From assembly GCA_965113315.1 (NCBI GenBank), contig OZ220375.1: a DNA stretch of 64,000 nucleotides. One strand, written 5' to 3'. The notes beneath the pieces were generated by a model that did no database searches, was not told where the DNA came from, and was given only the letters and a program-made list of their open reading frames with translations. A program made the translations under genes and the position numbers. Below, piece after piece: positions 1 to 64,000 of this stretch; the first letter of the stretch is position 1, and each line of letters starts with the position of its first letter. This DNA comes from Podarcis vaucheri. Its lineage: Eukaryota.

Positions 1-32
1 ATGCCATCACATGGCACAGTTGGTTTAACCAG
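1..32 (+). CDS. V2R gene A exon 4 (3' end)
   Basis: Identical to end of exon 4 of C and D; donor gt at 33. Confidence 0.85.
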
Positions 33-1180
33 GTAGGGTTGCATTGTTTGCTAATTCAAAAGAGATTCAGTATTGAATAAGCAAGCATTATCCACCTGCA
101 GGTGTACTCACTGTTCTTTGAGCCGCAAGTTGAGGAGTGGTGTATGACCAAACTATTGAGGTACCAGACTAAGAGCCAGAGGTTTACTGCTAGAAGCCAC
201 ACATGGATTAAAGGCAAATATTTTATTAAGGAGGTTACAAAACAAAAGATACAATGTAAATAGAATTAGGGGGATCCAAATTCAGACAAAAATAACAACA
301 GCTAAATTGTCTCAGCCTGATGCCAACCATTCACAGACCCACTACAAGCTGCATCCACGCAAATGTGGTTATTGCACCACAGAATCCTCCATCTGAATGT
401 GGGTCATTAGGTCCAGATCAAATATCAGTTTTTCTATGGAAAGGCCTGGAGACAGGAGGGCAGGTTTTCTTTCAGTCAAATAGAGCCTCTGGGTACATTT
501 CCTCAGCACAAGAGTGTATACATGCTTAGAGACCATGAAGCTACAAAGTGGATTTCTTCACAGTCATTGTGATCTTGAAGCAACCTTACATCTAACATTG
601 CAGACAAGTGGTGAGTTGGACTAATGAAATGGATTATTATTTTCCGTTGGAAGACTTGAACCACAATCCTAAGTAAAAAAGAAAACTATTGTAAAAAGCA
701 ATTGGGATTTCTTTACACTTATTAAATACTGATTTAATAAGTATTGAAAGATGATGTAAGAATTGAATAGCCCCAGAGTTTTGTCTTTCTTGCTAGAAAG
801 GTGGGGAAATGAGGTGGTTGGGGAAAGGAGGCATAATAATATTAAAGGAAGAAATCAAGGACAGCAGCAGATGCAGGAGACCACTAGTCTTCTAAGGGGG
901 GCAGTGGAAGAGATGCAAGCAGGAGAAGTGGTGAAGATTGAGAGAGCGAAGGAAGGAAAGAAGAAGAAAGGTGTGAAGAGCAAGAGACAGAGCATTAGGA
1001 ATGTAGGCATCAAACTTTTTAAAAGAGTGGTCTCAAAATATTTTTTAGAGGTACATTTTGTTTATAGCTTGCTGAGAAAAGTTTTGCAGCATTCCAGGGA
1101 GTGTCGTAGGTCTTAGATAGCTTCATTCTAATTCATGTATTTGTCCAGAATATTTTTGTATTGGAATTCACAAAGATTGC

Positions 1181-1222
<42 letters not shown>

Positions 1223-2847
1223 GGAATACTCCACAATCTGAGTAGGTTTTCCCAGCCACTCTGGGTGGCATATTCAGAACTTTTCCCCAGACAGCATCTG
1301 ATGAGTCCAAGTATAGGTGTAGCCACCAGCACCAAAATCAGTTCTAGAGCTCTCTACCTAGTGGACAGCATACTCAACATTAACAAAATTAACAGGGAAA
1401 CTAGAGTAACTTCAAAGTGTACTTTAATGGACAGGGCAATCTTTGCAGAACAGATGGGGTACTGCACATACCAGAGCAATATCAAGGGCATATAACATAA
1501 CTTCAAACATTACTACTACTAATACAAAAAGAAGCAATTGCTCTCTGTATAGTGATTACATATTACTGAAGTGCTGTGTCAGATTAGTAACAGAGAAAGG
1601 CCCGAGAACATAAAGGATTCCAAACTCATTAGACTCCAAATTCCAAAATTCATTAGTTTCTTGATGAACCTTCTGTTCTTTCATTTATGGATTAGACTCG
1701 GCCTCTATCTCTCTGTACTGAGACATGTCTTCCAGGATCCAGCAAGAAAGTGAAGGAGGGACAGCCACCTTGCTGCTACGATTGCATCCCATGTGCAGAG
1801 GGGAAGATTGCAAACCAGTATGGTAGGGAAAATAAATAGATTAAATAGATCCAAACTTAGTACTCAGATTAAATAGAACAATCAACATTTCAGTAAGCTG
1901 ACATGATATGAGCTAAAGGTCTTTTCCTTAATATTATTTCCTCAGATATGAATGACTGTCATAAATGCCCAGACAAAGACTATCCAAGCAGAAACCGTGA
2001 TGCATGTCTACCCAAAGATATAAGCTTCTTGTCTTATGAAGAACCTTTGGGCATCAGTTTAGCCTGCTGCTCTCTTTCCCTTTCCTTGATCACAGCTCTG
2101 GTACTAGGTACATTTATAAAACACCATGACACACCCATTGTCATTGCAAACAACCGAAACCTTACCTACACTCTCCTCATCTCTCTCCTGCTCTGCTTCC
2201 TGTGTGCATTGCTCTTCATTGGCCGACCTGAGAAGGTGACATGCCTCCTCCGACAAACAGCTTTTGGCATCATCTTCTCAACTGCTGTTTCTTGTGTCCT
2301 GGCAAAAACCTTCACTGTGGTTTTGGCCTTCATGGCTACAAAACCAGAATCCAGGATGAGGAAATGGGTGGGGAAAGGACTAGGCCACTCCATTCTCCTT
2401 TTCTGCTCCATTGTTCAAGCAGGCATATGTACTGTGTGGCTGGCAACCTCTCCCCCATACCCAGATGTGGACATGCACTCAATGACAGAAGAAATTATAC
2501 TAGAATGTAATGAAGGGTCTGTGACCATGTTTTACTGTGTTCTCATCTACATGGGCTGCCTGGCCACTGTATGTTTTGCTGTGGCTTTCCTCGCCAGGAA
2601 GTTACCAGACAGTTTCAACGAAGCCAAGTTTATCACTTTCAGCATGTTGGTTTTCTGCAGTGTTTGGCTGTCCTTTATTCCTTCCTATCTGAGCACCAAA
2701 GGAAAATATATGGTAGCTGTGGAGATCTTCTCTATCTTAGGCTCCGGTGTTGGGTTGCTGGTTTGCATCTTCTTCCCCAAATGTTACATAATCACTCTGA
2801 GGCCTGAGCTGAACAATAGGGAACAGCTAATAAGGAAGAAAAATTAA
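1..2847 (+). CDS. V2R gene A (alpha subfamily), 5'-partial vomeronasal type-2 receptor; exons 4(part)-6
   Basis: Exon 4 end 1..32 ([10 protein letters not shown]|gt), exon 5 1696..1822, exon 6 1946..2847. GT-AG junctions and phases match paralogs C and D. 7TM has [16 protein letters not shown] and [11 protein letters not shown]. Confidence 0.93.
1696..1822 (+). CDS. V2R gene A exon 5 (cysteine-rich domain)
   Basis: 127 bp, [14 protein letters not shown]...[17 protein letters not shown], flanked by ag/gt. Confidence 0.9.
1946..2847 (+). CDS. V2R gene A exon 6 (7TM)
   Basis: 902 bp, open to TAA; ORF 1948..2847. Confidence 0.95.
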
Positions 2848-2971
2848 AGGAATAATACACCTGTCCTTTTCTGTATTTTGTGCTTTTCTCTGTGTGTACA
2901 GTCGAATATTTGCAAACACGTGTTCAGCAGCTGTCTTATATAATTTTTTCTAGACCTGGTGATTTTGACAG

Positions 2972-4881
2972 CTGCCCCATTTCCATTTGTAATGATCACT
3001 GCAGTCCAGGTTATAGAAGAGCTAAAAAAGAAGGGAAGGCATTTTGCTGCTATGATTGCTTTCCATGTCCAGAAGGGAAGATTTCAAACCAGAAAGGTAA
3101 GGAATGTCATATGTAGATGTGTTCTATTTAACAGTTGCCGCCTATTTAATAGATGGGTACCATTTATTTTATAAATAGATTGACTGCAATCCAGCTGGTT
3201 CCCATCGGTGTTTTAAATGCTTAAACTAATTTCTTTAACATTCAAAATGGTGAAATGTTAGCATCCACAAAACATATGTAAAGGACTGTAGAAATCTGTG
3301 ATGTCATACACTCTGTGGCAGTTATGGCAGTTAGCTGAACAGTCTTAAAATTTAGAGTAGCAGGTTTGTTGTGTGCTGCTGCCTTTTGCCTAAGAGTCAG
3401 TCAGTCTGTAACAGTTTAATCTATGTAAGACATACAGTGGAACCTCAGGTTGCAAATGTGATCCATGCTGGAGGCACGTTCACAACCCACAGTGTTCGCA
3501 ACCCACAGCGCCGCGTCTGTGCATGCGCAGGTGTGATTCGATACTTCTGCGCATGCGCAAGTGCTGAAACACGGAAGTAACCCGTTCCGGTACATCCAAG
3601 TTCGGCACAGTCACAACCCGAAACCATATAACCTGAAGCGTATGTAACTCGAGGTACCATTGTATTAGCAATTTAAGTATCACCTACCTGCATTGAACAT
3701 AATAATCTCCAAATGCAAGAATACTGAATAGATGTATTTGTTCTTTAAAGTTCAAACTGAGAGTGACTTATGTAGTTTTTATAGGAGGGAAAATTCGGAC
3801 TAATAAAAAGGTCAAATGATCCAGGGCTGTCTTCCACATACTTCACATGATGTAACTTGGGTGGCTGAACAGAATATCAGACAAATTCATAGAGGATAAG
3901 AACATTAGTGGGTTGGATCAGCTTAAACAAAAAGACTGTGCAAGCACCGGTCCCAAACACACAAATCAATAGACACAGAGGCCTCTGACACCTTCAGCTG
4001 CTAGAAGGATGGTTTTAATTTGTTTATATTTCTGGATTTGCTTGGAACCCATGAGAAAGAAGGCCTTTGATGCTATTGAGCTCAGATTATGCAGGAGTTA
4101 GAAATTCCTATTATTCTTACAGCAAAATTAACATTCGATATTTCAAGTTCACTACCCTGATTCAAGAACAGAATGCCATACTTAAGTAACATTTTATGTT
4201 TATTTTTCATATTTGATTTCAGACATGGATGATTGTTTTCAGTGTTCAGAAGATCATTATCCAAACATTGGCCAAGATAGAGGCCTCCATAAAGACATAA
4301 ACTTCCAGTCTTATGATGAAGCTCTGGGGATTATTTTGACCACATTTGCAGTTTTTTTTCCTCATTAATTACAACTTTGGTTCCTGGAATATTCCTCAAG
4401 CACCAGGACACTTCCATAGTCAAAGCCAATAATCGGAACCTCACCTATGTTCTCCTGTCCTCTCTCCTTTCTTTGTGCTTTGCTATTCATTGGCAAACCA
4501 GATGAAGTGACATGTCTCCTACGGCAAACTACTTTTGGTGCAATCTTCTCAGTGGCAGTTTCCTGTGTGTTAGCCAAAACCACAATAGTAGTTCTAGCTT
4601 TCATGGCTATCAAGCCAGGCTCTAGGATGAGGAGATGGGTGGGGAAACAACTGACAACCTTTATTGTTCTTTCCAGCTTCCTTGTTCAGACTGTTTTTAT
4701 TACTGTGTGGCTAGCAACCTGTCCTCCATTCCCAGATGTTGACATGCACTCGATCACTGAATAAATTGTGCTAGAATGCAATGAAATATCATGTTTTGCT
4801 CTGTTTTGAGCTTCATGGGTTTCCTGGCCATTGCCAGCTTAACTTTGGCTTTCCTAGCTAGGAAGTCGCCTGATACTTTGG
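2972..4881 (+). pseudogene. Orphan V2R fragment (beta-like exon 5 plus truncated exon 6)
   Basis: Exon 5 2972..3096 is 125 bp, 2 short of the usual 127. Exon 6 from 4223 has frameshifts, TAA at 4762-4764 and ends at RKSPDT near 4880. No exons 1-4. Confidence 0.9.
3435..3662. mobile_element. Tc1/mariner (Tigger-like) MITE
   Basis: ta|cagtggaacctc ... gaggtaccattg|ta; TIRs with TA duplication. Confidence 0.85.
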
Positions 4882-5226
4882 ATGAGATATAATAATCATG
4901 TTTTCCTTAAAATATTACACAGAATCCATAATTCAAAGCAAGTGATTACCTCACCTGTAATTACCAGATTATTCAGAATTACATCTTCTCCCCTTCCCTA
5001 GGGACCTCCTCTGCCCACATGCAGAATGATGAAACTAAGACTGGAGGCTCTTATTAATAAGTATGAAGTGAACATGGTTGGGTCTATAGATATACAGAGG
5101 CTCGTCAGTATGGCTTTGAATCAGCTAAGTGGGTCACCATTCAAGTTAGTCTCTACTGCTCACAGTCACTTGAATGACAGTAACAGAAGAGGTGAACTTG
5201 TTCCTAAATGAATAATCCCTTGCAAG
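4880..5226 (+). promoter_or_regulatory. Putative promoter of V2R gene B
   Basis: TAATTA 4958, TCCCTAGGGA 4995-5004, CACATG 5016, TATTAATAA and ctatag; aligned with regions upstream of E, F and G. Confidence 0.6.
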
Positions 5227-5447
5227 ATGGTAGTGTTTAGGTTGCTGGTAATCTTACTGCCACTGCAGGGGATGTGCAAGTATCTTCCTCTTCCTCAGTG
5301 TTCCATCAGAGAACCTGTCCCTATTCTTCACAAATATTACCAGTCAGGAGACCTCATCATTGCTGGCATTATTTCACAGATCTACATATTTTCAGATACC
5401 CTATCCTTTGAAAAACACCCATCTCAGGAATTTTCAGATGACCATAT
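5227..5447 (+). CDS. V2R gene B exon 1
   Basis: [15 protein letters not shown] signal peptide, [12 protein letters not shown]; AT|gtaagt. Confidence 0.9.
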
Positions 5448-8400
5448 GTAAGTAGCTGAATGTTTCTTTAAAAAAAAACATATTATATGCTGATGAAATA
5501 TGTCTGGTCTGCTCATTTTTGCATGCATGTACTCCTAAATCCATTTCCCCCTCTGTCTGCATTAATCTGTTTCTTTGCTTTTCAAAAAGAACAAACATTC
5601 CACAAACAAAAATAAATTAAAAATTGTTTTAATTTCACCATTTCCAATACTCTTTTCTTCACACAAACTTTATTGAAGAATTTTAAAACATTTACCGAGC
5701 ATATAATATTGGCTTCCAGGACAACTGCTTCTACAGATGTCAAGTCTTGCCTGCAGAGATCCACATGGCATCAAAACAGGCTTGAAACATATTTTATATT
5801 ATAAATTAAGCTCACATCCATGGGATATACATAAAATTGGAGCATTAAGATAATTTCTCCATAGTGGCTGCTGTGACCCTTTGTATTTTTCTACCCCTTC
5901 TAAGAAAAACCCAAAGAAAAATGCTACATTGGTATTTGCTTATTAGGATGTGTATCCTGTGTGAATGAAGAACATGCAAACTACAAGTAACTTTTGACAG
6001 GCAGATATTAAACATACAAAACACCTCATCCAGATTCCCTATGGGCCAGAATAAATAAAAACACCTTATTGAATTATGTCTTCTGTAGATATATTAAGAG
6101 ACTCTCTAAGAAGTCCTGAAATTTGAGATGCTTTTAAGAGACGTCATAGATTCGTGAGCCAGTTTACTTTTACAAGTCTGTGAGATGTGAGCTTACAACC
6201 TGTTTTTGTACACTATCTGAACTGATACTGAACTGAAAAGCAATCTATGTTATGGTCTGAAGCAGATGAACCTTGATGCAGCATGTAACTCTCAATACAG
6301 GGTGCTGACTCACCTCTACCAGCACATCCTGGCCTTGGCATTTGCTGTAAAGGAGATCAATGAAACTCCCCAGATCTTGCCCAATGTCACCCTGGGCTTC
6401 CACATTTATAACAGCCATTTCAGTGCAAGCTGGACCTATGAAGCCTCAATGGAGCTTCTCTCAAGAAGGGCCAAGGCCATCCCTAACTATAAATGTGATG
6501 CTGAGAGCACTCCAATAGCAGTCATTGGGGGACCTAACTCTAATGTCTGTCTTCACATGACACCCATCCTGTCTACCTACAAGATACCGCAAGTAAGATC
6601 TAAATACATTCACACCTGAATTTCACTGAATTCACACTTTCAGAAGCAATACATGCAATGCAGCCATTCTTTGAAATCCCCCCTTTTCCGGATTTTGCAA
6701 AGCAGTTCTCCAGTCAAATAATGTGTCCAACAATGCATAGATTAAGGTAAAGTGTGCATTAAAAATGCATGTTAGTAAAAATATTCTTAAAATGCATTGT
6801 ATTAGCAAATATTGCTTTGCAAAGATGTGTATATTAGGCAAAATTTGCATAAAGTTTTGTATTTTAGGAGAAATTTTCATGAGGCTTAAAAAGAAATCTA
6901 ATTGATGTGGTTAAATAAGAAACTTAAGAGAAATATTGACAGATCCTCCCATTCCTAACACACACATGCACAGTGAAAGAGCAACCAATAAGGAGCTGTA
7001 AGGGTTGTGGGTCAGAATTAGGTGGAAACTAGGTGGAAGTAGGAAGGGACGCGGGTGGCGCTGTGGGCTAAAGCCTCAGCGCCTAGGGCTTGCCGATCGA
7101 AAGGTCGGCGGTTCGAATCCCCGCGGCGGGGTGCGCTCCTGCTGCTCGGTCCCAGCGCCTGCCCACCTAGCAGTTCGAAAGCACCCCCGGGGGCAAGTAG
7201 ATAAATAGGTACCGCTTACCAGCGGGAAGGTAAACGGCGTTCCGTGTGCGGCTCTGGCTCGCCAGAGCAGCGTTGTCACGCTGGCCACGTGACCCGGAAG
7301 TGTCTTCGGACAGCGCTGGCCCCCGGCCTCTAGATGTGAGATGGGCGCACAAACCCCAGAGTCTGTCAAGACTGGCCCGTTCGGGCAGGGGTACCTTTAC
7401 CTTTACCTTTAGGTGGAAGTAGATGAATTAGGTGGAAACATTCCCAGATTCGGTGTGGCCCGCAGGAGTGATCTGGGGCTGTTGGGGCATGGTCTTGGTA
7501 GGAATAATGAGATCGTCTTCACATGCCTGTAACAAGCACACAGTAAAACTAAGCAATTATATACGCTAGGCTGAGCATCTGGTGAGTTGAGGTTTCAATC
7601 CTGCTAGTTGCAGGGGCCTGCTTCCTCAGAGTGTTCTTTTCATGAAATGCACAGGGAAAGTGGACTCCAGTAGTTGAACACATAATTCAATCCTGCAGTC
7701 TGCAGGATCTACTTAACCCTTATAGTCTCGGCCAGAAATGAACAGAAGAAAGAAAACAAAACTACACACAAGTAATTGTTTTATATTGAAAACCATTCTC
7801 ATCTTTTTTCTTTTTTAAAAAAACAAAACCATAGCTCATATATGGCTCTTCCCCACTCATGAATAAAGAGTCTCAAGGAGTCTTCTTCTACCAAATGTTC
7901 CCAAATGGGGACCATCAATATAGAGGAATTATCCAGTTACTGCTGCATTTCCAGTGGACGTGGATTGGAGTGGTTTCTCAAGTTAGGGAAAATACAGAAG
8001 GTTTTATAGAGAATGTACTTCCAGTGTTTTCCCAGAGTGGCATCTGCTTTGACTTCATAGAAACATTCCCAAAGCTAACATCTTCCAATGGAATCACAGA
8101 CATGGTGGGGGAGGGCTTTCACGCTATCAGTGTTATTATGGGGAGCACTACCAATGTTGTGGTTGTACATGGAGAAATTCATTCCATGATGGCATTGAAA
8201 ATGGTGCCCCAGGTTTTAAACTTTGAGCATATACCAATGAGGACCAAGAGTAAAATCTGGTTCCTGACAGCCCAGATGGATATCACATCATTTCCATTTC
8301 AAAGATATTGGGACATAAGTTTCCTTCATGGTTCTCTTTCCCTTGCCATTCACTCAGTGGATCTGTTAGCTTTCCAGAAGTTCCTTCAGATCAACAACCC

Positions 8401-10599
8401 AAGCACAGAAAAAGAAGATGGTTTTATCAAGGACTTCTGGGAAGAGTCATTTAACTGTTCATTCTCCAGTTCTGTGGCAGATAATATAGGTGGGCAAATT
8501 TGCACAGGGGAGGAGAAGATGGAGACACTCCCCGTGTCTGTTTTTGAAATGAGAATGACTGCCCATAGCTACACCATCTACAATGCAGTCTATGCAGTGG
8601 CACATGCTTTGCACATCAGACATTCATCCCAATTCAAGCACAGAGGAATGGCAGAGGGAGTAAGATGGGAGCTTCCAAATCCACAACCATGGCAGGTAAT
8701 GTCTTGGTCAGATGAAAGCTGAAGGTACCTACGTATCTTTTGGTGCAAAAATGATGGTCGAGCTTTATCAACCTTCCATGAAATTAACAAGAAAGTTAAT
8801 CTCATAGAATAACTTTACCATACTTCAAGCCTTTTATTTTGCCTCCACAGCAGAGATTAACAGAACTCCTCTCAGTTTGTAAAATAATTTCTTTCCATCC
8901 CTTCACAATCAAGGTAGCAGGTTCAGCTGTGCATCTTTTTTGTGGAGGGAGTTCCAAAACATTGTGCTGCTCTGATATTTTGTCCAGTATGTAATTCAAC
9001 CATTCCTTGCGGAGGATTGGAGAAGATGGTGGCATCATTTATTTGATTAAAACTTTGATTAGTTTTAAGTTCATCTGTTCTTTGGTGGAGATGAACATGC
9101 CTGACATATTGGATCCATGTGACCTCTGTTGGGGCTAGGGTATCAAAGATTTCTTCAGAGTGTCTCACATTGCGTAGAATGCTGCTTTATACCATGTAGA
9201 GAACACTGGCAGCAACTCCCCAGTGTTTCAGGCAAAAGCCTTTCCCCGCCCTACATGGAGCTGTTGGGGATTGAACCTGGAACCTTCTGCATTTAAAGCA
9301 TGAGTCACCAGTGAGCCAAAGCCCTTCCCCAGGTGCCTTACTGGAGAAGCAGAAGAGGGTGTCACTGCCCCTTTCCTTGCAGTTTTGAAAATACCAGAAG
9401 CAGCAATAGGGCTGCCAACCATATTGTTGGCAGTCATGATATCTCACTCCACAATAGATACATCCATACCACAGACTTAAACCATGGGGATTGTGGTCTT
9501 TTAAAGATAGTAGAGGTCTCTTGATGGAAAAATCTTAACCTCTGTTGATAAGCCTACAATGCGGAAAGTTCTTTAGTGTAACACAAAACAGTGAAAGTTA
9601 AAGTAGTGGTGCAGATGTGGCCAATATTCCATGGTTTGGGATTTTAAGTGACCTTTTGCTGTTTCTAACATTAGCTTGCACAAAGATTTCATGGGATCAT
9701 AATCCTGAACCTTGGATGTATTTTCACCGTGTTGTATGATAACATAATAAGAGCATTTATATAAACCTTTCTTATTTTTATTATTTAGCTCCATCACATT
9801 CTCAGAAGTATTTCGTTTAACAACAGTGCAGGAGAAAAGGTGCGTTTTGGCCCAAATGGTGAATTAATTGCTGGCTTTGACATTATAAACTGGCTCATGT
9901 TTCCAAATCAGTCCTTTCTTAGAGTCAAAATTGGGAAGATAGACTCTCTGGGTGCCCAGGAAAAATCGCTCACCATTCATGAGGATGCCATTGTATGGCC
10001 CAACCAATTTAACCAGGTGGGTTCTCTGCACTTTTCAGGGTTCATTCCATCACCTGCCCAATGGTCAGGAAGAAGATAGTTACTCAAATTGCTGTTTCTC
10101 AGTATTCTGTAAATATAGTGAGACTTGTTCAATCTGAACTTTCATGTGCCACTTAATGTTCCTTCTGCAATTACATTCAGAGCGGTAGCACCAACACTCT
10201 AGAACCCACTCCTGATTAATATTAAGCATGCTCCTTCACCTTTTTTTGTTTTTTGCTAAAACCCCTTTTCATTCATTAAGCATGTGGTGGCAGGATAGGT
10301 AAGTATCAATATCTCTCCACATTGAACACTACTGTCAGCTTATTGAAGCGGGTGGTGCTGTGGTCTAAACCACTGAAACTCTTGGGATTGCCGATCAAAA
10401 CATCAGCGGTTCAAATCTGTGCAACGGGTGAGCTCCCATTGCTCTGTCCCAGCTTCTGCCAACCTAGCAGTTTGAAAGCACACCAGTGCAAGTAGATAAA
10501 TAGTTACCACTGTGGTGGGAAGGTAAACAGCAATTTTGTGCGTTCTGGTTTCCGTCAAGGTGTTACGTTGCACCAGAAGCGGTTTAGTCATGTAGGCCA

Positions 10600-10635
<36 letters not shown>

Positions 10636-13600
10636 ACATTAAATACATACACATTGCCCGGAAAGTTGTCTGTGGACAAGCGGCGGCTCCCTCAGCCTGA
10701 AGAGAGATGAGCACCACACCCCATAGTCACCTTTGACTGGATTTAACCATCCAGGGGTCATTTACCTTTACCTTTTTATCTACACAGATACATACAGTGA
10801 GGGGGGGGAGAGAGATGGAGGGGGAGAGAGAGGCGGGGGGGAGAGAGAGGGAGAGAGAGAGAACTCGCTACTTACATTCAACTTGTGGGTACAGTGGTAC
10901 CTTGGCTTACAGATGCTTCAAGTTACAGACACTTCAGTTTACAGACTCCGCTAACCCAGAAATAGTACCTCGGGTTAAGAACTTTGCTTCAGGATGAGAA
11001 CAGAAATCGTGCTCCGGTTGGTGCAGCGGCAGCGGGAGGCCCCATTAGCTAAAGTGGTACCTCAGTTTAAGAACAGTTTCAGGTTAAAAACGGACATCCA
11101 GAACGAATTAAGTTCTTAACCTGAGGTACCACTGTACTGCATTCGTAATACTCTCTGGTGTTCATCCTATTACCTAAAACATTCTATTCTGATATTTATG
11201 GACAGACCCGGCCCATTTCTATATGCAATGATCATTGCAGTTCAGGTTACAGTCGATCCAAGAAGGAAGGGAAGCCATTTTGTTGCTATGATTGCTTTAC
11301 ATGTCCAGAAGGAAAGATTTCCAACCAGAAAGGTAAGAAAGGTTTTTAAATGTTATATATAGATGTATGTATGCCACCTATTTCAAAGATGATTTTGACC
11401 CTCCCTAGGGTATATAAATGTTCAAGAGGGCCACTCTGGGCTACTAATGAATTTTGTGTTTTATTTAATCTGTATATGCTCTCAGCTCAGCTAAAGCCTT
11501 ACCAAGCAAACAGAGCCCTTTCTGTCATCAAAACACGCTTTCCGATCTGCTTAAACCATGAACCAGAACTTTCTTGTCAAAATCTCTCCTCTATTTCACT
11601 GATCACCTTCATCATAACAGCTGCAGTAACAGCTGCAGTTCAGAAAGTGTAGAAACACCAATTCTAGTCTCATACCCTTCAACATTTCTCTGATAAAAAT
11701 AGGGATGTCCTATACCATAATAGTAATAATAATAACCTTACTATTTATACCCCATCCATCTGACTGGGTTGCCACCCTGGGTGGCTTCTAATATATATAA
11801 AGCATGATAAAACATTAGACATTAAAAAAAACTTCCCTATACAGAAGGCTTGGGGGGGGGTCAGATAACTCCACACCCTACAACATTTCTCTGCTGAAGA
11901 TAGGGACATCCCACCATACCCTCCAACATTTCTCCTATGAAAATCGGGACGTCCTAAGGGAAAGTGGGGCATTCTGGGATCAAATCAGAAACCAGGATGG
12001 TGTTAGGGATGTGTAAATTGATCTCTCTACACACAGAGAAGCCTTGACACTGCGATGGTTTTATGGTCCTTATTTATTGCTGTTTATACAACCCGGGTGG
12101 GAGCCCGCGTAAATCAGTCTTCCTCGGAGCTGTCAGTTGGGAGCACTGACTTCCTCTTCCGTCTAAAACACAGAAAGCGTGGGATCTTTATGACATTTTC
12201 CCTGCGTTCCCAAAGTCTCCCAAGATGCCTTGAGTGCAGAAATTCATGCATCTGCTCCGCCTCTGACCCTGAACTTAACCCTTGCAACGCCTGTGAATCT
12301 GCCTGTTCTCTCTCCTGTGTCTCTTCTTCCTGCGTTCCCTCCCAGACCAAGTCCTCCTCCCCCTGCATGGGCTGGGAATACCAATAGCCCCTGCTCACTC
12401 CATTGCCTCCTTCCCCTTCAGAAACACCATCTTCAATCCCATCCTCCTGCCTCTCATACAGCTCAGTCTCACGGGTGTGCTCTGAGGGCACCCTGATAGA
12501 TGGCTTCTGTAAAGCGGGGACATCCATGGAAAATAGGAACACTTGGAGGGACTGTAGCCTGATGAAATTTAGTTGTATTCCACCAAAATACTGAAGTAGT
12601 TTATGAAGTGTGCAGCTATTTGCATTATTTCCACAAATATGACACTGAATCAGAGATGGTCAGATGTGAGGGGAGCAATGTGGCCTAGTCTACATGAGCC
12701 AACAGACACTTGCCTTTTGGGAAGAAAGGACAGAACAAGAGAGGCAATCAAGGACCACATCAGGGCCTAGTTCAGTTGGCTAAAGACAGGGCTAACTGAA
12801 GAAACAAACATCTGGTGCCTGCTGCTGGCTGGTTCAATAGGCTGGTTATTTTGCTTTGTGATCTGCTGTGTTTTCTAAATGTTGTTGACTGCTTTGAAGA
12901 GTCGAGTAAAGAAGTAGGATATAAAACAAAAGGCTGTGGAAGCGTTTCACCCTACTACCAATGAACTCCAAAAGTCTGCAGTAAACATATTCTTTGTTTG
13001 TTTGTTTGTTTTAGACATGGATGACTGTTTTCAATGTCCAGAAGATCAGTACCCAAACCTTGGGCAGGTTATATGTCTTCCAAAAGACATAAGCTTCCTG
13101 TTTTATGATGAACCTCTGGGGATCAGTTTGGTCACGCTTGCTCTTTTATTGACTTTCATTACAGCTTTGGTGCTTAGGATCTTCATCAAGCACAAAGACA
13201 CTCCCATAGTCAAAGCCAACAATCAGACCCTCACCTATGTTCTCCTCCTAGCCCTCGTTCTCTCCTTCCTTTGTCCTTTGCTATTCATTGGCCAGCCCAC
13301 AAAAATAACATGTCTCCTTCAACAAACTGCTTTTGGAGTCATCTTCTCAGTAGCAGTGTCTTGCATCTTAGCAAAAACAACTATAGTGGTTCTAGCTTTC
13401 ATGGCTACCAAGCCAGGCTCCAGAATGAGGAGATGGGTGGGGAAACAACAGGCTACCTCCATTGTTCTTTTCTGCTCCCTGATTCAAGCCATTATTTGTA
13501 GTGTGTGGCTGGCAACGTCTCCCCCATTCCCAGATTTGGATATGCACTCTGTGACTAAAGAAATTGTTTTGGAATGTAATGAAGGGTCAGTCACCATGTT

Positions 13601-13916
13601 CTACAGTGTCTTGGGCTTCATGGGCTTGCTAGCCATTGTCAGCTTCACTGTGGCTTTCCTAGCCAGGAAGTTACCAGACAGTTTTAATGAAGCCAAGTTC
13701 ATCACCTTCAGCATGTTGGTTTTTTGCATTGTGTGGCTGTCCTTTGTTCCAACCTACCTGAGTACCAAGGGAAAGTACATGGTGGCTGTGGAGATCTTTT
13801 CTATTTTGGCCTCTAGTTTTGGGTTACTGGGCTGCATCTTCTTCCCCAAATGTTATATCATTTTGCTGAGGCCAGAGTTAAACAGCAGGGGACAGCTTAT
13901 TATAAGAAAGAGTTAA
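5227..13916 (+). CDS. V2R gene B (beta subfamily), intact vomeronasal type-2 receptor, about 876 aa
   Basis: Exons 5227-5447, 6301-6592, 7835-8695, 9789-10016, 11206-11332, 13015-13916; total 2631 nt in frame; signal peptide, Venus flytrap, nine-Cys domain, 7TM. Confidence 0.95.
6301..6592 (+). CDS. V2R gene B exon 2
   Basis: 292 bp, [15 protein letters not shown]...LPNVTLGF...KIPQ. Confidence 0.93.
7046..7410 (+). mobile_element. Sauria SINE (Squam1)
   Basis: gggacgcgggtggcgctgtgg head, gttcgaatcc B box, (ACCTTT)n tail; direct repeat aggtggaagtag at 7031 and 7411. Confidence 0.9.
7835..8695 (+). CDS. V2R gene B exon 3
   Basis: 861 bp, [10 protein letters not shown]...[13 protein letters not shown]...PWQ|gt. 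Confidence 0.93.
9190..9330 (-). mobile_element. Degenerate tRNA-derived SINE (Squam2-like)
   Basis: ggggattgaacctggaaccttctgca is the reverse of the B-box head; shared with gene F intron 3. Confidence 0.65.
9789..10016 (+). CDS. V2R gene B exon 4
   Basis: 228 bp, [12 protein letters not shown]...FDIINW...FNQ. Confidence 0.92.
10346..10775 (+). mobile_element. Sauria SINE with internal (CAT)n run
   Basis: Diverged head, ctagcagtttgaaagca core, tttaccttta tail; (cat)n about 10600-10634. Confidence 0.85.
10892..11134. mobile_element. Tc1/mariner MITE
   Basis: ta|cagtggtacct...aggtaccactg|ta. Confidence 0.9.
11206..11332 (+). CDS. V2R gene B exon 5
   Basis: 127 bp, PISICNDHC...[17 protein letters not shown]. 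Confidence 0.92.
11671..12554. mobile_element. Non-autonomous TIR element with nested L2 tail and solo LTR
   Basis: Imperfect TIRs catacccttcaac / cttggagggactg; absent at the matching site in gene F intron 5 (about 50105). Confidence 0.6.
12001..12498 (-). mobile_element. Solo LTR (Gypsy/ERV-like)
   Basis: tgttaggg...ccctgata termini, 5-bp TSD gatgg (11996 and 12499), minus-strand AATAAA near 12075. Confidence 0.75.
13015..13916 (+). CDS. V2R gene B exon 6 (7TM)
   Basis: 902 bp open to TAA. Confidence 0.95.
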
Positions 13917-14050
13917 AGCATAAATAAGTCTATTTGATGTAGCAAATCATAACTGGACTAAATCTCCTTGAATTCATTTTTCTTCATCTCAGAATGCCTC
14001 AAGCCAACAAAACTGTTCTCCAAAGCCAGCAGAACAGCCCTGACAAATTA

Positions 14051-14289
14051 CAGTGGTACCTCGGTTGTCGAATGTAATCCGTTCTGGAAGACCTTTGACT
14101 TCCAATACACTAGACAACCAAGGTGCGGCTTCCAATTGCTTACAAGAGCTTCTAGCACTCAGTGGAAGCCACGTCAGACGTTAGACATCCGAGGTACATT
14201 CAATAATGGAAAAAATTACTTCTGGGTTTTCGGCATTCGAGAACTGAAACAGTCAACAACAGAGGCATTTGGGAACCAAGGTACCACAG
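14051..14289. mobile_element. Tc1/mariner MITE
   Basis: ta|cagtggtacctcgg...aaggtaccacag|ta. Confidence 0.85.
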
Positions 14290-14439
14290 TATCTCATGTA
14301 TCCTAGACTGAGAGAGCTGACTACATATTTTGGAAACTCCATTATTTACAAGGTCTTCTATTTCTTACTTCTAACTTCACCTGTACACTACTGGTCCATT
14401 TTTATCTAATGAAAGGAAATTTAAAATTGCACTTCTGAG

Positions 14440-14665
14440 TATGTGACAAATACATTTTCTTCAGCAATTCCAGAGGGAATTCTTAGCACTGGATGAATAA
14501 TTACATTGCTTCTTGATGATTAACAGGGCTATAATTTGAGTCTGATTTTGGATGCTCCCAAATTGCGTCATTTTGGGAAAATAAACTACCATTTAAACAA
14601 GACAATTTTAACTCAGAAAAGAGAAAACGTGGTTTCTGCATAGAACAGTTGCCTTTGTATTGAGA
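14440..14665 (+). promoter_or_regulatory. Putative promoter of V2R gene C
   Basis: ATTCCAGAGGGAAT 14467-14480 (EBF-like), TAATTA 14498, ctataa; near-identical upstream of D. Confidence 0.5.
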
Positions 14666-14883
14666 ATGGTGGTTTTAGTGGTCTTGCTTCTGGAACTGTT
14701 TTCATACAAAGTATGTCAGTCTCACATAGCAAAATGCAGGCTTCAAGATCCACACCGTCCACTTCACATGTATCATCAGCCAGGAGAGTTCCTCATTGGT
14801 GGCATTGTTTCCCATGGTGGTTTCATCTCCTCTCCAGCAAAATTCACTGAGGAACCCCCACCAGCACTGCCTGAAGAGCTTGT
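14666..14883 (+). CDS. V2R gene C exon 1
   Basis: [13 protein letters not shown]..., [12 protein letters not shown]; GT|gtgaga. Confidence 0.88.
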
Positions 14884-15125
14884 GTGAGAACTAAGTCAGT
14901 CATTCATTACAGCAGAGGAATGATCAAACCAAGAGCTTCAGCCTCAGAATAATGACTGAGGCTGCAAACTTCAACCCATTTACCTTGAGATAACCACTTT
15001 TGATTTCAGTGGGACATATGCTGATGCAAAAATCCATAGGAATCTCTTGTGAATTAAGAGAATCCTGTTGAAGCTCCCATTTCTCAATAGGGAAATGAAT
15101 ATAAATGTATTGAAATGTATACATA

Positions 15126-15188
<63 letters not shown>

Positions 15189-18100
15189 CCTTTTGAAAAG
15201 CCAGTTTTGATAGACTTTATCTGAACAGGAGTGTTAGTGAGAATGAATTAAAAGAACCTGTTCTGAACCTGAATGCTCATATCGTTTCATTTTCTGATCT
15301 TAGGCTAAAGTTTGTTTCACAATGATGGTATATATTATGAAGCATAGAATTCTGTGAATTACAACAACCATCACTGCTTCATGAATAGGAAAGGGGTCAT
15401 TGCAGGAGAGAGCCGTGGCGGCAGCAGGAGGCCCCATTAGCTAAAGTGGTACCTCAGGTTAACAACAGTTTCAGGTTAAGAACAGACCTCCAGGACAAAT
15501 TAAGTTATTAACCTGAGGTACCACAGTATCTCAAGGGCTGTCACCAGGAAGATTAACTATTGTGCTGATATGTAAAATTATATATCAGTTCCTTCTGATA
15601 TTGTTTACAACTCTCATTCTAGGGTGGTGCCTAAGGTATGTAAAATGATATACCGGTATATGTTCCTTCTGATGCCATTTGCAACTCTCATTCTAGGGTG
15701 GTGCCTAAGCTTTACCAGCACATCGTGGCCTTGGCATTTGCAGTCAAGGAGATCAATGAAGACCCTCACATCTTACCCAATATCACCTTGGGTTTTCACT
15801 TGTATGACAGCTATAACAATGCAAGGAGCACATATCTTGCCACACTGCTGCTTTTATCCAGGGTGGAGAAATTTGTCCCAAACTATATATGTGATGTTGA
15901 AAATAATCTGGCAGGGGTCATTGGGGGACTTGATTCTGAAATCTCCTTTTATGTAGCAACTGTTTTGGATATCTATAAGATTCCACAGGTAGGACACCTA
16001 TGTATAATACCTCTATTAGCTTACATAGAGAAAGAGGCTGAATTCACAGCACCAGTTCAGGGTGTATCACCAATTCAGGGTGAGAATGAAATCTGGAACA
16101 GAACCAGTTCCTTGGAAAATACAGAAGGTACAGAATTAAAATAAGATAAAAATTACCTGAATAAGGGGAAAGAAACGCTGCAATACCAGAAAAAAATATG
16201 TCACACCCCCAATCTCTTACATACACCTCAAGGACACTGATATCCCAAAGGCCACTGAATGTTTAGGGGGAAAGGGTTTTCAAATTAAACACACTCTGGA
16301 AGTATGGCAAATTGCAGATACAGTGGTACCTCAGGTTTCATATGCTTCAGGTTATATACACTTCAGGTTACAGGCTCCAGAAACCCAAAAATAGTGCTTC
16401 AGGTTAAGAACTTTGCTTCAGGATGAAAACAGAAATCGTGCTCCGGCAGTGCAGCAGCAGCAGGAGGCCCCATTAGCTAAAATGGTGCTTCAGGTTAAGA
16501 ACAGTTTCAGGTTAAGTACGGACCTCCGGAATGAATTAAGTACTTAACACGAGGTACCACTGTACAGTTCAGTTCTGCAGGAGAACAGTAATAGTATTGA
16601 ACAGCTGGTTCCAATTTGAAATAAATGTTCATAAGTGAAGTCTGAAAAGCCTTGAAAAGGAAAAGGCAGAAATGGAATTTGTGGCAGTTGGGGTATGTGC
16701 ATTGTGAAGACAAAAGAAGCTTCAGAGAAGGAATGTGTATCCGACCCGTGTTGCAATTCTGACATGACTACGGTAAATAATGTCTAATGCAGTGTTAGGC
16801 AATCATCTGTTTAGGGCATGGTGTGTCCCTCCAATCAGTTTTATATATCGTACAAGACCCTGCAAGTATGCATAAATTTTTGCTGTTGTTGTTGTTTTAA
16901 AAAAGCAACAATGCCCCCCCTGTCAACAGAACAAATATTTAACAAGCAGGCATGGGAGATGGCCCCAATTTTAGGCCATTTGCATGTGTATAAATGAGAA
17001 AGCAATGCAACCCCTGGTGGGTGGCAAAAGGCATATCTGACAAACAGGATTCATCACATGATGTATATGAATAGTTTGAAAGAACTCTGCAAATACTACT
17101 TTGTCTCTTCTCTTCCTCCATTCCCTCTTCAGCTCATTTATGGCTCTGCTCCAGTGATGAATGATAAAAGCCCAGGGCTTCCCTTTTACCAGATGGCAGC
17201 CTCAGAAGCCCTTCAGTATGAGGGAATTCTCTCTTTGCTTCTGCATTTCAGGTGGACGTGGATTGGAGTCATTGCAACGGACAATGAAAACGGAGAAAGA
17301 TTTGTGCAAACCATTTCCCCAATGTTTACCAAGAGTGGTGTCTGTTTTGCATTCATAGAAAGAATCCCCAATTTTAGTTTTATTTCTGAAATGTATGGCA
17401 TGCTACAACAAGCAGCCCATATACAAGATCAAATTTTTAGCAGCAAAGCTAACGTAGTCATTGCCTCTGGAGAATCTTATTCCATGGCAACTTTTAGATG
17501 GCTTTCATACCTATCAGAACATGATGACATGACAAAGAAAGTAAAAAGTAAAGTATGGATAACAACAGCCCAGGTTGAGTTTGCTTCATTTGTCTTTCAA
17601 AGGAACTGGGATTCAAGAATATTCAATGGTGCTATAGCCTTTGAAATTCACTTCAGAAACCCACCAGGATTTCATCAGTATGTTGTGCACAGAAACCATT
17701 CCAGCACAGATGGGGACGGTTTTATCAGGGACTTCTGGCAACAAGCCTTTGAATGTGTACTCCCAGATATCACTGCAGACAAGGCAGAGGGGAATATTTG
17801 CACCAGAGAAGAGAAGCTGGAGATCCTTCCTGGATCATTTTTTGAAGTGAGCATGACAGGCCATAGCTATAGCATCCACAGCGCTGTCTATGCCATGGCC
17901 CATGCTTTACATGCCATGTCCACTTCCAGATTCAGACATAGAGGAATGGCGTACGGAGGGAGAGGGAAGAATCTGAATCAACAGTCTTGGCAGGTAAAGG
18001 CTGAATATTCTCAAATGGCAAAGCCCTGTTACTTCCTGACACTTTTTGTGTTCCCAAAAGCCTATGAACTTGTTCTTTCCTCTCAGAGTTCAAACGTTTG

Positions 18101-21010
18101 AGCAGGTGTATTAGGAAGAAGAACACAGAACTGAATTTATAATTCTGCAGACAGAGTAGGAGATGGCACTGATATGATAGTATCCTAGATAATTCCCCAC
18201 ATATTGTGCTGCTGCAAATGACAGTAGGCCCTATAGAAAAGGGAAATGATAGTGGTGTCCTTCCTTCAGTAGGTACTGCCCTGTGTTTGAGCAGAAAGCA
18301 TTTGTATGAGGGAAGCTTTGCAGTCCAATGATATCCCATTCCATTCAAAGATTGGTTTCAGATCATCTCCGTTGCCAAATGTTTCAGCTCCGAAACGTCG
18401 AAAACCCGGAAATAAGTGTTCCGGTTTTCAAACTGGTATTGAAAGAGGGAATCGGAAGCCACGCCTTGGAAATCGAATGTTTTAGAAGTCAAAAGTCCTT
18501 CCAGAATGGATTCAATTTGAATTCCAAGGTTTGACTGTACTGTCCCATGTTTGAAGAAAAAGCATTTGTATGAGGGAAGCCTTACAGCCCAGTGAGGTGC
18601 CGCTGCATTCATATATAGGAAGCTGTGGTAACGGTTAAGAAAGATGATCAGCATTCCCTCTATCCCATATCAACCAAATCCTTCCTTAGAACAGGTGTTC
18701 ACACACCACTGCAGTGTCTTCTGAGATGTTCAGGGAGACAAGGGAGGGGAGGGGAGGAGAGAGAGAGACCTCACTACATACACATATTAGACTTATGGGC
18801 TAAATAAAGGGTTGTTAGAAAGATTGAGAGAGAGGTATGTGTGTGAAAGAAAACTGATAGGCTCTCTCCCTGCTTGGACCTGAATCCACTGACAGTTCAT
18901 TGAATCATCCCCCACCACTTGCTGTAGGTTCTGCTCCTAGGGAAAAATGCTGCAGTCTTTTCCAAAACCCTGTCTTTTCTGTTTTCAATCTAGCTCCATC
19001 ACTTTCTGAGAAATATCTCATTTAACAATACGGCAGGAGATGTGGTCTTCATCAACCAGAATGGAGAAGCAGCATCTAGCTTGGATATTGTCAACTGGAT
19101 TATATTCTCCAACCAAAGTTTGCACCGAGTGAGAGTTGGGAGGATAAATCCGCAGGCTCCTCCAGACCAATCATTACTCCTTGATGAAGATGCCATCACA
19201 TGGCACAGTTGGTTTAACCAGGTAGGGTTGCATTGTTTGCTAATTCAAAAGAGATTCAGTATTGAATAAGGAATCATTATCCACCTGCAAGTCTACTCAC
19301 TGTCTTTTGAGTTGTAAATTGATGAGTGGTGTATGACCAAAGCATCCAGGTACCAGATTAAGAGCCAAAAGTTTGCTGCTAGAAGACCAATATTTTATTA
19401 AGGAGGTTACAAAACAGAACCCTTTTACTAAAAAATAAAGTTAAGCATGGCTAACAGTGTAAATATGTCTTATGGGGTTGCTAGTTGAGATGAAAATAAC
19501 AAAAGCTAGGTTATCTAAGCCTAATCCCAACCATTCACAGACCACACTACAAGCTGCATCCATGGAAATGTGGGTTTTGCATCACACAATCCTTCATCTG
19601 AATGTGCGCCATTAGGTCCAGATCAAATATCAGTTTTTCTATGAAAGGGCCTGGAGACAGGAAGGCAAGTTTTCTTTCAGTCAAATGCAGCCTCTGGGTA
19701 CATTCCCCCAGCACAAGAGGGGATACATGCTCAGAGACCATGAAGCTACAAAGTGGATTTCTTCACAATCATTGTGACCTTGAAGCAACAATATATCAAA
19801 CAATGCAGACAAGTGGTAAGTTCGACTAATTAAATGGATTATTTTTTTCCACTGGAAGACTTCAACTAGAATCCTAAATAGAAAAAGAAAATTATTGTAA
19901 AATAAACCAAAGCAATTGGGATTTCTTTACGCTTATTAAATACTGATTTCTGACAGAGTGAAACATGATGTAAAATTTGATAAGCCCCAGGATTTGGTCT
20001 TTCTTGCTAGAAAGGTGGGAAAAGGAGGCAAAATAATACCAGAGGAAGAAACTGAGAGCAGACAGCAGCAGGTGTGTTCTCCTGCACCTCAGGGTGCAGG
20101 TGGAAGAGTGAAGGACTGATATGAGAAGAAAGGTATGAAGAGCAAGAGAGCATTAGGAATGGAAGCATCAATCTTTAAAAAAGGAGTGATCTCAAAATTA
20201 GTTTTTAAATGTATTATCAGGGACTGGGTAGAGGAGGAATGGTGGAGACCACTTCCCCAGCCTGACCCTTCCAGAGAAGAAGAAGAAGACAGTTCAGAAT
20301 TACAACAGGGGTTTAATGGAGGTCCCAGCTCAAAGGAAGGGGGGGGAGAGTTGGGAAATATTGGGGGAAGAGGAGGAGGCAGAGCTGGAGCAGCTGGCTG
20401 ACACTTTATCACTAGAAAGCATTCCAGGCCCACCATCTCCCAGATCCCGGCAAGCCTTAAAAGAGTGAGAGCAAAGGTCTTGAAGACAGATGGCACTAAG
20501 TGGCAACCATAGGCAGGGTACTGTTGCTGAATGAGGATGTGGGAGAGAAGGGGGCTGGAGATTTACTGAGGACAATGCCATTATTCCAAGAGGCTGCATT
20601 CCCAAGCCTCTCTCTGTAAATATTGAATAACAAGTAGATGGTAAGGACTTTTCCTTTTCTCATCCATTCCTGGCAACCTGCAGTGGGACTTGGTTCCCCT
20701 GCTGCCTGCCAGGTATATTTTGTTCTTAACCTACTGAGAATTGTGTTGCAGCTTACCAAAGAAGTGTCATAGGTTTTGGATAGCTTCATTCCAATTCATG
20801 TATTTGTCCAGAATATTTTCGTATTGGAATTCACAAAGATTGCGTTCCTCAAAAATAATAATTATTATTATTGTTATGTTTATTTGTTTATTTATTTATT
20901 TATTTATTCATTCATTCATTTTCCGCCTATCTAGCTGGGTTTCCCCAGCCACTTTGGGCAGCTTCCAACAAAATCTTAAAATATAATAGTCCGTTAAACA
21001 TTAAAAGCAT

Positions 21011-21054
<44 letters not shown>

Positions 21055-21106
21055 CACCCAATCTGGGTGGGTTTCCCCAGCCATTCTGCATTCCTCAAAA
21101 AAAATG

Positions 21107-21172
<66 letters not shown>

Positions 21173-24100
21173 TCCCCTATCTGGGTAGGTTTTCCCAACC
21201 ACTCTGGGTGGCATATTCAGAACTTTTCCCCAGGCAGCATCTGATGAGTCCAAGTATAGTGTAGCAACAGACACAAAAATCAGTTCTAGAGCTGTATACG
21301 TAGTGGACAGCATACTCAAAAGTAAGAATTGTAACAAAATTACCAAGGAAATTAGAGTGACTTCAAAGTGTACTTTAATGGACAGGGCAATCTTTGCAGA
21401 ACAATTGGGGTACTGCACATCCCAGAACAATATTAAGGGAATATCACATAACTCCACACATTACTACTACTACGAATATGAAAAAAAGGAGTTGCTCCCT
21501 GTATCGCCATTACATATTACTGAAATTCTGTGCCAGTTTAGTAACATAGGGAAAGGCCCCAAAACATAAAGGATTCCAGAGTCATTAGTTTCTTGATGAA
21601 CCTTCTGCTGTTTCATTTATGGATTAGACTCAGCCTCTTTCTGTCTGTACTGAGCGTTGTCTTCCAGGATCCAGCAAGAAAGTGAAGGAGGGAGAGCCCC
21701 CTTGCTGCTACAATTGCATTCCATGTCCAGAGGGGAAGATTGCAAACCAGGATGGTAGGAGAAATAAATAGATTCAATAGATCCAGACTCAGTACTTAGG
21801 ATTGAATGGTCCTGTAAGGAAGGCTGAGTTTAAGTTTCAAAAGAGGAGATGATCTGATGTGTGTGTGAGCCTACCTCTTTGTAATCATTGCCCTTCAGAT
21901 AGTCTACATATGCTAAGCAAATGAGCATGACTATGCATTGAGAGTACTTGGGTGGTATGTGTTTCGAATCATATCTAGATTGCCATTCCTTCATAGCTGT
22001 CAACCGTCCCTTATTTGGTGGGAAACTCCCTTATCCCAGCACCATGTCCCGCTGCTGTCCCGAATTGATAATGTCCCTTAAATTTCCCGGGTTTAAAAGG
22101 AAGCAGCTCCTCTCCCTCCCTCCCTCCCTGCCAGCCAGGGAGGAGGGAGGCTCCAGCTGTGTTGCTTGGCTGCAATGCTCACCTCAGCTCAACTCACCTG
22201 AATTATCTAGAAGACGTTGTTGGCCTCCGCTCTGGGCGCCGGCTCAGAGGAGAAGGAGTGAGGCTGGCGCCACAACTGCTTGGCCCGCGAAGGGCTGTGC
22301 TAGCCCACCAGCACGGCAGCGAGGGCGGCCGCCAAGAGCCCGACAGCTAAGCGCAGCATTTTCCACCAGCTCGCTGTCATCCACACGAGCACAAACCTCC
22401 GCCGGTCCCTGCTGAGGCAAAGCGCGGCTGGAAAAGCCATCCGCTTCTGCCTCAGCCCACTTGAAGGGTAGGGCGGCTGCCCACCAGCTCCGCCGTGTTT
22501 GGTTAGGCCCTCCCTTCTTCGGCTCCATTGGAGAACCACCTCCGCTGTCAGAGCTCGCAAGGTGAAGCAACAAGCGCCTGGCCAGGCCATGCAGAAGCCA
22601 TAGTGGACCGGTCCAAAGGGCTGTGTGCAGCATGGATGAATGGGCGCGCCTCCCGCACGGGTGCCTTCTTTCCTAAGCCAAGTGTCTCCCATACCTGACA
22701 TCAGGACTCAACCCTCGCTTGGGGGACCTGCTGATGCTGCTTAAGCAGCAACATACAGCAGGGGCGTAGCGAGGATTTGGGGAGGGGGCAGGACACCCAC
22801 CTACCATCATCCTGTGCAAATTCAGAATGAAATTCCTCAGCAACAGTTGTTTAAAATTACTTCCTTTTGACCCTCAGTGCTCAGACAAATCTGTCAAAAT
22901 CTTTCTACAATTTCTTTTAGTTAAATATTTGTATTTATTTACTTGATTTAGGATTAGGCAGCTGCTAAGCCCCTGAGCTATAGCATACCTCTGAAAAACA
23001 AGCAAAAAAAACAAACATTTTCCATTGTAGAAATGGTTTGCTTGCTTTTTTTATTATCTCGCTGTACACTGTTTTGATGGCTTCAGGCTGTGAATCAGTT
23101 TAAATTAAAGGAATAGCAGTAAATGTTGCAAGAGGAGAAGGCTTGCGGATATGGTGCCAAAGTGGCTGGAATCTGGAAAGCTTCTTGAAGGGTACCTGGT
23201 ATTTGAATTTGAATAGCAGACCTCATCACAAATTAGTTTTGAAATCTCTGTGAGCTTCAAGACCAGGGAGGTGGGCGAAGTTCTCATTGCTCCTAGACTG
23301 TAGCTGGTAACTTCAATTTGAGTTGCTGAATAGACCAGTCACAAAACTCTTGACAGCACAATCTGGTCTATCACAAGTCCATCATAGTTAAGATTTATTT
23401 GGCAGAAAGACCCAATAAGCTCAATAAAGCCTACTTCCATGTAAATGGGTATAGGATTGCAGCTTCCAAGTTGAAGCCTCCAGAAGGGTGCCATTGAGGT
23501 TCCCAACCTGTGTGTGTGCAGGTGCACAAATGTGAATAATAATAATAATAATAATATATTTATACCCTGCTCATCTGGCTGGGTTTCCCCAGCCACTCTG
23601 GGCAGTTCCCAACAGAATATTAAAACACGATAAAACATCAGACATTACAAACTTCCCTAAACAGTGTTGCCTTCAGATGTCTTCTAAAAGTTGGGTAGTT
23701 GTTTATTTCTTTGACATCTGATGGGAGGGCATTCTACAGAGTGAGCGCCACTACCGAGAAGGCTCTCTGCCTGCTTCCCTGTAACCTCACTTCTAATAAT
23801 AATATGCATAATAATAATAATAATAAATAATTTATTATTTATACCCTGCCCATCTGGCTGGGTTTCCCCAGCCACTCTGGGTGGCTTCCAACCGAATATT
23901 AAAAACACAATACAGCATTAAACATTAAAAACTTCCCTAACCAGGGCTGTCTTTTGATAGTAAGACATGGGGGGGGTGCCAAAATGGGTCTTTGCCCCAG
24001 GTGAAAAAAGGCTAGTTTCACTCCTGGGTTGGAGTAGGTGGCCCTTGAGGTCACTTCCCAACGCTGCAGATTCTATGATTCTAAGTTCAGTTGGCCTTTT

Positions 24101-25552
24101 CCCTTCAAACATAGGCAACTCCTAGGGACACTGGCCCCCTTCCAGGGCTGGATTCAAGTTTGATGAGGCCCTAAGCTACAGAAGGTAATGGGGCCCTTTC
24201 TATGTCCAGCTGTCCTTTGTCAAGAACAAATTGTTGCTGTTTTTTTGTGTTGAATATATGCTATATGGTAATTTATGGACCTAATAAGTATCTAAAGCCA
24301 TTTGCACGCAACAAAATATGTATTTTATCCAAGTAATTGTTGATCCCTTATTTTGACTGCTGATCCCTTATTTTCGAGGCTGCTGGACCCTTATTTTCAA
24401 ATCTGTAAGTTGACAGCTATGCACTCCTTCTGACTTGCGCAGGCTGCACCCAGGCTAGTGTGAATAAACATTCAGATGTCAATGGCTCAGGCTGACCACA
24501 TAGCTCTTCAACAATACCACATTACAGAGTATCAGGCAGTATTCAACATGTGTTTTAATATGAGCAGAGCTCTTTTCTTCTCAGACAGAAAGTCAACATT
24601 GGACCCAACAAGGTGATATGAGCTAAAGTTCATTTCCTTATTTTCCCCAGATATGAATGACTGTCATAAATGCCCAGACAAAGAATATCCAAGCAAGAAC
24701 CGAGATGCATGTCTACCCAAGGATATCAGCTTCTTGTCTTATGAAGAACCTTTGGGCATCAGTTTAGCCTGCTGCTCTCTTTTCCTTTCCCTGATCACAG
24801 CTCTGGTACTAGGTACATTTATAAAACACCATGACACACCCATTGTCATTGCAAACAACCGAAACCTCACATACACTCTCCTCGTCTCTCTCCTGCTCTG
24901 CTTCCTTTGTGCATTGCTCTTCATTGGCCAACCTAAGAAGGTGACATGCCTCCTCCGACAAACAGTTTTTGGCATCATCTTCTCAACTGCTGTTTCTTGT
25001 GTCCTGGCAAAAACCTTCACTGTGGTTTTGGCCTTCATGGCTACAAAACCAGAGTCCAGGATGAGGAAATGGGTGGGGAAAGGACTAGGCCACTCCATTC
25101 TGCTTTCCTGCTCCATAGTCCAAGTAGGCATATGTACTGTGTGGCTGGCAACCTCTCCCCCATACCCAGATGTGGACATGCACTCAATGACAGAAGAAAT
25201 TATACTAGAATGTAATGAAGGGTCTGTGGCAATGTTTTTCTGTGTCCTCATCTACATGAGTTGCCTGGCAACTGTAAGTTTTGCTGTGGCTTTCCTCGCC
25301 AGAAAGTTACCAGACAGTTTCAACGAAGCCAAGTTTATCACTTTCAGCATGTTGGTCTTCTGCAGTGTTTGGCTCTCCTTTATTCCTTCCTACCTGAGCG
25401 CCAAGGGAAAATATATGGTGGCAGTGGAGATCTTCTCCATCTTAGCCTCCGGTATTGGGCTGCTGGTTTGCATCTTTTCCCCCAAATGTTACATAATCAT
25501 TCTGAGGCCTGAGCTGAACAATAGGGAACAGCTAATAAGGAAGAAAAATTAA
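14666..25552 (+). CDS. V2R gene C (alpha subfamily), intact vomeronasal type-2 receptor, about 875 aa
   Basis: Exons 14666-14883, 15697-15988, 17133-17993, 18994-19221, 21628-21754, 24651-25552; total 2628 nt in frame. Confidence 0.93.
15127..15186. repeat. (GT)n(GA)n microsatellite
   Basis: Seen directly. Confidence 0.95.
15410..15526. mobile_element. Tc1/mariner MITE, right half
   Basis: Matches 11030-11134; ends gaggtaccacag|ta. Confidence 0.75.
15697..15988 (+). CDS. V2R gene C exon 2
   Basis: 292 bp, [16 protein letters not shown]...KIPQ. Confidence 0.92.
16321..16562. mobile_element. Tc1/mariner MITE
   Basis: ta|cagtggtacctc...gaggtaccactg|ta; empty site in gene D near 29615. Confidence 0.9.
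17133..17993 (+). CDS. V2R gene C exon 3
   Basis: 861 bp open, flanked by ag/gt. Confidence 0.93.
18994..19221 (+). CDS. V2R gene C exon 4
   Basis: 228 bp, [12 protein letters not shown]...WFNQ. Confidence 0.92.
20215..20711 (+). mobile_element. Solo LTR (same family as 52191-52690)
   Basis: tatcaggga...cctgcca, flanks tgtat/ggtat; empty site in gene A intron 4 near 1050. Confidence 0.75.
20855..21210 (-). mobile_element. Three stacked L2-like LINE 3' tails with (AAT)n
   Basis: Repeated ctgggtttccccagccactctggg units each preceded by (aat)n or (ttta)n; same motif at 1182-1270, 11717-11850 and 23535-23950. Confidence 0.6.
21628..21754 (+). CDS. V2R gene C exon 5
   Basis: 127 bp, [14 protein letters not shown]...[17 protein letters not shown]. 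Confidence 0.92.
21992..24421. mobile_element. hAT-type non-autonomous element with nested insertions
   Basis: Perfect 13-bp TIR catagctgtcaac / gttgacagctatg; 8-bp TSD cattcctt / cactcctt; empty site gcactccttc in gene D near 33597. Confidence 0.88.
24651..25552 (+). CDS. V2R gene C exon 6 (7TM)
   Basis: 902 bp open to TAA. Confidence 0.95.
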
Positions 25553-26229
25553 AGACTTAAGAAACCTGTCCTTTCTGCATTTTGTGCTTTTCTCTGTGTG
25601 TTTAATAGAATATTTGCAAAGATGTGTTCAGCAGCTGCCTTATATAATTTTTTCTAGACCTGGTGATTCATGATAGTTAGTCTTGTGTAGTTTTTTACAG
25701 GAGGGAAAATATATAAGGTTACCAGACGTCCCCGTTTCCCGGGGACAGTCCCCGGATTTACAAATCAGTCCCCATACAAAATCCATTGAAGGTGAAAAGT
25801 GTCCCTGAATTAATCTGGAAAAAATCTTAAAGAAATAATAAAAGGGTCAAACGATCCAGGGTTGTCTTCGACATACTTCACATGAGGTAACTTGGGTGGC
25901 TGAACAGAATATCAAATAAATTCATAGGGGGTATGAATATCAGTAGTTTGGATCAGCTGAAACAAAAAGACTGTGCAAGCCACAGAGGCCACTGACACCT
26001 TCAGCCGCTAGCAGGATGGTTTCAATTTGTTTATTTTTCTGGATTTGCTTGGAACCCATGAGAAAGCAGGCTCTTGATGCCATTGAGCTCAGATTATGCA
26101 AGAGGTTGAATTTCCTATTATTCTTACTGCAAAATCAACTTTTGATATTTCAAGCTCACTACCCTCATTCAGGAACTGAAAGCCATACTTAAATACCATT
26201 TTAACTTTATTTTTCATATTTGATTTCAG

Positions 26230-27131
26230 ACATGGATTATTGTTTTCAATGTTCAGAAGATCAGAATCCAAACATTGGCCAGGATACATGTCTTCCAAAA
26301 GAAATAAGCTTCCTGACTTACAATGAGCCTCTGGGGATCAGTTTGGTCACGCTTGCTCTTTTATTGACTTTCACTACAACGTTGGTGCTTAGAATATTCA
26401 TCAAGCACAAAGAAACTCCCATAGTCAAAGCCAACCATCGGACCCTCACCTATGCTCTCCTCCTAGCCCTCATTCTCTCCTTCCTTTGTCCTTTGCTATT
26501 CATTGGCCAGCCCACAAAAATAACCTGTCTCCTTCGACAAACTGCTTTTGAAGTGATTTTCTCAGAGGCAGTGTCTTGCATCTTAGCAAAAACAACTATA
26601 GTGGTTCTAGCTTTCATGGCTACCAAGCCAGGCTCCAGAATGAGGAGATGGGTGGGGAAACACATGGCCATCTCCATTGTTGTTTTCAGTTTCCTCATTC
26701 AAATGATGATTCGTAGTGCCTTGCTGATAGTTGCTCCCCAAATCCCTGATTTAGACAAGCACTCAGGAACTAAAGAAATCGTACTGCAATGTAACGAAGG
26801 ATCAGTCACCATGTTCTACTGTGTCCTAGGCTCCATGGGAATGCTGGCCATGGTCAGTTTCACTGTGGCTTTCCTAGCTAGGAAGTTACCAGACAGTTTT
26901 AATGAAGCCAAGTTCATCACCTTCAGCATGTTGGTCTTTTGCAGTGTGTGGCTGTCCTTTGTTCCTACCTACCTGAGTACCAAGGGAAAGTAAATGGTGG
27001 CTGTGGAGATCTTTTCTATTATGGCCTCTAGTTTTGGGTTACTAGGCTGTATCTTCTTCCCCAAATGTTATATCATTTTGGTGAGGCCAGAGTTAAACAG
27101 CAGGGGACAGCTTACAATAAGAAAGAAATAA
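26230..27131 (+). pseudogene. Isolated chimeric V2R exon 6
   Basis: Intact acceptor, TAC>TAA at 26991-26993 in KGKYMVAVE, natural stop at 27129; exons 1-5 absent. Confidence 0.92.
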
Positions 27132-27713
27132 AGCATGACCAAGTGTATTTGATGTGGCATATAATAGATGGGCTAAATCTCCTTCCATTCATTTTGCCAC
27201 AACCCAACAAAACAGTCCCCCATAGCTCATAGCCCATGTAGCTCTTCTCCCTGCAATTTCCCCTAACAAAGTACTCTGATTAAGGGAAGCAGTGGCTCAT
27301 GTATCCCAGTCTCATAGAGCTGGAAAGGGACCCCAATTCCAAGATACTGACTACATATTTTGGAAACCCAATTGGTTACAATGTCTTCTTTAATGAGCTT
27401 CTAACTTTTAACATCTAACTTCATCAATACACCACTGGTCTTCTATTATCTAATGAAAGGGTAATAAAAATAACAGTTCTGAATAGGTGACAAACACATT
27501 TTCTTCAGCAATTCCAGAGGGAATTCTTACCATTGGATGAATAACTACATTCCTGCTTGATGATTAACAGGGCTATAATTTGAGTCTGATTTTGGATACT
27601 CCCAGATTGCATCATTTTGGGAAAATAAACTACCATTTAAACAAGACAATTTTAACTCAGAAAAGAGAAAATGTAGTTTCTGCATAGAACAAACAGTTGC
27701 CTTTGTATTGAGA

Positions 27714-27931
27714 ATGGTGGTTTTAGTGGTCTTGCTTCTGGAACTGTTTTCATACAAAGTATGTCAGGCTCACATAGCAAAATGCAGGCTTCAAGATCCA
27801 CACCATCCACTTCACATGTATCATCAGCCAGGAGAGTTCCTCATTGGTGGCATTGTTTTCCATAGTGGCTTCATCTCATCTCCAGCAACATTCACTGAGG
27901 AACCCCCACCAGCGCTGCCTGAAGAGCTTGT
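27714..27931 (+). CDS. V2R gene D exon 1
   Basis: 218 bp, GT|gtaaga. Confidence 0.9.
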
Positions 27932-30900
27932 GTAAGAACTAAGCCACACATCTATTACAGAACAGGAATGATCAAACCTAGAGATGCAGCCTCAGAATCA
28001 TGATGGAATATATTATGAAACATAGAATTTTGTGAATTACAAAATGAATTTCAGTAGCGGCAAATGTCAGGTTCTGCACTTAGGCAGGAATTACCAGCTA
28101 CACAAATCTAAGGTAGGGAACACCCGGCCTGCCAGTAGCACACTTGAAAAGGATCAAGGAGTCTGCATCCACAGAAGTATAGTGCCCCAATCAAAAGAAG
28201 TAACAGAGCAGCTCTATTCTGCCATGCTCAGACCACACCTGGAGTACTGTGCTCAGTTGTGTACAGCACTATTTAAGGAGGATATTGACAAGCTGCAACA
28301 TGTGCAGAAGGAGGATGATACATATGATCAAGGGTCTGGAAGCCAAAATTATGAGGGAACATTGAGGGGGTTGGCTATGTTTAGCTATGAAAATAGAAGA
28401 CTGAGTGGATGTAGGATAGACATTTTTAAATATCTCATCAGCTGTCACCAGGAAGATGGAGCAAGCTTGTTTTCTCCAGAGGGAAGGACCCAAACCAGTG
28501 GATTCAAGATGCAAGAGAGGAGATTCTGTCTAGACATCAGGAAGAACTTGCTAATTATAAAAACTGTTCAGCAATGGAATAGACAGGGAGTTAACTCCAC
28601 TGAAGTCTATATGCTTAACTACTTTGTTGATATGTAAAATGATATACCAGTATATGTTCCTCCTGATGCCCTTTGCAACTCTCATTCTAGGGTGGTGCCT
28701 AAGCTTTACCAGCACATTGTGGCCTTGGCATTTGCAGTCAAGGAGATCACTGAAGACCCTCACATCTTACCCAATATCACCTTGGGCTTTCACTTATATG
28801 ACAGCTATAACAATGCAAGGAGCACATATCTCGCCACACTGCTACTTTTATCCAGGGTGGAGAAATTTGTTCCTAACTATCTATGTGATGTTGAAAATAA
28901 TCTGGCAGGGGTCATTGGGGGACTTGATTCTGAAATCTCCTTTTATGTGGCAACTGTTTTGGATATCTATAAGATTCCGCAGGTAGGACACCTATGTACT
29001 ATACCTCTGTTAGCTTGAGTTTCAGGTAGGTAGCCGTGTTGCTCTGGTGCAGTAGAAATATATAAAATTAAAAAATTTAAAAAATTGTCCACTAGCACCT
29101 TAGAGACCAACTGAGTTTGTTCTTGGTATGAGCTTTCATGTGCATGCACATTTCACAGCACCCGTTCAGGGTGTATTACCACTTCTGGGTTGGGATGAAA
29201 TTGGAGCAGAACCAGTTCTTTGGAATGTAAAGGTGGTACAGGATTAAAATAAAATAAAATTACCTGAATTAGGGGAAAGAAAGGCTGCAATACCAGAAAA
29301 AATATGTCACACCCCCAATCTCTTGCACACACATTAAGTATCTGAAGAAGTGTGCATGCACACAAAAGCTCATACCAATAACAAACTTAGTTGGTCTCTA
29401 AGGTGCTACTGGAAGGAATTTTTTTTATTTTGTTTCGACTATGGTAGACCAGCACGGCTACCTATCTGTAACACACATTAAGGACATCCCAAAGGCAATT
29501 GGTGGGAGAGTGGGCTTCTCTCTCACCAGCCATGACTCCACACGCAATATGTGTATGTTTAGGGGGAAAGCACTTTCAAATTAAACACACTCTGAAGGTA
29601 TGACAAATTGCAGATATAATCCAGTTATGCAGGAAAACAGTAATAGTACTGAGCAGCTGGTTCCAAAGTGAAATAAATGTTCATAAATGATGTCTGAGGT
29701 CTTGAAAAACAAGAGGGAGAAATGGCAGTTCTGCTGTGTCTTGGGGTATGTGCATCATGAATACGAAAGAAGTTCCAGAGAAGGAATGTGTATGCAACCC
29801 AAGTTGCAATTCTGTCATGACTACAGTAAATAATGTCTTTTACAGTGTTAGGCAATGCTATGTTTAGGGCATTATGTGTCTCTCCAATCAGTTGTACATG
29901 ACCCTGCCAAATTTTGCAAGTATGTGAAAGTTAAAAAAATATAAGATAATATAAGAACAATCCCCCTGTCTGGTCAACATAACAAATGTGTAACAAGCAG
30001 GAATAGGAGATGATCGCAATTTCCAGACCATCTGCATGTGTGTTTAGTATAAATGAGAAAGCAATGCAACCCCTGGTGGGTGGCAAAAGGCATATCTGAC
30101 AAACAGGATTCACCACATAATGTATATGAATAGTTTGAAAGAACTCTACAAATATTACTTTGCCTCTTCTCTTCCTCCATTTACTTTTTAGCTCATTTAT
30201 GGCTCTGCTCCAGTGATGAATGATAAAAGCCCAGGGCTTCCCTTCTACCAGATGGCAGCCTCAGAAGCCTTTCAGTACGAGGGAATTCTCTCTTTGCTTC
30301 TGCATTTCAGGTGGATGTGGATTGGAATTATTGCAACGGACAATGACAATGGAGAAAGATTTGTGCAAACCATTTCCCCAATGTTTACCAAGAGTGGTGT
30401 CTGCTTTGCATACATAGAAAGAATCCCCAATTTTAGTTTTATTTCTGAAATTCCTGGCATGGTAACACAGGGGGCAATAATAAACGAGAAAATTTTTAGC
30501 AGCAATGCTAACGTAGTGGTTGCCTCTGGAGAATCTTACTTCATGACAACTTTTAGGTTGCTTTCATACTTTTCAGAAAATGATGACCAGACAAAGAAAG
30601 TAAAAAGTAAAGTATGGATAATAACAGCCCAGGTTGAGTTTGCTTCATTTGTCTTTCAAAGGTACTGGGAGGCAGGAATATTCAATGGTGCTATATCCTT
30701 TGAAATTCACTGCAAAAACCCACCAGGATTTCATCAGTATGTTGTGCACAGAAACCCTTCCAGCACAGATGGGGACGGTTTTATCAGGGACTTCTGGCAA
30801 CAGGCCTTTGAATGTGTATTCCCAGATATCACTGCAGACAAGGCAGAGGGGAATATTTGCACCAGAGAAGAGAAGCTGGAGAGCCTTCCTGCATCACTTT

Positions 30901-33900
30901 TTGAAATGAGCATGACAGGCCATAGTTATAGCATCCACAGCGCTGTCTACGCCATGGCCCATGCTTTACATGCCAGATTGAGACATAGAGGAATGGCAAA
31001 CGGAGGGAGAGGGAAGAATCTGAATCTGCAGTTTTGGCAGGTAAAGGCTGAACATCCTCAACTGTGAAAGTCCTCTTCCTTCCTGACACTTTTTGGGTTC
31101 CCAAAAGCCTATCGACTTGTTCTTTCCTCTCAGAGTTCAAACATTTGAGCGGGTGTGTTAGGAAGAAGAACAAAGAACTGAATTTATAATTCTACAGACA
31201 GAGTAGGAGGTGGCACTGATATGATAGTATCCTAGATAATTCCCCACATATTGTGCTGCTTTCAAATGACAGTAGACCCTATAGGAAAGGGAAATGATAG
31301 TGGTGTCCTTCCTTGAGTAGGTACTGCCTTGTGTTTGAAGAGAAAGCATTTGTATGAGGGAAGCTTTACAGCCCAGTGAGGTGCCACTGCATTCATATAT
31401 AGGAAGCTGTGGTAATGGTTGAGAGAGATGTTCAGCATTCCCTCTATCCCATATCAAACAAATCCTTCCTTAGAGTAGGTGGTCACACACCACTGCCATG
31501 TCTTCCAAGATGTTCAGTGATGCTGAGGAGTACGAGAGAGAGAAACCTTGCTACTCACACATATTTAACTTGCGGGCATTCAGAGAGAGACGGGTTGTAA
31601 GGACGTTTGAAAGAGAGGCATGTGTGTGAAAGAAAACTGGTTGACTCCAAACGTGGACTTGAATCCACTGACAGTTCACTGAATCACCCCTCACCATTTG
31701 CTGTAGGTTCTGCTCATAGGGGAAAAATACTCCTCCCTGCATTAGACTAATGCCTTTTCCAAACCCATGTCTTTTCTGTTTTCAATCTAGCTCCATCACT
31801 TTCTGAGAAATATCTCATTTAACAATATGGCAGGAGATCTGGTCTTCATCAATCAGAATGGAGAGGCCGCATCTAGCTTGGATATTGTCAATTGGATCAT
31901 ATTCTCCAACCAAAGTTTGCACAGAGTGAGAGTTGGGAGGATAGATCCGCAGGCTCCTCCAGACCAATCATTACTCCTTGATGAAGATGCCATCACATGG
32001 CACAGTTGGTTTAACCAGGTAGGGTTGCATTGTTTGCTAATTCAAAAGAGATTAAGTATTGAATAAGCAATCATTATCCACCTGCAGGTCTACTCACTAT
32101 CTTTTGAGTCATAAATTGATGAGTGGTGTATGACCAAAGCATCCAGGTACCAGATTAAGAGCCAAAAGTTTGCTGCTAGAAGACCAATATTTTATTAAGG
32201 AGGTTACAAAACAGAAGAACACTTTTACTACAAAATAAAGTTAAGCATGGCTAAGAGTGTAAATATGCCTTAGGGGGTTGCTAGTTCAGATGAAAATAAC
32301 AAAAGCTAGGTTGTCTCAGCCTGATCCCAACCATTCACAGAGCCAGTGTGGTGTAGTGGTTAAGAACGGTAGTCTTGTAATCTGGGGAACCGGGTTCGCG
32401 TCTCCGCTCCTCCACATGCAGCTGCTGGGTGACCTTGGGCCAGTCACACTTCTTTGAAGTCTCTCAGCCCCACTCACCTCACAGAGTGTTTGTTGTGGGG
32501 GAGGAAGGGAAAGGAGAATGTTAGCCGCTTTGAGATTCCTTAAAGGGAGTGAAAGGCGGGATATCAAATCCAAACTCTTCTTCTTCTTCTTCTTCACAGA
32601 CCACACTACAAGCTGCATCCATGGAAATGTGGGTTTTGCATCACACAATCCTTCATCTGAATGTGTGTCATTAAGTCCAGATCAAATAACAGTTTTTCTA
32701 TGAAAGGGCCTGGAGACAGGAGGGCAAGTTTTCTTTCAGTCAAATGCAGCCTCTGGGTACATTCCCCCAGCACAAGAGGGGATACATGCTCAGAGACCAT
32801 GAAGCTACAAAGTGGATTTCTTCACAATCATTGTGACCTTGAAGCAACAATATATCAAACAATGCAGACAAGTAGTAAGCTTGACTAATTAAATGGATTG
32901 TTTTTTCCGCTGGGGGACTTCAACTAGAATCCTAAGTAGAAAAGAAGAAAACTATTGTAAAATAAACCAAAGCAATTTGGATTTCTGTATAGAATTTTTG
33001 ATTGGAGCAGCCCCTGATAGCTGCAGTCATTTTTACCATCTCGGCAAACTCACAAATCTTAACTTGCCATCCCAGAACAATACTGAGGGAATATCACATA
33101 ATTTCAAACATTACTACTACTACGAATATGAAAAAAGTAGTTGCTCTCTGTATGGCCATTACATATTACTGAAATTCTGTATCCAAAGTGATTAGTCCCT
33201 TGATGAACCTTCTGCTGTTTCATTTATGGATTAGACTCAGCCTCTTTCTGTCTGTACTGAGAGTTGTCTTCCAGGATCCAGCAAGAAAGTGAAGGAGGGA
33301 GAGCCCCCTTGCTGCTACAGTTGCATCCCATGTCCAGAGGGGAAGATTGCAAACCAGGAGGGTAAGAGAAATAAATAGATTCAATAGATCCAGACTCAGT
33401 ACTTAGGATTGAATGGTGCTGTAAGGAAGGCTGAGTTTAAGTTTCAAAAAAGGAGATCATCTACTGTGTGTGTGACCCTGCCTCTTTGTAATCATTGCCC
33501 TTCAGATAGTCTAAATATGCTAATCAAATGAGAATGACTATGCATTGAGAGTAGTTGGGTGGTATGTGGTTCAAATCATATCTAGAGGGGTCTTGGCACT
33601 CCTTCAGACTTACACAGGCTGCACCCAGACTAGTGTGAATAAACATTCAGTTGTCATTGGCTCTGGCTGTGGCACCACATAGTTCTGAACCAATTAAATT
33701 CAACAATACCACATTGCAGCACATTAGACAGTATTCAGCATGTGATTTAATTTGAGCAGAGCTCTTTTCTTCTCAGACAGAAAGTCAACCGGACCCAACA
33801 AGGTGATATGAGCTAAAGGTCATTTCCTTATTTTTTCCAGATATGAATGACTGTGATAAATGCCCTGACAAAGAATATCCAAGCAAGAACCAGGATGCAT

Positions 33901-34742
33901 GTCTACCCAAGGATATCAGCTTCTTGTCTTACAAAGAACCTTTGGGCATCAGTTTAGCCTGCTGCTCTCTTTCCCTTTCCTTGATCACAGCTCTGGTACT
34001 AGGTACATTTATAAAACACCATGACACACCCATTGTCATTGCAAACAACCGAAACCTCACATACACTCTCCTCATCTCTCTCCTGCTCTGCTTCCTTTGT
34101 GCATTGCTCTTCATTGGCCGACCTGAGAAGGTGACATGCCTCCTCCGACAAACAGCTTTTGGCATCATCTTCTCAACCGCTGTCTCTTGTGTCCTGGCAA
34201 AAACCTTCACGGTGGTTTTGGCCTTCATGGCTACAAAACCAGAATCCAGGATGAGGAAATGGGTGGGGAAAGGACTAGGCCACTCCATTCTCCTTTCCTG
34301 CTCCATTGTTCAAGCATGCATATGTACTGTGTGGCTGGCAACCTCTCCCCCATACCCAGATGTGGACATGCACTCAATGACAGAAGAAATTATACTAGAA
34401 TGTAATGAAGGGTCTGTGGCAATGTTTTTCTGTGTCCTCATCTACATGAGTTGCCTGGCAACTGTAAGTTTTGCTGTGGCTTTCCTCACCAGGAAGTTAC
34501 CAGACAGTTTCAACGAAGCCAAGTTTATCACTTTCAGCATGTTGGTCTTCTGCAGTGTTTGGCTCTCCTTTATTCCTTCCTACCTGAGCGCCAAGGGAAA
34601 ATATATGGTGGCAGTGGAGATCTTCTCCATCTTAGCCTCCGGTATTGGGCTGCTCGTTTGCATCTTTTCCCCCAAATGTTACATAATCATTCTGAGGCCT
34701 GAGCTGAACAATAGGGAACAGCTAATAAGGAAGAAAAAGTAA
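27714..34742 (+). CDS. V2R gene D (alpha subfamily), intact vomeronasal type-2 receptor, about 871 aa
   Basis: Exons 27714-27931, 28691-28982, 30192-31040, 31791-32018, 33235-33361, 33841-34742; total 2616 nt in frame. Confidence 0.95.
28043..28590 (+). mobile_element. CR1 LINE ORF2 C-terminal fragment
   Basis: KCQVLHLGR...LEKD.G...LRPHLEYC.Q...DIDKLQHVQ motifs in ORF 28032..28637. Confidence 0.9.
28691..28982 (+). CDS. V2R gene D exon 2
   Basis: 292 bp. Confidence 0.93.
29018..29150 (-). mobile_element. Penelope-like short element, truncated hammerhead motif
   Basis: gtagccgtgtt...tagcaccttagagaccaact...ggtatgagctttc; absent from gene C. Confidence 0.65.
29339..29470 (+). mobile_element. 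Penelope-like short element with mutated hammerhead motif
   Basis: 12-bp TSD acacacattaag (29327 and 29471); ctgaaga-stem-aaaagctcatac. Confidence 0.7.
30192..31040 (+). CDS. V2R gene D exon 3
   Basis: 849 bp; 12-bp in-frame deletion relative to C. Confidence 0.93.
31791..32018 (+). CDS. V2R gene D exon 4
   Basis: 228 bp. Confidence 0.92.
32340..32595 (+). mobile_element. Squam3-type CORE SINE with (CTT)n tail
   Basis: gagccagtgtggtgtagtggttaag head, gtgaccttgggc CORE, (ctt)n tail, TSD ttcacaga; empty site in gene C near 19540. Confidence 0.85.
33235..33361 (+). CDS. V2R gene D exon 5
   Basis: 127 bp. Confidence 0.92.
33841..34742 (+). CDS. V2R gene D exon 6 (7TM)
   Basis: 902 bp open to TAA. 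Confidence 0.95.
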
Positions 34743-35997
34743 AGACTTAAGAAACCTGTCCTTTCTGCATTTTGTACTTTTCTCTGTGTGTACAATAGAA
34801 TATTTGCAAAGATGTGTTCAGCAGTTGCCTTACATAATTTTTTCTAGACCTGGTGATTCATGATAGTTAGTCATAAATATTGACTATTGAATTCACTCCG
34901 GAGAAAAGAGTGAATAGGTGATTAACCTCTCTTGCTCTGAAAAAGCCATTTTATGTGTTGGGGAACCAAGATGCTGTCAGCTCCCAGGAATCCTGGCAAA
35001 GTTAAGAGACTTATCAGAAGAAGAATCAGCATCTTGCCCCAAAGCCACATGAAACTCCACAGTTTCCCACAGATTTCGGTTTCACTTTGCAGCCAGCACG
35101 TCCAAAAAAAGGACCAAGAGTTTAAAGTAATATAAAATGAAAATTCTTAACAATCAAAACACCCTTCCCTGTTTATAATCTTTCTTACCTGGAAACAATA
35201 AAAAAGGCTTTTTGTTTTGTTTTGCTAAAAATGGTGTCTTCTTATGCCAGCTGTCAGCTCACATTCCAAGTGAAATTTTCCATTAGCAGACAGATAACAC
35301 CAGTTGTAATTTATCAGAGTCTCAAAAGTAATTTAAATAATGGATATTTACCTGACCTAATGCTCCGTTTGTTTATCTTTGGGGCTATTATGTGGTGTTT
35401 GGGCCTTTCTCTACATCACTCACCCCATCTGAAAATTTATTGGTCTTCACTTTGTGAAGCAGCTTTTTTTTAGAGCACCATATCATTAACCAATACATAA
35501 CTGCATCTGTTAATGGAGTGTCAGCAGTAGATGACAATTGAACCATCTTTGCTCCCGGAAGCCTTCACTCTCTTGGTCTCCCGTTCAGGATGACTCCGAG
35601 AAGACTTTGGCTGAAAAGCAATAAACATGTTTTCTTTAGTCATATTGCAGAGACTCGACAACCCATATCAAGTGATTACCTCACTTGTAATTATCCCATT
35701 ACTCCTAATAGCATCCTTCCGACACCCTCAGGACTTATTCTGGCCACATGCAAAATGCTAAAATTAAGACTATTAATAAGGAAGGTCCTATTAAGAACTA
35801 TGAACTATTCAGAGCTGGTTATATGGAAACACAGAGAATCATCATTGTGATGACCCTTTTTTATATATTGTACTATTGTGGCTTTGCATCATCTGAGGCA
35901 ATGACCATTCAAGCTGCTGGCTTTGCTATTCAGGATCATTTGAATAGCAATGGTAAAATAGTTAAATTTGTGCCAAAAATAAATAATCCCTTGCAAG

Positions 35998-38900
35998 ATG
36001 GTAGGGTTTTTATTGCAGGTGGTATTACTGCCGATACAGAGCTTGTGCAAGTTTCTTCCTCTTCCTCCATGTTCTGTCAGAGAGCCAGTCTGTATTCTTC
36101 ACAAATATTATCAGTCAGGAGATCTCATCATTGCTGGCATTATTTCTCAGATCTACATATTTTCAGATACCCTATCCTTTGAAAAACACCCATCTCATAC
36201 TATGAATCAGCAGCTCTTTGCTGGTTGAAAGATTGGCTACTTCTGGAGAATACAGACATTTTAGATTTGGAAGGGTTTAACAATGTTTTCGGGTGGCATG
36301 CATATATATGGTATGACAAGGTGAAAGTTCATAAAGCTTTTAAAAATCACATTGTAAGGAAAGCACTATACAATGTTTGGATTAGATATAAAGATTTGTT
36401 GGAAAATAGAACCCCAAGGTGGTTATCGCCAATGGAGGCAAAAGCCGTGAAAAAGCTGAACATGGAGGCCAAATGGCCAAAATATTGGGAAATTTTGGAA
36501 CAAGAGGGAGATAAACTGAAGCTACAGAGTTATGAGAAATTGAAGGTTAAAGTACGAGATTGGCTCCATTATTATCAAATAATGGAGGTCTACAAGCAGG
36601 ATAGGAAAATTGGCTTCCAGGTGGAAAAATCAAAATTAGAAACAGAATTGTTAGAACCCAATACTAATAATCTGTCAAGAATGTACACTTGTTGCTGAAA
36701 TGGAATACACAAGATGAAACAGTGAAATCAGCTATGATAAAATGGGCACAAGACATTGGTCATAACATTATGTTTGCTGACTGGGAACAGTTGTGGATCA
36801 CCGGTATAAAATTTACGGCATGTAATGCCTTGAGAGAGAATATTATGAAAATGATATATAGGTGGTACATAACCCCAGTCAAGCTAGCAAAAATCTATCA
36901 TTTGCCTGATAATAAGTGTTGGAAATGTAAAGAAACTGAAGGTACTTTTTTTCACCTTTGGTGGACGTGCCCGAAGATTAAGGCTTTCTGGGAAATTATA
37001 TATAATGAAATGAAAAAGGTACTTAAATGTACTTTTCCTAAGGAACCAGAAGCCTTTCTCTTGGGCATTGTCGGCCAATCGGTACCAAAGAAAGACAGGA
37101 CTTTTTTTATGTATGCTACTACAGCAGCAAGAATTCTCATCGCAAAGTATTGGAAGACACAGGATCTACCCACTCTGGAAGAATGGCAGATGAAGGTGAT
37201 AGACTATATGGGACTGGCTGAAATGACTGGCAGAATCCGAGACCAGGGGAAAGAGACGGCGGAAGAAGATTGGAAGAAATATTGTAAAATTAATGAGGGC
37301 TAAAATGTTGAAGTTATAGAAAACAGGGGATTACAGCTGTGGAAGATTAAGTAAAAGAAAAGAACAAGGGAAAATTAGATAAAAGTAAGGGGGAGGATTT
37401 GCTGAAATAAATTTGGGAATTGGAATGCAAAAAGGGGAGGTACGGGAAAGTTAGTGAAGCAAGGTTTAAGAAAAAAGGATTCGAAATTATACATGTTTGT
37501 TTATGTTTTTGTATGTTTGTATTGTGTATTGTTTGTGTTTATATAAATTGTGAAAAACCAATAAAAATTTTTATAAAAAATTAAAAAAACAAAAACACCC
37601 ATCTCAGGAATTTTCAGATGACCATATGTAAGTTGGAATTTTTAAAACCCATATTATAAAATGATGTTATTCACAGCCAACCTAGTCCTTGGGGTTGGAA
37701 TTCCACTGGATATAGCCAGTGGGCTAGCAAATTATTGGAGCTTCAGTTGTACCAATTGATTTAAGTCTACCCTACTTGTGTTTATATACGTAGTTCTAAT
37801 GTTTGTCTTCACATGGCCATCCTGTGTCCCTATGGGATACCATGAGTAAATTCTAAATACATGCAGCATGGGAGTTAAACAAGCCATTTTCATTTCTCTT
37901 CCATTTTTGATGAGGCTGGCAGATTTAAAGTGGTTGGACTGCAATATAGAATCACATTTTGAATGTCAGATTCACTTGGGGTTTTGAAATAAAAAATGAT
38001 AATATACCTATATTGATTAAGCCTCTAAACAAAGGAATAAGAATTCAGAACAATCTGTGATTTCAATGCTAAGGGCACTGCATAAATCCAGTACATGAAG
38101 CCATAAGGATGTTCCTTGTTCATCCCCCTCTAGTCTACAGGATTATTCTTGAAGTTTCACCCTAGTATTCTGCATGACAAGATAGCTTTTCTAAAGATAT
38201 GTATATCACTGCTGAATTTTCATGATGGTTTTTTTAATATAAATGCAACATGATGTGATCATGCAGAAAATTAAATTAGGAAAAAAGTAACTTCAATAGG
38301 TTCACATGTGTGCTAATGATACTTTTACAATTTTTTGTATGCATCACAAATACATAGTGGGGATAGAGAAGAGGATTTAGCTGGTGGGTTACACCTTGAG
38401 TTACCCCATTCCATACACCACCTTCATAGGGACAGAGGTGCCCATATGTCGGTCATCTGATACTTACTTTATGGTTTCAAGCAGTTTCTTGAACTTTCCC
38501 ATCCCTGATATAGTCTATAACGTGAAACCTTGGAAATATGCTTATGGCTTGTCCAAGATGGCATGTTGGGCCAATCTCCAAGGCCTGGTAGAACAGAGGT
38601 TTCCCACTACAGATCTGTAGTATGCAAAGTGAGAGTTTAACACAATTTAATGTATTGAAACCCATAGCTATACTCCATTCCAAGATATGTACCAAGCTCA
38701 TTTGAATCTAAAGAGAATTCCCAACATAGGAAATTCCCCTCACATAAAATGTGTGTACTTTTAGCTTGGCGAGGTAAGAATAAGTAGATGTGCATTCAAT
38801 GCATTCTATACAAGCTGTTCAACTAATGTAAAGCAGCATTCATGTATCCTGGGTGGAATACAAAGAAAAATGCATAACTTCACTTATAGAAATACTGTCG

Positions 38901-40487
38901 CATTTTTCAACAATATTATTTCAAGGAAAGGTTGGAGAGTGTCTTCCACAGCTGATTCTACATATATTTGCACAGTGACATGAACTTAATCTCACTGGGT
39001 AAACTTTGAGGCAAGTATGTCATAGGCCAGATTCCTGATGATGAGAGGATGCAGAATTCCATACCGTTCTTGATTTTGTCACAATGAATAAGCACCAGAA
39101 CATCAGTAGAAAGCAGGGCCAGAATAGAAGCACTCAGCTCTTTTCTTGACATCATACGCCTCCCGCCTACTTCTGTGTGCGCAGTACACTCTGCTAATTG
39201 CATGCCCTGGCTTCTGAAGTCTGGGCTACTGATTTATGTCAGAGCACGGGCTGATGGGAGGAGACGTCCAAGCTGGGCTTGCCAGCTGGCCTCCCAACCC
39301 CTCTACATGTCGACAGGTATGTGATGCTCTTTGTAAGTCTGTGCTTCTCCTTGTAGTAAGGTTGATACCACTAATTCTATTTGTCTTGAAGATGCAAAAG
39401 AACAAAAGTGGGGAGGAAGGAGTGGTAGGAAGACTGCCATGACTGAGGTGTGTTTTGAGTAAACAACCACAGCTGGCTGCACCTTGTTATCGTGCTCAAA
39501 AGGCATATTTTCTAAGACTGTATCACATTTGCAAACTCAAATTAGGAGTGGATATAAATTGATGTTCAGATGTAATCACAGTTTTTCAAATCTAATCCAA
39601 ATCACTCTCTCTCATATCCTTTAACATTTTTGAAATATTATTTAGCTCATATATAGCTCTGCTCCAGTCATTAATAAAAAAACTGAAGGGATTTTCTTCT
39701 ACCAAATGTGAACCACCTATATAAAGGGATTCTCCACTTACTGTTGCATTTTGCATGGACATGGATTGGGATGCTTTCTCAGGATGATGACACTATAGAG
39801 AAGTTTAAAGAGGACATGTTCCCATTGTTTTCCAAAAAGGGCATCTGCTTTGACTTCATAGAGAAATTCCCCAAACAAACTTCTTCTAGTGATTTTGGCG
39901 ACATGGTAGAAGAGGGCTTGAAATCTATCAAAGTTGTTATGGAAAGCACTGCCAAAGTTGTGGTTGTATATGGAGAAATCGAGAGTATAATGGCAATGAG
40001 ATCAATGCACCAGCTTTTACAATTTGCAAATATATCAATGAACATCCAGACAAAAGTCTGGATTATGACAGCTCAGGTGGATTTCACATCATTTCCATTC
40101 CAAAGATGTTCAGACATAAATTTCCTCCATGGTGCTGTATCTCTTGCAATTCATTCAAAGGAGGTGTCAGGATTCCATAAATTTATTCAGCATAGGAACC
40201 CTTACTCAGAAAACAATGATGGTTTCATAAAGGACTTCTGGGAAGAATCATTCAGCTGTACATACCCCAATTCTTTTGTAGACAAGATGAACAAGAAAGT
40301 CTGCACTGGGGAGGAGAAGATAGAGACCCTTCCCGCATCTGTTTTTGAAATGTCTATGACAGGAAATAGCTACAGCATCTACAATGCAGTCTATGCAGTG
40401 GCACATGCATTCAGTACAAGGCATTCATCCCAAGTCAAACACAGAGCAATGGCAGATGGAGTAAGATTGGACCAACAACCATGGCAG
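35998..40487 (+). pseudogene. V2R pseudogene E (beta subfamily)
   Basis: Exon 1 (35998-36197 plus 37607-37627) split by L1; exon 3 39646-40487 has a frameshift near 39709; exons 2 and 4-6 not found. Confidence 0.9.
36198..37590 (+). mobile_element. 5'-truncated L1/Tx1-clade LINE
   Basis: ORF2 C-terminus with CCHC knuckle CWKC...H.WWTC, AATAAA 37560, A-rich tail, 16-bp TSD aaaaacacccatctca. Confidence 0.92.
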
Positions 40488-41235
40488 GTAATGTCCTGCT
40501 CATGATTTTAAAGATTGAGGTATACTCCCATATTTGTAGGTGCAAAAATTTCCCATTGCATGCATCTCCATCCAAGACCTTTAGCAACTATTCACTGATT
40601 TTATGGCAATTTCTACTCTATGGTAGAAAAAGGGAGGAAAGACCTGATGTTAGAGCTGGGAAAAAGTATCATTTCCTTTCTCCAGTTCATTTTGGGTTTT
40701 ATTTTTTAAAAAAATAATGTGGGGGGGCAGCTCTGGTTTAGGGCGACCTAAGCTTAAGCTTGAGCTCTGGCTCTGGCTCTGGAGTGGTTGGCTATCGGAC
40801 GGTGTAGGGGATATCGGGCAATTGCCCTAAAAAAGTTCAAGAACTCTTTCGCCCAGATTTTTACCTCTTGAAATGGGGCATAAGGAATCAAGTGGTGGAA
40901 TGGGAAAGGGAAAGAGAGGAGAGAGAAAGGAAATGGGCAGCTTCTGACTAGGCACTGGGCCTTGGAGTTTGAAGAAGCCATTCCAGATTAGCCTAGAATG
41001 GTGGTTGTGTTGGGGGTGGATGTGTTTAAACTGTCTCTTCAAGCCTAAAAGCCAGGACAAACTCAAAGCTTCCTCTCCTCATTTTAGTCAGCCCCCTTTT
41101 ATTTCAGTGATTATGGGGTAAGTGGGTAGGTGGAGTCTTCAGTTTTTTTCTAGGGCAGAAATTACTGGAAATACAGAGGCAAAAGCACATTTTCATAGAT
41201 GTCACATTATCTCTACTGTGCTGTACTTGGAACAA

Positions 41236-41578
41236 GGGAGCGGGTGGGGCTGTCGTCTAAACCACCGGTTCTCTTGGGTTTGCCAATTGTAAGGACAGCA
41301 GTTTGAATCCGTGTAATGGGTGAGCTCCTGTTCCTCAGTCCCAGCTCCTGCCAACCTAGCAGTTCAAAAGCATACCAGCGCAAGTAGAACAGCATTTCCA
41401 TGAGCCCTATCACTCATCCCGGCATCCAGTTGTGCCAGAAGCACTTTAGTCATGCTGGCCACGACCCAAAAAGCTGTCTGTGGACAAACACCAGCTCCCT
41501 CGGCCTGAAGCAAGATGAGCCACATAGTCAAACTTTACTTAACCATCCAGGTGTCCTTTGCCTTTGCCTTTGCCTTTA
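41236..41578 (+). mobile_element. Sauria SINE
   Basis: Head, core and (gccttt)n tail; direct repeat tacttggaa on both flanks. Confidence 0.85.
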
Positions 41579-42120
41579 CTTGGAAGGGCATATGTCAAAA
41601 TCAAGCACTATCTCAGGGGCATTGTGGGAAAGGATAGGTGGGGTATAAATAAGTTGTTGTTGTTTCCCACAGATTCCCACAGATTTTGGTTTCATTTTGC
41701 AGCCAGCACTTCCACAAAAGGGACAAAGAGTTAAAAGTAATATAAAATGAAAATTCTTAACAATCTAATTTCCAGTTAGCAGACAAATCACATCAGTTGT
41801 AATTTGTCACAGTCTCAAAAGAAAATTAAAGAATGCAGATTTAGCTGACCAATGCTCTGTTAATCTTTGGGGCTATTACATGGCGTTTGGGCACAATGGA
41901 GGTTCCACGCACTACATCATTCACCCCATTTGAAAATCCATAACTCCCTTGATTTTAATGGGCCTTCTCTGGTTATGACTTGGATTAGACATCACCGTTT
42001 CAGAAACATGTGAGTATAATTAATCATTTTTTATTGATTTAAAGTCCTTCTGTTTCCTATTTTCTTTAAAAAAATCCAGTGATACATGAAAGACAAGAAA
42101 AGAAGAAGGGATTTAGAAAA

Positions 42121-42460
42121 GGCTTTGGCTGAGATAAACATGTTTGCCTTAAAATATTACACAGAAGCTGTAATTCAAAGCAAGTGATTACCTCTCCTGT
42201 AATTATTCAGAATTACATCTTCTCCCCTTCCCTGGGGACCTCCTCTGCCCACATGAAAAACAATGAAACTAAGACTGGAAGGTCTTATTAATAACTATCA
42301 ACTATACAGAGTTGGGTCTATAGACATACGGAGATTGATCAGTCTGACTTTGAATCAGCTGTGTGAGTGACCATTCGAGTTAGCCTTTGCTGCTCAGGAT
42401 ATCAGGAATGGCAGTAGCAGAAAATGTGAACTTGTGCATAAATGAAGAACCCCTTTCAAG
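42121..42460 (+). promoter_or_regulatory. Putative promoter of V2R gene F
   Basis: TAATTA 42200, TCCCTGGGGA 42229-42238, CACATG 42250, TATTAATAA. Confidence 0.6.
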
Positions 42461-42681
42461 ATGGTAGTGTTTCGGTTGCTAGTGCTCTTACTGTTGGTGC
42501 AGGGGATGTGCACGTTTCTGGATATTTCTCAATGTTCCATCAGAGAACCTGTCCCTGTTCTTCACAAATATTATCAGTCAGGAGACCTCATCATTGCCAG
42601 CATTATTTCTCAGATCTACATATTTTCAGATACCTTAACCTTTGAAAAACACCCATCTCAGGAATTTTCAGATGACCATAT
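42461..42681 (+). CDS. V2R gene F exon 1
   Basis: 221 bp, AT|gtaagt. Confidence 0.9.
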
Positions 42682-45600
42682 GTAAGTAGCTGGATTTGGA
42701 GGGAGGCGGGGACATAGTACATCATAAATAAATTTACAGCCAACCCAGTCTGCCTGTTGGGATTTGCCTTCACCTGGATTTGCCTCCAATGGAATGAGAA
42801 ATAGTTGGACCTCATTTCTTAACATCCACCACATTTGATCTTACAGGCAGGAATCTGATATCTAAACCCATTCTCTGGAGGTTATGTAAACACAAAATGG
42901 CAATAAACAGTGTATTGAGCAAGATAATATTTGTGTTCTCTCTCCATTTCACTTTGGGAGATTTGACAGAACTCCTGGAACTGATTTAAATAGGACTATT
43001 GATGGGACGCAGGTGGTGCTGTGGGTAAAAGCCTCAGCGCCTAGGACTTGCCGATCGAAAGGTTGGCGGTTCAGATCCCCGCGGCGGGGTGCGCTCCCAT
43101 CGCTCGGTCCCAGCGCCTGCCAACCTAGCAGTTCGAAAGCACCCCCGGGTGCAAGTAGATAAATAGGGACCGCTTTATAGCGGGAAGGTAAACGGCGTTC
43201 TGTGTGCTGCGCTGGCTCGCCAGATGCAGCTTGTCACACTGGCCACGTGACCCGGAAGTGTCTGCGGACAGCGCTGGCTCCCGGCCTCTAGAGTGAGATG
43301 AGCGCACAACCCTAGAGTCTGTCAAGACTGGCCCGTACGGGCAGGGGTACCTTTACATTTACCTATTCTAAAAAGGTCATTGAATTTCATGACACTCTTC
43401 ATATCCACATATAGAAGTTAGTATTTTTTTAATTTTCATGTCCTATATATTTGTTGTGAATGCAGTGAGAAACATTGCAAAATTCATTTATTTGCTGTGA
43501 AATGAAGGTATACCCTGACTAATTGGCATTGCTTACTCAAATTTGTGAAGGAATAAATCAGATTTTATCTTGCAAGATTTACTGTATTTCACAGAACACA
43601 GCAGTCAAAATTGCTAAACCATTGGCCGAGTTCAACCATTATTATTTTTTAGCCTTCCCCCTTTACTAAAGCCTAAGCAGTTGATTAAGAAAGCACGTTC
43701 ACTGCTGGGGATAATAATCATTTGAAGAATAGATAGGGAGTGATTTTCCTACTCATAGCGATGCTGGCTTGGTCACACATTAGTCTATACAGGTCAGTCG
43801 AAGAATTTAAATTCATATTTTGATTTACCCATTTCAAATACTCATTTTTCTATTACAAGCTTTATTTAATTTTTTAAAACATTTACCAAGGATAAATATT
43901 GGCTTCCAGAACAAATGCTTATACAGATGTCGAGTCTTGCACGCAGACATCCACATGGCATCAAAACAGGCTTGAAACATATTTTACATTAGAAAGTAAA
44001 CACACCCAAAGGGTATACTTAAAACTAGAGCATGAAGATAATTTCTCCATAGTGACTGCTGTGGGCCTACGTAATTTTTAACCCATTCTTAGAAAAACCC
44101 AAACAAAAATGCTACATTTGTATTTGCTTATTAGGATGTGTATTCTGTGTGAATGAAGAACATGCAGACTACAAGTAACTTTTGACAGGCAGATATTAAA
44201 CAAACAAAACACCTCATCCAGATTCCCTAGAGGCCAGAATAAATAAAAACACCTTATTGAATTATGTCTTCTATAGATATACTAAGAGACTCTCTAAGAA
44301 GTCCTGGAAGTTGAGATGGTTTTAAGAGACATCATAGATTCATGAGCCAGTTTACTTTTACACGCCTGTGAAATGTTAGATTACAACCTGTTTTTGTACA
44401 ATATCTGAACTGATATTGAATTGAAAAGCGGTCTATGTTATGGTCTGAAGCAGATGAACCTTGATGCAGCATGTAACTCTCAATACAGGGTGCTGACTCA
44501 CCTATACCAGCACATCCTGGCCTTGGCATTTGCTGTAAAGGAGATCAATGAAAATCCCCAGATCTTGCCCAACGTCACCCTGGGCTTCCACATTTATAAC
44601 AGCCATTTCAGTGCAAGCTGGACTTTTGAAGCCTCAATGGAGCTTCTCTCAAGAAGGGCCAAGGCCATCCCTAACTATAAATGTGATGCTGAGAGCACTC
44701 CAATAGCAGTCATTGGGGGACCTAACTCTAATGTCTGTGTTCATATGGCGCCCATCCTGTCTACCTACAAGATACCACAAGTAAGATGCAAATTCAGTCA
44801 CACCTCAATTTCACTGAATTCACGCTTTCAGAAGCAATACATGCAGTGCAGTCATTCTTTGAAATTCTCACTTCTCTTGATTTTGCAAAGCAGTTCTCCA
44901 GTCAAATAATGTGTCCAAAAAAGCACAGATTAAGGTAAAGTGTGCATAAAAAATTCACATTTGTAAAAATATCCTTCAAATGCATTGTATTCATGAAATT
45001 GCTTTGCAGAAATGTGCATGTTAGGTAAAATTTGCATCCAGGTTTTGTATTTTAGGAGAAATTTAATCCTGCAGTCTGTAGGGTCTACTTAACCAGCATG
45101 GTCCCTGTCAGAAATGAAGAGAATAGGGAGACTAGCATGATGGTATCATCTACTCATCACTGGAGAATTCACTCCTGCAGAGTTCAGGGGTCTGCTAAGC
45201 AACTAGTTCTGAGATTTTGAATCACTTCATTTGCACTGAAATAGTGATTGCAATATTTTTAAAAAAAAAATTAATGCTGTCATTATTGTGAGCAGTTTTG
45301 AGGTCAGTTTTGTTGTTTGTAAAGCAAATGTAAATATTACTTAGAAATCACAACTCAAATAAAATATGTTCCCTCCAGGGAATGTGCTGGCAAAAATGTA
45401 TCCTACAGGATTGAATCTACTCATCTCTGCAGTATTATGGTAGTGGTTCAGCCATATGTTTATGTTATATTGCCTCCCACTGATAGATGCGATTGGCCTT
45501 CATTCACATTAATGCCTCCTAATATAAACATTGAAGGATGGATTGGGTTTCTGATGATGTTTGAGTATAATCACCACAATATGGCAAGCCTCTCACTAAA

Positions 45601-48600
45601 AATTCAGTTACAGATGGGTAGCCGTGTTGGTCTGCCATAGTCAAAATAAAAAAATTCCTTCCTGTAGCACCTTAAAGACCAACTAAGTTAGTTCTTGGTA
45701 TAAGCTTTCGTGTGCATGCACACTTCTTCAGATACACGATACATGCACACTTCTTCAGACACACTTCTTCAGATACACGTGTATCTGAAGAAGTGTGCAT
45801 GCACACGAAAGCTTATACCAAGAACTAACTTAGTTGGTCTTTAAGGTGCTACAGGAAGGAATTTTTTTATTTTGACTAAAAATTCACAGAGAACACAAAT
45901 ACACACAAGCAAATGTGTTATATTGATAAGAACTTTTCCTCTCTCACTTCTTTTTTAAAACCTTTAGGTCATATATGGTTCTTCACCAGTTATGAATAAA
46001 CAATCTCAAGGAGTTTTCTTCCACCAGATGTTTCCAAATTGGGACCATCAATATAGAGGAATCATCAAGTTACTGCTGCATTTCCAGTGGACGTGGATTG
46101 GAGTGGTTTCTGAGGCTGATGAAAATACAGAAGGTTTTATAGAGAATGTACTTCCACTGTTTTCCCAGAGTGGCATCTGCTTTGACTTCATTGAAACTTT
46201 ACCTAAGCTAACATCTTCCAGTGGTGTCACGGACATGGTGGGGGAGGGCTTTCACGGTGTCAATGTTATTATGGGAAGCACTACGAATGTTGTAGTTGTA
46301 CATGGAGAAATTCAGACGATGATGGTAATGAAAATGATGCCCCAGGTTGTAAAATTTGAGCATATACCAATAAGAACCAAGGGTAAAGTCTGGTTCCTAA
46401 CAGCCCAGATGGATATCACATCATTTCCATTCCAAAGAAATTGGGACATAAGTTTCCTTCATGGTTCTCTTTCCCTTTCCCTTCACTCAGTGAATCTGTT
46501 AGCTTTCCAGAAGTTCCTTCAGATCAAGAACCCAATCACAGAAAAAGAAGATGGTTTAATCAAGGACTTCTGGGAAGAGTCATTTAACTGTTCATTCTCC
46601 AGTTCTGTTACAGATAATATAGGTAGGCAAATTTGCACTGGGGAGGAGAAGATGGAGGCACTTCCTGTGTCTGTTTTTGAAATGAGAATGTCTGCCCATG
46701 GCTACAACATCTACAATGCAGTCTATGCAGTGGCACATGCTTTGCACATCAGACATTCATCCCAATTCAAGCTCAGGGGAATGGCAAAGGGAGTAAGATG
46801 GGAGCTTGCAAATCAACAACCGTGGCAGGTAATGTCCTGAAGGTACTTCCATATATTTGGGGGTGGGGAAATGGGCAAGCTCTTTCAACCTTCTATGGGA
46901 TTAACAAGTTTTTGGACTTTTATTGTTTTAATCAGCTATATAATAATTTAGATCTGATTGTGTATTGCAATTCACTCTGGGATTTATTAGCGTAGAGTGA
47001 GTTTTTAAAAAAAATATTTTGTTTTTTAAAAAAACATATAACCACATTGGGGTTAGGATATCAAAAATTTCTTAAGCATTTCTGTCCTTGCATAGAAACC
47101 TGTCTTATATCAAATACAGACCACTGGTCCATGTAGATCAGTATTGTCTACACTGACTGACAGAAACTCCCCAGCAATTCAGGCAAAAACCGTTCCTGGG
47201 CCTACTTAGAGATGCCTGGGATTGAACCTGGAACCTTCTGCATTCAAGCATGTAAAGGTAACGGTAAAGGGACCCCTGACTATTAGGTCCAGTCGTGACC
47301 GACTCTGGGGTTGCGGCGCTCATCTTGCTTTTTTGGCCAAGGGAGCCAGCGTACAGCTTCCGGGTCATGTGCCCTGCATGACTAAGCCGCTTCTGGCAAA
47401 CCAGAGCAGTTCATGGAAACGCCGTTTACCTTACCTTATCTACTTGCACTTTGATGTGCTTTCAAACTGCTAGGTTGGCAGGAGCAGGGACTGAGCAACA
47501 GGAGCTCACCCCATCGCGGAGATTCAAACTGCTGACCTTCCGATCATCAAGTCCTAGGCTATGTGGTTTGACCCACAGCGCCACCCAAGTCCCATTCAAA
47601 CATGTACTCTACTGCTAAACCAAAGCCCTTCTCCAGGTGCCTTACTGGAAAAAGCAGAGGAGGGTATAACTCCTCATTTTTGCCCATACTAGAAACAGCA
47701 ACAGGACTGCCATCAGTAGCATTGCCAGCCATGATATCTCACCCCATAATAGTTGCATCCATACCACAGACTTAAATCATGGGCACTACAGTCTAAAGGT
47801 AGTAAAGGTATTTTGATAGAAAGACCTAAAGCTCTCTTGATAAGCCTACAATGTGCAAGGCTCTTTAGTGTAAGCCAAGACAGTGGAAGTTAAAGTAGTG
47901 GTGCAGTTGTGGCCAATATTCCATGATGTAGGATTTTATGTGACCTTTTCCTGTTTCTAACATTAGCTTGCACAAAGCTTTCAAGAGATTGTAATCCCAA
48001 GCCTTCCTGTTGCATGCATTTTTACCACATTGTATGATAGCATAGTTTGAACTTTTATATGTATCTTCCTTCTTATTTTCATTATTTAGCTCCATCACAT
48101 TCTCAGAAGTATTTCATTTAACAACACTGCAGGAGAAAAGGTGCATTTTGACCCAAATGGTGAATTAATTGCTGGCTTTGACATTATAAACTGGCTCACG
48201 TTTCCAAATCAGTCCTTTCTTAGAGTCAAAATTGGGAAGATAGACTCCCTGGGTACCCAGGAGAAATCACTCACCATTCATGAGGATGCCATTGTATGGC
48301 CCAACCAATTTAACCAGGTGGGTTCTCTGCACTATTCAGGGTTCATTCCATCACTTGACCAATGATCTAAAAAAAAGGTAGTTCCCTATGTGGCTGTTTC
48401 TCCATATTCTGTAAATATAGTGAGCCCTATTCAAACTACAGCTTTCAATCTGAACATTCATGTTGTAGTTACATATTAATGTGCCACATAATGTTCATTT
48501 TGCACTTTCAAGGAATCATTCATTCAGAGTGGTAGCACTCTGAAACTCCTTTACCATTATATTAGGCATCTTCTTTCACTGTTATTTCGGGGTTGGTTGG

Positions 48601-51289
48601 TTGGTTGGTTGGTTGGTTGGTTGATTGGTTGGTTGGTTGGTTAGCTGAAACCCATTTTTCATTTGTGAAACCTACTCAGCAATGCCAGTGATGGCAGGAC
48701 AAGTAAGTACCATTATCTCTACACATCAACCATTACCACCATTTGGTTCGAGAACTGATGTGATAGATGATAGATGATGGATAGATAGATGATAGATATA
48801 GATATAAATATATATGTTATGGTGGAGGATCTAAAAGCCCACTGCATTTGCAATACTCTCTAGTGTTCACGATATTACCTAAAACATTATATTCTGCCAT
48901 TTATGAACAGACCCAGCCCATTTCTATATGTAATGATCATTGCCGTTCAGGTTATAGTCGGACAAAGAAGGAAGGGAAGCCATTTTGTTGCTATGATTGC
49001 TTCCCATGTCCAGAAGGAAAGATTTCCAACCAGAAAGGTAAGAAAGGTTAAAACATGTTATATATTGACGTATGTATGCCACCTATTTCATAGTTTATTT
49101 TGATCTGGTTATGCATATCAATGTGTCTTTTTTTTTACATAGATTTCCTTGATGTTCAAAACATTGCCCCAATTCACTGGTAATTGATTAGAAATACATT
49201 ATAATTTAACTACAAACCTGCTTTTTATACACTGCTGTATCACTATTTAGTTATGTTTCCAGAGATCCATTTGAATACATAGGAATTCACGTAAACAAGT
49301 ACCACTGATTTCAATGGATCTTCACTAAGCTTGACTAAATCTAAATCTGATCCATTGGCAATTGACTGAAACAAATACTACAGCCTCAGTGGAGAGAAGG
49401 GAAATAATGTTAAGTGGCATTGTGTAATATCTAGGAAGAAAAGACAACTTCACAATGTGAATCTTTACCCACAGAAAATGGCACAAGACCTAGTTTTTTT
49501 GTGAAACTACCGTTATTAGCTACATGGTGAGGCTGTTGAAAATGAGTTTCTTAATTTGCCTGTATGGGTGAGATGGTAGTGACCAAACAGGGGTGGTGAG
49601 ATTAAAATGTGTTTGGGAAAGTGTATTTTAAAACATCAGCAGAACGATGAATATATTTCAGCTTATTAAAGTGTGGACATTTTAATAACAAAAAGAAGTC
49701 AACAACATTAGTTCTGTAGTAATAAATTATGGGTTAAGCACCTGTAGAAAATGTTTTCCATTGTTTTGGGAGTTAATGTGATCCCAAGTCTCCTAGGGTA
49801 TAGGGAGATACAAGAAAGTCACTCAGAGCTGCTAATGAGTCTTGAATTCTTTTATCTGTACATGCTCTCATCTCAGCTAAAGCACCAAGCACCAGACCCA
49901 GGAAACAGAGCCTTTCTATCATTAAAACAAATGTTTCGGTCTGCTTATACCATGAGCCAGAACTTTCTTGTCAAAATCTTTCTTCTATTCCACTCCACAG
50001 CTGATCACCTTTACCATGCACATAGATTCACTGTTAAAATGATCTAAATGAGCTAAAATGAGTAACAGCTGCAGCCTCAGAAAGTGTGGAACCACCAATT
50101 CTAGTCTGCTGAGATTTAATTTGATTCCAACTACTGAAATAGTCTACAAAGTACACAGTTATTTCCATTATTTCCACAGATAAGACATTGAGTCAGGAAT
50201 GGTCAGGTGTGGGGGATACAGGGTGGGGGCAGCGAGCGGGGCCTAGTCTGTGTGGGCCAACAGACACTTCGATGAGTCAAATAGAAAAGTAAAATATAAA
50301 GCAAAAGGACTGTGGAAAACTTCCCTCCTACCACCACTAACTCTTAAAAGTGTACAATGAATATGTTTTCTTTATTTCTTTTTCCAGACATGGATGACTG
50401 TGTTCAATGTCCCGAAGATCAGTACCCAAACATTGGCCAGGATATATGTCTTCCGAAAGATATAAGCTTCCTGTCTCACAGTGAACCTCTGGGGATCAGT
50501 TTGGTCACGTTTGCTCTTTTATTGACTTTCCTTGCAGCTTTGGTGCTTAGGATCTTCATCAAGCACAAAGAGACTCCCATCGTGAAAGCCAACAATCGGA
50601 CCCTCACCTACATTCTCCTTATAGCCCTCATTCTCTCCTTCCTTTGTCCTTTACTATTCATTGGCCAGCCCATAAGAATAACCTGCCTCCTTCGACAAAC
50701 TGCTTTTGCAGTGATCTTCTCAGTAGCAGTGTCTTGCATATTAGCAAAAACAACTATAGTGGTTCTAGCTTTCATGGCTACCAAGCCAGGCTCCAGAATG
50801 AGGAGATGGGTGGGGGGAAATCTGGCCATGTCCATTGTTATTTTCAGTTTCCTCATTCAAATGATGATTTGTGGTGCCTGGCTGATAGTTGCTCCCCCAT
50901 TCCCTGATTTAGACAAGCTCTCGGTGACTAAAGAAATTGTACTTCAATGTAATGAAGGATCAGTCACCATGTTCTACTGTGTCCTAGGCTTCATGGGACT
51001 GCTGGCCCTTGTCAGTTTCACTGCGGCTTTCCTAGCTAGGAAGTTACCAGACAGTTTTAATGAAGCCAAGTTTATCACCTTCAGCATGTTGGTCTTTTGT
51101 AGTGTATGGCTGTCCTTTGTTCCAACCTACTTAAGTACCAAAGGAAAGTACATGGTGGCTGTGGAGATCTTTTCTATTTTGGCCTCTAGTTTTGGGTTAC
51201 TGGGCTGCATCTTCTTTCCCAAATGTTATATCATTTTGGTGAGGCCAGAGTTAAACAGCAGGGGACAGCTTATCATAAGAAAGAATTAA
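42461..51289 (+). CDS. V2R gene F (beta subfamily), intact vomeronasal type-2 receptor, about 876 aa
   Basis: Exons 42461-42681, 44489-44780, 45968-46828, 48090-48317, 48911-49037, 50388-51289; total 2631 nt in frame. Confidence 0.95.
43004..43363 (+). mobile_element. Sauria SINE
   Basis: Near-identical to 7046-7410. Confidence 0.9.
44489..44780 (+). CDS. V2R gene F exon 2
   Basis: 292 bp. Confidence 0.93.
45607..45878. mobile_element. Penelope-like element in inverted-repeat configuration
   Basis: Arms 45638-45738 and 45778-45878 are exact reverse complements; direct repeat actaaaaattca at 45595 and 45875. Confidence 0.8.
45781..45818 (+). ncRNA. Minimal type I hammerhead ribozyme motif (candidate)
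   Basis: gtat-CTGAAGA-a-gtgtg(catg)cacac-GAAAGCTT-atac; mirror copy on the minus strand at 45698-45735. Confidence 0.6.
45968..46828 (+). CDS. V2R gene F exon 3
   Basis: 861 bp. Confidence 0.93.
47252..47593 (-). mobile_element. Sauria SINE nested in an older Squam2-like SINE
   Basis: (aaaggt)n tail at left, head at right; flanks attcaa(g/a)catgta. Confidence 0.85.
48090..48317 (+). CDS. V2R gene F exon 4
   Basis: 228 bp. Confidence 0.92.
48589..48642. repeat. (GGTT)n microsatellite
   Basis: Seen directly. Confidence 0.95.
48911..49037 (+). CDS. V2R gene F exon 5
   Basis: 127 bp. Confidence 0.92.
50388..51289 (+). CDS. V2R gene F exon 6 (7TM)
   Basis: 902 bp open to TAA. Confidence 0.95.
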
Positions 51290-52190
51290 AGCATGAACAA
51301 GTCTATTTGATGTAGCAAATCATAACTGGACTACATCTCCTTATATTCATTTTGCTTATTCTCAGAATGCCTGAACCCAACAAAACTGTTCCCCAAAGCC
51401 AATACAGCAGCCCATGTAGCTGGTCTGCCCAAAAAGTTCTCTGATTAAGGAAAACAGTATCATAAGAGTTTTGGCCCGGTGGTTGCCAAGATGTGTTTAG
51501 TCGTCTTATGCTATGGTCACTTCCAGATTATTCTGAGAATGACCAAAAGGGTCAATTTCTTATTTGGGAGCCTGTTATTCCATTAGTTCATAGATGAGGT
51601 CCCTGTTGCTGCTGGAATCCTCCACCCTATCTATCACACAAAACACTGAGCAATGAATGGTCAATCAGAAGGTCACCTGTGCTTGAAAAAAAATCCAGTA
51701 TGTTTTAAATAATAAAATCTCAGAAACTATTTGCAGCGATTCCCCAAGAGTGTCATTCCATCAGCATGGGCTAGTGGAATGAGGCGCTTGATCCTAGGCC
51801 CAGTACCATGCCAACCCCACCTTTCACAGTGGTCAATAGAGTTGGATTGATTTCACCCAACCCCAGTATTTGTCTTATTTTCACCACTGTCACTGCACCA
51901 GAGAATGTGTCTGCCTGGGCAATTTTATTTGATTCATTAATCAGGTCCAAATCTCATTTCTTTGGCTGCATTGACTGTAATGGGGAATCCAAAAATAAAA
52001 ATAAAAATTCATTTCTGCATAATTGGATGGAATTTGCAGGGAAACAAGCTTTCAGTCAGGCTAAGCCCTAACCTGAGTTTTGGTGTGCTATAGCTAACCC
52101 TCCATCCCAATCCCCGTATAGCTCCACTTTTATGCTTATCTTGCCCAATGCCATTTCCGGGGAAACCAATTCAGTAACTAATTGAGGTTT

Positions 52191-52690
52191 TGTTAGAGAC
52201 TAGACTGAAGAGGAATGGTGGAGACCATCCTCCCCTCCTCCTGAATCTTCCTGAGAAGAGGAGGACAGTATAGATTTACAACAGTAGTTTGCAGAAGGTC
52301 ATAGTTCAGAAGCCACAGAGGGGAGAAGCTGGGAAATATTGGGAGAACTGCAAGAGGAAGAAGAAGCACCAGGCAAGAGACAGCTGGCAGACTCACTGTC
52401 TTTAGAAAGCATTCCTGACCCCCCCCCCTCCCAGGACCCAGCAGGTGTTGAGAGTAGGAGAACAGAAAGCACAGAGGCAGAAAGCACAGATCAGCCGACA
52501 CAGGGATGACATATAATATGAGAGATGGAGGGGGTGGGACTTTACTCAGAGCAACACCATTACTGAAATAGAGGCACCTTTACTAAGCCTTTCACTGTGA
52601 ATATTGAATAAAAGACTGGTAAGAGCTCTTCTTGTTTATCTGCTTCTTGGCTGCCACCATGGGAGGGATCGGATTCCCTGAAGCTTGACA
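52191..52690 (+). mobile_element. Solo LTR, 500 bp
   Basis: TG...CA termini (tgttag...ttgaca), perfect 5-bp TSD ggttt, AATAAA near 52607. Confidence 0.85.
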
Positions 52691-53562
52691 GGTTTGGAGG
52701 GAGGGAATCCTTTGTGGCCCTGTTAATCAGAAATCAAGTATCTCAGTGAGACTTTAACATGGAGACTGGGTGGGCAGCTCACAAGGGGCAAATAGTCAAC
52801 TGTATACATTCGTCCCCCGTACTTAATTTATTTCCTGCCTGAAATCAAGGTGCTGGTTTTGACCTTCAAAGGGACAAGGTTCAAATGCATATGTGGAAGG
52901 TCATTCTTGTTCAATTGAAGCACCTTGTCAACATCATGCCTCCACAACTTGAACTAATCTACCCAATGGTGCTCTTGATACTTCCATGAATCAGATGTGT
53001 TACCCCCAAATGATGTATTATTTCATTGAAACCCAAGTTAATCAGCAAAGTGCCAACTATTACTACTACTACTACTAAAAATATGATACAATACTAACCA
53101 CACATACCTGGGAGTCACCCCCACTTAATTCAGTAGCACTTGCTTCTAAGTAGACATGGTTTGGATTCGCAGTTAATATCACAACCCATACGACATCACA
53201 TACAATGCAGCACTCTCTGTTACAGATCTTGCAGGCTCTATTCCTACCTCCATTCCCCTATCAAATGAGGGATCCAGGATGGAACATTGTTGTGAAAAAT
53301 CCCACCAACAGTTTCATAGGTTTCATGCATAAGACCTCACCACTGTTTGATTGTTATGAACACAGAACTGTCCATTTTTGTCTTTGAGGCTTTTTGAAGA
53401 CAATGCCTCTTGAACTGCTGAAGTTCTATAACCTTCCCTGATACCACCTTATCCACTAGGATTGGGACAGCAACTGGGCAGCTTCCAACCATTATCAGAG
53501 GGGAGAAGTGAAAAGTAAAACAGAGATTTAAAAAAAAAAATTGGAAAGAGGGAAGGCTTGTA

Positions 53563-53789
53563 TAGTAGTGCCTCAGGTTACAAACGCTTCAGGTTACAAA
53601 CTCTGCTAACCTGGAAGAGTTACCTCGAGTTGAGAACTTTGCCCTAGGATGAGAACAGAAATCAGGGGCCGGCGACACAGCAGCAGCAAGAGGCCCCATT
53701 AGTGAAAGCACGCCCCATTAGTGAAAGCACGCTTCAGGTTAAGAATGAACCTCCAGAACAAATTAAGTTCGTAACTAGAGGTACCACTG
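53563..53789. mobile_element. Tc1/mariner MITE
   Basis: Same family as 10892 and 16321; ends gaggtaccactg|ta. Confidence 0.85.
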
Positions 53790-54161
53790 TACTTTACCAG
53801 GAAAGCAATCATGAATAGTCTCTCCCCCACCTCCCTTTTCAATAGTTCCATTTATGTAAAATCGGTGACCAATGAAGTTTTCCATCTGGGTTCCTTCGGA
53901 GATTTCTTTTTTATTATTTATTAAAGATTTCTTAGTTTACAAAAATACATGAATTGTCTCTTTTTTCAAGTTGTGTTTTCTACAGATCAGTTTCATTTGT
54001 TGTGAGACATTAATGTGGCTTTATGAGTTCCTTTCAGCCACATTCTTCTTCCTATTCCAGATTACTATATGAACAATGCTACGTAGAAATAAATATTCAT
54101 GATATTACGTATACATTGATCTTTCCTCATTCTTGCTTTTCATCTGAGTAGGACAAGAAGA

Positions 54162-54494
54162 AACTTTGGCTGAGATGTGATAAACTTGTTTTCTTTTGCA
54201 GCATTCCAGAGAAGCTGCAAGCCACAACAGGAGATTACCTCTTGTATAATTATCAAATTAGTTATTATATTTTTTCCCCACCCCTAAGGAGTTCCAGTGG
54301 CCATATGCAAAACTATGAATCATGTTATTAATAACCCTTGAGCCATTCAGAACTGGTGCTATAGGAACAGAGACCTCTGTCAGTCTGATCTCTGATTCTT
54401 TGCAACACACTGTTCCAGCTTTGCATCAGCAGAGCAAAGCTTGAATGATGGTCCATGAAAGATGAACTGTTGTGTGCTGTGATTTGCTTGCAAG
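54162..54494 (+). promoter_or_regulatory. Putative promoter of V2R gene G
   Basis: gattacctc, TAATTA, cccctaagga 54281-54290, CATATG 54302, TATTAATAA. Confidence 0.55.
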
Positions 54495-54715
54495 ATGGTA
54501 TTAGCTATGGTGCTGGTGTTAGTGTTGCTGCCCCAGCTGTCATGCAAGGTTTCTATTGTTCAGTGTTCACTCAGGGACCCCCTTCCAATTCTTCACCAAT
54601 ATTATCAGTCTGGAGACTATATAATTGCTGCCATTATGTCACAGATCTATATATTTCCAAATACCATAAACTTTGATATGCATCCATCCCAAGACATCTC
54701 TGATGCTGACTTGAT
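54495..54715 (+). CDS. V2R gene G exon 1
   Basis: 221 bp, AT|gtatgt. Confidence 0.85.
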
Positions 54716-56571
54716 GTATGTAAGCAGTTTTGTGTTTCTTTAACCATATCATACACATGTAAGGAATATATTCGCCTTAGACCTCCTCCCCAGCCTCCTC
54801 TCTCATAAGTTTTGGGGCAGATATCAGTGCTATTTTTTTCTAGAAAAAAGGGGTGCTGGAACTCACCATGAACACTCCCTTGTTCTCTTATAATGGTAAT
54901 GGCACCCACCTGAGAGGTGCTGGAACTGAGTTCTGGTGAGTTCCAGCTTGGGGGGGGGAGCCCTGGCAGATCTGATATCTCACCACTGCTTTTGCAGGGT
55001 AGTCCAGGTTTGTATCCTTTCGTTTCCACAAACTTCCCTGGGCAGTGGCCATATGGTCTATTTTTGCACAGTTTCATAGGTAGATATAGAAAGATAGATA
55101 TCCTGATCTGTAGAAGATGTCCTTTGATGCAGTTTGTAGCTCTCATTGCAGGCTAATGACACAGCTCTATCAACACATCCTGGCCTTGGTATTTGCTATA
55201 AAGGAGATAAACAAAAATCCCCAGTTCTTACCTAATGCCACATTGGGATTCCACATCTATAATAGCCATTTCAGAGCATGCCGGACCTATCAAGCCTCAT
55301 TGGAACTACTCTCTAGAAGGGGCAGTTTCATCCCGAATTACAAGTGTGATGTTGAGAACATTCCAGTAGCAGTCATTGGGGGACCTAACTATGAATTATC
55401 TTTCCACATGGCAAATATACTGTGCATGTACAAGATGCCACAAGTAAGATGCATGCATGGAGCATGGGTTATTGTTCTCCTGGACTTTGTATCTTTTGGC
55501 TTCAAGGTGGTGTTTGAACACATATGTGATCCAAAATTCATTTCATAAAATGAAAATAAATCAATCAATCTCCCTGAACATAACACACTAGAATGTCAGT
55601 TCATTTTTGTATCCAGCCTGACATGTTTTCTTTGTAGCCACAAAGTTGATCTCTAAGGTGCTACTGGAAGGAATTTTTTAAATTTGTTTTGACTACGGCA
55701 GACCAACACGGCTACCTACCTATAACTAGATCTTTGTAGCCACAGTTCCATATAGGTCTTTGCACGGACCAAAAAATTGCCTTGTATCTGCACATTTTAT
55801 TTTATTTTTTAAAGCTGATCCATTTCTGAGTCACTCTGTGCTCTCATTTCCAAGTTGCTCTCTGTAAAGAAAAGCTGTAGTTATTCTATTAATTATAATA
55901 GGGAATCTAAAAATGGCTAAAAAAATATTGTTTTCCACTTTTGGTGAAAGTGGATGAAATTTGCATATACAGGAGCCCTTTTAGAGTGGATTAAGCCTGT
56001 CACATTATAGGCAGGGAAATCTGAGATGGGGGTGAGGTGATGCAGGACACCTTTAAATCATGTGTTTTTTTAAGAACAAATGAAAAGTCTGTGGCTTTTA
56101 AATTTTCTGCCAGAATTTGATGCAATGTCAGAGTGGCCATTCAGAGGAGATGGAGCCTGCCCGGTTTCATAGTAATAGGTGCAGTGTGGCAACCTTCCCT
56201 GAATCACCCTATTTCATCCCACAAGTTGGGATAGCAACAAAGCCGATGTACGTTCCTAGCTCCAAATATCCTTAAAAGGTCTCCTGGTCTGCATTTTGGC
56301 ATTAAAAAAGAGGAGAAATCTCTCATTGGGTTTTACACTTTAAATTAATATAGATTATGCAAAGATTCCATAAACTAGAATATGCCAGTCTTGAAATGAA
56401 GTTGCAACTTTTCCTTCTCAGCCCTTCCTAAATTTAAATTCAACCACTCAATGCCACCTGGGGAAATGCTGAACCTGGTGCAATTTTAAATTTAAATCTA
56501 TTGTTGCCTAATACAAAATGTATTTAAGTTACTTCCAAGCACAGTTCAAATAAGAAACTATTACGTTTAAC

Positions 56572-56623
<52 letters not shown>

Positions 56624-59600
56624 CCCCTGACTGTATGTAATACAGAACAACAGTAAGCAAGAGAACTATATTCCCTCAAATGTCTTGGAGAAGACAAACA
56701 CATTAAAATGAGACCAAAAGGATCCTAATGTTGGTGCCAAGCAGGCATCTCTATGGAAAAGGGACTAAAACCAAAACAACCTTTTTCTTGTCAGCACCCT
56801 CTAAACCTCCAGGCCACCTGGGTAAGGGCTTCAGGAGACGACTATAGGGGACAAGTAAGCTAAAATCAGGAGAAGTGTACCATTAGGTCTTGAGGATATA
56901 GCTGTATGCCTTTCATATGTGTATTTTTTTTAAAAAAAAATGCACATTTATAAATAATTGTTTAATGCCCTTGGTTAACAAGAATCGAAGCTAATTGAAA
57001 TCTGGATTCAATTTTATTTAGTGTTTGCTTCACACCCTTCCTTCCTTCCTTCCTTCCTTCCTTCCTTCCTTCCTTCCTTCCTTCCTTCCTTTTTTTCAAA
57101 AAAAACCTGCACCTTAAGCTCCTCTATGGCTCTTCTCCTGTGATGAATAACAAAGCTCAAAACGTCTTCTTCCATCGAATGTTTCCTGTTGTGGCTCTTC
57201 AATATCAGGGTATTCTCCAGTTACTGCTACATTTCAGCTGGATGTGGATTGGGCTGATTTCGCAAGATGACGACAGCTCAGAGAGATTTGTCCAAAACAT
57301 TCTCCCCATGTTTGCCGAAAGAGGTATCTGCTTTGACTTTATAGAAAGATTCCCCAAACCTACATTTTCTGCTCACTTCTCTGATATGGTGGATGAGGGT
57401 TCTGAAGTTATCAGTGTTGTTCTGGGGAGCACTGCGAATGTTGTGGTTGTAGATGGTGAAGTTCATGCCATTATGGCAATGAGAATGATGCCTGCGCTTG
57501 CAGAAATCGAGGGCATACAAGTGCAATTCAAGGCAAAAGTCTGGATTATGACAGCCCAGATGGATTTCACTTCGTTCTCCTTCCAAAGGGATCGAGACAT
57601 AAATTTACTACATGGTGCTCTGTCCTTTGCAATTCACTCAAGGGATCTTCTAGCATTCCAGAAATTTCTTCAGAGGAGAAACCCCATTACAGAAAAAGAA
57701 GATGGCTTTATCAGGGTCTTCTGGGAAGAGGCATTTATCTGTTCTTTTCCCCAGAGACATTTAGATGATGAACGTGGGGAAACCTGTACTGGCAAAGAGA
57801 AGCTGGATACTCTTCCTGGATCTGTTTTTGAAATGAGCATGACTGCCCATAGTTACAGCATCTACAATGCTCTATATGCAGTCGCACATGCTTTGCATTC
57901 CACCCATTCATCCAAACACAGAGCAATGGTCGGTGATGAGAAATGGGAGATTCTATATCAAGAGCCATGGCAGGTAAACTCTCTCTCATTATTAACATTC
58001 AGGGCAAATTAAAAGAAAAATCCTGCTCACCCAGGCATTTGATGGTTGAAATTTACTGTTCCCAGCAGCCTTGATATTATTAGCTGTGAGGATATGTGGC
58101 TGGTTTTGTTTTTATTAATAATAAATAAATAAATATAATAAATGTTATTATTATTTTAAATCTGAATTGTTTTAAAATGTTTTAAATATGACTTTATTTT
58201 CTTTTTAACTGTATTTTACCTCTTTGGTTTTTCCCCTACCCTGGTTTCTTTTGAGAGCGAGGATTTGAAAAACTTTTAATTTTAATAATAATAAGAATGA
58301 TTTGTTACTGCATGGCATGATTCATCTAGAATATTCTTTTATGCCTTATGCTTATGTGCTTTTTTGTTTTTTTTTTTAAAAAATGTTCCATACATGGTTT
58401 CCTATTTTGGGGTGCAATTCTTTCATCTCTGGTGGTGGTTGTTATAGATTTATTTTGTGTCAGTTCGTTTTATGACTTTGCATTATGTAAACTGCATTGG
58501 GTGTCCTGCACTGACTGGCTAGGTTGGAATCAGTTCGTTTTATGACTTTGTATTATGTAAAGTGCCTTGGGTGTCCTACACTGACTGACTAGGTTGAAAT
58601 CAAAAATAATATGCAATAAACAAACAAACAAACAAACAAACAGTTTTTACAGTTACTAAGATTCTTCTCCATGAATAAATTTAAAGGGACAATTACTCAG
58701 TGTGAAACATATCACCCTACTGTTTATTTATGTATGTTCATGCATCCTCATGAATTCCTTCCCTCAATTTAGCTCCACCACTTACTGAGAGGTGCCTCAT
58801 TTAACAATGGTGCTGGGGAAGAGTTTTCCTTTGACCAAAATGGTGAACTAGAAGATGGCTTTGATATTATCAACTGGGTCACATTCCCAAATCAATCATT
58901 TCTTAGAGTCAAAGTTGGTACAATGAACCCACAGATTACCCCAGACAACAGGTTCAACATTCATGATTATGTCATTGTATGGCCCAGCAGGTTCAACCAG
59001 GTAAGGCCAATTTCTGGGTGTCTCCAGACTTTTCCTCCATGCTAAAAAAATTGATTCACTGTGATACGTTGAAATACATTCCTCAAGGTAAAACTAGATG
59101 TGACAGGGAAGGTGTGATATCATTGCACTGATCTAAATAATATATTTAAGGAGCTATAACCAGAAGCAGCTCATCAGGTGGGACCAAGCTGCTATCCTAG
59201 CTTCTCAGAAGGTGGTTTGCTGTTCCATATCTGGATGGAGAGAGGCAGGGTCAGCTGCATTATCAAAAGCACTGGATTGGCTCCACTGCTATATTTGCAC
59301 TGCACACATCACTCCACAGTTTTGTCTGGGGTGAACTGTAGTCTAGCAGTAGAGCATTTGCTACACATGCAGAAGGACCCAGGTTCAATCCGCAGCATAT
59401 CCAGGTCAGGTACAGAAGGAACTCTACCTGAAATTTTGCAAAGTTGCTGCCATAAGTGCAGACAATATAGATCTAGATGTCTTCTTCTTCTTTGGCGATC
59501 ACTCATAGCTAACTAAGATTGTCTTCCATAAACACAGTTTTAACAGTGAGTCCAGAAGTGACTGTGGAGGCCAATTCTGGATCCTCACGCCCTTCCACAG

Positions 59601-62600
59601 TGGGGACATAGGTTTCCAGACGGGAGTTGATCACGGTGAGGGTTTCCCAAGCATGCCTTCCTCTTAGCACATTTCTCCCTTTCGTCCAGAGTTTAAGCAT
59701 CTTCAAAACCCATGACACCTTTGGTAAAGGCTGTTCTCCAGTTGGAGCACTCGCAGGCCAGTGTTTCCCAGTTGTTGGTGTTTATGCTACATTTTTAAAG
59801 ATTTGCCTTGAGAGAGTCTTTAAACCTCTTTTGTTGACCATCAGCATTACACTTACCATTTTTAAGTTCAGAATAGAGTAGTTGCTTTGGAAGATGATAA
59901 TCAGGCATCCGCACATGACCAGTCCAATGAAACTGATGTTGAAGAATCATTGCTTTGACACTGGTGATCTTTGCTTCTTCCAGTACACTGGTATTAGTTC
60001 ACCTGTCTTCCCAAGTGAATTGTACCAATCAAGATGTACCAATGATCTGACTCAGCATAAGGCAACATTCTCAAATTCCATGTTCCTCCCCCTCTTGGTA
60101 AGCAACAGTGACCCTCCCACTGGGAAGTTAGCATCGTGGTTCTGACTCTCCCAACAAGTCATTTGGCTATACAGTGGTGCCTCGCAAGACGAAATTAATT
60201 CATTCCGCAAGTTTTTTCTTCTTGCGAGTTTTTCGTCTTGCGAAGCACGGTTTCCCATAGGAATGCATTGAAAATCAATCAATGCGTTCCTATGGAGACC
60301 GTCCGGGGACAGAGGGGAAGCGCCGCTCTGTCCCCTCTTTTGAAGCAAGGGGCTGCAGGGAGAAGATAGCTTCTCCCCACCGCCCCTTGCTTCAAAAGAG
60401 GTCCGGGGACAGCGGGAAGCGCTTCCCGCTGTCCCCGGAGCTTGCAGGGCAAGCTTCATTTTGCGAAGCAAGCCCATAGGGAAATTCGTCTTGCGAGGCA
60501 ACTCCAAAACGAAAAAACCTTTCGTTTTGCGAGTTTTTCATCTCGCGAGGCATTCGTCTTGCGGGGCACCACTGTAACTTCTGGGAAGCATAAGAGAACT
60601 GACACTGGACTAAAAACACCTTGTGTGTTAGAGAGGACTAAACTAGAAAAGATGCCCATTGTGAAGTATAACAATAGTGATCTAGACCATGGAATAAGGG
60701 GGTAGAGTCTTTAATCCTTCAGTCATCTAATCCTTTAAACCCACCTGCAGTATCAATAATCCATCTTTATGTCTAATGTGGGAACTTGATCTGGATTGTC
60801 ACTGCAGTCCAGGGGAAAGAATTAAATTGTCATGATCCCAGTCCAGAACATTCCCCCCCCCATGCAACTTCAATTGACTTTAAAAAGTCAGTCATAAAAT
60901 TGATAATGTTTTCTGTGGCTGGCACCCTGTTAAGTGCACAGTCTGATGAGACCCCACACTTCCTTTATATTCAAGGAAGCCAAACAGATTTGCTTTTTTT
61001 ATATATAAAAAAGAGAGAGGTAATGTTTACTGATCCCCCATCTTGTAGAACCTCAGTTATCCAGGTTCTATGTGCATTGCAGAAAACAAAGTTACATTTT
61101 AAGACAAAAAGACAAAAAGAAGTAGAAAATAACACTGTCAGATTTCAAAATTATGTCAAACAACACTTGAATGTGTTTAAAATTGATAATCAACTGGATT
61201 AAGTTTTAAAGCAGTCGATATATTTTTCGGCATCTTTATCATGAAGAAGTAGTAGTTGCAAAATGGAGGAGGAGGTTGTAGCCAATTAAGTTCTACTCAA
61301 AGTAGACCCATGAAAATTAACTAAATTAAGTTAGTCATGTCCACTCACTCGATGTGTCTACTCTAAGGATGACAAGCATTGGACACAACCCAACACATTC
61401 TCTGTAAAAAATGTCATTGAGTCACACTAGCATTAAACTATTTCTTGAATATCAATTTTTTAGATGGCCCAGTGACATAAAACTCCCAAACGGTTCTCTT
61501 CTCTTATTTATGGACAGGCACAACCCCTCTCTGTGTGTAATGAGAATTGCCATGTAGGCTATAGAAGGGCTAAAAAGGAAGGAAAGCCATTTTGCTGCTA
61601 TGATTGCCTCCCATGCACAAAAGGGAAGATATCAAACAAGAAGGGTAAGAAGTGTTGCATACATTATTCACAAACTATAACAGGCAACATGCAGTGTATA
61701 TTAGGGCAGTGCTGTCAAAAGACTTTAGTCAGGTCACAAGGAGAGTGGGGAAGCCCCCAACTGCTTATTTAATCCAGGTTTTAATCCCTAATTCCGACCT
61801 ACCTAACACATACTTAATCAGGGTTTAAAACCCTGATTAAGCATAAGGTAAAGGTAAAGGGACCCCTGACCATTAGGTCCAGTCGTGGCCGACTCTGGGG
61901 TTCCGACGCTCATCTCACTTTATTGGCCGAGGGAGCCGGCCAGCATGACTAAGCCGCTTCTAGCGAACCAGAGCAGTGCACAGAAACGCTGTTTACCTTC
62001 CTACCTATTTATCTTGTTGCACTTTGACGTTCTTTCAAACTGCTAGGTTGGCAGGAGCAGGGACCAAGCAACGGGAGCTCACCCCGTCGTGGGGATTCGA
62101 ACCGCCAACCTTCTGATCGGCAAGCCCTAGGCTCTGTGGTTTAACCCACAGCGCCACCCGCGTCCCTCTCTGATTAAGCATAGTGCAAAGCTATTGATTT
62201 GGTTCAGGACCTGGCTGCAGCTCAGGATGGCCTTGCATCATCCCTGGATGGATCAGTACCACTCCAAAGCACCACTCTTTTTTCTCTCTTTGGCAATCAC
62301 TCGTAGCTGAGTAAGATTGTCTTCCATGAATACAGTCTTAACAGTGTATCCGTAAGTGACTGTGGAGGCCAGTTCTGGATTTGCACATCCTTCTACAGTG
62401 GGGACATAGGTTTCCAGGCAGGAGTTGATCACGGTGAGGATTTGTCAAATGTGCCTTCCCCTTAGCTTGTTTCTCCCTTTTGCCCTGAGTTTGTGCTTCT
62501 TCAAAGTCCATGACACCTTTGGTAGAGGCTATTCTCCAACTGGAACGCTCACCAGATTGGTATACACAGCAGAAGAGCATAACAACATTCTATTGGGAGG

Positions 62601-64000
62601 TGTGGCATCATACCCAGGCACACTGAACTAATAGGGTCTTTTAACAAATTGTATAAGTCTGGTGACCAGCCAGCCCAATCACAAGCTTACACACAATGAA
62701 CCTCATTAAAAGTGCCTGGGTTTGCTAGTTAATCAAATCAGCACAAGTCGACTGGCACCTCAACACTACTGAGACATATGTATTCTTGAGCATAGCACCT
62801 AATTTCAAGTTGTAGCAGAACAGGGCTTTGAGGAGGAATTTCAGCAAATACAGACATTATGGAGGACGCGAGAACTCCTGCTTGGTGGCATCCAGGGACA
62901 GAAAATGTCTTCATTGCTAGACATAGGTTTCTTCATATTGGGTCCAATACCTACATTACTCAGCTGGCCATATATGGTTTCTTGTGCAAGTAATTATTTA
63001 TCAGTCTTTCTGACATTGGCAGGAGATACATATTTAAAGTTCCTTTTATAAATATAGTCCTGTTTGATTACAGAGTACACAGCATAGTACACAGTGTTCA
63101 TGCTACCTTTTATTTTTCAGACATGGATGACTGTTTTGAATGCCCAGGAGATCAGTATCCAAACAATGAACAGGGTGGATGCCTTCCAAAGCAAATAACT
63201 TTCTTGTCTTATGGAGACTATTTGGGGGTCATTTTGGCCACTTTTGCTCTATTATTTGCTTTTATCACAGTTTTTGTGTTTTGCATCTTTGTGAAGAACA
63301 AGGAGACTCCCGTAGTTAAAGCCAACAACAGGAGCCTATCCTATGCTCTCCTCATCTCCCTCATTCTCTCTTTCCTCTGTGCTCTGCTATTCATTGGCAA
63401 ACCTCATAAAGTGACATGCCTCCTTCGACAAACCACTTTTGGCATGATCTTCTCAGTGGCAGTTTCTTGCATATTAGCCAAAACCACCACTGTGGTTCTA
63501 GCTTTCATGGCCACCAAGCCAGGGTCAAGGATAAGGAAATGGGTAGGGAAAAGGTTGTCAAATTCTATTGTGCTTTCCTGCTCCCTTATCCAAGCCACAA
63601 TTTGTACTGGGTGGGTGGCAACTTCTCCTCCATTCCTGCACTTTGACATCCATTCAATGGCTGAAGAAATTGTATTGGAATGTAATGAAGGATCAGTCAC
63701 CATGTTCTGCTGTGTCCTAGGCTTCATGGGAATTCTGGCCCTTGTCAGCTTCACTGTGGCTTTCCTAGCTAGGAAATTGCCAGACAGTTTCAATGAAGCC
63801 AAGTTTATCACCTTCAGCATGCTGGTCTTTTGCAGTGTGTGGCTGTCCTTTGTTCCAACCTACCTGAGCACCAAGGGAAAATACATGGTGGCTGTGGAGA
63901 TTTTCTCTATCTTGTCCTCCAGTTTTGGGTTACTTGGCTGCATCTTTTTGCCAAAATGTTATGCTATTTTGCTGAGACCTGACTTGAACAGCAGGGTGCA
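54495..64000 (+). CDS. V2R gene G (divergent beta subfamily), apparently intact, last codons beyond the window
   Basis: Exons 54495-54715, 55152-55443, 57119-57973, 58773-59000, 61518-61644, 63121->64000; all open and in phase. Confidence 0.93.
54825..54965. mobile_element. Short hAT-like MITE
   Basis: cagtgct...agccctg termini, 8-bp TSD gcagatat / gcagatct. Confidence 0.7.
55152..55443 (+). CDS. V2R gene G exon 2
   Basis: 292 bp. Confidence 0.92.
55643..55730 (+). mobile_element. 5'-truncated Penelope-like short element
   Basis: Same 3' end as 29339-29470; 14-bp TSD tctttgtagccaca. Confidence 0.7.
56573..56621. repeat. (GAAA)n microsatellite
   Basis: Seen directly. Confidence 0.95.
57036..57090. 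repeat. (CCTT)n microsatellite
   Basis: Seen directly, just upstream of the exon 3 acceptor. Confidence 0.95.
57119..57973 (+). CDS. V2R gene G exon 3
   Basis: 855 bp, aag acceptor. Confidence 0.9.
58461..58600. repeat. 70-bp tandem duplication
   Basis: cagttcgttttatgactttg... unit present twice. Confidence 0.9.
58773..59000 (+). CDS. V2R gene G exon 4
   Basis: 228 bp, [12 protein letters not shown]...FDIINW...FNQ. Confidence 0.92.
59327..60070 (+). mobile_element. Squam2-like SINE interrupted by an RTE LINE
   Basis: Head 59327-59480; tail ccaatgatctgactcagcataaggca resumes near 60038. Confidence 0.7.
59481..60031 (-). mobile_element. RTE-clade LINE 3' fragment
   Basis: (GAA)n tail, homologous to 62276-62558, flanking agatgt repeat. 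Confidence 0.75.
60172..60574. mobile_element. Tc1/mariner (Tigger-like) MITE
   Basis: ta|cagtggtgcctcgcaagacgaa...ttcgtcttgcggggcaccactg|ta. Confidence 0.9.
61518..61644 (+). CDS. V2R gene G exon 5
   Basis: 127 bp. Confidence 0.92.
61846..62166 (-). mobile_element. Sauria SINE
   Basis: 13-bp TSD ctgattaagcata (61833 and 62170). Confidence 0.9.
62276..62558 (-). mobile_element. RTE-clade LINE 3' fragment
   Basis: C-terminal [21 protein letters not shown] zinc-finger-like motif in ORF 62338..62580. Confidence 0.8.
63121..64000 (+). CDS. V2R gene G exon 6 (7TM), 3'-partial
   Basis: Read by hand: open from DMDDCFEC to RPDLNSRV at the window end. Confidence 0.93.

Follow-up and report, generated by a model that had tools for sequence, protein, structure and literature searches.

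Does the U3 region of an old solo LTR encode part of a protein and, if so, which one? The question is raised by a stretch of 64,000 nt of DNA from the lizard Podarcis vaucheri (assembly GCA_965113315.1, contig OZ220375.1), hereafter referred to as the window, in which a reading from the letters alone (the original prediction) had described two LTRs sharing a protein-coding frame that starts at their second base (base 2) and had attributed it to the parent retroelement, either as a pol extension or as an accessory ORF. To our knowledge, few studies have addressed the choice of insertion site by vertebrate Ty3/Gypsy elements, whose integrase is usually assumed to end with the chromodomain. The explanation favoured here as a whole, with a probability of roughly 0.6, is that pol of a chromovirus runs through the polypurine tract (PPT) some 105-120 codons into U3, the tail added in this way likely aiding integrase to enter the nucleus or to hold on to chromatin.

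Solo LTRs of the window and their families

Both LTRs were found where they had been predicted, with flanking target duplications (Table 1), and are old solo LTRs of lizard Ty3/Gypsy chromoviruses, one at 20215-20711 (copy 1) and the other at 52191-52690 (copy 2). Positions 1900-64000 of the window are what we take, from long ORFs, to be a tandem cluster of vomeronasal type-2 receptor-like genes; the transmembrane exon of these genes is present there in at least 7 copies, all on the + strand, and copy 1 sits inside the cluster. The window also contains an inverted repeat (45638-45878) whose 101-nt arms match perfectly and are separated by 39 nt; it has related arms at 29088-29430 and 55644-55735 and is probably a young MITE-like element.

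Table 1. Features of the two LTR copies in the window
Feature	Position	Strand	Remark
Left TSD (TGTAT) of copy 1	20210..20214	+	Right counterpart GGTAT at 20712-20716; 4/5 match
Solo LTR, family A, Ty3/Gypsy chromovirus, decayed (copy 1)	20215..20711	+	Family termini TGTCAG...CTGACA
Putative U3-encoded last ~106 codons of pol (integrase tail)	20216..20534	+	Family-wide stop 20532-20534
Acidic, Trp-containing, predicted disordered part of the tail	20216..20435	+	Net charge ~-21 over 71 aa in unbroken copies
Ser-Pro, then Arg/Lys-rich predicted alpha-helix	20436..20505	+	Tail residues 75-95, pLDDT ~90
Poly(A) signal at 20626 (other copies have AATAAA), preceded by a TATA-like element at 20560	20560..20631	+	3' of the family-wide stop
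Solo LTR, family B (copy 2)	52191..52690	+	Flanked by perfect 5-bp TSD GGTTT/GGTTT
Putative pol-tail frame of copy 2	52192..52516	+	Interrupted by stops and a slip in a C-run; family-wide stop 52514-52516

LTRs of the type of copy 1 were named family A, those of the type of copy 2 family B, and a third LTR type family C. A first look genome-wide gave 2549 (A), 3586 (B) and 1526 (C) candidates, i.e., candidate copies number thousands in this 1.6-Gb genome, whose Sauria-type SINEs agree with a lizard, and 40 were scored per type. From 90 loci fetched, 13 truncated ones were dropped, leaving 27 (A), 24 (B) and 26 (C) copies, with a mean identity of 83-87% inside families (87% for A) and 53-66% between them (about 65% for A vs B). 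A perfect 5-bp TSD flanks 33 of the 55 family copies with both termini intact, and a perfect 4- or 6-bp TSD none of the 55. The LTR ends fit the att motifs TGTYANR...CNTNACA given for the Sushi LTR clade in Table 3 of PMC3601003, and the short TSD agrees with a sushi-type element. The best-scoring solo copies are dispersed over many contigs and positions.

Some other elements were encountered along the way. A tandem segmental duplication at G000:C26:16.0-16.7 Mb (L064-L068, L073-L077, L083-L087, L090) has multiplied one family-A element end. A distant LTR type, named type D (L144-L173), has the same start, acidic Trp motifs and a basic helix, with otherwise little similarity, and gave no confirmed junction copy. 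At L112:1800-6400, overlapping long ORFs bear RT-like and tyrosine-recombinase-like motifs and presumably belong to a near-intact DIRS-type element.

An open frame in U3

Translation from base 2 reproduces the predicted peptides of both window copies, although breaks distribute each of them among two or three frames. As had been proposed, these breaks are stops and homopolymer slips, namely a short frameshifting deletion in the G-run near 20340 plus internal stops in copy 1, and a slip in a C-run plus stops in copy 2. All five codon pairs quoted for the QLAD-ESIP block, described as differing mostly synonymously, are real, with one T/S replacement besides; the window copies share 93 codons, of which 33 match exactly, 21 differ synonymously, 34 differ non-synonymously and 5 involve a stop. 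The frame has no ATG start and, again as described, ends before the poly(A) signal, the family-wide stop lying about 90 nt upstream of it.

Among the family-A copies (n=27), the base-2 frame runs for 106 codons without a majority stop, all copies stop at LTR position 320, and the frame is unbroken in 9 of these 27 solo copies. In family C (n=26), about 115 codons are open, with the first majority stop at position 347 (65%) and the next at 371 (96%). Every other sense frame in the same stretch contains 3-7 majority stops in families A and C. Family B (n=24), in which two C-rich tracts differ in length from copy to copy, does not allow the open length to be fixed. As such, the open base-2 frame exceeds chance expectation.

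Selection on the frame

Net dN/dS, i.e., calculated from the net divergence of natural between-family pairs with bootstrap intervals, is over 93 codons 0.32 (0.18-0.55) for A-B, 0.16 (0.09-0.36) for A-C and 0.31 (0.17-0.53) for B-C, with all three intervals below 1; the comparison had been suggested along with the original prediction, and the ratio between families is not near 1. Uncorrected ratios are 0.34-0.53, with all whole-frame intervals below 1 for kappa 1-6, and for sub-regions some of the uncorrected intervals reach 1. In the part encoding the predicted helix, net pN/pS is 0.25-0.35 for A-B, and for B-C the interval extends across 1 when kappa is 3-6. In the remaining two sense frames, dN/dS is 1.3-2.2, in the 46 codons after the stop 1.05-1.86, and in two of the antisense frames 1.0-2.2. 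The antisense mirror frame is also reduced (0.46-0.72), more weakly than the base-2 frame, as expected because it shares the third codon positions. With 47 of the 93 codon columns differing non-synonymously between A and C, the constraint on the LTR-encoded tail is, as read from the aligned copies, moderate purifying selection.

Two further observations concern when the frame was constrained and which kind of change it tolerates. Singleton variants look neutral (313 nonsynonymous, 104 synonymous and 26 stops), whereas shared variants do not (63 nonsynonymous, 54 synonymous and 5 stops), which therefore points to selection in active parents followed by decay after insertion. Segment lengths respect the triplet: between A and C, the modal value is unequal in all 5 ORF segments, by 15, 18, 9, 12 and 3 nt; from the stop onward, it is unequal in 8 of 10 segments, never by a multiple of 3 (the last segment being ill-defined).

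It could be argued that a purine-rich promoter yields an acidic and stop-poor frame by composition, with no protein constraint at all, since U3 is indeed G/A-rich, codes mostly for E/G in this frame, and has a lowered dN/dS in the mirror frame as well. Such an origin would leave unexplained that dN/dS is frame-specific, that triplet indels occur solely inside the ORF, that the stop is shared and that the chromodomain is in register with the frame (see below); the triplet indels and the frame-specific selection refute composition as the sole origin of the open frame, and absence of protein constraint is hardly credible.

Junctions between the LTR and pol

A pattern search for a purine tract followed by an LTR start gave 2 loci, one of which (L032) carries an integrase C-terminus and a chromodomain, the second half of the latter continuing without a frame change through the PPT and on into the LTR peptide. 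A search with the chromodomain region of this locus gave further junctions, in 20 rows of which six correspond to one tandem-duplicated C26 locus counted once. This leaves 15 distinct junctions, in 9 of which the C-terminal half of the chromodomain shares the frame of LTR base 2; with L091, the count is 10 of 16. Among the 6 of 16 out of frame are L072, the sole junction of B type, and each of the three that are C or C-like (L079, L080, L082); B/C-type junctions are in frame in 0 of 4 cases, taking two different off-frames, with G-rich spacers of unequal length.

On an A-type junction copy, the Pfam domain Chromo (PF00385) is matched upstream of the PPT with an E-value of 7.9e-11; the chromodomain has the type I aromatic cage residues (Y, W, Y), and only about 15 codons separate it from the LTR in family A. 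In decayed parents, tblastn mapped the A-type L093 as RH-IN-chromo, the C-type L101 as RT-RH-IN-chromo, and the C-like L103 from gag to chromo. The domain order of the parents is that of Ty3/Gypsy, PR-RT-RH-IN, with the chromodomain at the integrase C-terminus, the full order coming from the young family described below. No intact full-length element of family A or B was found among the fetched sequence, and no LTR pair around the old junctions in 21 fetched stretches of 10 kb, except for a nested younger element. Neither did the tblastn-mapped parents and a PBS pattern search give a 5' LTR-PBS junction for family A: a guessed self-priming PBS pattern had 14 matches, and none of the 12 examined were LTRs. 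In other chromovirus families (L113:8470-8670, L249, L245 and L211), the LTR boundary cuts a similar acidic, Trp-rich tail at varying points, leaving some of it upstream of the PPT and the remainder within the LTR.

Because chromodomain, PPT and base-2 frame of the LTR stand in register, and because purifying selection acts between families, the base-2 frame is almost certainly the end of pol, as judged from sequence, i.e., pol extends into U3. An ORF upstream and in frame with LTR base 2, which had been named as a decisive check, is found in intact young-family elements and at the in-frame junctions above. In the alternative originally kept beside the pol extension, the frame would be a separate accessory ORF resembling HIV nef or MMTV sag and expressed from a spliced or sub-genomic RNA, with which its overlap with U3 and its being under selection agree. 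Its continuity with pol in intact elements and the few codons left between chromodomain and LTR in family A speak against a separate gene, and a nef/sag-like one is largely refuted by the lack of an own start and of env and by a parent that is a Ty3/Gypsy chromovirus, not a retrovirus; the first half of the original alternative stands, and the second is extremely improbable.

A young family with intact elements

The pol extension is seen uninterrupted in a young chromovirus family. A chromodomain search gave 152 matches, many in open frames of more than 1000 aa, of which 20 were fetched; two of these 20 have a single gag-pol ORF of 1558 aa between LTRs 99.7-99.8% identical, in the order gag, PR, RT, RH, IN, SH3 and chromo. 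In this ORF, 109 codons lie inside the 3' LTR, in the same base-2 register; four more young-family elements are in frame too, and so is L249 of another family. The young family is only about 45-60% identical to family A in pol. It comprises L234-L247 (e.g., on G000:C41, C18 and C17), with LTR pairs 97-99.8% identical and more than 100 copies, many of them on C41. In a tree of the SH3-chromo region (21 rows, one too-short row dropped, no outgroup) it stands apart from all others, with 9 of the 18 inner branches unresolved. Raw RNA reads from a related organism map, at a depth of 1-4, to both strands of the young LTR and to the chromodomain, and are too thin and too divergent to carry weight.

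Just upstream of the PPT lies a G-run, whose length, among the 100 matches listed of 107, is of the in-frame class in 51 and off by 1-2 nt in 49. This instability explains the frequent breakage of the old junctions, but its rate is high. The variation may come from RT slippage, assembly error or real switching. Were it real switching, the tail would be optional, slippage in the pre-LTR G-run producing tailed and tail-less integrases in one family; the off-frame half of the listed young-family junctions and the B/C-type junctions, all four out of frame, can be cited in its favour. Against this stand the length classes, 4/20/51/22/3 in the same 100 matches, which fall off evenly on either side of the in-frame one, the pattern that RT slippage or assembly error in homopolymers would give, the breakage of young copies at other sites too, and purifying selection, by which the lineages that spread had the tail translated. 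An optional tail is accordingly very improbable.

The PBS region of the young family is complementary over 10 nt to LTR position 374. A self-priming PBS complementary to the 5' end of the RNA is a trait of sushi-type chromoviruses, and the complement suggests self-priming in the young family, with an RNA start about 45 nt after the stop, in which case the ORF would fill nearly all of U3. By analogy with this RNA start, the U3 end and R start of copy 1 may lie near the TATA-like element and poly(A) signal of Table 1.

Properties and possible role of the tail

The tail had been described as acidic, Trp-bearing and ending in an SPR-basic part, which holds: the acidic part with its Trp residues is followed by SPRTRR (family A) or SPRSRR (family C), of pattern SP-R-[ST]-R-R, and by a basic predicted helix. 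Folding of 14 natural tails with AlphaFold predicts disorder plus one confident helix, at residues 75-95, beginning after Ser-Pro; for chromodomain plus tail of the young family, confidence is low outside the chromodomain. In A, C, type D and also the young family, an acidic stretch (71-83 aa, net -15 to -23) comes before a neutral-to-basic end; the same holds for L249 and L245 of other families, more weakly for L249 (net -6). Trp and Phe positions are preferentially conserved, with 3 of 4 Trp columns and the one Phe column shared by A, B and C. Tails of distant families have in common composition and architecture only, not sequence.

The original prediction did not recognise the protein, and neither did the searches name it. 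Pfam, PDB and the ESM Atlas gave no match for the tail, and protein database searches with the A-type chromodomain plus tail gave none, even for the chromodomain, coverage being too poor for these blanks to be informative. An HMM of 14 natural tails run against 1.84 billion representatives returned 6 unnamed singleton ORFs from ENA/Logan contigs, apparently fragments of these LTR families; neither the HMM search nor Pfam or PDB gave a family, a structure or a named homologue.

Near the end of the tail, 20 of 26 young-family LTR copies have PRRSARL, where RRSARL is expected from composition at about 1e-4 per tail. This is an exact match, putative by sequence, to RRS.R, the motif by which HMGN, Dsup and Dot5 bind the nucleosome acidic patch (PMC12487698 and PMC13347269, each in part); the core is absent from the families of the window, with SPRTRR in place of it in A/B and the pattern given above. 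Viral proteins also use such arginine anchors (PMC9040877, in part). In the literature searched (main text of open papers), no retrotransposon integrase with an HMGN-type or acidic-patch motif was found.

From these elements the following sequence of events can be proposed. On completing pol, ribosomes would continue through the PPT into U3 and terminate a short way ahead of the promoter elements. As genomic RNA carries U3 at its 3' end, the tail would be translated from that part of the full-length RNA, and no ATG would be needed. After protease cleavage, the tail would stay on integrase as its extreme C-terminus and may work through short motifs, like the disordered tail of Ty1 integrase. 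Next to the chromodomain, it would give integrase a second hold on chromatin, in which the Arg-rich end would anchor on the H2A-H2B acidic patch of the nucleosome and double as an NLS, and the acidic Trp motifs would bind a host chromatin factor. LTR-LTR recombination after insertion would have left solo LTRs, in which the frame then decays neutrally.

The steps of this scheme do not deserve equal confidence. By analogy, a role of the tail as chromatin tether or in import has about an even chance. The most specific version, in which an LTR-encoded second chromatin-targeting module, made of an acidic disordered arm and an arginine anchor, turns integrase into a two-point nucleosome reader, is tentative and on present sequence comparison rather unlikely. 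The main rival to a tether or import module is a plain NLS or nucleic-acid-binding role: the pol extension would be real, the basic end would serve only as NLS or to bind nucleic acid, and the acidic part would act as spacer or keep the protein soluble, nucleosomes not being contacted specifically. Families A-D, without a complete HMGN motif, the long Arg/Lys-rich helix and the sharing of composition and architecture in place of sequence between distant families all accord with this rival; the Trp and Phe columns kept in A, B and C, however, suggest binding motifs, and the young family keeps RRSARL exactly, such that a mere NLS and spacer appears a doubtful account.

Comparison with known systems

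An ORF running into the LTR has precedents in plants. In group A of the CRM elements, the ORF reaches into the 3' LTR, and this LTR codes for a CR targeting motif replacing the chromodomain (PMC3059260, in part), and the pol ORF of the lizard element likewise extends into the 3' LTR. In contrast to this replacement, the lizard element keeps a canonical type I chromodomain upstream of the PPT, and the LTR adds an acidic/basic tail of about 105-120 aa that has no Pfam or PDB match. Moreover, according to the same source in part, CRM group A is centromeric and primed by tRNA-Met; the best-scoring lizard solo copies are spread over many contigs, and the young relative has a self-priming complement. 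The lizard element resembles the CRM layout but is not a CRM member. Closer in layout are Bingo1-4 and Bingo7 of beet (Reina clade), in which, as in the lizard element, the ORF has its chromodomain upstream of the PPT and continues into the LTR (PMC3605345, in part); they differ in being plant elements with a type II chromodomain, and the likeness concerns the layout.

Respecting vertebrates, the Tf1/sushi-type chromoviruses have the same att ends and the Ty3/Gypsy order with SH3 and chromodomain (PMC3601003, in part), and no description of a long LTR-encoded integrase tail in them was found in the literature, this source in part included. Nor did the literature searched hold a vertebrate or reptile precedent for pol running into the LTR, the repeat databases Repbase and Dfam possibly annotating such long ORFs already. 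As the layout is already known from plants, the lizard case is a variant, not a new class. In functional terms, the disordered C-terminal tail of Ty1 integrase offers an analogy, being a Trp-dependent host tether located between two NLS halves, i.e., with basic NLS elements (PMC10050235, in part); Ty1, however, belongs to the Copia superfamily, its tail is not encoded by the LTR, and the likeness carries no claim of sequence homology.

Meaning for the biology of these elements

With about 105-120 extra residues under purifying selection that probably fill nearly all of U3, the promoter region of these chromoviruses would also be coding, and calling such LTRs non-coding would miss part of pol. 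Even where the full-length parents have decayed, selection acting on an integrase domain can be measured from solo LTRs. The tail is a defined and testable candidate tether, available as short natural peptides, one of which has the exact HMGN-type motif. Were integrase a two-point reader, the position of the module in U3 would mean that promoter and targeting tail are replaced jointly when LTRs are exchanged, and the solo LTRs, numbering thousands, would constitute a record of the evolution of this module.
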